Of a stretch of DNA of 51,379 nt, positions 1 to 51,379 are shown one piece after another. Under the pieces are notes generated by a model. That model worked only from the letters and a program-made list of their open reading frames with translations, was not told where the DNA came from and made no database searches. The position numbers and the translations under genes are program-made. The stretch's first letter is position 1, and each line of letters starts with the position of its first letter. This DNA comes from a virus (taxonomy: Duplodnaviria > Caudoviricetes): positions 1 through 51,379 of IMG/VR virus record IMGVR_UViG_3300032212_000013; one strand, written 5' to 3'.

Positions 1-138
1 CAGGTCACGTCATACAGAAAGTCTTGTTCTATATTAATAGAGCCAAGAACATTACCATACAAGAGCGCAAACAGAAGGTTAGCGAGGTTGTGTGGGAGGA
101 CATGAATATCAAGGGCAGGTTCTTAGTTAGTAAGACCG
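1..138. repeat. Terminal direct repeat, left copy (circular assembly overlap)
   Basis: Identical to 51242-51379 except position 12 (a versus c at 51253). Confidence 0.97.
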
Positions 139-1502
139 AGAACGTAGCTTATTTCTACCACGGTAAGAAGTTCATTAAGATTACACCGAAGAGCAGAGAG
201 CTACAAGTATACCTTGAGATACACTATGAGATAAACGCTTCCACTTCTTACTATAACTATGTTTCTTCTTACTTGTTTTCTATGGCCTCTACTAACGGGG
301 TCGGTGCCCTCTTTGCAACCAGGGCTTACTTCGACGAAGAGTCTAACGTGCTTTACGTTAACAACTTCGACGGTGCAGCTTGGAGACTAGACGGTGACCA
401 CATAACGCTAGTAGATAATGGGTTCTGCGAGAACATATTCTTTATTAACGACACCACATGCTGCGAGAAGGTAGTCCCTGACTTTACTAAGTGTGACAAC
501 GCCATGAAGGACTATGTCTTTAGCAAGCCTAACTTTGCTGGCACCATACAAGAGAAGGAGACAGCAGCTTTCTTTGCTAAGATGTGGTTGTTCTCTTTGT
601 TCTTTCCTGAGCTTATGGCTACTCGCCCTATCCTGGTCCTCGAAGGCACTCATGGCAGCGGTAAGACCACACTTTTTAAGTGTATCGAGTGGGTCATAAC
701 TGGTAGCAATGAGTGTGTGAAGGACATGCCCTTGGACGCTAGCGCCTTTCGGGAGATAGTCAGAGGGAAGAACCATGTTGTGTTTGATAATGTTGACCAG
801 TCCTTTAAGGGTCTGGTTAACTTGTTAGCTGTCATAGCTACAGGCACCAAGGAAGTTAAGCGCATTCTTTACACAGACAATGAGAAGGCTGAGTACTGGC
901 TTAAGTGTTCCGTAGGTATAACTACCATGAACGCTAAGTTCTTTAGAGAAGACGTAGCAGACAGGGCTATACCACTCAAGGTAGATCGCTTTGAGAAGTA
1001 TGTCTCAGAAAGCTCTATCAAGGGTGACGTGCTGGCACACAGATCCCTTATATGGGGTGACCTGTTTAATAACTTGAACATAATAGTCAAGAACTTTAAG
1101 ACCATGGACAAGATGAGCTTATACAAGCTAAGAATGGCTGACTTCGCTAAGCTTATACAGGCTTATTGTGGTGGGTCTTACAGTAAAGCTAACTACTATA
1201 TCAATCTCATGTTTGAAGATCAATCTAGTAGGCAGCTGTCTGATAATCCTATATGGGATTGCTTGCTACCTTTTGCTAAGGATCCTAAGAACCAAGACAA
1301 GGAGTGGTCAGTTGAACAGCTCCATAAAAGGTTCACTAAGTATTCTATGCGTAACGGCATAGAGTATAGCTTGTCTGCTAAAAGTGCTAGGAAGCTGGGC
1401 TTTGAGCTTAATAAGTTAGCACCAGCTATGAACAGTGTCCTTCTAATGGAGAGGAAGAAGAACTCAGGGAAGATAACATGGACCTTCAACCCCCACTATT
1501 AA
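1..1502 (+). CDS. Primase-helicase, C-terminal P-loop helicase part (continues from 50335 across the junction, ~802 aa total)
   Basis: Walker A GTHGSGKT and Walker B VVFDN; in frame with the ORF starting at 50335 through the 138 bp overlap. Confidence 0.85.
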   Translation, partial: GHVIQKVLFYINRAKNITIQERKQKVSEVVWEDMNIKGRFLVSKTENVAYFYHGKKFIKITPKSRELQVYLEIHYEINASTSYYNYVSSYLFSMASTNGVGALFATRAYFDEESNVLYVNNFDGAAWRLDGDHITLVDNGFCENIFFINDTTCCEKVVPDFTKCDNAMKDYVFSKPNFAGTIQEKETAAFFAKMWLFSLFFPELMATRPILVLEGTHGSGKTTLFKCIEWVITGSNECVKDMPLDASAFREIVRGKNHVVFDNVDQSFKGLVNLLAVIATGTKEVKRILYTDNEKAEYWLKCSVGITTMNAKFFREDVADRAIPLKVDRFEKYVSESSIKGDVLAHRSLIWGDLFNNLNIIVKNFKTMDKMSLYKLRMADFAKLIQAYCGGSYSKANYYINLMFEDQSSRQLSDNPIWDCLLPFAKDPKNQDKEWSVEQLHKRFTKYSMRNGIEYSLSAKSARKLGFELNKLAPAMNSVLLMERKKNSGKITWTFNPHY

Positions 1503-1666
1503 AAGCGGGTGTCGAAGAACCACTTATCCCTTTCCTCTTCTAAGTCCCTTTGGGCTTGCTCTTTGTAGCGTCTCTCTCTGCGCCCATCTTCAGCTGCCTC
1601 TCTCAAGCCTAAGTATAGGATGAAGAAGCAGACCACGATAAGGCCACAGCACACAGGTATCAGCAT
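1499..1666 (-). CDS. Small membrane protein, 55 aa (not in ORF track)
   Basis: Hand translation MLIPVCCGLIVVCFFILYLGLREAAEDGRR...; N-terminal hydrophobic helix; overlaps the stop of the upstream gene. Confidence 0.6.
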   Translation of the reverse strand: MLIPVCCGLIVVCFFILYLGLREAAEDGRRERRYKEQAQRDLEEERDKWFFDTRF

Positions 1667-2229
1667 AGGTCGGTCCTTTTCTCTGTGGTCATGTTACCAA
1701 AGCATAGAGGGCCGATACCTCTCTTTATACTCTCAGGGTGTGTCAACTCTAAACCACAACACCCGCAGGTTCCATCGTGGAATACAGAGTGTTCTGTGCT
1801 GCCGTCTAACACTTTGTTTAAGACATAAGCAGCGTTAATCAGTTGGTCAGGAGGGTTCTCGAAGTTGTGAACTTCGATACCTTTCTTCCCTCTCCTTAAC
1901 TGGTATAGGTAAGAGTATAGCTGTGTGTTCTTTCTATACCACACGTCCCACTTAGGTAGCTTTTCTACTACCTTCTTACCTTTCTTTAGTAGGTGCTGTT
2001 TAATCGAGAAGGTCAGGTGCCTCTTCTCTTCTCCCTCCAACCACTGCACTGTGGCTGTAGAGTTACCTGCTAACAGGTAATCAATGACCATGGGAGGGGG
2101 TATAGCCTCCCTTGGCTTGATAGAAAGCCCTAAGCGTTCCTTTACTACCTTTATCCTCGCTTTGAGGAAGGTATTATCAGGCTCACTTTTAAGCCTCCTC
2201 TCAAGCCCTTCTAATAGGCTTAAGCTCAT
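1660..2229 (-). CDS. DUF6011-domain protein
   Basis: C-terminal CGCCGLELTHPESIKRGIGPLC fits the DUF6011 pattern CxxCGxxLTxxxSxxxGxGPxC. Confidence 0.75.
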   Translation of the reverse strand: MSLSLLEGLERRLKSEPDNTFLKARIKVVKERLGLSIKPREAIPPPMVIDYLLAGNSTATVQWLEGEEKRHLTFSIKQHLLKKGKKVVEKLPKWDVWYRKNTQLYSYLYQLRRGKKGIEVHNFENPPDQLINAAYVLNKVLDGSTEHSVFHDGTCGCCGLELTHPESIKRGIGPLCFGNMTTEKRTDLC

Positions 2230-2233
2230 TCTA

Positions 2234-2515
2234 TTATCCTTTCTTGTCTACCTTAGACACTATTGTTTTCTCTACTTTAACAGCGTAGTCGTGGGCTTCC
2301 TCTAGTTTTTTCTTACTATTCTTGTAATCTTCGTTAAGTCTTTCATAGTCAGACTCTAGAGTATTTATCTTACTTTTAAGCACCTCCAACTCATTCATCT
2401 GCCTGTCTTGCTTCTCATGTCTGAAGCCTATAGCGTTTTGCCATGAGGTAAGCTCTGCTAGTAGCTGCCTACCGTTCATAACTTCTAACTTCTCTAAGTA
2501 TTCTTTATCTATCAT
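2234..2515 (-). CDS. Coiled-coil hypothetical protein
   Basis: 93 aa ORF, GAAAGGAG RBS, heptad-like composition. Confidence 0.7.
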   Translation of the reverse strand: MIDKEYLEKLEVMNGRQLLAELTSWQNAIGFRHEKQDRQMNELEVLKSKINTLESDYERLNEDYKNSKKKLEEAHDYAVKVEKTIVSKVDKKG

Positions 2516-2530
2516 TATAAAACTCCTTTC

Positions 2531-2585
2531 AGTTATTGGTTTATGGAAGGTATAAACTAGGTATACCTTACGTAAATCAATTGCT
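2531..2585. promoter_or_regulatory. Early-region RBS-proximal hairpin
   Basis: TTGGTTTATG/CGTAAATCAA outer stem, AAGGTATA/TATACCTT inner stem, adjacent to the RBS of 2234..2515. Confidence 0.7.
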
Positions 2586-2765
2586 GATCCCCGTTGCTTG
2601 TCTTACCATTTCCCTGGCTGTTGACACAGCATCTTCCTTGTCAGGTGTGTAATAGTTAGCCGCAGCATGGTATACCCCATTGACGTGCAGCCTAACTATA
2701 TACTCACCAGTATCTTTACACTTCTTTATAGTAGTTCTAACTTCCAACTTTACCCTCCATCTCAT
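2577..2765 (-). CDS. Hypothetical phage early protein
   Basis: 62 aa ORF in the co-oriented array; start uncertain. Confidence 0.6.
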   Translation of the reverse strand: MRWRVKLEVRTTIKKCKDTGEYIVRLHVNGVYHAAANYYTPDKEDAVSTAREMVRQATGISN

Positions 2766-2979
2766 CCGATATCTTACCGGCTCTTCTCTTTGCTGACTTC
2801 AATGTGTTAGCAGTCACAGTCCTCATGGACATGACTTGTATAGACCACACACCACTATCCCTAGTCATTACTACGTCAGTGACAGAGTCTTGGGTGTTCT
2901 TAGTCCCAGTGACTCTATCAACTATACGCTTGTCCTTAGTCATAGCTTTAACTATGTTGGTCCACTTTATTCTCTTCAT
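2737..2979 (-). CDS. Hypothetical protein
   Basis: 80 aa ORF with AGGAG RBS, abutting its neighbours. Confidence 0.6.
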   Translation of the reverse strand: MKRIKWTNIVKAMTKDKRIVDRVTGTKNTQDSVTDVVMTRDSGVWSIQVMSMRTVTANTLKSAKRRAGKISDEMEGKVGS

Positions 2980-3713
2980 TTAAGACTCCTGTTTCCACCA
3001 AGGCCTACTGAGTTACCTCTTCTTCTACCACTAGCTAACCCTGCTGAGTCTGCTCTACTGTTAGAAGGAGCGCTTCTAAGCTTGAGGTTTAGTTTGCCCC
3101 AAGTTTGTACTAGGTTTCTTTGGTTCTTATATAAAACAAGACCTTTAGTAACCTTCTCTAAAGAGAAGGAAGACAGAGCCTCGTTCACACTCTCACCGTT
3201 AGCTAGAGCTTGCTCAGCTATTTTGGTGGGGTCAGTGGCGTCTTTCTCTGCTTGTTTCTTGGCTTCTTTTAGCCTCTCCCCTATGCGAAGGGACATACCA
3301 ATCTTATAGCCATTCACAAACCTACGACCTTTACCTTTTGCCTCTCTTTTAGCCCAGTATTCTACTGAGTTTATTAAGACTTCGTAGAGGTCTTTTACTA
3401 AGTCAACGTTAGACTTGTGACCGTAAACAGTCACAGAATAACCAGGACTGTAGTAGTATTCACAATTATTAGCAGCTGCTATGCCACCCACAAGCCATAG
3501 CTTGTGCTTTGCCACACGGTTAGACCGAAGCATTCTAAGTTGGACGATAGGCTCGTCCTTCTTTTGCTCCGCTCTTAGCTGGGCTTGCTCTATCCCGTGC
3601 TTAGTAATTAAACTTTGGGCACGTTTAGCGGCACTCTCAGCCTCGTGAGGGTTAGAATTAGGGTGATTGGCTATTGCTAGAAGCCTTTTCACCCTATCGA
3701 GTATCTTTTGCAT
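2976..3713 (-). CDS. DUF2786-domain protein
   Basis: N-terminus KILDRVKRLLAIANHPNSNPHEAESAAKRAQSLITKHGI is the typical DUF2786 pattern. Confidence 0.8.
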   Translation of the reverse strand: MQKILDRVKRLLAIANHPNSNPHEAESAAKRAQSLITKHGIEQAQLRAEQKKDEPIVQLRMLRSNRVAKHKLWLVGGIAAANNCEYYYSPGYSVTVYGHKSNVDLVKDLYEVLINSVEYWAKREAKGKGRRFVNGYKIGMSLRIGERLKEAKKQAEKDATDPTKIAEQALANGESVNEALSSFSLEKVTKGLVLYKNQRNLVQTWGKLNLKLRSAPSNSRADSAGLASGRRRGNSVGLGGNRSLK

Positions 3714-3750
3714 GACACTCCCTTTCTATCAATGGGTTATAGGAACAGCC

Positions 3751-3990
3751 TCAAAAAGGGGCTGCTATCATAAGCCATTCAAAGTCTGTGTAAGCTCTCC
3801 TTGTGTCTCCCCTCTTTTCCTGTGCTTTGTCGTATGCCTTTGCTAATAGTGCAGAGTTAAACCCTCTGTACCTTATAGTAGGTCTGTAGTTTCCTTGGGC
3901 GTTTATCAATGCTTTGAATGAGTTGAACGGTGACATAGCTTTTACTATGTCGTCCAACTCTACTACCCCGTAAGGTTTCCTTACTTCCAT
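3751..3990 (-). CDS. Hypothetical protein
   Basis: 79 aa ORF with GAGGAG RBS. Confidence 0.65.
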   Translation of the reverse strand: MEVRKPYGVVELDDIVKAMSPFNSFKALINAQGNYRPTIRYRGFNSALLAKAYDKAQEKRGDTRRAYTDFEWLMIAAPF

Positions 3991-4200
3991 TTACCACTCC
4001 TCTACACTGGAATTCATTAGTATCCCTTTCTCAAGGGACACCACTTTATCGAACTCCATAACCCTCGTCAATACTTCGTCTTTGTTTATAAACTCCCATG
4101 CCTCCTTTAGAGAGGAAGCCACTACTAGCACTTCCTCTCTTGTAAAGAACGCACCACCTATAAACTTATATATTTTTAGCTTATCTTCGTTACTAGACAT
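3991..4200 (-). CDS. Hypothetical protein
   Basis: 69 aa ORF coupled to its neighbours. Confidence 0.6.
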   Translation of the reverse strand: MSSNEDKLKIYKFIGGAFFTREEVLVVASSLKEAWEFINKDEVLTRVMEFDKVVSLEKGILMNSSVEEW

Positions 4201-4370
4201 TTCCTTACCTTTCCGTAACGGATCTTTACCTCTGTGCCCTTAGGGAAGTCCCTAATTGAGCAATACTTACCGTGTGGTTGGAACATGAAGTCCTTACCAC
4301 CTTCAAAGTCCCTCAAGGCAGCCGCCTTGCTTTTGTAGTCCCGCCCATAAGCAGGTGTTAGTGTTACCAT
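4176..4370 (-). CDS. Small phage hypothetical protein (LTPAYGRDYKS motif)
   Basis: Strong AAGGAG RBS; the TLTPAYGRDYKS start resembles a recurrent small phage protein type (recollection). Confidence 0.7.
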   Translation of the reverse strand: MVTLTPAYGRDYKSKAAALRDFEGGKDFMFQPHGKYCSIRDFPKGTEVKIRYGKVRKCLVTKIS

Positions 4371-4388
4371 ATTAATTCTCCTTTAGCT

Positions 4389-4434
4389 AGTTGGTTTATG
4401 AGGGGCATCCTTTAATGCCCTACGTAAAACAACT
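4389..4434. promoter_or_regulatory. Early-region RBS-proximal hairpin
   Basis: AGTTGGTTTATG/CGTAAAACAACT outer stem, GGGCAT/ATGCCC inner stem, CCTTTA loop. Confidence 0.7.
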
Positions 4435-4443
4435 TACCGTTTC

Positions 4444-4713
4444 TTATATTAGAGGGAGGAAGAAACTATCTTCCCCGATTGTTTCTACTATCTCTTTGCA
4501 TAGCTCCACTGAGGCTTGGTTCCTCTGGTCATGCTTTGCCTTTGACTGTGCCTTGATCCATTCCACACATAGCCTTGTAAACCCTTGTTGAAGAGTCCTA
4601 TGGTCTCTTGACATGTGGTGTATGAAGGCCTTTTGTCCCTGGAATGTCCCACTGTTTATGAAGCGAGATACTCTATCGGCAAGGTCTTTGCCTTCCTTTT
4701 CAAAGGGTGACAT
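4444..4713 (-). CDS. Hypothetical protein
   Basis: 89 aa ORF with AAGGAGG RBS. Confidence 0.7.
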   Translation of the reverse strand: MSPFEKEGKDLADRVSRFINSGTFQGQKAFIHHMSRDHRTLQQGFTRLCVEWIKAQSKAKHDQRNQASVELCKEIVETIGEDSFFLPLI

Positions 4714-4726
4714 GCACCCCTCCTTT

Positions 4727-5482
4727 CTAGACCTCTAAGGTCTTAAACCGTTTCTTTGCTATTCCATGGGGAGGGATATAAATATCCCGTCTTGAGTCGG
4801 CTACCGTCCCACCGTCACACAGTTTACACTGTGCACAAGTGGATCTTTTGCCTGCTTCTTCACTGGCAGGGCATAACGTAGCCCCGTCGAATTCTCCCAC
4901 ACCGAATACTCGGAAGCCTTTAGAGTTAGCTTGCTCCCTTTCCTCTTGATTGTGGACACTAGCCATAAAGTTTTGCCTTATAACTTTCCTTGCGTCCACT
5001 CTCCACTGGTGTGTGTAGGCTGTGTGGCCTACTTTGTGCTTTTTTAGAAGCTTGAACAGCTTCTTTAAGACCCTAGTAGGGAGAGCAGCACCGTCTCCCC
5101 AGGAACCTACTCTAACAATGTTAGGGGGGTTCCTTTCTAACTCTTTAGCAGCTTCATAGAAGCCACCGTTCACATTGCTCTTGAAGTAAGAACGCGCTAA
5201 CGCGTTCACCCCTTGGGCATTGACATAACATAGCCGTGTTATGTCACCTCCTAAAGTATACGAGCCGCCCAAAGGGCACGAGCCACATACAGACATGTGA
5301 CTCCCCGGAGGGACGTCTTTATTGAACATTGATTTGCCAATATCCAATGGGATAATCCAAAGACCCCAGGCCTCTTTTTTACCCGTTTTTGTGTTTCCTG
5401 CCGTCCTAAGTATCGCAACAATGTCACGACCCTTAGATAGCATAGAAGGCCCCTTATACAGGACAAACTTCTTTACTGACAT
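4727..5482 (-). CDS. GP88-like cysteine-rich (radical-SAM-related Fe-S) protein
   Basis: VCGSCP...CY, VRVGSWGD, YTHQW, MASV and CPAS...TCAQCKLC motifs; start moved to the ATG at 5482 behind AAGGAG. Confidence 0.7.
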   Translation of the reverse strand: MSVKKFVLYKGPSMLSKGRDIVAILRTAGNTKTGKKEAWGLWIIPLDIGKSMFNKDVPPGSHMSVCGSCPLGGSYTLGGDITRLCYVNAQGVNALARSYFKSNVNGGFYEAAKELERNPPNIVRVGSWGDGAALPTRVLKKLFKLLKKHKVGHTAYTHQWRVDARKVIRQNFMASVHNQEEREQANSKGFRVFGVGEFDGATLCPASEEAGKRSTCAQCKLCDGGTVADSRRDIYIPPHGIAKKRFKTLEV

Positions 5483-5507
5483 AGTAACACTCCTTTCTTT
5501 ATTTAAC

Positions 5508-5555
5508 ATAGCCTTGCGGGGAATCGAACCTCTCGCTTTATACCATAAAGACTAC
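5508..5555 (-). ncRNA. tRNA-like mini element (T-arm plus GGUA loop), copy B
   Basis: GTAGTCTT/AAGGCTAT stem enclosing TGGTATAA and GG-TTCGATT-CC; not a full cloverleaf. Confidence 0.45.
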
Positions 5556-5742
5556 CCTTTAGTTAGGGCATGATGTCTTGTCCTGACTGTTAGGGTATGG
5601 ACCTTCAGTAGTTCCCATAATGGTGTACCAAAAGTCCCTCAACTTACTCCCGTTGTTAAGGTTGCTAAAACGATTAGCTTTACTATAGGCCTCTATCCTT
5701 TAACTATCTATTTCGTCAGTATCTCATTAAAATACTCCTTTC

Positions 5743-5791
5743 AATTAAGACAATGATAGGGTTTCAAGGAAACCCCATCGTTGTATCAATT
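5743..5791. promoter_or_regulatory. Early-region RBS-proximal hairpin
   Basis: ACAATGATAGGGTTTC/GAAACCCCATCGTTGT stem next to the RBS (CTCCTTTC on the plus strand). Confidence 0.7.
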
Positions 5792-5968
5792 CAAAGCCCT
5801 GGCTACCCACTCCAGGAATAGAGGGACTTGATCGTCCTTTAGTCTCTTTTGGGCACTAGCCCCTAAGGCACAAATTGTGCCAGGGGAGTAGTAAGACAAG
5901 TGGTTTTTAAGGGATACCCTATCCTCCGGGTAGCAATCCCATGCATCTACCATTTCATATATAGGCAT
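5786..5968 (-). CDS. Hypothetical protein
   Basis: 60 aa ORF with AAGGA RBS. Confidence 0.55.
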   Translation of the reverse strand: MPIYEMVDAWDCYPEDRVSLKNHLSYYSPGTICALGASAQKRLKDDQVPLFLEWVARALN

Positions 5969-5971
5969 TAT

Positions 5972-6388
5972 TTATCCTTTACTTAGGGCATGATTTGCCC
6001 AAAAGTATCGAGACTCTTCCGACTCTGGAGCATCGAAAGTTTCCTTTGGTGCTTGTGGCCCACCAAAGCAGGTATATAATAGACACTTATCCTCGCCATG
6101 AGGACCAGCAATGATAGTTATTTCATTGCTTTTCCTAGAAGGTCGGTCTATTAATCTAGACTTTCCTTCTCTTTTACCTCTTACCTCATAAATAACCTCG
6201 GATTCCTTTATGGGCTCGTCACCCATACAAGGACCATGTAGTCCACAGTCTAACAATCCAAGTTCCTTTGGGAATTCCATAGTTTCAATAAAGAAACCTT
6301 CCTTATCCCCGTAAGTTTTGAGTATCCACTGTATATGGCCTAAAGTTAAGCCATGATCTAAGTGAGACTCTTTAGAGATCTTTAACAT
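5972..6388 (-). CDS. Phage hypothetical protein
   Basis: 138 aa ORF with AAGGAGG RBS; SHLDHG and LYTCFGGPQAPKE segments look conserved. Confidence 0.75.
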   Translation of the reverse strand: MLKISKESHLDHGLTLGHIQWILKTYGDKEGFFIETMEFPKELGLLDCGLHGPCMGDEPIKESEVIYEVRGKREGKSRLIDRPSRKSNEITIIAGPHGEDKCLLYTCFGGPQAPKETFDAPESEESRYFWANHALSKG

Positions 6389-6405
6389 CTCTATCCTCCT
6401 TTGTC

Positions 6406-6455
6406 AATAGGTTAATCAGAGAGCTTCCTTTCGATAGCTCCCTTGTTAAACTATT
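6406..6455. promoter_or_regulatory. Early-region RBS-proximal hairpin
   Basis: AATAGGTTAA/TTAAACTATT outer stem, GAGCT/AGCTC inner stem, loop contains CCTTTC. Confidence 0.65.
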
Positions 6456-6470
6456 AAGCGGTGTGGTACA

Positions 6471-6641
6471 TCAATCCGTTTTGGGTGAACACTTGGAACA
6501 TGGGTCGTTCCTTTCTCTGTACAAAAACATGAGCGACATTTTAGCCACCCTTAGATCTTCCTGATAGGTTGGAAGGAGGCTATTCTTAACGATATGTTGG
6601 TCTATAACCTCTCTAATTAGCATGTATTCGTCAAAGGTCAT
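6471..6641 (-). CDS. Hypothetical protein, 56 aa (not in ORF track)
   Basis: MTFDEYMLIREVIDQH...; ATGA overlap with the upstream stop. Confidence 0.5.
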   Translation of the reverse strand: MTFDEYMLIREVIDQHIVKNSLLPTYQEDLRVAKMSLMFLYRERNDPCSKCSPKTD

Positions 6642-6847
6642 AGCTCGTCCTCAGGAGGGAATAGATTATTCCATTCCTTAGGTGTGATACCGCTTTTGAT
6701 GAACTCCCTTTCCCCTGGGGAGCATCTGGGAAAACAGTTCTGTAATAGCCTGCCTCCCCCCTCATAATCGTTTATTTCTTCCTGTGTTACAGGAAGATCC
6801 ATGCTCTGGAATACACCAGAGATCATAGACTTTCTATATACTTTCAT
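6638..6847 (-). CDS. Small phage hypothetical protein
   Basis: 69 aa ORF coupled on both sides; EREFIKSGITPKEW segment resembles a recurrent phage family (recollection). Confidence 0.7.
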   Translation of the reverse strand: MKVYRKSMISGVFQSMDLPVTQEEINDYEGGGRLLQNCFPRCSPGEREFIKSGITPKEWNNLFPPEDEL

Positions 6848-7092
6848 AATGGTCTTTCTTTGTAGTGCCTTGCGGCACTCTCTAAGTCCGAGAAATAGTG
6901 TCCCGCCCCTACTCCCGTATCACCGATACGGTAGGACCAAGTCACATACTCCCTTTTTGATTGTGAGAACCTTCTAAAGCCTAGGTCACAGATAACTATC
7001 CCGTAACCGTCCTTTTCTCTATATTCAAGAACCCTGGCATTGGAAGGAACAGGGGGTCTTTTATCAAACCACTCCTGTTCTTCTTTAGACAT
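6844..7092 (-). CDS. Hypothetical protein
   Basis: Start moved to MSKEEQ at 7092 behind AAGGAG; EYVTW...GHYF segment. Confidence 0.65.
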   Translation of the reverse strand: MSKEEQEWFDKRPPVPSNARVLEYREKDGYGIVICDLGFRRFSQSKREYVTWSYRIGDTGVGAGHYFSDLESAARHYKERPL

Positions 7093-7100
7093 AACCACAG

Positions 7101-7316
7101 CTACTCCTTCTTTGACTCCCAAGTATGCAATATGTTTAGATTGTTTGTGAAGCGCCATATAATGGTATTATGGTGCTCCGTGCCTGGTATCAGTCTATCA
7201 AGATATAGGACGTCACTTACTTCGCAGAAGTGTGTAACCCTTCCTATAGACTTACCTGTAGAGATATCTATAATCTCTTCACCTATCTTTGGTCTACTAC
7301 TTTCATATCGGTCCAT
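7101..7316 (-). CDS. Hypothetical protein
   Basis: 71 aa ORF with GAAAGGAG RBS. Confidence 0.65.
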   Translation of the reverse strand: MDRYESSRPKIGEEIIDISTGKSIGRVTHFCEVSDVLYLDRLIPGTEHHNTIIWRFTNNLNILHTWESKKE

Positions 7317-7333
7317 AAAGTCTCCTTTCGGTT

Positions 7334-7381
7334 AGTTGTCAATGAGACACACCCCTTTCAGGGTGTGCTACGTTGATAACT
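7334..7381. promoter_or_regulatory. Early-region RBS-proximal hairpin
   Basis: AGTTGTCAATG/CGTTGATAACT outer stem, CACACCC/GGGTGTG inner stem, CTTTCA loop. Confidence 0.75.
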
Positions 7382-7387
7382 TTCCTT

Positions 7388-7801
7388 TCAATGCCATCCC
7401 ATTTCCCCCGCCATGGTTTGCCGGTCGTAATAGGCTTGCTGTGCAGCCTCTCTTAGTTCTTTAGTTACCCTAGCATAGTTAGGGCAACCCTTCTTTGGTT
7501 GTGGCTCTTTGCCTAGTCCCTCGCAAGATACGCAAGTGATATCATACATACCACTAGAATAGTTCTCGCGAAATCCAGGGTTTCTATCAAAGTCATCATA
7601 GGATAGTCCCCTATCGTCAATGTTTGGGTTCACGTAGGAACCTTTCCCGTTACAGGTATCGCAAGTAACATACTTGCACTCTACCTCTAGGGTCTCTTCT
7701 TCTTCACCCTTGTAAGACACATACTCGGCTTTCATTGTGTCTTTATCAAAAGACTCATACCATTGTTCCGTATTGTGTCTGGGGTCATTCCACCATGTCA
7801 T
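7388..7801 (-). CDS. DnaJ-type CxxCxGxG zinc-finger protein
   Basis: CDTCNGKG and CVSCEGLG repeats. Confidence 0.75.
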   Translation of the reverse strand: MTWWNDPRHNTEQWYESFDKDTMKAEYVSYKGEEEETLEVECKYVTCDTCNGKGSYVNPNIDDRGLSYDDFDRNPGFRENYSSGMYDITCVSCEGLGKEPQPKKGCPNYARVTKELREAAQQAYYDRQTMAGEMGWH

Positions 7802-7815
7802 AGGTGGCTCCTTTC

Positions 7816-7873
7816 AGTAAGTGTTCAAGAATACACACCCTACCTTTAGAGTGTGCAGACTTCAATACTTGCT
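7816..7873. promoter_or_regulatory. Early-region RBS-proximal hairpin
   Basis: AGTAAGTGTTCAAG/CTTCAATACTTGCT outer stem, CACAC/GTGTG inner stem. Confidence 0.7.
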
Positions 7874-7875
7874 TT

Positions 7876-8073
7876 TTATGACTGTGCTATCTTTAACCAC
7901 TCCCTGTGGGACTTAGAGCCTTCCCTTGGCGTGATTGTTGTGTTGCTCTCGCTACACCATTGTTCGTTCTCCATGAACAGGTATTTTACCCTGCACACAG
8001 AATTATCCCACTCAAACTGGATAACCAGCTGTGAATTAGGAAGATCTACACAGACTTCTTTGAATAAATACAT
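7876..8073 (-). CDS. Hypothetical protein
   Basis: 65 aa ORF with AGGAG RBS. Confidence 0.6.
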   Translation of the reverse strand: MYLFKEVCVDLPNSQLVIQFEWDNSVCRVKYLFMENEQWCSESNTTITPREGSKSHREWLKIAQS

Positions 8074-8094
8074 GGTTTGTCACTCCTGTAAAGT

Positions 8095-8142
8095 TAGTTG
8101 TCATTAAGAGACACTTTCTTTAGTGTCCCTTAGTGAGAACTA
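8095..8142. promoter_or_regulatory. Early-region RBS-proximal hairpin
   Basis: TAGTTGTCATTAAG/CTTAGTGAGAACTA outer stem, GACACT/AGTGTC inner stem. Confidence 0.7.
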
Positions 8143-8340
8143 GTCTCTAAGGCAAGTCTCATATGTTGAGTCTATGCCTTTCTTTAGATCGTTTTCTTCC
8201 CTGAAGTGTTTACAGTGGTTAAAGTAGTGCTTTTTAAAACAGTGCCTAGCGAAAACAGCAGAGTGGTGCTCCCAATGAGAACCGTATGGTTCACAGCCTG
8301 TAAGAACATCTTGCCTATATGCGAGTTCTAATGGTCCCAT
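8140..8340 (-). CDS. Hypothetical protein
   Basis: 66 aa ORF with GAAAGG RBS. Confidence 0.55.
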   Translation of the reverse strand: MGPLELAYRQDVLTGCEPYGSHWEHHSAVFARHCFKKHYFNHCKHFREENDLKKGIDSTYETCLRD

Positions 8341-8362
8341 GTCACCGGGCCTTTCTTTGTTA

Positions 8363-8423
8363 AGTTAGGTTTCTTTCAAGCACACCCCTATGGTTTAAGT
8401 GTGCGCTTGAAAGAAGCCTAGCT
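8363..8423. promoter_or_regulatory. Early-region RBS-proximal hairpin
   Basis: AGTTAGGTTTCTTTCAAG/CTTGAAAGAAGCCTAGCT outer stem, CACAC/GTGTG inner stem. Confidence 0.75.
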
Positions 8424-8585
8424 ATTCTTTAGCTTTGCCTCTAGAGATGCAAGCCTATTTATAGCCTCGTCTATCTCAAAGTCAGACTCGTGGTGTATAG
8501 CGTAGTATAGATATATTCTAGCGTCTAACACCTCTTCCTCTAGACTTGGTTTCTCTATAAAGAGTATCATACTATTCCTTGTCAT
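8418..8585 (-). CDS. Hypothetical protein, 55 aa (not in ORF track)
   Basis: MTRNSMILFIEKPSLEEEVLDARIYL...; GAAAGG RBS; stop lies inside the hairpin arm. Confidence 0.55.
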   Translation of the reverse strand: MTRNSMILFIEKPSLEEEVLDARIYLYYAIHHESDFEIDEAINRLASLEAKLKNS

Positions 8586-8860
8586 GGGTATAGCCTTTCG
8601 GTTTTTTGGGAAATTGCTTGTTAGTGAGAATCACCTCTCATTAAAGGCCTTCAAAGTCAATGTTTAGGGCTATATGGCCTTTTTCTGATATTTATATTCT
8701 CAGGGGCCTCAAAAAAAACAGGTTATAGATTTAAAAGAATCCAAAGTACAAAGATTACGTTTTTGGGCGTAACCCTATGTCTTTAATAGACTTCCAGCGT
8801 TTCAAAAACCTACTTCACAGCTCTAAACGCAGAGATTGAATTGAGAGATTTACTCTACAT

Positions 8861-8919
8861 AGGGAGAGGGGGAATCGAACCCACCATTATACAGAACATT
8901 CTGTATATACCGTCACCCT
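8861..8919 (-). ncRNA. tRNA-like element lacking a D stem, copy A
   Basis: AGGGTGA/TCTCCCT acceptor-like stem, CGGTA loop, TATACAGA/TCTGTATA arm, GG-TTCGATT-CC T-arm. Confidence 0.5.
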
Positions 8920-8925
8920 TACTTT

Positions 8926-9102
8926 TCAGGCCTTTAGCGCAGCCCGATAATCTTTGGCTAAGTTAGAAAGGTGTGGGTCTAAAACCCCGGCCTCCTTTAA
9001 CTTAGTTACGAATTCCATGGTGGTTATGGGCTTTTTAGGTGTGACCTTGATATACTTCGGGTTCACATAGACCCTGCCACCACAGCTTAATACTTTAACC
9101 AT
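8926..9102 (-). CDS. Hypothetical protein, 58 aa, first gene of the early array (not in ORF track)
   Basis: MVKVLSCGGRVYVNPKYIKV...AALKA; GGAG RBS. Confidence 0.6.
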   Translation of the reverse strand: MVKVLSCGGRVYVNPKYIKVTPKKPITTMEFVTKLKEAGVLDPHLSNLAKDYRAALKA

Positions 9103-9114
9103 TGTTCACTCCAT

Positions 9115-9248
9115 GCTAAGGTTGTAGAAATCTAGACTCACTATTCTGTGAAGCTAGATTGCTACAAACTCAGCTAGCACTGTGCGAGCTACCAAACAAA
9201 ACACACTAATAAAATCAGTGTGTTAAGTTTGTATAGCCGACACAGTGC
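9115..9248. promoter_or_regulatory. Two tandem long hairpins upstream of the first early gene
   Basis: TTGTAG-AATCTAG/CTAGATT-CTACAA (9115-9174) and GCACTGTG..AACACACT/AGTGTGTT..CACAGTGC (9177-9248). Confidence 0.65.
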
Positions 9249-9271
9249 ATACTGTGCAACAACTATCAGAA

Positions 9272-9935
9272 ATTCCCTTCCCCTGCTAGGCTCTTATTTC
9301 AAGCGCTACTTACGGTTGTGGGATACGGATTATGCAATAGAGATCTTACCCCTACATTATGCACTCCTAGACGTTCGCCTATACCTTGACATATAGAGTT
9401 ATTTAAGCTCTAAAGGTATAAGCTTTCTCCCTCACTATGGGGAGTTCGCCTACTAGGCTGGAAAGCTGAGTTTCCAGTCCCGCCGCAGTCTATGAACGGC
9501 CCCGCCTAATATTGCAACCACATTAAGAGTCTAGTGTAGCCTTATGCTTGATACAGCCACGCGTGTATCTCGCTATTCGCGGGGGCGTTGTCACTTTGGA
9601 GAGTTCGCCCGTTGACTGATAGAGGTTGTGTAACACTCCCTTGGTTCTTCCCGCCGATCCGCTGTGCGTATCTTATTAAACGGTGAAGGGAGAGTATGGT
9701 AGGCCAGCGAACGGTATCAAGTTAGTGTGATACTGGCTGGTAGGCCTATCATGCCGGATTTCAACCGGCTTTGGCTCCGCAGTCATGATATTGATACAGC
9801 CGTGGCTCTCATAAAGCCGGGGCCTATAGTAGGTGAGGCGGAATTGGTGCCGTGCGTCCGATCTAGTGAAGGGTCTGAAATCTGAAGCCTTGCGGCGACG
9901 CCTCCCTCCTAAGCGAAGGGTATGCCAAAGGGATA
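9272..9935 (-). ncRNA. Candidate large structured ncRNA (~660 nt), family unassigned, strand tentative
   Basis: No ORF of 60 aa or more; over 10 nested stems; ends pair; GCAA tetraloop and UUGAAAU T-loop on the minus strand. Confidence 0.5.
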
Positions 9936-10015
9936 AACTAATATAGCTTGTAGGCTAGAAGCTAGGATACATGGGGTATACAACGATAAGCCTACGATAC
10001 AGAGCCTGTAGGTAG

Positions 10016-10222
10016 CTAGTTGTTGATATCATTAGACTTACACTGGTCCGACCAGTATAAGCCTATACAGTGTATAGACTTATGACGAATGTAAAGTTAG
10101 CCTACACGTAAGATTAGCCTTACAATCGCTGTAAGCCTATACAGTATATAGAGTTATGACTGGTCCGACCAATAAAACAACTGGTCCGACCAGTTATAAA
10201 CCTATGCTATGTATAGGCTTAT
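10016..10222. promoter_or_regulatory. Palindrome cluster: 3x ACTGGTCCGACCA and 3-4x TAAG-N17-CTTA-like sites
   Basis: First motif at 10042, 10159, 10180; second at 10058, 10132, 10197 and, more weakly, 10016. Confidence 0.7.
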
Positions 10223-10270
10223 GTAGAATGTAAAGCTAGTGATACAAGGCTATGTAGCCTCGATACGCTC

Positions 10271-10640
10271 CCAGGACACCAGGACACCGGGACGGGGCCG
10301 GGTGACAGAACGCCAGGACGACCACACCAGGACGACACCAGGAGCTTGCCAGGACGTCCCATGGTGACACCAGGACACCAGGACACCGGGGCACTCCCCC
10401 ATGGCACCAGTGTACAAGCCAGTGGTAAGCAGTGACACAAGGGTAAGCCAGTGATACACGGTGATACACAGTGACAGCAGAGCTAAGCAGTGATCCCAAT
10501 GGTAAGCGGTGTAAGCCAGTGTCACTAGTGCCAAGCACTGTCAGCCACTGTCACTCACTGTTAAACGCTGTCAGCCATTGTTATACGAGGCTTCCGAGGC
10601 TATCACTGTCTCCCACTGGCTCCCACTGGCTAGCACTGTC
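10271..10640. repeat. Short-repeat region (CCAGGAC, then CAGTG flipping to CACTG); candidate pac site or origin
   Basis: 8 CCAGG plus 3 CCGGG in 10271-10390; CAGTG repeats up to ~10523, CACTG repeats thereafter. Confidence 0.65.
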
Positions 10641-10717
10641 AAACACTAACAGACGGTGGCGACCACCGCGTATGCTATATACTAACCTTTCACAGAAAAT
10701 AAAAAAATTTTTTCAAG

Positions 10718-10746
10718 TTGAATTCTTAGCTCGAATTTCTTAAACT
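10718..10746 (+). promoter_or_regulatory. Sigma70-type promoter for the rightward arm
   Basis: TTGAAT-17 bp-TAAACT with upstream A/T tracts, just before the GAAAGGAG RBS of 10770. Confidence 0.65.
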
Positions 10747-10769
10747 GAGTAGAGAAAGGAGTTTGAATA

Positions 10770-11000
10770 ATGACACTCATACATAGGGTCAAGTGCGACT
10801 ACAAAGATTGCTACAAGACTTTCCCTGTGAAGCTTAGGATGACTGAGCACAGGCCTACTATTTACTTGTCAAACACTAACTGGGTAGTGAACGGTATACT
10901 ACACTATTGTTGTGTGAGGCACTCCGAAGGCTTGCCTACTCTTACGAAGAAGGAGCAGGCTAGGTTGAGAAAGCTTAATAGTAAAGGAGCTAGTAAATGA
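10770..11000 (+). CDS. Small zinc-finger protein
   Basis: CDYKDC...HYCCVRH; strong RBS. Confidence 0.7.
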   Translation: MTLIHRVKCDYKDCYKTFPVKLRMTEHRPTIYLSNTNWVVNGILHYCCVRHSEGLPTLTKKEQARLRKLNSKGASK

Positions 11001-11464
11001 CCGACCAAAGAAGAGAGCTGGCTGGGGGTGACATGTTACCTCTGAACAAATGCTGCCCAATCCGGCAAAAGGTAGTGCTAGCTTTAGACAAAGTGTTACA
11101 TGCAGATTTCTGTGGTGTGCCGGATACCGAGTTACTTTCTGTGCTACGGTTTAACCCCAACGAGAAGAACACGACTCCTACACTGTGCTTTAACTATTGC
11201 CCTTGGTGTGGAGAAGCTCTAAAGTACCCTACTGAGGACCAGATAAACTCTAACCGTAATACTAGCGTTAGACTGGTGAAAGGTAAAACCTACACCTCTC
11301 TTAATAAGGAGAACTGGTTCTGTGTGAAAGTAGACCATGAGAGGGCTATTATGTTCAGAAACTACAATAATCAAACCTACCAGTTCTTCCTTAATGGTAT
11401 CTTGGATTCCAGTGACCGAGAGCTGCGGGTGCAGTTTAGGATTAACCCAGATGATCCAACCTAA
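10997..11464 (+). CDS. Hypothetical protein
   Basis: 155 aa with FNYCPWCG zinc knuckle; coupled to its neighbours. Confidence 0.7.
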   Translation: MTDQRRELAGGDMLPLNKCCPIRQKVVLALDKVLHADFCGVPDTELLSVLRFNPNEKNTTPTLCFNYCPWCGEALKYPTEDQINSNRNTSVRLVKGKTYTSLNKENWFCVKVDHERAIMFRNYNNQTYQFFLNGILDSSDRELRVQFRINPDDPT

Positions 11465-11735
11465 GCCTAGGGTAGTAAAAACCAAGGCTATATTCGCTAA
11501 GAGACTCCTCAACACCATTCTATCACGGGGTATCTCTTACGAAGAAATATCGGCAAAAGCCGGTGTCACTTACACTAAGGTGGTGAAGTTCATAAGCAGC
11601 AATAACCAAGTAAAGCCTACCTTGGAGCAAGTTTCTAAGCTCGCTGAAGTCTTGGAGGTAGACGAGGAGTGGCTTAGAGGTTACAATGAGCCCAAGATAA
11701 CCTTAGAACAGCTATACCCCGACACGCCATGGTAG
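11451..11735 (+). CDS. XRE-family HTH transcriptional regulator
   Basis: RGISYEEISAKAGVT...PTLEQVSKLAEVLEVDEEWLRG; start moved to 11451. Confidence 0.8.
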   Translation: MIQPKPRVVKTKAIFAKRLLNTILSRGISYEEISAKAGVTYTKVVKFISSNNQVKPTLEQVSKLAEVLEVDEEWLRGYNEPKITLEQLYPDTPW

Positions 11736-11746
11736 GAGATAAAGAC

Positions 11747-12343
11747 ATGACCGAACCTAAAGCACCCAAAGCTGCACACCTTGCACCTGTGCAGGAGAAC
11801 GCATTCCTACTACCTAGAAAGCGTAGCACACTAGCAGATGAAGAACTAACCGACGCTGAACGGGTTATGAAGGGTATCAGGCTAAAGATGACAGCCTCTG
11901 AAATGGCCCAAGAGTATGGAATGTCTGTGGGGGAGGTCAAAGCTATAAGCTACAAGATTAGGTGTGAGTGGAAAGAAAGTATTCTAGATGACTTACACAC
12001 TATGATGGTAGATGAGCTTGCGTCTGTTAACGCTGACGAGAGAGACCTAAGAGTTATGTTCAATGCTGGAATGTTCTCGTTCCACACTGACCCTAGCTCT
12101 ATACAAGATAAAGACTTCGTCAACAACATGACCAAGATATACTCGGCTATCTCCACTGCTCAGGATAAGAGACACGCCTTAACGGGACTCAAAGCACCTA
12201 GCAGACTAGCTGTCCACTCTACTACAGGCACGGGCTTAATCACCCAGGTCTTGACTATACTTACTTCTGTGGTCAAAGACCCTAACCAGCTTAAGGAGAT
12301 CACACACCAGATGGAAGGTCTGGTGGAGAAAGGAAAGAAATGA
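11747..12343 (+). CDS. Putative terminase small subunit
   Basis: N-terminal HTH-like segment, helical body, ALTGLKAP motif; upstream of TerL; AGGAG RBS before 11747. Confidence 0.55.
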   Translation: MTEPKAPKAAHLAPVQENAFLLPRKRSTLADEELTDAERVMKGIRLKMTASEMAQEYGMSVGEVKAISYKIRCEWKESILDDLHTMMVDELASVNADERDLRVMFNAGMFSFHTDPSSIQDKDFVNNMTKIYSAISTAQDKRHALTGLKAPSRLAVHSTTGTGLITQVLTILTSVVKDPNQLKEITHQMEGLVEKGKK

Positions 12344-12555
12344 ATGAGTTCTCCCAATTACTTAATGACTTAGGCTTCACCAAGGAAACCTACGCTGAGT
12401 TCTCTAAGAAATCGTTAAACACGATACATAGAAGAACCTCTAACAGTGACTCACACTACCCAGCACCACACGAGGTGGTGTGCCTATTGAGGATGGTAAA
12501 GAATGCAAGATCAGAACGTGTCAATGGTCAAGGGCCGGATAGTAAAATTGTCTGA
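12340..12555 (+). CDS. Small HTH-like protein
   Basis: 71 aa; LGFTKETYAEFSKKSLNTIHR resembles a helix-turn-helix. Confidence 0.5.
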   Translation: MNEFSQLLNDLGFTKETYAEFSKKSLNTIHRRTSNSDSHYPAPHEVVCLLRMVKNARSERVNGQGPDSKIV

Positions 12556-12760
12556 TAAGTTATTGTTGAGTGATAGCCAAACTTTCTATAGGTACTTCAA
12601 TGATAAGTTGATGTCCAGAGACATAAAGACTTGGTATGCTAGGTGGATACTAGCTAGGGAGCTGCTGTTTGTGTACAAAGGCATTTCCGCTACTGTCTCT
12701 ACTAGCACTAACAGATTTGTAAGCTATCATACCTTCATGCGGGGTAGGCAATACCACTAA
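12503..12760 (+). CDS. Hypothetical protein
   Basis: ORF filling the gap; start uncertain. Confidence 0.4.
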   Translation: MQDQNVSMVKGRIVKLSDKLLLSDSQTFYRYFNDKLMSRDIKTWYARWILARELLFVYKGISATVSTSTNRFVSYHTFMRGRQYH

Positions 12761-12799
12761 ACTAGTAATATACAACACTAAAATAAGGAATTAACTAAG

Positions 12800-13156
12800 A
12801 TGACAGACCAAAGAGTTATAGTAAGTTGCAAAACATTCGACGAATACCAGCGTTTAGCCCTAAAAACAGCCGTTTATCCTGATAAATGCGGCCAATTCTA
12901 CTCGTTTCTAGGCCTCCCTGGGGAGGTTGGAGAGCTTCTAAATAAGGTAAAAAAGGTCCACAGAGACAGAGAAGGCGAGTATACGGACGAAGACCTGCTC
13001 TATATTAAGAAAGAGTGCGGTGATATCCTATGGTATTTATCCGATATTTGCTCCATGTTTAACCTACAATTATCAGATGTAGCGGGGCAAAACCTTAGTA
13101 AACTGCTGCTAAGGAAAGAGAATAACACTATTAAAGGGGATGGGGATGATCGTTAA
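12800..13156 (+). CDS. mazG: MazG-like nucleotide pyrophosphohydrolase
   Basis: FDEYQRLALKTAVYP, LGLPGEVGE, KKECGDILWY, NLSKL and IKGDGDDR motifs. Confidence 0.9.
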   Translation: MTDQRVIVSCKTFDEYQRLALKTAVYPDKCGQFYSFLGLPGEVGELLNKVKKVHRDREGEYTDEDLLYIKKECGDILWYLSDICSMFNLQLSDVAGQNLSKLLLRKENNTIKGDGDDR

Positions 13157-13328
13157 GTGTTTAGAATGCGGAGAAGTGTTTGACTTGCCCGAACACCTAA
13201 GAAGGTTAAAGGTAGTCACTTGCCTTAACTGCTCTTTAGACAGTAGGAGGAGAACTAGAACCACCTTAGACAAGTTGTGTTCAGCCAGGGACAGGGTTCG
13301 TCTTAATGCCTTGGTCGGTGACAATTAA
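13140..13328 (+). CDS. Small zinc-ribbon protein
   Basis: CLECG...CLNC. Confidence 0.55.
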   Translation: MGMIVKCLECGEVFDLPEHLRRLKVVTCLNCSLDSRRRTRTTLDKLCSARDRVRLNALVGDN

Positions 13329-13388
13329 TTGTTGCGCCTTTAGGCGAGCTGTGATAACCTCGTTAAGGATACGTCCTTGCGAGGTTTT

Positions 13389-14984
13389 ATGCTGTTCAGG
13401 AAACAAAGGGAAGAGGCCAATCAGGCTGCTATGGCAGACCTGTTCAAGCTGCTCAAAGAGCAGTGTGTCTCAGCGTCTACACTCCCGACTATAGAGTGGG
13501 CCGTAGAATTTATTCCTCACTATTTTCCTGCTCCATTTAGTAAGCTACACTATTGGCTTGCTAAACAGTGCGACTTCACTGTGGCTAACCGCGAAGTCAA
13601 TGTATGCGCGATTGCACCTCGTGGTAATGCTAAGTCTACATTCATAAGTCTGGTAAAACCTTTAAGGGCAGCTTGTGAAAAGACAGAGATGTATATACTC
13701 ATTGTTAGCGACTCCCAGTCACAGGCAGAGAAGCACCTTGCTGCTGTAAGAACAGAGCTAACTAGCAATAGTAAGCTTGCCGATAGGTATCCTGGTGCTT
13801 GTGGGGAACCTCTAGTAGAACGCCACGATAGAATAGTGCTTAAGAATGGTGTGTGCTTAGAAGCCCTGGGAACAGGATCTAAGATTCGTGGTCGTAGACA
13901 TGGTCAGCACAGACCCTCCCTTATCATTGTAGACGACCCAGAGAACGACCAGCATAGAGACTCAGCTCTACAGAGAGAGCGTAGCTGGGAGTGGTTCTCT
14001 AGAGCCTTAATGAAGGCTGGAGACGATAAGACAAACGTATTCGTTATTGGGACAGCTCTACACAGAGAGTGTCTAGTGCTACGTTTAATGGGGCGTCCAG
14101 GTTGGATCTCCAAAAGCTTCAAATCGTTAATGCAGTGGCCCACGAAGATGGAGCTTTGGGGGGAATGGAAGAACATATACTTCGACACTTCCAACGAAGA
14201 GTATGACTCGTTAGCTAAGAACTTCTTTCATGAGAACCAGCATGACATGGTGTTGGGCACCGAAGTGTTGTGGCCCGAAAGAGAACCATTATATAAGCTA
14301 ATGTGTATGTGGGCAGACGACCCAGTAGCCTTTGATAGTGAGAAGAACAACAACCCAATTGACCCGTCAGCCTGCGAGTGGCCTGAGAGCTACTTCAAGG
14401 ATGAGAACATATGGTTCACAGAGTGGCCCTCTAGGTCTGAGCTTGGGCTTGTGGTTATATCCCTGGACCCCAGCAAGGGTAAGAAAGCCAAGAGCGGAGA
14501 CTACTCAGCTATAATCATACTCAAGGTTACGCTAGACGGTAAGGTCTATGTAGACTGTGATATGAAAAGACGACCTGTTGAAGACATGGTTGTTGACGCG
14601 GTAAGCTTGTGCAGAAAGCACCGACCGAACGCTTTCACTGTAGAAATCAACGTTTTCCAAGAGTTGTTGGTGGGTGAGTTCGAGAGAGAGTCAGAGCGCA
14701 CTGGCTATGTCTTACCTATACAAGGTATAAACAACCAGATAAAGAAAGAGGTGAGGATAAGGAGTATTGGTCCCTACTTAGCTACTAGGAAGATAAAGTT
14801 TAAGAAGCATTCTGTGGGAGTCCAGATGCTTATAAACCAACTAAAGGACTTCCCTAATGCAGCTTATGACGACGGACCCGACTCCTTAGAAATGGCTATT
14901 ACAACTATGGCTAGCCTCTACGGTGAAGATAATGTGGCTGAAGAAGGCGTATCTACACCAGATGACTTGTTCTCGCAGATATAG
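13389..14984 (+). CDS. terL: Terminase large subunit
   Basis: APRGNAKST Walker A, LIIVDDPE Walker B, SLDPS...GDYSA and DDGPDS nuclease motifs; start 13389 or 13377. Confidence 0.95.
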   Translation: MLFRKQREEANQAAMADLFKLLKEQCVSASTLPTIEWAVEFIPHYFPAPFSKLHYWLAKQCDFTVANREVNVCAIAPRGNAKSTFISLVKPLRAACEKTEMYILIVSDSQSQAEKHLAAVRTELTSNSKLADRYPGACGEPLVERHDRIVLKNGVCLEALGTGSKIRGRRHGQHRPSLIIVDDPENDQHRDSALQRERSWEWFSRALMKAGDDKTNVFVIGTALHRECLVLRLMGRPGWISKSFKSLMQWPTKMELWGEWKNIYFDTSNEEYDSLAKNFFHENQHDMVLGTEVLWPEREPLYKLMCMWADDPVAFDSEKNNNPIDPSACEWPESYFKDENIWFTEWPSRSELGLVVISLDPSKGKKAKSGDYSAIIILKVTLDGKVYVDCDMKRRPVEDMVVDAVSLCRKHRPNAFTVEINVFQELLVGEFERESERTGYVLPIQGINNQIKKEVRIRSIGPYLATRKIKFKKHSVGVQMLINQLKDFPNAAYDDGPDSLEMAITTMASLYGEDNVAEEGVSTPDDLFSQI

Positions 14985-14994
14985 GAGTGTCTAA

Positions 14995-15495
14995 GTGGAT
15001 GCTAAAGATATAGAGTTAGTAACAAAGATTATTAACGATGCACTAAGAGAGTACGCACAAGGTCAGGTTCCTTTTGCTTGGGTGTCTATTATTGTAGGAG
15101 GATTGGTTAGTGCCATAGGGGTCATATGGGCTTGGAGTATAGCCAAGGACAAGAAAGTGCTGGAAAAGGTAACGGAGTACTCTGAAAAGATAGAGGCTTT
15201 AGGCACAGCCCAAAGGGATAGAGACGACGCTAGGGACGAAGCTACTAGGAAACGTTGGGAGGCTGTGATGGCTAATGTAAAAGCCCAACACCAAGAGGAA
15301 AAGGTTCTGTGGAGAACCCGAGAGGAGAGACTAGAAGCCTCCAGGGACGCGGCTAAACTTCAATACGAAAACACCTTAAAGGATAATAGTGTTATCTTGG
15401 CTAAGCAGTTGAGTGAGTCTAACGCTGTTATTAATGAAGCAACAGAGACGTTTGAGATTGTTATTCCATTAATACAGAGAGAAAGTGGTAGATAA
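14995..15495 (+). CDS. Membrane-anchored coiled-coil protein (possible lysis or spanin component)
   Basis: One hydrophobic segment followed by a coiled coil. Confidence 0.55.
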   Translation: MDAKDIELVTKIINDALREYAQGQVPFAWVSIIVGGLVSAIGVIWAWSIAKDKKVLEKVTEYSEKIEALGTAQRDRDDARDEATRKRWEAVMANVKAQHQEEKVLWRTREERLEASRDAAKLQYENTLKDNSVILAKQLSESNAVINEATETFEIVIPLIQRESGR

Positions 15496-15666
15496 ATGCC
15501 CAAGACAAGATATAATCTTACGAGCCCTGAGGTAGGGACTACTAGTCTCTATCAATCCCCTACGATACAAGAAGCCGAGAGGCAAAGGATCGAAAGGGAG
15601 CGTAAGAGGAAAACTCGGCTGAAGATTATTAGGGAACTTAAACTAAAAAGGAGCAACGCAGCGTGA
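15496..15666 (+). CDS. Basic hypothetical protein, 56 aa (not in ORF track)
   Basis: MPKTRYNL...RSNAA, coupled on both sides. Confidence 0.5.
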   Translation: MPKTRYNLTSPEVGTTSLYQSPTIQEAERQRIERERKRKTRLKIIRELKLKRSNAA

Positions 15667-15944
15667 AGAACTATCTATTTTATATCTTACTATTTGTCGT
15701 GTGTAGTGGTTGTGTTTCACAAGCTAAATACGAAGTAGCTGTTAACGACTGCCACGAATTGACTGTGTCAGTAGAGAACCGATACAACTACCTTGAATTG
15801 TTCGTCAAGAATCGTGTCAAAGAGTATGAGCTTAAGGGTATGAAATTACCTGCATGGCTAAAACTAATGAGAGCTACTCTGCCCTCGCACAAACAAGAAG
15901 TCAATAAATACAAAGCAAAGTATAATAAGGAGGAAAAGAAATGA
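15663..15944 (+). CDS. Lipoprotein (possible outer spanin)
   Basis: Signal peptide ending in a lipobox-like CSGC. Confidence 0.6.
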   Translation: MKNYLFYILLFVVCSGCVSQAKYEVAVNDCHELTVSVENRYNYLELFVKNRVKEYELKGMKLPAWLKLMRATLPSHKQEVNKYKAKYNKEEKK

Positions 15945-16282
15945 CTACTAAGCAAGACTTATTAAACCACTTTGTAAAGTCTAGAGAGAACTTAACCCCC
16001 GAGGCTAAGGCCGATATAAGTGCTGTAGTAGACATCTTCTGGGACGACATCTTCATGGTTGACTACGGTGATCAGGAATCAGCAAACCTTTATATTAAAG
16101 AAGGTATTGCTGGGTTAGTGGTAGTAGTGGATGCTTGGGGTTGGAGCGAAGCTCCGTCTAGTCACTCATGGGTGTCTGGTTTCGTTACAGTGGCTATGGA
16201 AATGGTTAAGCCTGTCGCTAAAGAGTTCGTCAAGATTGGTATGGAGGCTGGTATTGCTGCCTTGAAGGATAGCTTAGCATGA
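15941..16282 (+). CDS. Hypothetical protein
   Basis: 113 aa ORF with AAGGAGG RBS. Confidence 0.7.
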   Translation: MTTKQDLLNHFVKSRENLTPEAKADISAVVDIFWDDIFMVDYGDQESANLYIKEGIAGLVVVVDAWGWSEAPSSHSWVSGFVTVAMEMVKPVAKEFVKIGMEAGIAALKDSLA

Positions 16283-16722
16283 CAACTACAGCGAGTAGTC
16301 TAGTAAAGTCTGAGTTAGAGTGTTTGTTGTCGGAGGATTCTAGTGATTTGACTAATGCCTTTGACGAAGACTCAGGGTATGTGTCTGCACCTTTTAAGAC
16401 ACACACACACGGTAGCTTCAGTTTATACGTTGATTACTCGCTGGGAACAGCCACTAGCATAGAAATACTTATTCAGGAGTCCTCTGTATCTAAGAACTTT
16501 AAGGACGTGACGACGATCAAACCCTCAGACGATGACGGTGTTTCGTTAGTCAGGACTCACGTTCTCTCTATAGATTCTGACAGTAGCCGACAAGGCGTTT
16601 CAGGCAGCTTGGAGATTAAAGTAGAAGCCCGAGAAGGTTTCTGGGTGAGAATGCTGGCTAAGGCTACAGGCAGTTTAGCTACCCTCCCAACCTTAACCTT
16701 GTCTGCTCATGGTGGTGCATAA
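16279..16722 (+). CDS. Putative virion structural protein (beta-rich)
   Basis: Ser/Thr-rich alternating pattern; position in the late arm. Confidence 0.55.
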   Translation: MTTTASSLVKSELECLLSEDSSDLTNAFDEDSGYVSAPFKTHTHGSFSLYVDYSLGTATSIEILIQESSVSKNFKDVTTIKPSDDDGVSLVRTHVLSIDSDSSRQGVSGSLEIKVEAREGFWVRMLAKATGSLATLPTLTLSAHGGA

Positions 16723-16934
16723 TGACGAGGATAAAGACTGAACCACAAGGAAGCGGAGGGGGTGGTGGTCCTGTTACACCTAGTGACGACTTAGGCTTCC
16801 CTGTATGCTTGATAAACTCAGAGGAAAAGACTGTGCCTGACAGGTATCAGTTACTTGTTTATAATGAATTCAAAGTTCAAGACGACGCTAACCTAATAGT
16901 GATAGGTGAAGTAGTCGTCATAGCGGAGCCCTAA
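16722..16934 (+). CDS. Small putative structural protein
   Basis: Gly linker followed by a short beta-rich segment. Confidence 0.55.
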   Translation: MTRIKTEPQGSGGGGGPVTPSDDLGFPVCLINSEEKTVPDRYQLLVYNEFKVQDDANLIVIGEVVVIAEP

Positions 16935-18958
16935 TGGTAGCTAGATATACATTACAAAAGACTACGTTACCTACGACGCTACCTGTGCCGTCCGTAGGGT
17001 TCATGTATTTGATTATAGACGAGAATAACCAGATTAGAGGGGTTATAAACGTAGCTGGGGTTGCTACTATAGTTGAAGTTGTTGACTCAGCCCTTATAGG
17101 TGCTGACCCTGCTGGCACTGCTGCCGCTGCTATAGTCACGCACGTAGGGGAGTCTGACCCACACACGCAGTACCAGACCGCACCAGACGTTGCTGGTGGC
17201 ATCGCTGCCCACGCTGCTATGGGTTCCGCTCACCATGTCAGGTATGACGATAGTGAGGCCGTTAGCGCAATGGGGTCTAAGGCTAACTCTAATGCGTTGC
17301 ACCATGACAAGTATACCGACGCTGAAGCTTTGATTCAAGGCCAGAGTGCCGTTTCTTCTCACGTAGCGTTAGCTGACCCTCATACTCAATACCAGCTTTT
17401 AACTGGTAAAGGTGTAGCTAATGGTTACGCTGGTCTCGATGGAACAGGTAAGGTTCCCCTGTCTCAACTACCTACTCTAGACGGGCTTTCCTTTGAGGGG
17501 CTGTGGGACGCTGATACAAATAGCCCAGCATTAGCTAGCGGTGTAGGGACTGAAGGTTCTTTCTATATTGTTAATGTAGCTGGAAACACTAATCTAGACG
17601 GTATTAGTGATTGGGAGGTTAAGGATTGGGCTATCTTCTTTGGGGGTGTGTGGTTAAAGCTGGATAATAGTGATAGTGTTGTTTCAGTTAATACCCAGAC
17701 AGGTGTTGTAGTATTAGACGCTACTGACGTAGGTGCAGATCCATCGGGAACCGCTGCTGCCGCTATAGCAGCACACGTAGCTGACCTAACCCCTCACCCT
17801 GGTATTGAAATTGAAGAAACAGTAAATGAAGAGAAGGTTAGGATAGTTTACGAGTTAGAGGTAGGAACTCCTAGCGACCCTAAGGAGTCTGTCTTTGGTG
17901 AGGGGGATTCTTACACTGAAGGCATGATCGTCAAGAATTCTGTCTCTCTAATAGCTGGTCCTTTTACTGACGTTACAGCAGAGGCTTCTTCTAGAGGTGG
18001 CTCTACTTTTAACATGTTCTCCGCTTTGACTACAAACGCCACTTTATTAATTGGTGGTCCTACTAAGTTCCCAGGTATTAAGTATGTGTTAGACACTTTA
18101 GGTGTGGGCTTAGATAGTGACGACTTAGAGTTTGGTTATTGGAACGGAGCTTCATTCGTGCCGTTCAATATCATGTCCACTAGAGGTTCTTGGCCCTACA
18201 CACAGTTAGCTCAAGACTACCTTGAGAGTGTAACTGATTTTCAGTGTAGGTGGTTCTTTGACGACACCTTATGGCAGTTGTCTACAATCGACGGGGATAA
18301 CCTTTATTGGATACAAGTCAGGTATACAGGTGGTGGAATGGTTACTTCGCCTACTGGTGAACTGATTAAACTACATACTAATAGAACTGAGATTAATAAG
18401 GACGGGTTTGTAGAAAGGTTTGGTAGGGCCATACCTCGTGGGACTATTCCGCAGATCAGTCTTAAACAGACTGACGACTTAGCAGGTTTTAGCCCCTCTA
18501 ACGAAACCTTGAATTTCAGCACTGATATCGGCTTGACTCCTGTGGACAATGAGTTCCAAAATAGCACTATTGACGCGATAGGTGGAACGTTCCCAATTGA
18601 AGAGGGCTTAGATACTTCAAGACCTATTAGTGTGGAGGTCCTATACACCCCACTTAATAATGGTTCAGGTGACGTAGAGTTCGAGCTGATTATATGCCCA
18701 ACTAGAGTTGGGGACGAGTTAGACGGTAGTTTACCTCAATCGATTATTACAGCTATAGAGACTCTACCAGGTGGCGAGGATAATATCATTAGGCGGGTGG
18801 ATATAGAGTTCACTGTCGAGGACTTAGTCCCTGGGGAGACTGTAGCTTGGTCGTTACTTAGACAAGCTGACGGTGGTAACGCTGACGACACTTACGGTGG
18901 CAATATAGCCATAGTGTCTATTGTGGCCACTGGAAGCTACTGGAGAGACACAAAGTGA
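16934..18958 (+). CDS. Tail or head fibre-like protein
   Basis: Repeated GADP.GTAAAAI..HV..DPHTQY, KGVANGYAGLDGTGKVP and VVSVNTQTGVVVL fibre-type motifs. Confidence 0.75.
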   Translation: MVARYTLQKTTLPTTLPVPSVGFMYLIIDENNQIRGVINVAGVATIVEVVDSALIGADPAGTAAAAIVTHVGESDPHTQYQTAPDVAGGIAAHAAMGSAHHVRYDDSEAVSAMGSKANSNALHHDKYTDAEALIQGQSAVSSHVALADPHTQYQLLTGKGVANGYAGLDGTGKVPLSQLPTLDGLSFEGLWDADTNSPALASGVGTEGSFYIVNVAGNTNLDGISDWEVKDWAIFFGGVWLKLDNSDSVVSVNTQTGVVVLDATDVGADPSGTAAAAIAAHVADLTPHPGIEIEETVNEEKVRIVYELEVGTPSDPKESVFGEGDSYTEGMIVKNSVSLIAGPFTDVTAEASSRGGSTFNMFSALTTNATLLIGGPTKFPGIKYVLDTLGVGLDSDDLEFGYWNGASFVPFNIMSTRGSWPYTQLAQDYLESVTDFQCRWFFDDTLWQLSTIDGDNLYWIQVRYTGGGMVTSPTGELIKLHTNRTEINKDGFVERFGRAIPRGTIPQISLKQTDDLAGFSPSNETLNFSTDIGLTPVDNEFQNSTIDAIGGTFPIEEGLDTSRPISVEVLYTPLNNGSGDVEFELIICPTRVGDELDGSLPQSIITAIETLPGGEDNIIRRVDIEFTVEDLVPGETVAWSLLRQADGGNADDTYGGNIAIVSIVATGSYWRDTK

Positions 18959-19539
18959 CAATAAAAGCATATTTAGACTCAGAGGGTGTGGTGCTTTGCA
19001 TTGGTAAGCGAGACCACACCATAGAAGAGATACAAAGCAAACAACCCACTGTAGTTACTAAAATAGCTGAAGCTCCTGAAGGCTTGATACCTAAGGGATC
19101 TAAACCTACATACCACACTTTAGTTAGTGGTGACGGGACTTCTATTGAAGACTACGAAGTAAATGAGTCCCCTTTACACCTAGAAAGCTTAAGGGTAGCC
19201 CGATACGATAGTATGGACATGGTTACTGGGAGTGTGCTTGCTCAAGGCTTCACACATAACGGTATAAGGTTTTCTTTGTCTATATACGCACAAACTAATT
19301 GGTCTGAAATGTGGCGGCAACGTCATGGAACCCTCTTTGAATACCCTGTGGAGATATCAACCCTTGAAGAAGGTATTACTTATCTACTAGCTGACGCTGA
19401 AGAAGTAGACACTTTCTATAGGGCGGGGTATACTAAAGTTAGGGAAGAACTAATTAAAGGTAGAGCCTTAAAGAAGTTAGTAAAGGAGGCTAATACAGCA
19501 GCCTCTATTAATGGCGTTGTTGACTCTAGGATAGCTTGA
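18955..19539 (+). CDS. DUF4376-like fibre-associated protein
   Basis: C-terminal GFTHNGIRFSLS...QTNW; directly follows a fibre gene. Confidence 0.6.
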   Translation: MTIKAYLDSEGVVLCIGKRDHTIEEIQSKQPTVVTKIAEAPEGLIPKGSKPTYHTLVSGDGTSIEDYEVNESPLHLESLRVARYDSMDMVTGSVLAQGFTHNGIRFSLSIYAQTNWSEMWRQRHGTLFEYPVEISTLEEGITYLLADAEEVDTFYRAGYTKVREELIKGRALKKLVKEANTAASINGVVDSRIA

Positions 19540-19609
19540 AATTAAACAGTTGCACGACGTGCTGTATTCTGATAATGTAACAGCAAATTCTAAATAAAAG
19601 CGAGGTAAC

Positions 19610-20152
19610 ATGGGAACCAGATCAGCTAATTTGAAGGTTGGTTTGACCTTGAGCGGCTCCGCTCAAAACAAACTTCTCGATAACGGGACAGCCTGTTTTA
19701 ACCTTTCAGAAGTAATTAATAAAGAGTTAAAAGATGGTGTTGCTGCCGGTGAAATTGATCGCCTGTGGAGAGACGACAATCGTGCCTTACCTGTTGGGTC
19801 AGAAGTCATCGACGTTTATGACTTTGCTGCTCAAGATATTGGTGCTGGTTTGGGTAACGATGCTTTAGGTCAACCTATGGCTCTAGAAGAGGTTGCAGTT
19901 ATTCTAATCACCAACAAAAGCGCTACAGGCACACTGTTAGTTGGTGGCGAAGGAACAGCAGCAGCTTTCAGTTCTCCTTTTAGTGGTGACGACGACGCTA
20001 TCTTAGCTGTGCCACCCCTTAGTACAGTTTTGTTATGCACAGAGAATAAACCTGGGTATGACGTAGAAGATGTAAACAACCACCTGCTTCAATTTGAGGC
20101 TGTTGGTGCTGACGTTACTTATGATCTTATCATTGCCGGAAGGAGCGCATAA
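19610..20152 (+). CDS. Putative virion structural protein
   Basis: 180 aa, beta-rich and acidic; GAGG RBS. Confidence 0.65.
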   Translation: MGTRSANLKVGLTLSGSAQNKLLDNGTACFNLSEVINKELKDGVAAGEIDRLWRDDNRALPVGSEVIDVYDFAAQDIGAGLGNDALGQPMALEEVAVILITNKSATGTLLVGGEGTAAAFSSPFSGDDDAILAVPPLSTVLLCTENKPGYDVEDVNNHLLQFEAVGADVTYDLIIAGRSA

Positions 20153-20274
20153 TGTCTAAAGGAAACACACCGAAACCTGCTATTAGTAAACACCCTAGCC
20201 CACTAGGTAAACCTAGCTTTAAGAACAAGTTTCAAAACGCTGGAAAACCTGCCAAGGGGTTTAAGGGTAAGTAA
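20152..20274 (+). CDS. Basic Lys/Pro-rich peptide, 40 aa (not in ORF track)
   Basis: MSKGNTPKPAISKHPSPLGKPSFKNKF...; AAGGAG RBS and TAATG coupling. Confidence 0.5.
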   Translation: MSKGNTPKPAISKHPSPLGKPSFKNKFQNAGKPAKGFKGK

Positions 20275-20276
20275 AT

Positions 20277-20909
20277 TTGGTAGTCAACAAGTTTGGCCGC
20301 TATTGGGAGTTGCCTGACACGCTAACTTCCGCCAGCGGCGAATCTAATCTTAATGAAATGTTACCGATGGGCTATCCTTTTAGGTTAGACTCAGACGGTG
20401 TGCTTGACATTAGGGTGAACGCTATCAACTGGCAAAAAGTTAACGGTGCATTAATAGAAGTTCTTGAGCAAGGACCGATAACATTAGCGGATAATTCCAC
20501 TAGTTATCTATACTATGACTCTAATGGAACTTTAACTGTATCGGTTTCTTCTTTTCCAGACCCTTCTAGCAACGAGTTCTTTGCTTGTGCTAAAATTGTT
20601 ACTAATGCGGGTGTGATAACTGAAATTCACCCTTATATAAGACCCTCCCCCAGTAGTGGGGGTGGTGGTGGGAGTGGTGGAAACTACTTACACCAAAGCT
20701 TTCCTATATCAGGGGGAGAGACAGTGTTCAATATTATTGATCCTGTGTCTTCTCCTCTTTCTATACTGTTATTCATCGGCTCCTTAAGGGCTAACCTTAC
20801 CGACGACTATACAGTGAGTGGACCAAACAACCAGACTATAACACTAACCGCTCCTGCTTACCCAGTTAGGGCTAATGATAAAGTAGTAGCTTATTACCAA
20901 CCCGCTTAA
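20277..20909 (+). CDS. Putative structural protein with a repeated beta domain
   Basis: Shares a domain with 23499 and 35717; Gly linker. Confidence 0.65.
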   Translation: MVVNKFGRYWELPDTLTSASGESNLNEMLPMGYPFRLDSDGVLDIRVNAINWQKVNGALIEVLEQGPITLADNSTSYLYYDSNGTLTVSVSSFPDPSSNEFFACAKIVTNAGVITEIHPYIRPSPSSGGGGGSGGNYLHQSFPISGGETVFNIIDPVSSPLSILLFIGSLRANLTDDYTVSGPNNQTITLTAPAYPVRANDKVVAYYQPA

Positions 20910-20922
20910 TAGGAGTAACTAA

Positions 20923-22782
20923 ATGGTATCTTTACTTGTAGACGATAGAAATTATAAAGACGGCAGCGTTGATACTGTCGCTTTGGCAGCTGGTGCTTTG
21001 GAAGCCTCCGCTGCTGGTAGAGCTAAGATGGACGACGATTACTTCGACCTACCAGCTACTATCCAGGCTAAGTTCTCAACTGACGCATTCACATTAGCGG
21101 CTGTAAACGACGTGTTTGCTACAGCTTCGATTGCTCTTGATCGTCTTGCTGAGACTGTGATTCAAGCTGACGGTGGCGCAGCTTTTACGGCTGACCAGTC
21201 CCATGGCGGTTTTAAGATTACTTCTTTGGCTGCTGGTGTTGCGTCTACTGACGCTGTTAATGTTCAACAACTTAACGACGCTATTGTAGGATTAGACAAG
21301 AAAGAGTCTGCTAGGGTTGCTACTACTGCTGACCTACCAGCCTCTACACCAGCTGGGTCTGGTGTTGGGAAAACTATTACAGCAGACGCTAATGGTGTAC
21401 TTACTATTGACGGTGTTGCCACAGTACTTGGGGATAGGGTCTTAGTTAAGAACTACGGCGGGACTGCCTCTTCTGTGCATAACGGTATTTACGACGTTAC
21501 TACTGAAGGAACTGCTGGAGTACCTTTTGTTCTTACTCGTTCTACCGACGCTGACGGTTCGCCTTCTAGTGAAGTGACAGCTAACATGTACCTCTTTATT
21601 GAAGAGGGAACGACCAACGACAATAAGGGTTTTACTCTTGTCACAAACGACCCTATCGTTGTTGATACTACAGCACTTCAGTTTACTCAATTTACTGTGT
21701 CTGGTTCCCAAGATCTAGCCGGTGTTTTAGCTACTGGGAACACTACTGGAGGCAACGATGTTAGCTTGTCCTCTGGTGATAAACTCACTTCTGTAGCTGA
21801 AATGACTTTGGAGGCTACCACTACCTTAGATACTAGTTCTAACGGTAACATGACCAAGGCTCCAAACCAACACCCAACTTTGGGAACTACTGGTTACTCC
21901 AACTCCATTAATGGTGGTGAAGGGGCTTTAGGTGCTGGAAACAGCTCTGACGGAGGCACTGGTGGTCCTGTCAATGTGACTGGTGGTAATGGTGGAAGTT
22001 ACCCGGCTACTGCTGGTATTGTTTCCTCTGGTGCTGGCGGCCCAGCCACAGTTGCTGGCGGTAATGGTGGCGAAGCTATCACCACTCAAGCAGGAGTAAA
22101 CCCTGCTGGTGACGGTGGAGTAGCAGTCCTTACTGGTGGTCAAGGTGGAGAAGATAACGGTAACAACACCCCACCAGGAGACGGCGGAGACGCTACGGTT
22201 AAGGGTGGAGACGCCGGAGCCTCTTCTGGTAAAGACGGTGACGGTGGAGACGCTATCATGCGGGGTGGCGCTAAGCGTAACTCTGGTGTCGACGGGTCGG
22301 TGCTTATCGGAACTAGTGACACTAATAACACCACAATCGGTAATACTACTGACCACAAAGAGGTTGCCCTCAAAGCCGACAACTCTGCTACTGGTTTGAT
22401 TACCTTTCAGTCTCAAGGTGCTGGCTCTGCTGTTCCTATGCAAGAAGCTGGAGACACAGAAGGCCTAGTTCTCAATGGTGCCTTCGCCGGGGACTCAATC
22501 ATCGCGGCGATCAATGAGAATCGTTCAAACATTGCAGCTGTCGGTGGAACAGAGGTTAAGAACGAGGCTGTCACACCGCAGAACCTTACTACCGACACTC
22601 TTCTTACTGACACCCTTAACTTTACTCCTCTTGTTGACGGAGACGTTCAGCTTAAGCTTAATGGTCTTGAGGCTATTAATGGGGTCAACTTTACTGTTTC
22701 AGGAACGGGCATTACTTGGCTAGGAACTGTGCACGAACTTAGAGACGACGACACTTTGAGAGCTTTTTACAAGAGGGCTTAA
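20923..22782 (+). CDS. Fibre or spike protein with a glycine-rich region
   Basis: GDRVLVKN...NGIY...LTRSTDAD fibre motif; long GG-rich repeats. Confidence 0.75.
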   Translation: MVSLLVDDRNYKDGSVDTVALAAGALEASAAGRAKMDDDYFDLPATIQAKFSTDAFTLAAVNDVFATASIALDRLAETVIQADGGAAFTADQSHGGFKITSLAAGVASTDAVNVQQLNDAIVGLDKKESARVATTADLPASTPAGSGVGKTITADANGVLTIDGVATVLGDRVLVKNYGGTASSVHNGIYDVTTEGTAGVPFVLTRSTDADGSPSSEVTANMYLFIEEGTTNDNKGFTLVTNDPIVVDTTALQFTQFTVSGSQDLAGVLATGNTTGGNDVSLSSGDKLTSVAEMTLEATTTLDTSSNGNMTKAPNQHPTLGTTGYSNSINGGEGALGAGNSSDGGTGGPVNVTGGNGGSYPATAGIVSSGAGGPATVAGGNGGEAITTQAGVNPAGDGGVAVLTGGQGGEDNGNNTPPGDGGDATVKGGDAGASSGKDGDGGDAIMRGGAKRNSGVDGSVLIGTSDTNNTTIGNTTDHKEVALKADNSATGLITFQSQGAGSAVPMQEAGDTEGLVLNGAFAGDSIIAAINENRSNIAAVGGTEVKNEAVTPQNLTTDTLLTDTLNFTPLVDGDVQLKLNGLEAINGVNFTVSGTGITWLGTVHELRDDDTLRAFYKRA

Positions 22783-22790
22783 TATTAATA

Positions 22791-22821
22791 GAAAGGGTAG
22801 GAAAGTTTTTCCTACCCTTTC
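22791..22821 (+). terminator. Hairpin, probable terminator
   Basis: Perfect 14 bp stem GAAAGGGTAGGAAA/TTTCCTACCCTTTC. Confidence 0.6.
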
Positions 22822-22842
22822 CTCTTGCTTGTGGGGTGACTA

Positions 22843-23481
22843 ATGGCTATAACTGGCGCTATCGCTAGAGTGAAAGACTTAAGAAACTCAAGAACTGACG
22901 GTAGCGAAGCTTCTGCGGGGGAGGTTCCTACTGTCCAGTCTGACGGTAAGGTTGACTGGCAAGCACCTACAGAAGGTAAGTTAATATTACTCGGCAGTGC
23001 TTCTGTGGTTAATACCGCTACTACACTCAGTATTACTTTAGCCATGAGTGACCTATATAGAACCTATAAGCTAGTTATTGAAGAAATGGATTCTAACTTC
23101 ACTCACAACTGGGGTATTAGGTTCATGAACTCTGGCGTCCAGTTGGCTGGTGCCAACTATAACGGTCACAGGGGTGTGAGGGTAGCTGCACTTGAGAGTT
23201 ACGACGCTCAAACTAATGCTACAGGCTTAGACCTTCTTAAACCCTTATTCGCAGACGGCAAGGGCAGAGGTGAGCTTACTATATTCAGACCATTAGACGC
23301 CGAAGCAGGTAACCCTGCATTCTTCGGAACTATGATACTGTCGCGTAGCGCTTCTTTTGAGAGAGCTGACGTTGCAGGTGAGTATAACGTTAGCGGTCAG
23401 AATGTCACTGGTGTGAGGTTATTTACTACTGGCGGAACTTGGACCGCTCGTATGTCTTTGTATGGTGTTAAAAACAGTTAA
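22843..23481 (+). CDS. Tail fibre-associated protein
   Basis: VPTVQSDGKVDWQAP linker followed by a beta-rich domain ending SLYGVK. Confidence 0.6.
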   Translation: MAITGAIARVKDLRNSRTDGSEASAGEVPTVQSDGKVDWQAPTEGKLILLGSASVVNTATTLSITLAMSDLYRTYKLVIEEMDSNFTHNWGIRFMNSGVQLAGANYNGHRGVRVAALESYDAQTNATGLDLLKPLFADGKGRGELTIFRPLDAEAGNPAFFGTMILSRSASFERADVAGEYNVSGQNVTGVRLFTTGGTWTARMSLYGVKNS

Positions 23482-23498
23482 ATAGATAGGACTTAAAC

Positions 23499-23882
23499 AT
23501 GTCGGAATTACCTAATACAGCTTGGAAAGATCGTATGGACAACTCACAGCCTGGGTTTGTCGATTCAATGAACAAGCTAGGCCCTATGGGTGTGTGCTTT
23601 CAAACAGCAGAACAAGAAGGTACTCTTAACTTCTGTGTGGCTCCTGTTAACCTTATGACCAATGCCGGTAACGCCGAGTTTGTTGGGTCAGCTGCTGAAG
23701 TAGTTATTGACGCAGACGAGAACTTTGTGTATGTTGACGACACAGGAACTTTACAGATTAGCCAGCTAGCTGACTTCCCTTTGCCAAGTGCAGCACAAAG
23801 TTTCTACTGTGCGAAGATTGTAGCTGCCGACGGGGCTATTACTGAGATTCACAACTTCTGCCACATTTCCGGTGGTCTCTGA
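23499..23882 (+). CDS. Putative structural protein (paralogue of the 20277 domain)
   Basis: NFVYVDDTGTL...FP...FYCAKIVAADGAITEIH. Confidence 0.65.
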   Translation: MSELPNTAWKDRMDNSQPGFVDSMNKLGPMGVCFQTAEQEGTLNFCVAPVNLMTNAGNAEFVGSAAEVVIDADENFVYVDDTGTLQISQLADFPLPSAAQSFYCAKIVAADGAITEIHNFCHISGGL

Positions 23883-23903
23883 TTAACGACAAGAGGTTCT
23901 CCC

Positions 23904-24239
23904 ATGCTTAAACAATTAATATCCACTGTTACAAAGTTGGCTGGTAGTAGGAAAGCTGTAGCTTCTACTGCTGGAAGTGGTGGGGCTGTGACTCTTGGAG
24001 GGGTAGTGTTCGCTCTATTAGTAAACTACACTAGCCTAGACCAAGAGATAGCCCTTACTGCTTCAGGCTTGATTGCTGCTGCTATTATGTATGGAGTGGG
24101 TTCTTTTGTTAAAGCACAGGGAGTAGCCGACGCTGGGGATGAGAACTACGGTCTGAGCAAAGCTGAAAAGACTGCCAAGATAGCGGAGGGCGACAAGGAT
24201 ATGCTTGATCGTCTACTGTCAAGTAAGGAGAACCAATGA
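23904..24239 (+). CDS. Holin-like membrane protein
   Basis: Two hydrophobic helices and a charged C-terminus. Confidence 0.5.
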   Translation: MLKQLISTVTKLAGSRKAVASTAGSGGAVTLGGVVFALLVNYTSLDQEIALTASGLIAAAIMYGVGSFVKAQGVADAGDENYGLSKAEKTAKIAEGDKDMLDRLLSSKENQ

Positions 24240-25861
24240 CTGTTACCCTCGACGCTGAATTAAAAGAGCAGCTTAAGAGGTTTACAGACGAAGCTCGTAA
24301 GAACCTTATTGGTTTCTCCGAAGACAAGTTGCTTGCTGAAGGCATAGAGGCTCACGAAGAACTCATAGATGCCTACAACGAGTCTATCAACAGCTTCAGC
24401 TTTGTAGACCCTCTTGAGAGGTATATAGACCCAGGTGACAGTTCTACACTGTGGACTCCTGTTAATGGGTTTAAGAGGACAGACCGTAGCCCTACAGCTT
24501 CAGGCTTAGCTGACCCAAGGCTAGATAGCGACTTTGACTACGACCGAATGAGGCACAATAGTCGGCTATTGGCTCTTCGGAATGAGTACGCGATCAACAT
24601 TATTGAGAACATGATTAACTTCGTTATCGGTAATGGGCTTAAATACCTGGCTGTCACTAACCCTAGGGTTGGGGATAAAGCTAAGTCTAGCGAAGCACAG
24701 CAGCGTAGGTTAGAGGTCGCCCAAGACGTTATAGACGACTTCATTGAAGACAACGACTGGGACGAGCTAGAGCAAGAGCTTGAAAAGAGAGGTCTTAGGG
24801 ACGGTGAATTCTTCTTAAGGTTATTTAGGAAACTTGACGGGTCTACTACTGTTAGAACTATAGAGCCTGAGCAAGTCTTCACCCCACAGGATCAGCAGCA
24901 TAATGAGAACGTGTCCTTTGGCATACTGTTTGACTCAGACGACAGACAAGAGCCACTAGGTTATTATGTCGACGGTGACTTTGTAAGCGCAGATCAGATT
25001 ATCCACAAGAAGTTTAATGTTGATAGGTCTATAGCTCGTGGAGTGTCTGCGTTCTACGCTGTTGAAGAGAATTTACGACGTGCCGAGAAGCTCATGAGAA
25101 ACATGAGTAGGGTCGCAGCAGTTCAGGCGACTCTGATTGGCTCTAGAAGCTTCGAGAACAGCTCCAAAGCGGCTGTTGAGAGGATGATTAAGAGCAAGTC
25201 AGCCTTCTCTCATGTGGATCGTCTTCGCCAAGCGGTTCCTGGGTCTAATCCGCAGAACAAAGAGGTTATGAACTATAGTCTTCCAACTATGATTAATATG
25301 CCTAGAGGCCAAAAGTTTGAGTTCTTTACTAAGGCTATAGCGGCTGAATCTTTTATACCTGTGCTTAGACAAGAACTGATTGGTATAGCTGCTAGGTTTA
25401 ACTTCACGGAATACATGCTCACTTCGGATGCTTCTAATGGGAACTTCGCTTCTACTATGGTGGCGGAAACTCCCTTTGTCAGATCTATGGAGCGTAGGCA
25501 GGGACTGGCGACTAAGCTTGGCACCAGAGTTATGTGGTTGGTCCTTATTAACAGCGGTGTCATGTCTCGCAGCACAAGAAAGTCCGTCAAGGTAAACGCC
25601 GAAGCGCCTAACTTAATTATCAGAGACAACCGTAAAGAAGCACAAGCTAACATGATAAAGGCCGAAGCTGGCATTATCTCCCCTCAGACATGGAGTCAGA
25701 AGGAGGGCTTGGACTATAAGTCAGAGCAGAATAATCGTGTGGAGCACGAGGCTAAGTTTGGGTCGTTCCCAGCTAATAGCAAGCAGAATGACGCAGCGGA
25801 GCAAGAGACAAACGACGAACGTAGAGATAGGGAAACCGATGGCGAAGATGAAGGTAGATGA
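24236..25861 (+). CDS. Portal protein
   Basis: RDGEFFLRLF, RGVS and DASNGNFAS portal motifs; precedes protease and capsid. Confidence 0.9.
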   Translation: MTVTLDAELKEQLKRFTDEARKNLIGFSEDKLLAEGIEAHEELIDAYNESINSFSFVDPLERYIDPGDSSTLWTPVNGFKRTDRSPTASGLADPRLDSDFDYDRMRHNSRLLALRNEYAINIIENMINFVIGNGLKYLAVTNPRVGDKAKSSEAQQRRLEVAQDVIDDFIEDNDWDELEQELEKRGLRDGEFFLRLFRKLDGSTTVRTIEPEQVFTPQDQQHNENVSFGILFDSDDRQEPLGYYVDGDFVSADQIIHKKFNVDRSIARGVSAFYAVEENLRRAEKLMRNMSRVAAVQATLIGSRSFENSSKAAVERMIKSKSAFSHVDRLRQAVPGSNPQNKEVMNYSLPTMINMPRGQKFEFFTKAIAAESFIPVLRQELIGIAARFNFTEYMLTSDASNGNFASTMVAETPFVRSMERRQGLATKLGTRVMWLVLINSGVMSRSTRKSVKVNAEAPNLIIRDNRKEAQANMIKAEAGIISPQTWSQKEGLDYKSEQNNRVEHEAKFGSFPANSKQNDAAEQETNDERRDRETDGEDEGR

Positions 25862-27062
25862 CTGGAACAAACTAACTCAGACCTTTATGTTGAAGGAGAG
25901 TTTGAAGGTTGCTGGCAACGTCATTCATGACATTACTATCCTAGGGGAGAAATCCCTTAACGGACCTGTCTATACTGAGAAGTATATGGAAGGTTCCATA
26001 CCTATGTATGAAGGTGCTGTGGTTAATGTTGACCACCGCAAAGGCAAAGAGAGTCGAGGTATAGCAGACCGTTTAGGTCTTATAGAGGGTGTGTATCACG
26101 ATAAGAAAGCTAAAAAGCTAAAGGCTAAGACCCTCACCATTAACCCCAAACACGCTTTAGCTGAGCAGGTTTTATGGGCGGCTGAGTTCCAGCCTACAAC
26201 CATGGGCATGAGCCACGACGTTCTAGCGTCGGGCAGTAGAAATGACGACGGAGATTTCCTAGCAGAGTCTTGTCACAAGGTTATCTGTGTAGACCTAGTA
26301 GCTGACCCTGCTACAACTAAGTCTCTGTTTGAGTCTATCCAGGAGGCTCGTAACGAGCAAGAGGGTGTCATTGGTGACACTATCCGTAACAGGAATGCTA
26401 GGAATAGACTCCATGAGTTAACTAGAGAAGGTATACGGGAACTAAGAAGTATTATGTTCCCCGAAGATTTCGTTCGCAGAAGCGAAGTTTTACAATTGAC
26501 ACCGCAGCAGGAAAGAGATAATCTACTTGCTGTAGTTGACGACCTGAGATTGGAGCTGGTTCAATTTCAGCCTACAAACCGCTCTCCACTAGGAGAAGCA
26601 ATAGGAGATTTAGAAATGAAGCTAGACGAACTGTCCTTGGCTTCTCTCAAAGAGAGCAACAAAGAAGTTTACGATAAAATTCTCGTTGAGGCGAAAGAGT
26701 CACTTGACACTAAGTCCAAAGAGGATCGTATTGTTAGCCTTGAAGCTCAATTGAAAGAAGCTAAAGAGAAGCTAGACACGATTGCTAAGACCGAGAAGGC
26801 CAAAGCTCTCTGTGCACAAAAGGGTCTCACTGAAGATCATGTGAACGATATCTTTATGGGTCAGCTTAAAGCCTGTAAAGACGAAGCTTCCATGGTTATT
26901 CTTATCGAAGACCGAGTTTCTCTTGCAGGTGGAAACCCTGTGAAGAGTGCTAGACGGGACGTTCCCGCCAACAACAGCAATAAGACTGTAGATAACGTCA
27001 AAGAGAGTAAGTCTGTAGCAGACCTCTCCACTGACGACTTCATTAGCCAACTCAGCATTTGA
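25839..27062 (+). CDS. Prohead protease-scaffold
   Basis: VNVDH, GMSH and VDLVADPATT protease motifs; coiled-coil C-terminus; start moved to 25839. Confidence 0.8.
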   Translation: MAKMKVDDWNKLTQTFMLKESLKVAGNVIHDITILGEKSLNGPVYTEKYMEGSIPMYEGAVVNVDHRKGKESRGIADRLGLIEGVYHDKKAKKLKAKTLTINPKHALAEQVLWAAEFQPTTMGMSHDVLASGSRNDDGDFLAESCHKVICVDLVADPATTKSLFESIQEARNEQEGVIGDTIRNRNARNRLHELTREGIRELRSIMFPEDFVRRSEVLQLTPQQERDNLLAVVDDLRLELVQFQPTNRSPLGEAIGDLEMKLDELSLASLKESNKEVYDKILVEAKESLDTKSKEDRIVSLEAQLKEAKEKLDTIAKTEKAKALCAQKGLTEDHVNDIFMGQLKACKDEASMVILIEDRVSLAGGNPVKSARRDVPANNSNKTVDNVKESKSVADLSTDDFISQLSI

Positions 27063-27080
27063 GCTTATTAGGAGTTAATA

Positions 27081-27605
27081 ATGAGTACACAAGGCCCACT
27101 TCAAACAGATGTTAATCGTTACCGCTATGGTGACGTTCAACCATTTGAGACCGCAGCCATTGACACTGCGGTACAGATCCTAAAGGGCGACCTAGTCTAT
27201 AGAGACTTAGCCGACGCCAATAAATACAAAAGCTCGCAGTCAATCACTGACATTGGTGGGGCTGGACCAGCCGACTTAGCTGCGGCCCAAACCCTCTTCC
27301 ACGATACCTTCGCTGGACCTGCGGAACAACGCTCACTAGTAGGTGAAGTTCTTCCTATTGTGTGTAGTGCTGCTGGCGTCTACGAGTATGAGTGTGAAGC
27401 TGCTCAGTTCGCTATGGGCGACCTAGTAGGTATTGCGCTTGACCCTGCTGACCCTACAGCTATTGATCGTCAACGAGTTGTGGCGGTAGCTACGCCAGAC
27501 TTGGCTATCGGGCGTGTCGTCAAAGACTATACAGAGGATACACTCACTGTGTATGTTCAAATCGTTTCTACCCTTTATAAAGGTGGTCCTCAAGCAGCTG
27601 CTTGA
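27081..27605 (+). CDS. Head decoration or capsid cement protein
   Basis: Lies between scaffold and capsid; GDLV and AIGRV motifs. Confidence 0.7.
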   Translation: MSTQGPLQTDVNRYRYGDVQPFETAAIDTAVQILKGDLVYRDLADANKYKSSQSITDIGGAGPADLAAAQTLFHDTFAGPAEQRSLVGEVLPIVCSAAGVYEYECEAAQFAMGDLVGIALDPADPTAIDRQRVVAVATPDLAIGRVVKDYTEDTLTVYVQIVSTLYKGGPQAAA

Positions 27606-27620
27606 ACCTAGGAGGCTTAA

Positions 27621-28835
27621 ATGGGAATTGGAATTAAGAGACTCGTTGAAGCGGAATGCCAAGGTAGAGACCGTGCTACAGGTATCCGTAACGTCGAGCG
27701 TAAGCTTAAAGAGGCTATTAAGTCTGGTAAGCTGGACTATAAGAGGGTTCGCCTTAAAGAAATGGCCGTTGCTTTCTGCGGAGAGCAGTGGTATAACTCT
27801 CTCCAACCCACACCCAATGGTGGTGTGCAGTCCTTTCAGGAAGCCGGTAGCCATGCGGCTATTGGTGTTACTGCTTTCAGCAATATCACAGGCCAGATTG
27901 TCTACAGTGCTGTCCATAAAGGGTATGAGCAGGAAGGTTTCATAGGAACTGACCTTGTTACTACTCGTGACACAGACTTGTCTGGTGAGCGTATCCCAGG
28001 GCACCAAGAGCTTTCTGACGATGTTCTTGAAGTCAAAGAGGGAATGCCTTTCCCTGCTACTGGCTACGGAGAAAGCTACCAAGACTTGCCAGAGACTAAG
28101 AAGTATGGAGCAATCATTCGTGTGACTAAGGAGCTTATCTTCTTTGATCGCACAGGTGACGTTCTCCGTCCTGCTACCAAGCTTGGTAAGCGCCTTGGAA
28201 CTCGTAAAGAGAAAGAGATCCTCGATGTTATCATTGGGGCTATCAATAACTATAACTGGAGAGGTCTCACACCTAACAGTTATCTTACTGCACCTTTGAC
28301 TCCAGGCCTCTGGGTTAATAACCTTGGCGGTAACGAGCTGGTTGATTGGAAGAACATTGACACTGTCAAGCAGTTGTTCCAAGATATCCGTGACCCTGAC
28401 ACCCAAGAGCCTATCTTGCTTGGTGGTATGGACATTCTTGTTCCTCCTGCTAAGGAGTGGACGACTCGCAATATCCTCAATGCTACACACATTGAAGAGT
28501 CCAAAACCACTGGCGCAGCTGCACCATTCGACGAGCAGCGTCGTCGGAGCGCTAACCCGCTTCCACCTATGACCTTGCATAGCTCACAGTTGCTACAAGA
28601 CCGATTGCGTATTGGTCTCGGTATTACCGCAGCACAGGCTAACAAGTATTGGTTTGTTGGTAACTTCAAGGAAGCCTTCAGCTACATGCAGAATTGGCCT
28701 ATCAGCGTCATGCAAGCTGGTCTTGATCACCCTGACCACTTCAACAACGATATCGTCGCTCAGTGGCGTGTGTCGGAGCGTGGTCGTGCTGTTGTGTGGG
28801 ATCCTCGCTTCGTTATTCGTAGCTTCGATACCTAA
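27621..28835 (+). CDS. Major capsid protein (HK97 fold, Mu gpT-like)
   Basis: EVKEGMPFP and KYGAIIRVTKELIFFDRTG; position; downstream terminator. Confidence 0.9.
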   Translation: MGIGIKRLVEAECQGRDRATGIRNVERKLKEAIKSGKLDYKRVRLKEMAVAFCGEQWYNSLQPTPNGGVQSFQEAGSHAAIGVTAFSNITGQIVYSAVHKGYEQEGFIGTDLVTTRDTDLSGERIPGHQELSDDVLEVKEGMPFPATGYGESYQDLPETKKYGAIIRVTKELIFFDRTGDVLRPATKLGKRLGTRKEKEILDVIIGAINNYNWRGLTPNSYLTAPLTPGLWVNNLGGNELVDWKNIDTVKQLFQDIRDPDTQEPILLGGMDILVPPAKEWTTRNILNATHIEESKTTGAAAPFDEQRRRSANPLPPMTLHSSQLLQDRLRIGLGITAAQANKYWFVGNFKEAFSYMQNWPISVMQAGLDHPDHFNNDIVAQWRVSERGRAVVWDPRFVIRSFDT

Positions 28836-28840
28836 GACTT

Positions 28841-28885
28841 AAAAGGGCTAGCTGGAATGTTATCTTGCTGGCTAGCCCTTTTCTT
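28841..28885 (+). terminator. Rho-independent terminator after the capsid gene
   Basis: AAAAGGGCTAGC/GCTAGCCCTTTT plus T-rich tail. Confidence 0.7.
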
Positions 28886-28909
28886 CTCTACTATATGAAA
28901 GGTTCTCCA

Positions 28910-29179
28910 ATGCCAGAAAATAAATATTACAAGTGTCTACTGAAAGGTTTGAACTCTCTAGGGCCTGTATACCTAGAAGCTCTCTCAGTAGGAGACGCCG
29001 AATACAAATTCAAAAAGCAGATAGAGACTGGTTACTCTAATGCTTACACCTTCAAAGCCATCGTTGTTAGTAAAGACGAGTTCGACCGTAAAGGTGAACC
29101 AGAGCCAGAGCCAGAAGAAGAGTATGAGCCAGAGCTTGACGATGAAGACCTCGATGAAGAAGACGAAGACGAGGATTGA
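28910..29179 (+). CDS. Hypothetical protein with an acidic tail
   Basis: Start moved to MPENK; poly-Asp/Glu C-terminus. Confidence 0.65.
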   Translation: MPENKYYKCLLKGLNSLGPVYLEALSVGDAEYKFKKQIETGYSNAYTFKAIVVSKDEFDRKGEPEPEPEEEYEPELDDEDLDEEDEDED

Positions 29180-29182
29180 CCT

Positions 29183-29404
29183 ATGGCTGAGATTGACGTA
29201 GACAAGTTGATTGATAGTTACAATCAGATTACTGACTTGATACTAAAGATCACTCTTAACCCTAAGCCCGACTACAACATTGACGGGCAAATGGTTAAGT
29301 GGGGAGACTACCTACGTCAACTCACAGCTGGGCAGAAGGCTCTCAAAGCTCAGATCGACGCCAATGTTGACCCTTGGGAGATTGATAACGAGGTCATATG
29401 TTAG
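29183..29404 (+). CDS. Head-tail joining protein (gpW-like)
   Basis: PKPDYNIDGQMVKW motif; position after the capsid gene. Confidence 0.65.
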   Translation: MAEIDVDKLIDSYNQITDLILKITLNPKPDYNIDGQMVKWGDYLRQLTAGQKALKAQIDANVDPWEIDNEVIC

Positions 29405-29781
29405 ACGTCACCGACGACCACCTAATAATGGACGGTCTTGAGGACGTCTGGCTATGCTCCTCTGTGCAGGTTAGACTACCAGACGGTAAAATGAAGACAC
29501 AAGTTAAAGACCGTATCCTGGTTAAGAATGCACTACAAAGAAGGATAGACGAGAGAGATACGCTACAGGACAGAATTCGTCAATCAGTTGGTAAGTTAAG
29601 AGTTGACGATGTTATCTGGGAGCTGTGGCACGAAGAGTTAATGAAGCCTGACGGCAGTGTGTTTCAGCCTTCAAGGCCAATGATTATTGTTCCTGTGAAA
29701 CGTAGTAGCGAGCAGTGGGAAATACTGGCTGTTGACAATGCTACTATAAAGAACAGGTTTAGAGTGTTCGCTAGGAAGTAA
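29398..29781 (+). CDS. Head closure protein
   Basis: Position and size; WEILAVD...RFRVFARK C-terminus. Confidence 0.55.
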   Translation: MLDVTDDHLIMDGLEDVWLCSSVQVRLPDGKMKTQVKDRILVKNALQRRIDERDTLQDRIRQSVGKLRVDDVIWELWHEELMKPDGSVFQPSRPMIIVPVKRSSEQWEILAVDNATIKNRFRVFARK

Positions 29782-29785
29782 TACA

Positions 29786-30211
29786 ATGTCTAGAAAGGTT
29801 TTCTTGTTTAGGTCTGGGTCTAAGAGTAAGTTTAGAGAGTTAACCGCTAGCCTTAAGGCGTCTCTAGATGAAATTAACGATAAGATTAAAACAGAAATAC
29901 CACAAGCTATTAAGCTAGACTTTGAAACTGACGTAGTAGATACTTTCATAGATATCAAAGAAGGAACCCCAGTTAAAACTGGTAAGGCCCAGAAGGGGTG
30001 GAACTTAAACAGGACGGAGATTAAGAACGAGTCTCTTTCCTTTATCATTAGTAACTCGGTCCAATATATTGGCCTACTTGAGTTTGGGAGGCCAGACGGA
30101 ACTCCCCACTCAATGCAAGCTCCTCAAGGTATGTTCAGGATTAACCTGCTCATCTTTGAAGAGAAGCTTAAGAGGTTGAAGAGGAAAGTGATAGCTAATG
30201 CGAGTATTTGA
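29786..30211 (+). CDS. HK97 gp10-like neck protein
   Basis: TPVKTG, NSVQYIGLLEFG and SMQAPQGM motifs. Confidence 0.8.
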   Translation: MSRKVFLFRSGSKSKFRELTASLKASLDEINDKIKTEIPQAIKLDFETDVVDTFIDIKEGTPVKTGKAQKGWNLNRTEIKNESLSFIISNSVQYIGLLEFGRPDGTPHSMQAPQGMFRINLLIFEEKLKRLKRKVIANASI

Positions 30212-30680
30212 ATTAGTAAGACTAGCTGGGTTGTCGCTTTACAACAAGTTAGATAGTGAGATAAACGATGTAAAAACACAATTCCCTGGAATAGGCGGGG
30301 ATGCTGCTACGGACGAGGATTTAGAATGGCTCTCAGCGTATCTTTTATCAGCGTTACCTCAGAAAGTAAGAGGTAAATCTACTCAGTATATAGGGTTGTT
30401 GCAAGTAACTTGCTCAGCCCAATCAGTAGACCGAGGAGCAGACATTGCCCATGACCAACCTTACATACTAGCCGCCAGAGTTCAAGAAGTCTTAGACGGA
30501 AACATTTGTATAAAGAAACCCTGTGGAGAAAAAGTAGGCTGCATGACTCTTACGTTAGATCCAAAGTATGCATACCTAGCACCGCAGAATATAGTTAAAC
30601 CAAACCTGGGAGTTAACTTCCAACCAACACACAGTCACTCAGTAATGCTTACCTTTAAGTTTGCAATATCTAGTTTTTAG
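30198..30680 (+). CDS. Tail terminator or completion protein
   Basis: Position before the tail tube gene and size. Confidence 0.55.
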   Translation: MRVFELVRLAGLSLYNKLDSEINDVKTQFPGIGGDAATDEDLEWLSAYLLSALPQKVRGKSTQYIGLLQVTCSAQSVDRGADIAHDQPYILAARVQEVLDGNICIKKPCGEKVGCMTLTLDPKYAYLAPQNIVKPNLGVNFQPTHSHSVMLTFKFAISSF

Positions 30681-30689
30681 GAGATTACC

Positions 30690-31196
30690 ATGGTTCAAGC
30701 AGTCAGAAACTACCGAGACGGTACTATCACCTTAGAGGATGGTAACGCAAGACAACTAGTAATTCCTGTGGACGTAGGGGAGCTTACGTTCGAGGAAAAG
30801 GAAGAAGCCGCGTCTGTTGACAGTCGTGGAACTCCTAACCAGTTTGTTAGAGGTAAGAGCGAGAGTATCCCTGTGTCCTTCAAGGCACACTTTACGGAGT
30901 ACTTCTCTAAGGATAGAACTGGTGTGGGCGTCGATGACGTATCTATCAGAGATTTCCTTAAGGGAGACTACGATGGTTCCAACAGTATCTCAGACTGTGG
31001 ACCTTACTCCCTCAAACTTATCTTCTCTATCAGCAGCCCCTGTAAAGCGGGTGTTGGTGACAAAGATGAAGTCATTACTTTCCCAACCTTCCACGCCGAT
31101 ACAATTGCTTTCAGCGAAGGTGAAGAAATGAACGAGCTTTCTATCACAGGTAAGTGCCTTGAGCCCGTGCCTACATTCGCAAGAACAACAGTCTGA
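30690..31196 (+). CDS. Major tail (tube) protein
   Basis: Position, size and strong AGGAG RBS. Confidence 0.7.
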   Translation: MVQAVRNYRDGTITLEDGNARQLVIPVDVGELTFEEKEEAASVDSRGTPNQFVRGKSESIPVSFKAHFTEYFSKDRTGVGVDDVSIRDFLKGDYDGSNSISDCGPYSLKLIFSISSPCKAGVGDKDEVITFPTFHADTIAFSEGEEMNELSITGKCLEPVPTFARTTV

Positions 31197-31217
31197 TCCA
31201 CCTCCAGACGGTCAAAA

Positions 31218-31274
31218 GCTAACCTTGTGATACTCAGCCATAGGCCCCACTACCTATAAGTACACAAGGTTAGC
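31218..31274 (+). promoter_or_regulatory. Intergenic hairpin after the tail tube gene
   Basis: 12 bp stem GCTAACCTTGTG/CACAAGGTTAGC. Confidence 0.5.
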
Positions 31275-31310
31275 CCATTGGCTGTCTTAACTAATAGAAA
31301 AGGTTCTCCC

Positions 31311-31898
31311 ATGAAATTTGCACACTACCAGGACCAGAGCTTCGCCTCTGGGACAGCTATTCTCCCACGAGGGGATAAGAAGCCTCCACTGAGGCTTACG
31401 GTCACAGCACTATCGCCTCTCTTTGAGTTTAACATTGAGAAGTATATCCCTGTGCCTCCACCTCCAGCTGACTACGCTAAGAAGCCTGGGACAAACAAAC
31501 TTATCAAAGACGGGTCAGGAAACCCTGTTCTTATCAAGCGCAGAGATGATCCTGATTACCAACGACAACTCACTGAGCGTATCCTCTACATTAGCTCTTG
31601 GACTACTTACCAAGCCCTGAGAAACGACTCTAATGTCGAGTGGACCAACAAGAAACCAGAGAACATGACCCAAGAGTCTGTTAAGGACTGGTTGGACAAG
31701 TTGCTACACGAGATTGTTGGTGCTGGTCTAACTATGGGTGACATGAGGATCATTATTGAGAAAGCCTCTGCTTTAGGTAACAATGTAGACGAGCTTGTTA
31801 AAGAACAGGCCGAGTCTTTTTTGTTCGAGGAGCAGGAGTTGGGGCAGGTCCAGCATGGGAACCAGAGCCTAACTCCGGGCGAACTATCCAATACATGA
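31311..31898 (+). CDS. Tail assembly chaperone G; -1 frameshift product GT extends to 32053
   Basis: Between tail tube and tape measure; slippery T TTT TTG at 31817-31823; -1 frame open to TAA at 32051-32053. Confidence 0.75.
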   Translation: MKFAHYQDQSFASGTAILPRGDKKPPLRLTVTALSPLFEFNIEKYIPVPPPPADYAKKPGTNKLIKDGSGNPVLIKRRDDPDYQRQLTERILYISSWTTYQALRNDSNVEWTNKKPENMTQESVKDWLDKLLHEIVGAGLTMGDMRIIIEKASALGNNVDELVKEQAESFLFEEQELGQVQHGNQSLTPGELSNT

Positions 31899-32039
31899 TT
31901 TACAAGGCTTGTGCGAGAGTAGACCCTAGGTCTGTGTTCGGCAAGCCCTTCTGTGACCTATCCCTTAAGCAACAATTCAGTCTATTAGGGTTCGAGTATC
32001 TGTGCGAGTCCGAAGAGGCTAAACTACTAGAGGCCCAGT

Positions 32040-35000
32040 ATGGCAATAGATAAGCAACTTATCGTCAAGCTAGGCCTTGAAGTAAAGGATTGGCTTAAGA
32101 GCGCTAGCCAGCTAGACAGCTCCACGAAGAACTTTAATAATCAACTCAATAAGCTCCTCGCTACTTCTAAGAATACCTTCTTAGTAGCCGAGGCTCTTAT
32201 TGATAGTACTAATAAAAAGTACAAAGCCTTAGAAGCCCAAGTATCTAAGTTAAACGTCGCTGCTGAGAGAAACAATGACACTATAAAGAAACAAGCCGCT
32301 TCTATTGCTAGACTAAAAGCAGCTCTAGATAAGGCTGGCAAAGCTAAAGCCAAACAGATAGAACAACTCAACCAGCTAAAGCAAGCTAAGCAAGAGCAGA
32401 AGGCCCAAGAGAAAGAGGAAATCGCTCGTAAGAAGCAGATAGCACAAGCTCTTAAGCAGGTCGGCAGTGAGATTAAGCGCGGTCTCCAAGAGTCAAAAAA
32501 GGCCCTAGCTGAGCAAGAGTCTTCTGAGGCTGCTCTTTTCAAAGCCAAACTTAACAGAATAAAGCTCAACTCTAACTTAATAAAGACTAGGAACGCACTA
32601 GAGCTTAGACTAACCAAGGAGAAGGAAGCTTTTATAACCTCCTCGGAAAACAGTATAGCTAACCTTGTAAAAGGTTACTTAACTGAGCGTAGTAGGTTGG
32701 CTAAACAAGTCGCAGCAGACACTATTAAAGCCGAGAATCAAATGGCTGCTGTAGTCCGTAAGCACTTGTCTGAGCGTAAGAAGCTAACCAAGCAGATAGC
32801 CGCCGATACCATAAAAGCCGAGAACGAAATGGGCGCGGTTGTCAGGAAGCATATCATTGATAGAGACAATGGTATACGCAAGACAGCAATAGCTAACCGT
32901 AAGGCCGAACGCGAGATTGCGGCTTTAGTCAAAGGTCACCTCAAGGAAAAGGAACTAGCAGCAAAGGCTTATGAGTCTAGGCTAAGAGTATTCTTCAAGC
33001 AAAGAAAGAGGGCAGCTCAGGAAGCTCTCAGAGCAGAAGCTAGGGAGGCCAGGAAAACCGAAATAGCCTTAAGAAAGCTTGAGGCACAGAACAAAAAGTC
33101 TAGGCAGCAATGGGCCAGATTCACAAGTAATGTGGCTGGTGGGTTGGGTAACCTAGCTTCCAAGCTTAGGCAGTTTGAGATTATCTTCGACGCTGTTTTT
33201 AACGGTAAGTTGAGAGAGGCTATAGATAACTTCGCAGAGTTTGACGCTGCTGTGAGAGCTTCTATGGGTTTGCTGCCTCCTGCTCAGCAAGACATAAAAG
33301 GCTTCTCCAAGCAGTTCGATGAGCTTGGAGAGAAGTTCGGCATTCTTCCTATAGAGCAAGCCAAGGCTTTCTACAAGGCTATCTCCAACAGGTTGTCTCC
33401 AGACGCCGCTATCGCTATGTTGCCTTTAGCCAACAAGGTCGCTATAGCCACGCAGTCTGACTTAGCTGATACTGTGAAGGCCGGAACCGACGTTATGAAC
33501 GGGTTCGGTGAGGAGCTTTCGTCTCTACCTAAAATCTACAACTCCATGGCGAACGCTGTTAGAACAGGGCAGATTACTCTTACTGACTTTAACACTAAGC
33601 TGGGTGACGTTATCCCTGTGGCTAGGGCTTCCGGTATAAGCCTAGACGAAGTCTTGTCCCTATTCTCTGAGCTAACTATTGGTGGTCTAGCCCCCGCTAA
33701 AGCTCTCACACAGATGAAGAGGCTGTTTGTTAGTATCACTGCTCCAACTAAGGAAGCAGCCGGTGCCTTCGCCCAGTTCGGTATAGATACCAGCAAGGCC
33801 AGAATACAAGCCGACGGGTTCGGGGCTGTCCTTGACGAGATACTACAAGCTACTGCTGGAGACCCAGACAGGCTAAGAGAGTTCTTGCCTAACATTAGAG
33901 CCTTGCTCCCTGCCTTGCAGGTTATGCAGGACAATCTTAAGGGTCTAAATAAGACGACTTTGGAACAAGCCAAAAACGTAGACGCACTTGGCATAGCCTA
34001 TAAGGTGAACTCTGAAGGAGCAGACAGGGACATTAAGAAGCTTCAAGCTAGTGTTAACGTAGCTACTAAACAAATAGGTTTAGACTTTATAACTATGGCT
34101 AGAAGTTATACGGAGGCTGGTAACGGCATTAACGACCTACAAACTTCTGTGAAGAAATTCATTAGCTTGTCGGGTATCGTAGGCCAAACTTTCGTTGCAG
34201 CTTTCTTCACTCTTGGTCGTGTGGGTAGGACAATAGCTCTCAGCATCAAGAACACTGGGCTAGTCGTTTTTGGTGCCATTGAACTGTTAGGCTTGGGTGT
34301 AAAGGACTTGTTTAAGAGTATTTTAGGCACTATAGGAGATATGCTATTCACCCTAACCTCTGGCATATTCAAAGGGTTGGGCAAGATAGTCTCCGTGTTG
34401 AAGGATGTAGACGATGCTATAGGCGGGTTCTTCACTGACGAACTTACAAAAGCAGAGGAGTCGTTGAACGGATTGTCCCAAACTTTTAAGAGCATAGCTA
34501 TCGAAGCCGGTAGTATCGGAGACTTTGGGGATACTAAGAAAGCCTTCAACGACTTATTTAAGACCTTTGATAATGGCACTGAGGACATGTCCGACAGCCT
34601 AAAAGAGTTCCCACTCTTGTGGGACGCAGTACACCAATCTATGATTCGTCATAATGTGGAGTTTAGGAAGAAAGTTGTTTTAGGTCAGAGAGACCTGGAG
34701 ATAGGCGAGGAGACAGCAGCGTTAAACAAGCGTAACGCTGAAGATGAAAAAGACAATATCCGTAGGAAGCTGGAAGCGGCTGAGAAGCTAGCCCAAGCTA
34801 AAGCTTTAGCTGCGAAAGAAGCTAAGGAACAAGCTAAGATAGACAAACAAATAGCCAAAGATGAGGCTAAAGCGCAGAAAGCTAGGGAGAAATCGTTAAA
34901 GAAACAATCCGACCTTCTTAAGAAGTTGGCCGGGGAGAAGGCTGCTGCTCGCTCTACCGCTAAGAATGTTGGTGGTTTGACAGTAGACGCCAAAGAGTTA

Positions 35001-35717
35001 GCAGGTATAGACCCTGCGGAACTAGCTAAGCAGTTTGGGTCATTCCAAAGAACCAACAAGATCTTTATTAATGAGAACATTGTAGCTGTTAGGAGGCTTA
35101 TAGGCGGGTCAATGAAGGTTGTCTTGGAGGAATCACAGGCTGCTTTCCTGAGGCGCAAGAATGAATTCAGGGACACGACCATTGAGGCAACGGACGGTAT
35201 CGTTCAAGGCCTTCAGAAGCTTGCAGATCAAATCTCCCCCGTTGTCGCGCAGTTGACCTTTGATTCTGATAAACTCGGTAGGGACGCTATAAGGAGGTCT
35301 GACGACGCCCTTAGATCCTCGCCCTTCTTCAACCAAGCAGCGGGGGGCTTAGGTGCACGGGCACAGGCTAACTTCGCTTTTAGAACTGGCTCTTTCTCTG
35401 GGTTCAACTCAGGTGGTTCCGTGGGCATTAAGAGGTTTGCTAATGGTGGACCCTCTACTCCTCTACCTAATGTTGATAGTGTGCCAGCTCTGCTCACTCC
35501 AGGGGAGTTTGTTATTAACAAGGAGTCAGCGGCAGCTTTCCTACCAGCTTTGCAAAGAATCAATAGAACATCCGGTGGTAATGTGTCTAACACTAATAAC
35601 ACCAGCACACAGAATAACACCTTCAACTTCTCAGGCAGCGGTGGTATTACTCCCGATCAAGTTAGAAGAGAGATCATACCTGTGATTAGAGCACAGGAAA
35701 GAATGGGACGTAAGTAA
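32040..35717 (+). CDS. Tail tape measure protein
   Basis: 1225 aa, helical, TP901-like core; FANGG...DSVPALLTPGEFVINK C-terminal motif. Confidence 0.92.
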   Translation: MAIDKQLIVKLGLEVKDWLKSASQLDSSTKNFNNQLNKLLATSKNTFLVAEALIDSTNKKYKALEAQVSKLNVAAERNNDTIKKQAASIARLKAALDKAGKAKAKQIEQLNQLKQAKQEQKAQEKEEIARKKQIAQALKQVGSEIKRGLQESKKALAEQESSEAALFKAKLNRIKLNSNLIKTRNALELRLTKEKEAFITSSENSIANLVKGYLTERSRLAKQVAADTIKAENQMAAVVRKHLSERKKLTKQIAADTIKAENEMGAVVRKHIIDRDNGIRKTAIANRKAEREIAALVKGHLKEKELAAKAYESRLRVFFKQRKRAAQEALRAEAREARKTEIALRKLEAQNKKSRQQWARFTSNVAGGLGNLASKLRQFEIIFDAVFNGKLREAIDNFAEFDAAVRASMGLLPPAQQDIKGFSKQFDELGEKFGILPIEQAKAFYKAISNRLSPDAAIAMLPLANKVAIATQSDLADTVKAGTDVMNGFGEELSSLPKIYNSMANAVRTGQITLTDFNTKLGDVIPVARASGISLDEVLSLFSELTIGGLAPAKALTQMKRLFVSITAPTKEAAGAFAQFGIDTSKARIQADGFGAVLDEILQATAGDPDRLREFLPNIRALLPALQVMQDNLKGLNKTTLEQAKNVDALGIAYKVNSEGADRDIKKLQASVNVATKQIGLDFITMARSYTEAGNGINDLQTSVKKFISLSGIVGQTFVAAFFTLGRVGRTIALSIKNTGLVVFGAIELLGLGVKDLFKSILGTIGDMLFTLTSGIFKGLGKIVSVLKDVDDAIGGFFTDELTKAEESLNGLSQTFKSIAIEAGSIGDFGDTKKAFNDLFKTFDNGTEDMSDSLKEFPLLWDAVHQSMIRHNVEFRKKVVLGQRDLEIGEETAALNKRNAEDEKDNIRRKLEAAEKLAQAKALAAKEAKEQAKIDKQIAKDEAKAQKAREKSLKKQSDLLKKLAGEKAAARSTAKNVGGLTVDAKELAGIDPAELAKQFGSFQRTNKIFINENIVAVRRLIGGSMKVVLEESQAAFLRRKNEFRDTTIEATDGIVQGLQKLADQISPVVAQLTFDSDKLGRDAIRRSDDALRSSPFFNQAAGGLGARAQANFAFRTGSFSGFNSGGSVGIKRFANGGPSTPLPNVDSVPALLTPGEFVINKESAAAFLPALQRINRTSGGNVSNTNNTSTQNNTFNFSGSGGITPDQVRREIIPVIRAQERMGRK

Positions 35718-36832
35718 TGGTAGACTACCTACAAGGAAGGTATTGGTTAAACAGTGACGCTTTCATGGACGTTATTAACTCCTCGTCCAACGGAGGCATT
35801 GTGCACAGCCTTGATAGTGCTGGGCTATTATGTGACATAGAGCCTTTAACCTACATATTAGACGGTGTTACCAAGTCGTTCTCTGCCGTGTTGGGACAAG
35901 CTGTTACTGCGTCCACAACCAACTTCTTTTATATAGACGACTCTAACTCTCTTGTGGTTAACACTACAGGGTTTCCCATTTCTGGTTGCTACTATGCTTT
36001 AGCTGTAGTAACTACTAACTCTACTAAGGTATTACAAGTTATACAGATTGGTCAGGCTATAGAGACTACAGCGGCAGGTGTGACAATGCTTACTGCTAAC
36101 TCCCCCCTAGTACAATCGGGTACAGCTAGCGAGCCTCAGATAGATTTACCAGACGCTACTGGTCTTGCCAGCGGGGCTATGTCAGCGGCTAACTTTACCA
36201 AGCTAAGTAACATAGAAGCAGCAGCTGACGTTACAGATGCCGGTAATGTGCAACCCGCTCTAGAGACACTAATAACAGCTGTAGGGAACATACTGACTAA
36301 AGACGGGGTTGGCTTAGACGAGCTTGTTCCTGGCTTAGCTGGCACAGCTTTAGTTAGTAATGGCCCTGGGGTACTGCCAAGCTACCAAACTATTACTTCT
36401 TTTGCCCCTCAAGTCCTAGTAGCCAGAGCTGACACAGGTTTAGGCCCTGGGACCCTACCTTACAATTCCGCTAGGTGGATAAGCATATTCAGCGTGGGTT
36501 TAGCGGCTGTCAACGGCGGGGATCCTAACCTTATAGACCTACCTATCGCGGGTAAGTATGTAGCTATTAGCGTTATGGCCCACAGGGGAACTAACCCTGT
36601 CCATATCAATCAGTTTAACTCTCCCCCCAACCCTGGCACTAAAGTAGGAAAGGCGTCCTTTGGTAAGAATAGGCCAGGGGTTTTCGCTACTGGTAGTCTG
36701 ACTACTATAGCTGGAGTGGTAGGGCCTCAACAATTAGCTTTAGAGACTACGGGCTCTAACTTTGGCACTAATGGTGTAGACACCACGGATAGCTTCGAGA
36801 ACATTCTAATAGTCTTTAAGGTGTCTGACTAA
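35717..36832 (+). CDS. Minor tail or fibre protein
   Basis: GAMSAANFTKLSNIEAAADVTD fibre motif; N-terminal domain paralogous to 20277 and 23499. Confidence 0.65.
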   Translation: MVDYLQGRYWLNSDAFMDVINSSSNGGIVHSLDSAGLLCDIEPLTYILDGVTKSFSAVLGQAVTASTTNFFYIDDSNSLVVNTTGFPISGCYYALAVVTTNSTKVLQVIQIGQAIETTAAGVTMLTANSPLVQSGTASEPQIDLPDATGLASGAMSAANFTKLSNIEAAADVTDAGNVQPALETLITAVGNILTKDGVGLDELVPGLAGTALVSNGPGVLPSYQTITSFAPQVLVARADTGLGPGTLPYNSARWISIFSVGLAAVNGGDPNLIDLPIAGKYVAISVMAHRGTNPVHINQFNSPPNPGTKVGKASFGKNRPGVFATGSLTTIAGVVGPQQLALETTGSNFGTNGVDTTDSFENILIVFKVSD

Positions 36833-37335
36833 TGGCTACTATATTCGAGCATGTTCCTAGTGGAACTACAATAACGCTAGACCGTAACCCTGATCTAGGC
36901 GAAACCTTAGCCTCTTCTAAGGACGAGGACGTATTGGTGACCGACGCAGGTGTGCGGCGCGTCTTCAACCGTAGAGTAGATTTCAAGAGGTTGGTGTTGC
37001 CGTTCAACCTACTTAACCCTGTAGAGAGGGCTGACCTTGAGAGGTTCTTCTACGACGTAGTAGGTCAAGGGGAACTGTTCAACCTTACTATGGAGATACC
37101 ACACTTCGCTCCTCTACAGGTAGCCTCTACCTTAGACGGTGTGCCTATTGCAGTAGGGTCTATACTGCCAGCTTTTTGTGGTCTTCCGGCTAGGCCTATA
37201 CTAGTAGGGGATTGGGTTCCTCAGGACAGCTATATCTACGCTAACATGCGATTTAACCAGTCTGAGATACAGTTCGAGATAGCCCTACCAGACTCCTTTA
37301 ACACTAGCCTTAACATGATACAAGAAATTAACTAA
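36832..37335 (+). CDS. Distal tail protein-like
   Basis: Position between tape measure and tail tip; size. Confidence 0.55.
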   Translation: MATIFEHVPSGTTITLDRNPDLGETLASSKDEDVLVTDAGVRRVFNRRVDFKRLVLPFNLLNPVERADLERFFYDVVGQGELFNLTMEIPHFAPLQVASTLDGVPIAVGSILPAFCGLPARPILVGDWVPQDSYIYANMRFNQSEIQFEIALPDSFNTSLNMIQEIN

Positions 37336-40061
37336 TGGCTTTTAACTACACATACCTAGCTAATATTGATGGGTGGAGTGGCCCTTCATTCTTATCTACT
37401 AGACCTTTAGTGTTTGGTGGTAATGGGTATAACCCTATACTTGAGACACCTAATCAAGTTATAGTCAGAAGCTCTGATCCTACAGCACGTAGCAACTGTG
37501 CTCTCTCTGTGATAAACTCCAAACTCGCAGGTGTGTCTTTCTCCGATAGCCACTTTGCAGACAGGCTAGAAGGAAAGACTATCACGGTCATACAATTAGA
37601 TAGAGACACCAATGTATCTAGGGTAGTCTATATTGGTGTGGTTCTATTTGTGGAAGTGTCGGAAACACAGGTTTCTATAACCTTAGTAGAGCCTTCTTAC
37701 TCCAGGTCAAAACAGCTTGGTGGTAAAGTTTCCTCGGAGTTGTGGCCGGACGCTCGACCCTCAGACGTCGGAGCAAGCATAGGCCTTCCCGTAGGCACTG
37801 TGGAGAACGCTAGATTCCCACACGTTCGTTACAATAAGCAGAGCCGCCTTGAGGGGGCTATCTTAAATACAGACACTTCTTTTATCCTAGACTCAGTAGA
37901 GGGCTTTGTCCTAGGACCTGCCACTATTGGAGAAGAAGAAGTAACTATAACTAATATAGATATACCTACAAGAACTGTCACAGTCACTAGGACCAAAGCT
38001 ACAGACCACCCTTCGGGAGAACCATTTGTACTAGGTGGAGATTTCTCTATAGCTATTGATTCTAGTGGCTCACTTTCAACTATAAGTGACATGAAAGAGT
38101 TCAAGTCTGAAGAAGAAGTATTTCCTGTGAGAGACCCGGATAACCACTCTGTGGTAAACGGTATTCGTATTGCTACTTGGCTTGATTCAACACCAACTTA
38201 TAAAGAGCCTATTGGGGATCTTGACTCTATTGGTATAGAGTTAGATAACCCTGCGGCTAGTAACTGTGTTAACCCCACTAATGCTTTGGGTAGGGTGGGC
38301 ACGTTCTCGGAGCGTAACTTTGCCTCTATCAGAGGGGTAGGTCAGGAGACCTTACAAGGCTTACTAGACAGATACCTGAGACCTAAAGGCAGAATCAAAA
38401 AAGTTCTTGCTATTGTAGAGCACTCTGGTAACAGGAATAATAACTCTTTAGGCAGCGGTCAGTTAAATATTTTCAGCCCGTTTGTGCCTGGAGGTATTAA
38501 CGCTGGCTTTCTAACTACAGAGGACCAACTTGACCCTGACTTCTTAGAGATAGCTGAGCAGAAAGGTCGTAGGTCTACAGACGTTCCTTCCGCTCAAAGC
38601 CTCACAACAGCTATCTTCACGCCTGATTCTCTTGTTGTTGGTGTCGGGTCCACAGGGACACCTATTGGAGGGTTTAACCCAGAGTTTAGGTTAGCTAATG
38701 ACGAGGATATTACCCACGACGGTAATGAGGACAACTCTGTGGACACTATCTCTGCTGGGTTAGGCACTGGTCCGTTTAGAGGCTTAAGATATTTCTTTGG
38801 GACGCTACCTAGTCAAGTGAGTCCTGCTGACGAGATTACTCAACTAGTATTCCGTTGGAAGCATGGAAGTGTCATAGAGGGTGGTAGTGCCGGTTTTGGT
38901 AACCAAGGAGCTATTAGCATATTTGAAGGCCTAGCTAACTTAACAGGGCACGGGCAGTTCCCCAAGTCTACACCAGCAGTCATACAAACTGCAACCATAG
39001 CTTTTGCTCCAGGCACCAAGACAGGTGCTGACCTGCTAAACATGAACTTTTGGGTAGACCTAGGGGTCGCTCTTGGTGTGCCTAACACTGTTTGGACTAT
39101 CTTCGAGGCAAACGTAGAGATCCAATACACACCCTCTCCTACGACAGCAGCAGCAAACTCTGGAACTGTGTCTAGCCAATACGATATAACGTCTACAGCC
39201 TTCGCTGCCGGTGTAGATTGGGATGACTTATTTAACACAACCCTACAGGTCATCGGCGACACAGGGAACTTTTTTAGTGTATTTAGAGTAGGCCTCATAG
39301 TTATATATGAACCACAGGAAACCAGGTATGTTAATAACCTAGTTGGTACTGTGGTTGGGGCTATTAGCGGAGACCCCGCTGAACTTATAGAGGCTTTATG
39401 GACTAACGCACTAGTAGGCAATAACCCCAGTGCTAGCATTGCTAACGTTGCTGCTACTAGTGCACTCCTACAAGCTGCTGGCTATGTAAGTTCCTCTGTG
39501 GGTAGCGTCATTAGGTCTAGTGAACTGTGGGAAGTGCTACAGCTTATAGCTAAGGAGTCCAGAGTATTCTTCTACATGATCAATGGGGTCATACAGTTAC
39601 AGTTTATGGAGCTTCGGGCTAATGTAGCTGCACCGGCACTAACTATCTTTCGTAACATGATTATGCCTAACCCTGGTATCAGGTCTTCAGACGTAGAACA
39701 GCAGGTTAAGAACAGGTTTGAAGCTGAGTTTGACTTGACTGACGCAGAAGGGTATAGGCAAGAAATACAAAGAGAAGACGCCGCTTCTATTGCAGCTTAC
39801 GGGGAACAGCTCGAAGAGGTTCAGTTTTTGTTTATCAAAACTTTGTCTGAAGTAGAGTCTACATTAGCTATTTATCTAGATAGAGTCGGTAACCCCTGGG
39901 ATCAAGTTAGTTTTTCTCTAACGCAGGACCACAGGGTGTTACTAGACCCATTATCTGTTGCTAAGCTTGACTTCGGTTGGGTCTTGATAACCAAGTTCGA
40001 GGTGCTAGAAGTTCAGGAAAGGTGGGACCACACCTTAGAGATAACAGGCAGATCCTTATAA
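37335..40061 (+). CDS. Tail tip or baseplate hub protein
   Basis: 908 aa; EDAASIAAYGEQ hub motif; last late gene. Confidence 0.75.
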   Translation: MAFNYTYLANIDGWSGPSFLSTRPLVFGGNGYNPILETPNQVIVRSSDPTARSNCALSVINSKLAGVSFSDSHFADRLEGKTITVIQLDRDTNVSRVVYIGVVLFVEVSETQVSITLVEPSYSRSKQLGGKVSSELWPDARPSDVGASIGLPVGTVENARFPHVRYNKQSRLEGAILNTDTSFILDSVEGFVLGPATIGEEEVTITNIDIPTRTVTVTRTKATDHPSGEPFVLGGDFSIAIDSSGSLSTISDMKEFKSEEEVFPVRDPDNHSVVNGIRIATWLDSTPTYKEPIGDLDSIGIELDNPAASNCVNPTNALGRVGTFSERNFASIRGVGQETLQGLLDRYLRPKGRIKKVLAIVEHSGNRNNNSLGSGQLNIFSPFVPGGINAGFLTTEDQLDPDFLEIAEQKGRRSTDVPSAQSLTTAIFTPDSLVVGVGSTGTPIGGFNPEFRLANDEDITHDGNEDNSVDTISAGLGTGPFRGLRYFFGTLPSQVSPADEITQLVFRWKHGSVIEGGSAGFGNQGAISIFEGLANLTGHGQFPKSTPAVIQTATIAFAPGTKTGADLLNMNFWVDLGVALGVPNTVWTIFEANVEIQYTPSPTTAAANSGTVSSQYDITSTAFAAGVDWDDLFNTTLQVIGDTGNFFSVFRVGLIVIYEPQETRYVNNLVGTVVGAISGDPAELIEALWTNALVGNNPSASIANVAATSALLQAAGYVSSSVGSVIRSSELWEVLQLIAKESRVFFYMINGVIQLQFMELRANVAAPALTIFRNMIMPNPGIRSSDVEQQVKNRFEAEFDLTDAEGYRQEIQREDAASIAAYGEQLEEVQFLFIKTLSEVESTLAIYLDRVGNPWDQVSFSLTQDHRVLLDPLSVAKLDFGWVLITKFEVLEVQERWDHTLEITGRSL

Positions 40062-40190
40062 GACCGGCTCTCCCTTATCGCACTTAGGGCACACCATTTC
40101 CTGTAGCCACCAAGCATGGAGAGGCTTGTCGAACTGAAAGATTATGGGGCACACGAGCACAAGTTCCCTCTGGCATTTATGGCAAGTCAT
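40056..40190 (-). CDS. Zinc-finger peptide, 44 aa (not in ORF track)
   Basis: MTCHKC...VCPKC; GAGGAGG RBS. Confidence 0.55.
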   Translation of the reverse strand: MTCHKCQRELVLVCPIIFQFDKPLHAWWLQEMVCPKCDKGEPVL

Positions 40191-40606
40191 TAGTCCTCCT
40201 CTTCTATCATGTCTTTAGTTATGAGATCGCCCTTTTTAACCTTAAGGTTTTTTTTAAGTTGTACGGTAACATAACCTGTAGCTTCACAGATTATACAGTC
40301 TACTTCTGGCTGGAATCCGTTAGTCACCTTACCTTCGTAACAGTTAACGCCAGGGCATTCGACCTTCCTATCCTCATAGTGTTGTGTCTTACACAGTGTG
40401 CCTTTTACTTCATAGACTCGGCAATCGTTACACCATTCGACTTCCATACAAGGTTTGCCTGAACTATGTAAAACTAGATATTGAAGGTTGCCTACCCTGA
40501 CCTGTAGCGTCTCCTCTAGCTTGGTGATACCCTTGAGTAAAGACTGCGCCCTCTTTATTTCCTCTGGTGTGTAAGGCTTAGTCTTGAAGCCACTAAGATC
40601 CTCCAT
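40190..40606 (-). CDS. Cysteine-rich hypothetical protein
   Basis: Multiple CxxC-type motifs. Confidence 0.65.
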   Translation of the reverse strand: MEDLSGFKTKPYTPEEIKRAQSLLKGITKLEETLQVRVGNLQYLVLHSSGKPCMEVEWCNDCRVYEVKGTLCKTQHYEDRKVECPGVNCYEGKVTNGFQPEVDCIICEATGYVTVQLKKNLKVKKGDLITKDMIEEED

Positions 40607-40820
40607 TCTGCCCTCTCTTCCTTGCTGCTCGTCGCTGCTTGTTGTTAGGCCTGGGCATGTTGTTGGCGTGACTCTCTGAGCAGAAGTGCCTAACGTCTTT
40701 CATAACCCAATCCATCTTCAACGGTGTGGTGTGGTGCTTACCAATAGAGCAAGACACCAGCACCCTCTCTCTAACGTTACACCTAGGATAATCACATATT
40801 ATATAGTTAACTAGGGACAT
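40593..40820 (-). CDS. Small zinc-finger protein (paralogue of 10770)
   Basis: CDYPRC...WVM..VRHFCSESH; start moved to MSLVN. Confidence 0.65.
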   Translation of the reverse strand: MSLVNYIICDYPRCNVRERVLVSCSIGKHHTTPLKMDWVMKDVRHFCSESHANNMPRPNNKQRRAARKRGQNGGS

Positions 40821-40821
40821 T

Positions 40822-40959
40822 TTAGTACTCCCATTCCTGACAAGAATCACAGTCACAGGGTAGCTTTGGTTCTATCACAACTTCCCTTACTGTTAACACA
40901 TACCCAAACAGTCCTAGGTATAATCCTAGGAAAGCTAACGTTAAAAGTTTATTGTGCAT
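40822..40959 (-). CDS. Small membrane protein
   Basis: Hydrophobic N-terminus MHNKLLTLAFLGLYLGLFGYVL. Confidence 0.5.
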   Translation of the reverse strand: MHNKLLTLAFLGLYLGLFGYVLTVREVVIEPKLPCDCDSCQEWEY

Positions 40960-41194
40960 CTTCAACCCTTTCTGGGTGTTCCATATTGTCAGGCTTGTAG
41001 TAGAATACCACACCTAAGCCTCTAAGATTAACAGGGCCGTACATAAAAGGTGTTCGTCCTTGAAAGAACTTGGTCACCTTTCCCTTTAGGAAAATCTTTT
41101 GGTCCGGCCTAAGCTTTTCCCAAAAGTCTACCGTTACCCAGTAGTAGATGTTACTGTATTCAACAGTCTCGTATATAGCCATGGGCCTCCACAT
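40949..41194 (-). CDS. Hypothetical protein
   Basis: ORF in the operon; start probably at MAIYE. Confidence 0.55.
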   Translation of the reverse strand: MWRPMAIYETVEYSNIYYWVTVDFWEKLRPDQKIFLKGKVTKFFQGRTPFMYGPVNLRGLGVVFYYKPDNMEHPERVEDAQ

Positions 41195-41342
41195 ATTCTG
41201 GTTGCCCGTCTATTTTACCACGCTCGTAGACCTCCCGTAACAGCTTTCTTAAATTCAAGTTAGTGCTAGACTTACCATACAATCTCTCAATTATGATCTT
41301 GTTTAGTTTCACCATTGTCTCGTCTTCAAATTGCTTGTCCAT
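41160..41342 (-). CDS. Hypothetical protein
   Basis: 60 aa ORF with AGGAG RBS. Confidence 0.55.
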   Translation of the reverse strand: MDKQFEDETMVKLNKIIIERLYGKSSTNLNLRKLLREVYERGKIDGQPEYVEAHGYIRDC

Positions 41343-41928
41343 GTAAGCTCCTAGTAATGTTCCTTATGGTTGTGAGTATGTAGTAAGAATAGTTAGCGCC
41401 CCTACCAAGCAGAACTCCTGCTTTACTGACGCTGTGGCCTTGGAGAATAAGCTTTAGCACCTCCCTTTGTTTGGTGTTACATAGGCTCATGATGTCTTGA
41501 ACCTCTTGTTTTGACTCGACTCTACTTATATGTTCGTCTTCTACATAGGGTACTTGTGTGAGGTCTTCCTCTTCTACTCCGGTTCCGTCCAGCCAATTAA
41601 TTATAATGATTTTAGGATTGTCTGGGGTTCTGCTTCTTGATTCCCTTCTGATGTAGTCTTTAACACTGTATTCCACTATTAGTATAAGCCATCGCTTTAA
41701 GGTCTTCCCCTTATCAGAATCATATGGCCTCCAATTCTTATCACTAAACCAATCACACAGAACGAACGCAACATAGGACAGGAGATCTTCGGCCTTAGGT
41801 TTGCTTATTTTAGCTAAACAGAACCTGACTCTGAACAACTCTAGTATTTCCTCACACAGAACCTCCTTTTCCTTTTGACTATAACCCTTAGGTATCTTAC
41901 TTCTTGTTCTTCTACTAGGCATTAACAC
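41326..41928 (-). CDS. Sigma-70/ECF-like RNA polymerase sigma factor
   Basis: YDSDKGKTLKRWL...KDYIRRE (region 2-like) and KQREVLKLILQGHSVSKAGVLLG (region 4 HTH). Confidence 0.7.
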   Translation of the reverse strand: MLMPSRRTRSKIPKGYSQKEKEVLCEEILELFRVRFCLAKISKPKAEDLLSYVAFVLCDWFSDKNWRPYDSDKGKTLKRWLILIVEYSVKDYIRRESRSRTPDNPKIIIINWLDGTGVEEEDLTQVPYVEDEHISRVESKQEVQDIMSLCNTKQREVLKLILQGHSVSKAGVLLGRGANYSYYILTTIRNITRSLHGQAI

Positions 41929-44332
41929 ACTCCTCCTGCTCTAGGTATTTCTCGTAAGGTATAAGCTCTCCCCAATTCTGGCCTACGTCTATAGATACTT
42001 CATACTCAGCACAACTATCGAAGGGCATAATGAGCATCTGCTTTTTGATCCAAGGCACGGCAACGTGCAAGTGCTCAGTTTTAATCTCGAACACTATTGA
42101 ATCGTGGACGGCAGTAACAATGTAACCCCATCCAGTCTCTTCAAGTTTCCTGGTAATAACACCAATCTGCCACAAGGTAAGGTCGGCATTGAGTGATTGG
42201 ATAGGGAAGTTGACCGACTGGTTTCTAACTTCAGGCACCATAGATCTATTAATGATAGACCATCTTCTTTTTCGACCGACATAATTAGTTACCTCACAGC
42301 TTTCTAGCGCGTCTTCTTGTTGCTTAAGCCACCACTTATGGTAGTCAGGGTAAGAGTTAAACACGTCGTCGATAAACTTCTGTGCTTCCTCTAGACTCTC
42401 AGCTTTGATATCCTCCTTAAGACTCCACTTCTTCTTACCATACATAACACCGAACAAGATAGCCTTTGCCCTGCCTCTAATGAACTTGGTCACAGCTTCC
42501 ATTGGCAACTTGAAAGCCTTCGAGGCTGTAGCCTTATGGACGTCACCCGTCATGATTGACTTGCCAAGCTCTTTGTCCGCGGAGTAGTGCCAAGCGAACC
42601 TCACTTCAAGCTGCCCATAGTCAATGTCAACTAGGGTGTGGTCCTTGGACGCCTTATAGCATTTCTTGATAGAGTCGAAGCCCCACTCTGCTAGGTTCTG
42701 CTCGTTAGGTTGTGTCTGTAGAGGTGGATCGTAGACAGCCATTCTACCTGTGACTGTGTTCTTGATACTAATGCTAGGCCTAACCCTACCGTCCTCGTAT
42801 ACGAAGTCATGGAACTTACCTATATACTTAGTGAAAAGGTTGTTATACTTCCTGAACTCTTTAAGCATTAGTATAAATGGGTGGTGTGCGTTCTCCTTTA
42901 GGAACTCGGCGTTAGTAGTTCTTCGCCCTTTGAACAGCTTGAACCCCAACATATCGTATATAAAGTGGCACAGCTGCGTGGGGCTATTGGGATTAAGGTC
43001 ATTGTGTTTGGGCTTCTTAACTATCTTAGAGGCGTCGAACCCTCTCTCCCTAGCATAGGCTACTATCCTCTCTTGCATAGCCTTTAACTTAGGCACCCAT
43101 TTCTTCTTAAGTTTGTGGACGTATTTAAGGTCCACTTTGAAGCCTCTCATTTCCATTTTGGCTACCGCGTATGGCATTGGCATGAGATACTTCTCTACGT
43201 GCTCTAGCGTCCCTTGCACACTGCACTCCCGACGCAGGATAGGCTCCAACCTGAAGGTGTTGATGGCGTCTCTCGCCGCGTAGTCCACCAGAATGTCTCG
43301 CGGTATGTCGGCGTAGCTCCCGCCCTTTGGAACATGACCGTCCAACATCTTCTTCCAGTTAGGCTCGTTCAAGTATGTCTGACACAGCCTATCCAGTGTT
43401 ATAGAGTCTCCCATTTCTGTGATGCCGATAGCCAAGCACATGGTGTCTATATGGCTTAAGGGCATAGACTCGTAGTGGTGCAGTAGAAACTTAAAGTCGA
43501 AGCTACCATTCTGTAGTATCCAAGTTCTGTCAGGATCTTCAAGCATAGCTTTGAAGACTCTTCTATTCCTAACACTCTTGAGAAGGGTTTTGTTCTCGAA
43601 GACATAAGCTATCTTATCGTCTCCTATAACTACTAGCTCTATGTTCCTTTTGTAATAGAACCCATCTGTCTCAAGGTCAATTGCCCATCTAGGCTTCTTA
43701 GCTATCTCACACAGTGCCCGGTATGCTTCGCCTTGGTTAGTAATATACACCTTGTTGACTGGCTTAGTTTGCGGGAACGGCATGACCTCGTCAATCATAA
43801 GAACAGCTCGACGCAAGGTGCTGTGTATGTTGTCGTAGAAGTGTGTAGCTCCTCCTAAACACGAGGAGGGGTGGTAGGTAATAACGGAGTGACAGCCAAG
43901 CCTCTTGTTATATTTGAACTCCCCTATGTTGTCCTTGAACTTACCAGTGTACCCACCTAAGGCTGTCATGGAAGGTGAACCCATACCTATGACTATCTTA
44001 GGCTTTAGTCCCTTTATCTCCTCTATCAACCTTTTGTTGCAAGCCTTTATAGACGCTGCGTTTGGAGGCTGTCTTTTGTTGTTCTTCCTAGGCACCTTGC
44101 ACAGTGTTACGTTAGTGTAGTATACCTTTATGTGGTCGCCGCCCACGTCTCCCCATGTCTTGTCTAGTAGAAGCTTAGCGTTACCTGTTATAGGGTGGGT
44201 GTCTCTCTTGTGTGGCAGACTAGGGTACTCACCAACTACAACTATATCAGGGCTATCGTCTCCCACTCCGAACACAGGCTTGTAGTGCTTAAACAAAGGG
44301 CAGTTGTCACAGTCTGTGTTGCAGTCAGCCAT
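41915..44332 (-). CDS. polA: DNA polymerase family A with N-terminal uracil-DNA glycosylase and 3'-5' exonuclease domains
   Basis: CxxCPL, VVGEYP, TNVTLC and TYHPS (family 4 UDG); DLETDG exonuclease; DYGQLEVR, RGRAKAILFGVMYG and VHDS polymerase motifs. Confidence 0.93.
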   Translation of the reverse strand: MADCNTDCDNCPLFKHYKPVFGVGDDSPDIVVVGEYPSLPHKRDTHPITGNAKLLLDKTWGDVGGDHIKVYYTNVTLCKVPRKNNKRQPPNAASIKACNKRLIEEIKGLKPKIVIGMGSPSMTALGGYTGKFKDNIGEFKYNKRLGCHSVITYHPSSCLGGATHFYDNIHSTLRRAVLMIDEVMPFPQTKPVNKVYITNQGEAYRALCEIAKKPRWAIDLETDGFYYKRNIELVVIGDDKIAYVFENKTLLKSVRNRRVFKAMLEDPDRTWILQNGSFDFKFLLHHYESMPLSHIDTMCLAIGITEMGDSITLDRLCQTYLNEPNWKKMLDGHVPKGGSYADIPRDILVDYAARDAINTFRLEPILRRECSVQGTLEHVEKYLMPMPYAVAKMEMRGFKVDLKYVHKLKKKWVPKLKAMQERIVAYARERGFDASKIVKKPKHNDLNPNSPTQLCHFIYDMLGFKLFKGRRTTNAEFLKENAHHPFILMLKEFRKYNNLFTKYIGKFHDFVYEDGRVRPSISIKNTVTGRMAVYDPPLQTQPNEQNLAEWGFDSIKKCYKASKDHTLVDIDYGQLEVRFAWHYSADKELGKSIMTGDVHKATASKAFKLPMEAVTKFIRGRAKAILFGVMYGKKKWSLKEDIKAESLEEAQKFIDDVFNSYPDYHKWWLKQQEDALESCEVTNYVGRKRRWSIINRSMVPEVRNQSVNFPIQSLNADLTLWQIGVITRKLEETGWGYIVTAVHDSIVFEIKTEHLHVAVPWIKKQMLIMPFDSCAEYEVSIDVGQNWGELIPYEKYLEQEECVNA

Positions 44333-44507
44333 TGTCTATGACCCCCACAAAAGGGTCTCCGAGGTCGTCAGTCAACCCGTCCTTGTTAAACTGCTCATAC
44401 AAAGCGGCTCTGCAATACTCGGAGGCTGTTACCCCTTTACGCCTAGCACCCTCCTTAATCAGGCTCATGAGCTGTGCGCTAGCTTGAAACGTCATGTTTT
44501 TTTTCAT
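44325..44507 (-). CDS. Ribbon-helix-helix DNA-binding protein
   Basis: NMTFQAS...IKEGARRKGVTASEYCRAAL pattern. Confidence 0.65.
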   Translation of the reverse strand: MKKNMTFQASAQLMSLIKEGARRKGVTASEYCRAALYEQFNKDGLTDDLGDPFVGVIDNG

Positions 44508-44934
44508 AGCTGTGCTCCTTTATACAGTAGGCTACAAGGTGTGCCAATGCGTCTTTAGCATGGTGAACCTTTGTTATACCGTTGGACTTTAGTAACTTAC
44601 ATGCTTCCTGGTAAGCATGTTTCCTGAATTGTGGTTGTTGTACTACCACTTTCCTTTCCATGATAAGAGAGTAGTATAGTCTAATGAAACCTAAGGTCTC
44701 TATAGTTCTCTTGCTGTCTTTATTCCTAAACCCTCCGCCGATGAAGTCCTCTACTATAACTACGTCAGCACCCATAGTTCTTATAGCTATGTCTACCTCC
44801 CTTATTATAATAGATATCTCTCTACTGTCAGCAATGAACATGGGGGTTATGTGTAACTCTTTACTGATAGAGCACACAGCTAGACCTGTAGTCACACCAG
44901 GGTCTATAGATATTATTACCTTATCCTCGTCCAT
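44479..44934 (-). CDS. RuvC-like Holliday junction resolvase
   Basis: SIDPGVTTG, VIVEDF and HAKDA catalytic motifs. Confidence 0.8.
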   Translation of the reverse strand: MDEDKVIISIDPGVTTGLAVCSISKELHITPMFIADSREISIIIREVDIAIRTMGADVVIVEDFIGGGFRNKDSKRTIETLGFIRLYYSLIMERKVVVQQPQFRKHAYQEACKLLKSNGITKVHHAKDALAHLVAYCIKEHSYEKKHDVSS

Positions 44935-44948
44935 AATTATCTCCAGAC

Positions 44949-44986
44949 AAAAAGAAAGGCTAGCAGACCTAGTTATCTGCTAGCCT
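44949..44986 (-). terminator. Rho-independent terminator after the SSB gene
   Basis: AGGCTAGCAGA/TCTGCTAGCCT stem plus T tract on the minus strand. Confidence 0.75.
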
Positions 44987-45001
44987 CAAGGGGTGGGGTG
45001 T

Positions 45002-45391
45002 TCACTCGTTCCAGTCGTCAATGCTCACAATGGACTCAATGACGTTGTTCTTACGGCCTTCCTCAGGAGGGCCAACGTTCAAGCAGCACTCGTTGCCGAC
45101 AATCTCTTCTTCTTCAAGCTCAAACTCTCCGCCCATATCATCTGGGTCAAAGCCAAGAGTGACCATGAAAGCCTTCAAAGCCCACAAGGATTGTGGTTGG
45201 AGGCTGAAGTTCTGCCAGAGCTTACGATTGTCCTCGTCGGGCAACTCGAACTCGACACTAAGGTAAGGCTTGCCCGAGGTTTTACCCTTGCGGGGCTCAA
45301 CCTTTGAAACGTGTGCTCTATAAAGGGCAGGTTCAAGAGGCTCAAAGCCGCTCTTGGTATCGGCATCTGTAAAGTCTAGTTTGATTCCCAT
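45002..45391 (-). CDS. DUF669-family ssDNA-binding protein
   Basis: FEPLEPALY...SGKPYLSVEF...SLWALK; acidic; next to Sak4. Confidence 0.75.
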   Translation of the reverse strand: MGIKLDFTDADTKSGFEPLEPALYRAHVSKVEPRKGKTSGKPYLSVEFELPDEDNRKLWQNFSLQPQSLWALKAFMVTLGFDPDDMGGEFELEEEEIVGNECCLNVGPPEEGRKNNVIESIVSIDDWNE

Positions 45392-46107
45392 TAGTTAATC
45401 TCCAGTAAGTCCTTAAAGGACGGGTTAAGTAACTCTTTTACACCTTTAGTTGTTGTTCTGTGTTTGGCCTTTACGGCACCCACACCATCAATTTGTAGTA
45501 CCCTGTTTACATTGGACCCCTTTCTCTTTTTTGTGTAGTACCCTATAGTGTCCACTTGAGACATTAAAGCCTTGCCTACTTTAGGGTAACAGTCAGGGCT
45601 AACGTTATACACAGTGCCTTGAGAATCCTTATCGGTTCTAACATGGCAACTAAATATAATGTTTATCCCGTCCTCTTTACTCAGGGAAACGAAACCCTGA
45701 ATCATCTTACTCATTAGTATCCCAACCCGGCCAAAGTCTTGGAACTCTGGCTTCTCTTTCTTGCCTAGAACATAGTCTAAGCACAGTGTCTGAGCGTGGG
45801 TCATAGTGTCAATGGCTACTGTCTTATACTTATCCTTACCCTCAGTAAGTAGCCAATTGTATAAAGCTTGTAGTTCCTTCCATGTCTTAGGTTTGGTCAC
45901 AGAAATGTCAGTGCGATTCTTGATAGTCCTAGTCCCACCTTCAACGTCGATGATAAGCAGATTGGCAGACTTCTCATAGTCTTGTGCAGTAGAAATGAGG
46001 CGGGTCTTACCGACCCCAGGGGGACCGTAGAGAGCAATGTTCAGCCCCCACTGGTCCACTATCTCATTGGCTGCCATAATTTTAGGGTTAAGTGTTGGGT
46101 TAACCAT
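45391..46107 (-). CDS. Sak4-like (AAA_24) ssDNA annealing ATPase
   Basis: LYGPPGVGKT, IDVEGG, TVAIDT and AKHR motifs. Confidence 0.85.
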   Translation of the reverse strand: MVNPTLNPKIMAANEIVDQWGLNIALYGPPGVGKTRLISTAQDYEKSANLLIIDVEGGTRTIKNRTDISVTKPKTWKELQALYNWLLTEGKDKYKTVAIDTMTHAQTLCLDYVLGKKEKPEFQDFGRVGILMSKMIQGFVSLSKEDGINIIFSCHVRTDKDSQGTVYNVSPDCYPKVGKALMSQVDTIGYYTKKRKGSNVNRVLQIDGVGAVKAKHRTTTKGVKELLNPSFKDLLEIN

Positions 46108-46240
46108 TGTTTGCCTTTACTAATAGGTAGAGTATTAACATTGAGTTTAGCCATATACAGAAGGTGCTGACTACTTGTATGCACACCCACATGATTAGGA
46201 ACGTGTTGTTAATTTTAGGCTCGTTGTCTTCGTCAAACAC
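46100..46240 (-). CDS. Small membrane protein, 46 aa (not in ORF track)
   Basis: GTG start after GGAGAGG; hydrophobic; fills the gap. Confidence 0.45.
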   Translation of the reverse strand: MFDEDNEPKINNTFLIMWVCIQVVSTFCIWLNSMLILYLLVKANNG

Positions 46241-47312
46241 CTAACCTCTCCTTACTAATCTCTTTGAAGGTGTCGTAGACCTTACTGACATATGTGTTCT
46301 TTAGGTGCTTCTCGTAGTCTAGCCCGTTGCTTTGAAGGTAACACGCCTTCTTAAAGTCACAGTCAATACAACCCAGGAAAGGGACGTTAGGCATATACCT
46401 AAGAGACTTAGGGGCTGTGACCTCGAACTTCATGTGGGCTATAACGGAAGCTAGGATCTTAGGCACCTCCTCTAAGTAGCCCTCTGAATATGGCAGTGTC
46501 ACTCTGTTAAAGTAGTCTGCTTGCCTACCCTCGAAGTGTTTGATGATCTTCTTATAAGATCCTAGGTCTAGGTCTAGTCTAGCAACCTCTTCTAGGTAAA
46601 GCTGTGAAGTAGTCCACTGGTTTTTTGCCTTACTTAGTTGACCGTTCTTTAGTGTCGCTGGCACTACAGGCTCTTGCTTTAGTATACCGTCGTAGATAAA
46701 CCCTTTGAAAGTCTGAGGGAATATCTGTGAGGCTACCCAGCTATAAGACCTGAACTGCATGTTAGGGTGCAAGGCTTCTGCGCCCTTCTTTTTACTGTAG
46801 CTCTTATGGTCTGCTAGGTAAAGGTCGTCACCCTTTACAAAGACTTTGTCGAGCTTACCCACATAGTAATCTCCAGGGCTTCCTGGGATAGGGATCTCAA
46901 AGGGCTGCTCTATGCCTATGCACTCGAAGCCTTCAAAAAGATCGTTGCCATAGTAGTCAACGTAGTTCTTGTATACAGAGAAGGCTTTCTTAGCTGCTTC
47001 AAAGAAGAGGTCAGTTTCTTGTGTAGATAAAGAACAGCCGACTATCTTTACATACTCAGTCTCATACTCTTTAATCTTTTCAAGTAGCCACTGACCTACC
47101 TTAACTGATACCTGCGTAGTGCTAACGTTACCGGGCAGCATGTCTAGGTGTATATCAATATGCTTGTGTATCATGTCACCGAATAAGAACGGTGCTCTAG
47201 GCATGCCTGCCTTTACTAAACTCCTTTGGTTAGGGGATTGATAGTTCCATTTACGTTTGCACCTTTGAAAGTTTTGTATGTCGCTTATACTTACAATCAA
47301 GTTATGCCTCAT
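46233..47312 (-). CDS. PD-(D/E)XK Cas4/RecB-like exonuclease
   Basis: FQRCKRKW, EQPF, GKLD, ADHKS, QFRSY and C-terminal CIDCDFKKAC. Confidence 0.85.
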   Translation of the reverse strand: MRHNLIVSISDIQNFQRCKRKWNYQSPNQRSLVKAGMPRAPFLFGDMIHKHIDIHLDMLPGNVSTTQVSVKVGQWLLEKIKEYETEYVKIVGCSLSTQETDLFFEAAKKAFSVYKNYVDYYGNDLFEGFECIGIEQPFEIPIPGSPGDYYVGKLDKVFVKGDDLYLADHKSYSKKKGAEALHPNMQFRSYSWVASQIFPQTFKGFIYDGILKQEPVVPATLKNGQLSKAKNQWTTSQLYLEEVARLDLDLGSYKKIIKHFEGRQADYFNRVTLPYSEGYLEEVPKILASVIAHMKFEVTAPKSLRYMPNVPFLGCIDCDFKKACYLQSNGLDYEKHLKNTYVSKVYDTFKEISKERLGV

Positions 47313-47625
47313 GATCTGTTACGCAAGCCCACTCATCGCCGCTCGCTAACTCACACTCAATGTTACAAGGACCACCGCAGTCCCTATAAGTCTCATACCT
47401 ACAGATACTATCTATAGTTCCTGAAGCTACCTTCAAAGCTCTCGCCATTACTGTTCTGTGCACACCCTTTATAAAGTGCTGGTGCCTTATAGCTTTGGCT
47501 TGCTTGTCAGTAAGCTTCCTCTTTGTCCTGTTCCTTTCTGCCAGGACTATGGCCTTAGGTCTAACCCCAGGCCTTCTAACGTATTGAGCCTTTCTAGCTC
47601 TCTTCAGCTTCTCATAAAAGTCCAT
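47302..47625 (-). CDS. HTH DNA-binding protein
   Basis: KLTDKQAKAIR...MARALKVASGTIDSICRYETY. Confidence 0.65.
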   Translation of the reverse strand: MDFYEKLKRARKAQYVRRPGVRPKAIVLAERNRTKRKLTDKQAKAIRHQHFIKGVHRTVMARALKVASGTIDSICRYETYRDCGGPCNIECELASGDEWACVTDHEA

Positions 47626-47693
47626 TTCTGACCTCCAAGAAATTAGACGATATCATTTGTTGACAAGATTTGACAATAAAAAATTAAATCTTT

Positions 47694-47861
47694 TCACACT
47701 TCGTAACAGCAGAAGTTCACGCCCTTCTCGCAGCATTGGCAGAGAGTCTCCCAGTCGTCGTTTACCTCGGTCTTGAAAGGGCATGTATGAGGTTTGATAG
47801 ACTCGTGGTCAAGTCTACAGCCAGTTACCTCGTTACAACCTTTTGTTTCTTCCTCGTTCAC
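47694..47861 (-). CDS. Small cysteine-rich protein
   Basis: HTCPFKTEV...CQCCEKG; GTG start after GGAGGA. Confidence 0.55.
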   Translation of the reverse strand: MNEEETKGCNEVTGCRLDHESIKPHTCPFKTEVNDDWETLCQCCEKGVNFCCYEV

Positions 47862-49183
47862 TATTCCTCCTTTAGCTCTTGAAGTATTAGAAGTTCCTCG
47901 TTGACGTTGCCTCTTTCGTTCGCTAACCTCCATATTCTAGTGTCTAGGGTTCCTTTTACACACACTACAAAAACTCTCACAGTGTTCTTTTGCCCGAATC
48001 GCACACACCTACCTATGCCTTGCTCGTTGTCAGCCATGGTCCAGTGAGCGTCCAGAAATATTATCGTGTCACAGTGCTGCCAGTTGTTACCTTCATTCAC
48101 AGATTTAAGTGTGGCCGATAGCACTTTGGCTTTACCCTTCCAGTCCCTGACTGTAGCTTCCCTCTCCCTCATAGGTGTATCCCCAGTTATGAGGAGGCAC
48201 TTTAGCTCCTGTGCTACTTTCTTAGCGTTGTCTTTATACCATGAGTAGATCAGCACTTTACCCGGCGCGTCTTTTACTATATCCTTTATAGCCTGTAGCT
48301 TTGGGTTCTGTTTGCCTGGAGGGTTGATGAGCATCTTCCTCATGTTGGCTATCAGGTCTGCACTAGCTAGACAGTCTACCCTCTTGTCTCCTATCTCCGC
48401 TACGTAGTTCTTTTTACAATAACGGTAAGCTTTGTATAGCTTGCTAGAAGGCTCTACTATTACCTTGGTTATAGAATACTCAGGCCAGGGTATGTCACAG
48501 TCATCTGGCGAGCGCATCATAACTCTGTCAGATATAGACCGGTAGCTTTCCTCCTTGTTCTTTAGCTTTCCTATCTGTGTGTCAAAGGGTGTCTTTGTTG
48601 TGCGGCAATGTTCCTCTACAAACCTCCAGTAAGAGGAGTATGTTTGTGGGTCACACAATTTAAGAGGAGAGAATAGGTCTCCGAAATTCTTGATTATAGG
48701 TGTGGCAGTTAGGATAGCACAGTGCTCTGTCTTTAATCTCCTAGCATTCTTGGAGGTGTTGCTCCCCTGGTTCCTCAACCTGTGCGCCTCGTCATAGACT
48801 ACACACCCCCACCGTATCTTAAACAGGCTCTTTAGTTTGGGGAACGTGAAGCTTCTATTGTTCTTTACTTGCTTAACCATTTGCCTAAGCATACCGTAGG
48901 AAGTTATAAGGAAGTCGTAGTCACTAGTTATGACTGCTTCTTTATCCTTAGCTTTAGAGTCTAGCCTAGAAACCTCAGCCCCAGGAAAAATTTTTTTAAT
49001 TTCCTCCTCCCAATTAGCTATCAGGTATGCTGGGCATACAACTAGTCGTTTACCTTCACAGAACCTAGCAAAGACTATGGCAGGGAAGGTCTTACCGACA
49101 CCACACTTATCAGCTAGTATAGACTTCTTAGCAGTTAGCATAAAATCTACAGCCTCATGCTGGTGTTTGTGTAGTTTTATCAT
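47861..49183 (-). CDS. SNF2-family helicase
   Basis: LADKCGVGKT, DEAH, LTATP and QGIGRCVRFGQ; start moved to MIKLH. Confidence 0.9.
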   Translation of the reverse strand: MIKLHKHQHEAVDFMLTAKKSILADKCGVGKTFPAIVFARFCEGKRLVVCPAYLIANWEEEIKKIFPGAEVSRLDSKAKDKEAVITSDYDFLITSYGMLRQMVKQVKNNRSFTFPKLKSLFKIRWGCVVYDEAHRLRNQGSNTSKNARRLKTEHCAILTATPIIKNFGDLFSPLKLCDPQTYSSYWRFVEEHCRTTKTPFDTQIGKLKNKEESYRSISDRVMMRSPDDCDIPWPEYSITKVIVEPSSKLYKAYRYCKKNYVAEIGDKRVDCLASADLIANMRKMLINPPGKQNPKLQAIKDIVKDAPGKVLIYSWYKDNAKKVAQELKCLLITGDTPMREREATVRDWKGKAKVLSATLKSVNEGNNWQHCDTIIFLDAHWTMADNEQGIGRCVRFGQKNTVRVFVVCVKGTLDTRIWRLANERGNVNEELLILQELKEE

Positions 49184-49494
49184 GTGGTCCTTCTCCCCCA
49201 TACCTCTACAGCTATTGGGGATTCGCTTAACCATTTCCGAGCAGGGTATAACCAACGATCCATTTCACATATCTCAGTTATAGGACCTATATAGGGGGAA
49301 TAACCCTCTTGGTCTTTCTTAAACTCCCAAGCTTCCACTAAATTCTTATACCCAAATACAGCTAAATGACATAAGAATATTGGCTCACCTTTAATACCTA
49401 ACCTAGCCTCTCGTAAACTGACTAACCTTCTTAGGCAGAAGTTACCTGGATCTTTATCTAGCTCTCTCTTTAGGTGTGATAGTCCACTGTCCAT
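49180..49494 (-). CDS. Hypothetical protein
   Basis: 104 aa ORF coupled to the helicase (ATGA). Confidence 0.6.
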   Translation of the reverse strand: MDSGLSHLKRELDKDPGNFCLRRLVSLREARLGIKGEPIFLCHLAVFGYKNLVEAWEFKKDQEGYSPYIGPITEICEMDRWLYPARKWLSESPIAVEVWGRRTT

Positions 49495-49508
49495 TTATTT
49501 ACCCCCAC

Positions 49509-49543
49509 AAAAAAAGAGTGTGCTCTGTTTAGAGCACACTCTT
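49509..49543 (-). terminator. Rho-independent terminator
   Basis: AAGAGTGTGCTCT/AGAGCACACTCTT stem plus T run on the minus strand. Confidence 0.8.
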
Positions 49544-49569
49544 AGGCTTGGCATACATGTAGGTTAGGT

Positions 49570-50118
49570 TCAAGCGGCAGCTTCAGCTTGTGCTTTCTTG
49601 AAGGCCTCGAACTCAGCTCGTTGTGCAGCGAACTCAGCATACTCGGCTTTTTCTTTACGCACTCGCTCTTGACGCTTAGCTTGTGCTGCTCTAAGCTTCT
49701 CTCGGTGCTCGTCAGAGATCTTACGGCCCTTCATCTTGGACTCGTTCTCTTTGTAGTGCTCTTTCATACGCTGTGATTGCGCGTCACGTCGCTCTTGTGT
49801 CCACTCCGTCTTGCGACGGTTCTCTTTCTTCCAGGCTTTGAGAGCTTCGAGTCGTGAGGTGATTTCGAGCTGGTTCTCTTCGGTGTCTTCAAGCTCCATG
49901 AACACCAGGAGGTGACGCATGGTCATGTTGTATTGCTTTTCTTTCGGGGCAGAAGGTGCTACTTCTTTGGGCGCTTCTTCTGCTGCTGGAACTTCTGGTG
50001 CTTCTTCTTCGGGTGTCTCGACAGCCACTTCGGCCTCCTTTGGTTGTTCTTTTTTGGTTGACTTCTTCTTCGGAGCCGCTTTTTTAGCAGCTGGTTTCTT
50101 TTTAGCTTTAGGTGCCAT
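49570..50118 (-). CDS. Lys/Ala/Pro-rich putative DNA-binding protein with a NUMOD3-like motif
   Basis: MAPKAKKKPAAKKAAPKKK N-terminus; KMKGRKISDEHREKLRAA. Confidence 0.7.
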   Translation of the reverse strand: MAPKAKKKPAAKKAAPKKKSTKKEQPKEAEVAVETPEEEAPEVPAAEEAPKEVAPSAPKEKQYNMTMRHLLVFMELEDTEENQLEITSRLEALKAWKKENRRKTEWTQERRDAQSQRMKEHYKENESKMKGRKISDEHREKLRAAQAKRQERVRKEKAEYAEFAAQRAEFEAFKKAQAEAAA

Positions 50119-50151
50119 GAGTTTCTCCTAGGTCGTTGGTTACTGAGAAAG

Positions 50152-50180
50152 ATATTAGCAAAGCAAACAAGCTTTGTCCA
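50152..50180 (-). promoter_or_regulatory. Sigma70-type promoter for the leftward replication arm
   Basis: Minus strand TGGACA-17 bp-TAATAT with an extended TG and upstream T tracts. Confidence 0.5.
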
Positions 50181-50334
50181 ATAATAAAAAATAAATTTTA
50201 CCTCATAGCCCACGACTTCGAGGCAAAAACAAAAAAGTGATTTTGTGCTGTGTGTTTTTGAAAAGTTTTGTTAATCTTTTAGCTGAGATTGAATATCTCA
50301 AGGCAAAGGCACTACATAGAGAGGTAATTGATTA

Positions 50335-51241
50335 ATGAAGAAATCTAAAACACCCACTATCAGCTCCCCAATTGAGTTTTTAAGAGCGATCTTTCCTATC
50401 AATATAAAAGGATGGGTCAGATTAGTATTTGTTAAAGAAGGTAAATGGCCCGGTGATCTCCGCTGGCTATCAGTAGAAGAGATACACACGCTCAGCAATG
50501 TAGAGACACCAGAAGGTTATGACTGTTACTTTACACCGCACACCTACAAGCAACGAGAGAACGCAGCTAAAGATAAAGCTGGTGACTTTGGTTGCTGTCT
50601 TTGGATGGACAGTGACGAGCAGTTTTGGTCTCCTTGGATGGTTGCTGAAGCCCCTCCCTCATTAGTAGTGCAGACCTCTCCAGGTAAGCACCATGCGTAC
50701 TGGCTCTTGGACAAGCCTTACCCATTGAGTGACGTTGAAGGAATCAACAAGCGCATAGCACACAACTACCTTAAGGTAGACAAGTCTGGCTGGGATATTT
50801 CTCAACTGCTTAGGCTTCCTTTCACTAAGAACAATAAATACTCAGAGCGTTACGACGTGGAGCTTGTAGAAGACTATCAAGACCCCTCTGAGAAGTGTAG
50901 TTTAGATACGTTTGTCACCCTGCCCTCAGTCAGTCATTCCACTGAGCAAAAGCAACACTCTTTACCCTGTGACCAAGACTTAGAAAGTAAAGAGTTTATC
51001 ACGTATAAGTATAAGTCTCTTATTACTGACGACCACAGAACCTTAATGGACTCTGAGGGAGAGGACCGCTCTCTTACACTGTGGAGGCTATACCATGCTT
51101 GTAAGGATATTGGGATGACACGAGAGGAGTGTTACGTTATAGCTCGTGACTCTCCCAATAATAAGTTTACCGGCTACCGTAGGGACGGTAACTTTTATCT
51201 TTGGCGCGACGTTTGCCAGTCCTACCACAGGAAGGAAGCCC
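50335..51241 (+). CDS. Primase-helicase, N-terminal RepB-like primase part (not in ORF track)
   Basis: Hand translation MKKSKTP...LWMDSD...PSLVVQTSPGKHHAYW...QLLRLPFTKNNKY; continues in frame into 1..1502. Confidence 0.85.
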
Positions 51242-51379
51242 CAGGTCACGTCCTACAGAAAGTCTTGTTCTATATTAATAGAGCCAAGAACATTACCATA
51301 CAAGAGCGCAAACAGAAGGTTAGCGAGGTTGTGTGGGAGGACATGAATATCAAGGGCAGGTTCTTAGTTAGTAAGACCG
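51242..51379. repeat. Terminal direct repeat, right copy
   Basis: Copy of 1-138. Confidence 0.97.

What the first reader, a model, noticed from the sequence alone, without database searches (positions are those of the whole stretch)
9272..9935. Candidate novel ~660 nt ornate ncRNA at the head of the early transcription unit
Seen in sequence: this stretch is ORF-free and densely self-complementary. The ends pair (TCCCTT 9274 with AAGGGA 9928). A long-range stem CTAGGCTCTTA 9286 / TAAGAGTCTAG 9524 encloses several hairpins (9380/9413, 9427-9444, 9456/9471). ATGGTAGGCC 9696 / GGCCTATCAT 9743 has an inner stem, and GAGGCG 9835 pairs with CGCCTC 9899. On the minus strand there is a GCC-GCAA-GGC GNRA hairpin (9887-9896), a GCCGG-UUGAAAU-CCGGC T-loop hairpin (9753-9769), and a TATATT -10-like box at 9940-9945 just upstream. 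Short motifs recur: TTGATACAGCC at 9548 and 9791, GTTCGCC at 9373, 9444 and 9603, CCGCAGTC at 9483 and 9777. Established knowledge: phages carry large structured RNAs such as GOLLD and ROOL. Inference: this is such an RNA, possibly a new class, made first on infection; the repeated motifs could be protein-binding or sponge sites. The strand is uncertain because several stems have G-T wobbles favouring the plus strand.
Basis: partly seen in the sequence, partly recalled or inferred. Interest (0 to 1): 0.8.

Follow-up and report, generated by a model that had tools for sequence, protein, structure and literature searches.

The report
Orphan long folded phage RNA candidate
A 660-base stretch with no sizeable gene, just ahead of the predicted early genes of an uncultured phage that likely infects planctomycetes, is predicted to fold into a long nested structure matching no Rfam family, so it is probably a new large phage RNA, but no related copy was found to prove it.

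Summary
The stretch holds no ORF of 60 codons and has no Rfam match (GOLLD and ROOL tested). The minus strand folds better than shuffles (z -4.1, 0 of 70); the plus strand does not (z -1.5, 5 of 70). A nested long-range core of five helices is predicted on both strands. With 39 confident long-range pairs it tops 68 control window-strands (maximum 35), but 3 of 69 shuffles reach it, and 2 of 14 other windows of this genome beat its z-score. Pseudoknot, kissing-loop and duplication tests were negative. Short repeats are enriched. No homologue was found, so covariation is untested, and no RNA data bear on it. Best reading (0.4): a discrete minus-strand early RNA that works like GOLLD or ROOL but is neither. 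The scan noted similar RNAs at the head of early regions on other phage DNA before, one in a planctomycete phage.

The parts
9272..9935 (-). Candidate structured non-coding RNA, about 660 nt (strand inferred)
   Evidence: No ORF of 60 codons; no Rfam match; minus-strand z -4.1; G+C about 51% against 45% for the genome
9478..9843 (-). Predicted nested long-range core: helices 9478/9843, 9498/9824, 9555/9807, 9564/9798, 9613/9785
   Evidence: Pair probabilities 0.93-1.0 on minus, 0.63-0.98 on plus; kept in all wider windows tried
9694..9769 (-). Long hairpin 9696/9752 with inner stem 9712/9735, and adjacent 5-bp hairpin 9753/9769 with a 7-nt T-loop-like loop on minus
   Evidence: Pair probabilities 0.76-1.0 on both strands; the T-loop likeness is recalled knowledge of tRNA, not a tool result
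9377..9479 (-). Hairpin cluster 9380/9420 (inner 9394/9412), 9427/9444, 9456/9479, flanked by two of the three GTTCGCC copies
   Evidence: 9380/9420 at 0.96-0.98; the other two 0.24-0.85 by strand
9286..9534 (.). Crossing stems 9286/9534 (11 bp) and 9333/9516 (7 bp): possible pseudoknot or alternative fold
   Evidence: Probability 0 in the nested ensemble; share no base with the core; forcing them costs 7 kcal/mol on plus and 14 on minus
9432..9609 (.). Near-exact 19-nt direct repeat (9432-9450 and 9591-9609, 17 of 19 identical)
   Evidence: 0 of 500 shuffles reach 17 of 19, but the length was chosen after the fact; as a local alignment p 0.04
9200..9224 (-). Terminator-like hairpin with T-rich tail, one of four CACAC..GTGTG hairpins of the early region; likely 3' boundary
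   Evidence: family at 7348, 7834, 8381, 9202, with 6 matches in the window against 0.41 expected
9113..9174 (-). 27-bp imperfect stem just before the next gene; possible processing site (inferred)
   Evidence: 9110-9235: z -6.96 on minus, -5.06 on plus
9940..9945 (-). TATATT -10-like box; no matching -35, so weak as a promoter
   Evidence: Present; not called by either promoter scan
10040..10245 (.). Upstream palindromic repeats, candidate promoter or operator sites (not part of the RNA)
   Evidence: Repeat families D2 and D8; one 8-of-12 sigma-70-like site on minus at 10172

Best explanation
The stretch is likely the gene of a free-standing RNA of about 660 bases, probably read on the minus strand as the first part of the phage's early transcript and predicted to fold into a nested long-range core, which would act like GOLLD or ROOL as an abundant folded scaffold or decoy during infection. 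Shown: the coordinates, the lack of a sizeable ORF, the lack of an Rfam match, the position between the minus-strand small genes and the plus-strand terminase operon, and a terminator-like hairpin 50 bases downstream. Predicted: the fold. Inferred: the strand, a start near 9935 from a promoter in 9940-10250, a 3' end made at the 9224-9200 hairpin or by cleavage in the 9174-9113 stem, and the scaffold or decoy role, which rests on analogy alone.
For: Minus-strand z -4.1, 0 of 70 shuffles. 39 long-range pairs at p>0.9, above all 68 control window-strands of this genome (maximum 35) and reached by 3 of 69 shuffles. Core helices hold on both strands and in wider windows. Excess of 7-bp perfect helices, p 0.013, and of repeated 8-mers, p 0.002. 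It lies in the only gap of 550 bases or more without a 70-codon ORF in a compact 51-kb genome. The downstream hairpin belongs to a family of four in the minus-strand small-gene region, and the 9110-9235 flank folds better on minus. GOLLD and ROOL occur in phages and prophages, often near tRNAs (PMC5737381; 10.1101/2024.12.08.627333).
Against: No homologue in any search, so no covariation. 2 of 14 control windows have a lower z on some strand and 4 of 14 reach -3. The boundaries were chosen by eye to include the end pairing, which is not robust. Kissing-loop and second-layer helix tests show no excess; unconstrained helix packing gives only z -1.7 to -1.9. Local 150-nt windows inside it are mostly unremarkable, while the flanks reach z -7 to -11. 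No convincing promoter at the 5' end. Several hairpins extend by G.U pairs on plus, not minus.
Confidence: 0.4

Rival explanations
1. It is a cis-acting 5' leader of the early operon: the folded nascent RNA would help polymerase read through the 9224-9200 hairpin and the later early-region hairpins, or would stabilise the message.
For: It lies directly upstream of a terminator-like hairpin and a run of same-strand small genes with three more such hairpins; no strong sigma-70-like promoter was found between it and the first gene.
Against: No match to a recalled boxA consensus inside it at up to 3 mismatches; the 5 matches in the 3.8-kb locus lie outside it and equal chance, 4.75. No Rfam leader matches. 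A self-contained nested fold of this size fits a released RNA better (inference).
Confidence: 0.17
2. It is a structured RNA, but read on the plus strand, perhaps from a promoter served by the phage's sigma-like protein.
For: G.U pairs extend 9286/9534, 9456/9479, 9694/9754 and 9712/9735 on plus; forcing the crossing stems costs only 7 kcal/mol on plus; a weak sigma-70 region 2 hit, below the Pfam cut-off, at 41329-41928 (E 0.0016).
Against: Plus-strand z is only -1.5; 5 G.T against 1 A.C is not significant (p 0.17); neither scan calls a plus-strand promoter within 300 bases before 9272.
Confidence: 0.13
3. It is a DNA-level element, part of the genome-end, packaging or origin region, and its complementarity comes from short binding words repeated in both orientations.
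For: It adjoins palindromes and short-repeat arrays at 10040-10660; words such as GCCTA and GATAC recur in both orientations inside it and upstream; as single-stranded DNA it also beats shuffles, z -2.8, 0 of 20.
Against: Its word enrichment (best p about 1e-5) is far weaker than in 10260-10680 (1e-11 to 1e-13) and uses mostly other words; its helices are nested and interrupted, unlike the near-perfect palindromes next door.
Confidence: 0.14
4. It is an unconstrained or decayed spacer whose folding is only the tail of what a hairpin-rich early region gives by chance.
For: Most single tests give p between 0.01 and 0.1 and several were tried; other early-region windows have lower z; no relative found.
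Against: Top long-range pairing among 68 controls; repeat excess p 0.002; 660 spare bases are unusual in so compact a genome.
Confidence: 0.16

Closest known systems
GOLLD RNA (Rfam RF02032)
   Same: Large, helix-rich, non-coding, phage-borne; GOLLD often lies near tRNAs (PMC5737381), and a weak tRNA-like remnant lies 350 bases downstream here.
   Different: No match to the model at E<=1; many GOLLD RNAs exceed 800 nt and share a conserved 3' region (10.1101/2024.12.08.627333), which is not detected here; multimer formation untested.
ROOL RNA (Rfam RF03087)
   Same: Similar size (ROOL averages 581 nt), multistem fold, phage context (PMC5737381).
   Different: No match at E<=1 (that search rang in none of its 14 controls, so it is a weak negative on its own; searches agree). 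ROOL's three pseudoknots rest on covariation; none is shown here.
Phage early leader RNAs cut by RNase III (T7 type) and RNA antiterminators (HK022 put); recalled, not from a call
   Same: Position ahead of an early operon, followed by a terminator-like hairpin and a long imperfect stem.
   Different: Those leaders are much shorter (recalled); no sequence match tested beyond Rfam.

Membership tests
GOLLD | Match to covariance model RF02032 (conserved 3' domain) | tested here: not met
   0 matches at E<=1 in the own genome; the search rang below cut-off in 1 of 14 controls;
GOLLD | Phage or prophage location, often near tRNA genes | tested here: inconclusive
   Phage yes; no tRNA gene; only a tRNA-like remnant with z -0.7
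ROOL | Match to covariance model RF03087 | tested here: not met
   0 matches at E<=1, none
Large ornate RNAs (GOLLD, ROOL, OLE) as a kind | Multistem fold with pseudoknots supported by covariation | not testable with these tools
   No homologue could be fetched; single-sequence pseudoknot tests were negative
Large ornate RNAs (GOLLD, ROOL, OLE) as a kind | Discrete, abundant transcript; RNA-only multimers | not testable with these tools
   No expression or structure data available for this stretch
tRNA, tmRNA, RNase P, group I and II introns, other Rfam families | Match to the family's model | tested here: not met
   ARAGORN 0 genes; cmscan of 9260-9950 at E<=10 gave one truncated microRNA match, E 2.7
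boxA-type antitermination leader | boxA sequence in the leader (consensus recalled) | tested here: not met
   No match inside 9272-9935 at up to 3 mismatches

The most novel reading that the evidence does not exclude
A new family of giant pseudoknotted phage RNA from planctomycete phages, made first on infection, in which an 11-bp and a 7-bp stem thread through a nested core and repeated sequence words let copies swap partners and self-assemble into an RNA cage or decoy unrelated to GOLLD and ROOL.
Probability: 0.2. Interest if true: 0.75.

Novelty: new variant of a known kind. Interest (0 to 1): 0.45.

Why it matters
Only a few classes of large ornate bacterial and phage RNAs are known, and their function is open (10.1101/2024.12.08.627333; PMC5737381). 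A further, unrelated class in a phage of planctomycetes, placed ahead of the early genes rather than in a tRNA island, would widen the set of natural RNA folds and point to an early-infection role. Until a relative or a transcript is found it is a lead, not a discovery.

Tried and rejected
Homologue searches, all without a true hit: blastn on INPHARED phages (none) and PLSDB plasmids (2 hits at E 8); four motif-pattern scans of IMG/VR (5, 3, 12 and 36 stretches, none with further likeness) and one of GTDB (1 stretch, no further likeness); blastn or nhmmer on loci around capsid (80), terminase (79) and early-gene relatives (80); whole-record blastn on 22 and 5 virus records (best E 0.19); two single-sequence covariance models on 49 virus records and 80 loci (best non-self E 0.17). 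These relatives are distant (about 26-49% protein identity) and mostly fragments, so the blanks say little. Queries with the terminase large subunit alone and the small-subunit alignment found no locus. No RNA holder listed; the one DNA holder may be this DNA's source, and its contig matches 8900-10300 without differences. Tandem duplication of a motif module: chain score 28, p 0.35; best split alignment p 0.07; rejected as unproven. Kissing loops and second-layer helices: no excess. Antisense target in the own genome: no match of 13 bases or more, 4 of 12 bases against 4.1 expected. CsrA-type sponge: 13 GGA on minus, 12 of them mostly paired. Likeness to HDV-like, hammerhead and group I cores was considered by eye from recalled consensus motifs and dropped; Rfam agrees. 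No likeness to the ORF-free stretch at L186:6640-7440.

Full report
Setting. The window is a tailed phage genome of about 51.2 kb whose ends overlap. It encodes terminase, portal, capsid, tape measure, DNA polymerase, helicase and primase. Named relatives of its terminase and capsid protein come from Planctomycetota, so the host is probably a planctomycete (inference). Small genes run on the minus strand from about 9100 leftwards; the terminase operon starts on plus at about 10770. The stretch 8108-10218 is the only gap of 550 bases or more without a 70-codon ORF. Calling the small genes 'early' is an inference from their size and layout.

Observation. All 17 motif and stem-arm positions are exact. 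Two plus-strand ORFs of 58 and 52 codons overlap the stretch and have no Pfam hit. Rfam gives nothing at gathering scores over the whole window and only chance-level matches at E<=10. GOLLD and ROOL models give no match at E<=1. ARAGORN finds no tRNA or tmRNA.

Is the folding more than chance? Moderately. The minus strand has z -4.1 (0 of 70 dinucleotide shuffles), the plus strand -1.5 (5 of 70). Without G.U pairs the values are -3.2 and -2.4 (25 shuffles). Perfect helices of 7 bp or more number 18 against 10.3 (p 0.013), but 6-bp and 8-bp cut-offs are not significant. Against the genome itself the z-score is not exceptional: of 14 control windows (8 shuffles each, fixed SD 7.5), 2 are lower on some strand and 4 reach -3; the two lowest are in the small-gene region. 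What sets the stretch apart is long-range pairing. It has 39 pairs at p>0.9 spanning over 150 bases on minus and 35 on plus, against a maximum of 35 in 68 control window-strands; 3 of 69 shuffles reach 39. Five or six of those pairs are the end pairing on which the boundaries were drawn.

The fold. Both strands predict the same nested core: 9478/9843, 9498/9824, 9555/9807, 9564/9798, 9613/9785, closing on hairpins 9696/9752 and 9753/9769, with a hairpin cluster at 9377-9479. The core survives all wider windows tried; the end pairing does not. The 11-bp stem and a collinear 7-bp stem (9333/9516) cross the core but share no base with it, so a pseudoknot is possible. An unbiased test did not support this: no extra helix of 6 bp or more is left among unpaired bases on minus, fewer than in shuffles (67 shuffles), and loop-loop matches are not enriched (150 shuffles).

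Repeats. Repeated 8-mers are enriched (14 against 3.8, p 0.002) and a 17-of-19 repeat at 9432/9591 is reached by 0 of 500 shuffles at that length. The motifs recur in the order A-B-C-A-B-C, but a collinear duplication is not significant (p 0.35; best split alignment p 0.07). Parts of two motif types lie in predicted helices, and their duplication gives alternative partners, which would allow switching or pairing between copies (inference only).

Strand. Not settled. Several hairpins extend by G.U on plus, but the counts are not significant. Minus is favoured by the z-scores and by context: a terminator-like hairpin with a T-rich tail lies 50 bases downstream at 9224-9200, it is one of four CACAC..GTGTG hairpins in the minus-strand small-gene region, and the flank 9110-9235 folds better on minus. 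The TATATT box has no matching -35 and is not called by either scan.

Relatives. None was found. Blastn of phage and plasmid collections, five motif-pattern scans (checked in 16, 27, 37, 44, 80), loci around capsid, terminase and early-gene relatives (checked in 27, 29, 39, 55), whole virus records and two single-sequence covariance models gave only chance hits. The models were run on 49 virus records (44 of the capsid and terminase relatives, chosen for length, and 5 pattern hits) and on the 80 early-gene loci. These relatives are distant and mostly fragments. Close relatives exist as proteins (terminase 94%, capsid 70%, small terminase 69%), but their DNA could not be reached, and cellular planctomycete genomes were searched only by one strict pattern. 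Covariation, the decisive test, is therefore open.

Mechanism. I commit, at 0.4, to a free-standing minus-strand RNA made at the start of the early transcript, ended at the 9224-9200 hairpin or cut in the 9174-9113 stem, and acting as a folded scaffold or decoy. The role rests on analogy with GOLLD and ROOL, which are phage-associated, of unknown function and form RNA-only cages (10.1101/2024.12.08.627333: abstract start, passages and part 1 of section 22 seen; PMC5737381: passages seen). Rivals are a cis-acting leader (0.17; no boxA match), a neutral spacer (0.16), a DNA-level element of the neighbouring repeat region (0.14) and a plus-strand RNA (0.13). Together the three RNA readings make about 0.7.

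Novelty. It works like a large phage RNA if real, but fails membership of every Rfam family. Six paper searches (listings only, unless named above) showed no description of it. The survey PMC10690425 lists viral candidates of at most 151 bases (passages); the 11-mer is not in the six supplementary files searched, but files 1, 2 and 4 were not searched and could hold a piece of it. This scan's earlier notes report similar RNAs ahead of early genes in other phages, and one planctomycete-phage case with the same unproven verdict; look-ups by sequence and place found no look-alike. These notes are unchecked leads, not support.

Verdict. Observation partly confirmed; interpretation plausible but unproven; interest 0.45.

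Noticed in passing
window 8861-8919, minus: tRNA-like remnant: acceptor-like stem, one long hairpin, T-arm with a canonical-looking 7-nt loop, no D-arm. ARAGORN misses it, z -0.7, and Rfam gives only the T-arm (tmRNA model, E 0.14). Could be a processing signal or a decayed tRNA.
   Followed up: partly
window 8926-9102, minus: Orphan 58-codon ORF with a GGAG site between the candidate and the tRNA-like remnant; its only database hit is itself.
   Followed up: partly
window 7348-7367, 7834-7855, 8381-8403, 9202-9222: Family of CACAC..GTGTG hairpins between the small minus-strand genes (6 matches in the window, 0.41 expected); possible terminators or processing sites.
   Followed up: partly
window 10040-10660: Palindromic repeats, then arrays of 8-10-base repeats (CCAGGACA, CACTG types): candidate genome-end, packaging or origin sites. 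A plus-strand sigma-70-like site with an A/T tract follows at 10718.
   Followed up: no
window 41329-41928 and 11337-11735: Weak sigma-70 region 2 match (E 0.0016, below cut-off) and an HTH_3 protein (E 1.7e-6), candidate phage transcription regulators.
   Followed up: no
L186:6221-7608: Another phage sharing the 260-aa early gene has a 1.4-kb ORF-free stretch upstream of it with a G+C-richer part of about 700 bases and no Rfam match; unrelated in sequence to this candidate. A possible separate RNA candidate.
   Followed up: partly
L258 and L261 (G012, G002): Closest relatives in gene content (polymerase, helicase, primase, terminase, capsid; 25-45% identity) have another gene order and no like element in their 728- and 612-base gaps.
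   Followed up: partly
window ends: The last about 139 bases repeat the first with one difference, so the record looks like a complete circular genome although it is classed as linear.
   Followed up: no
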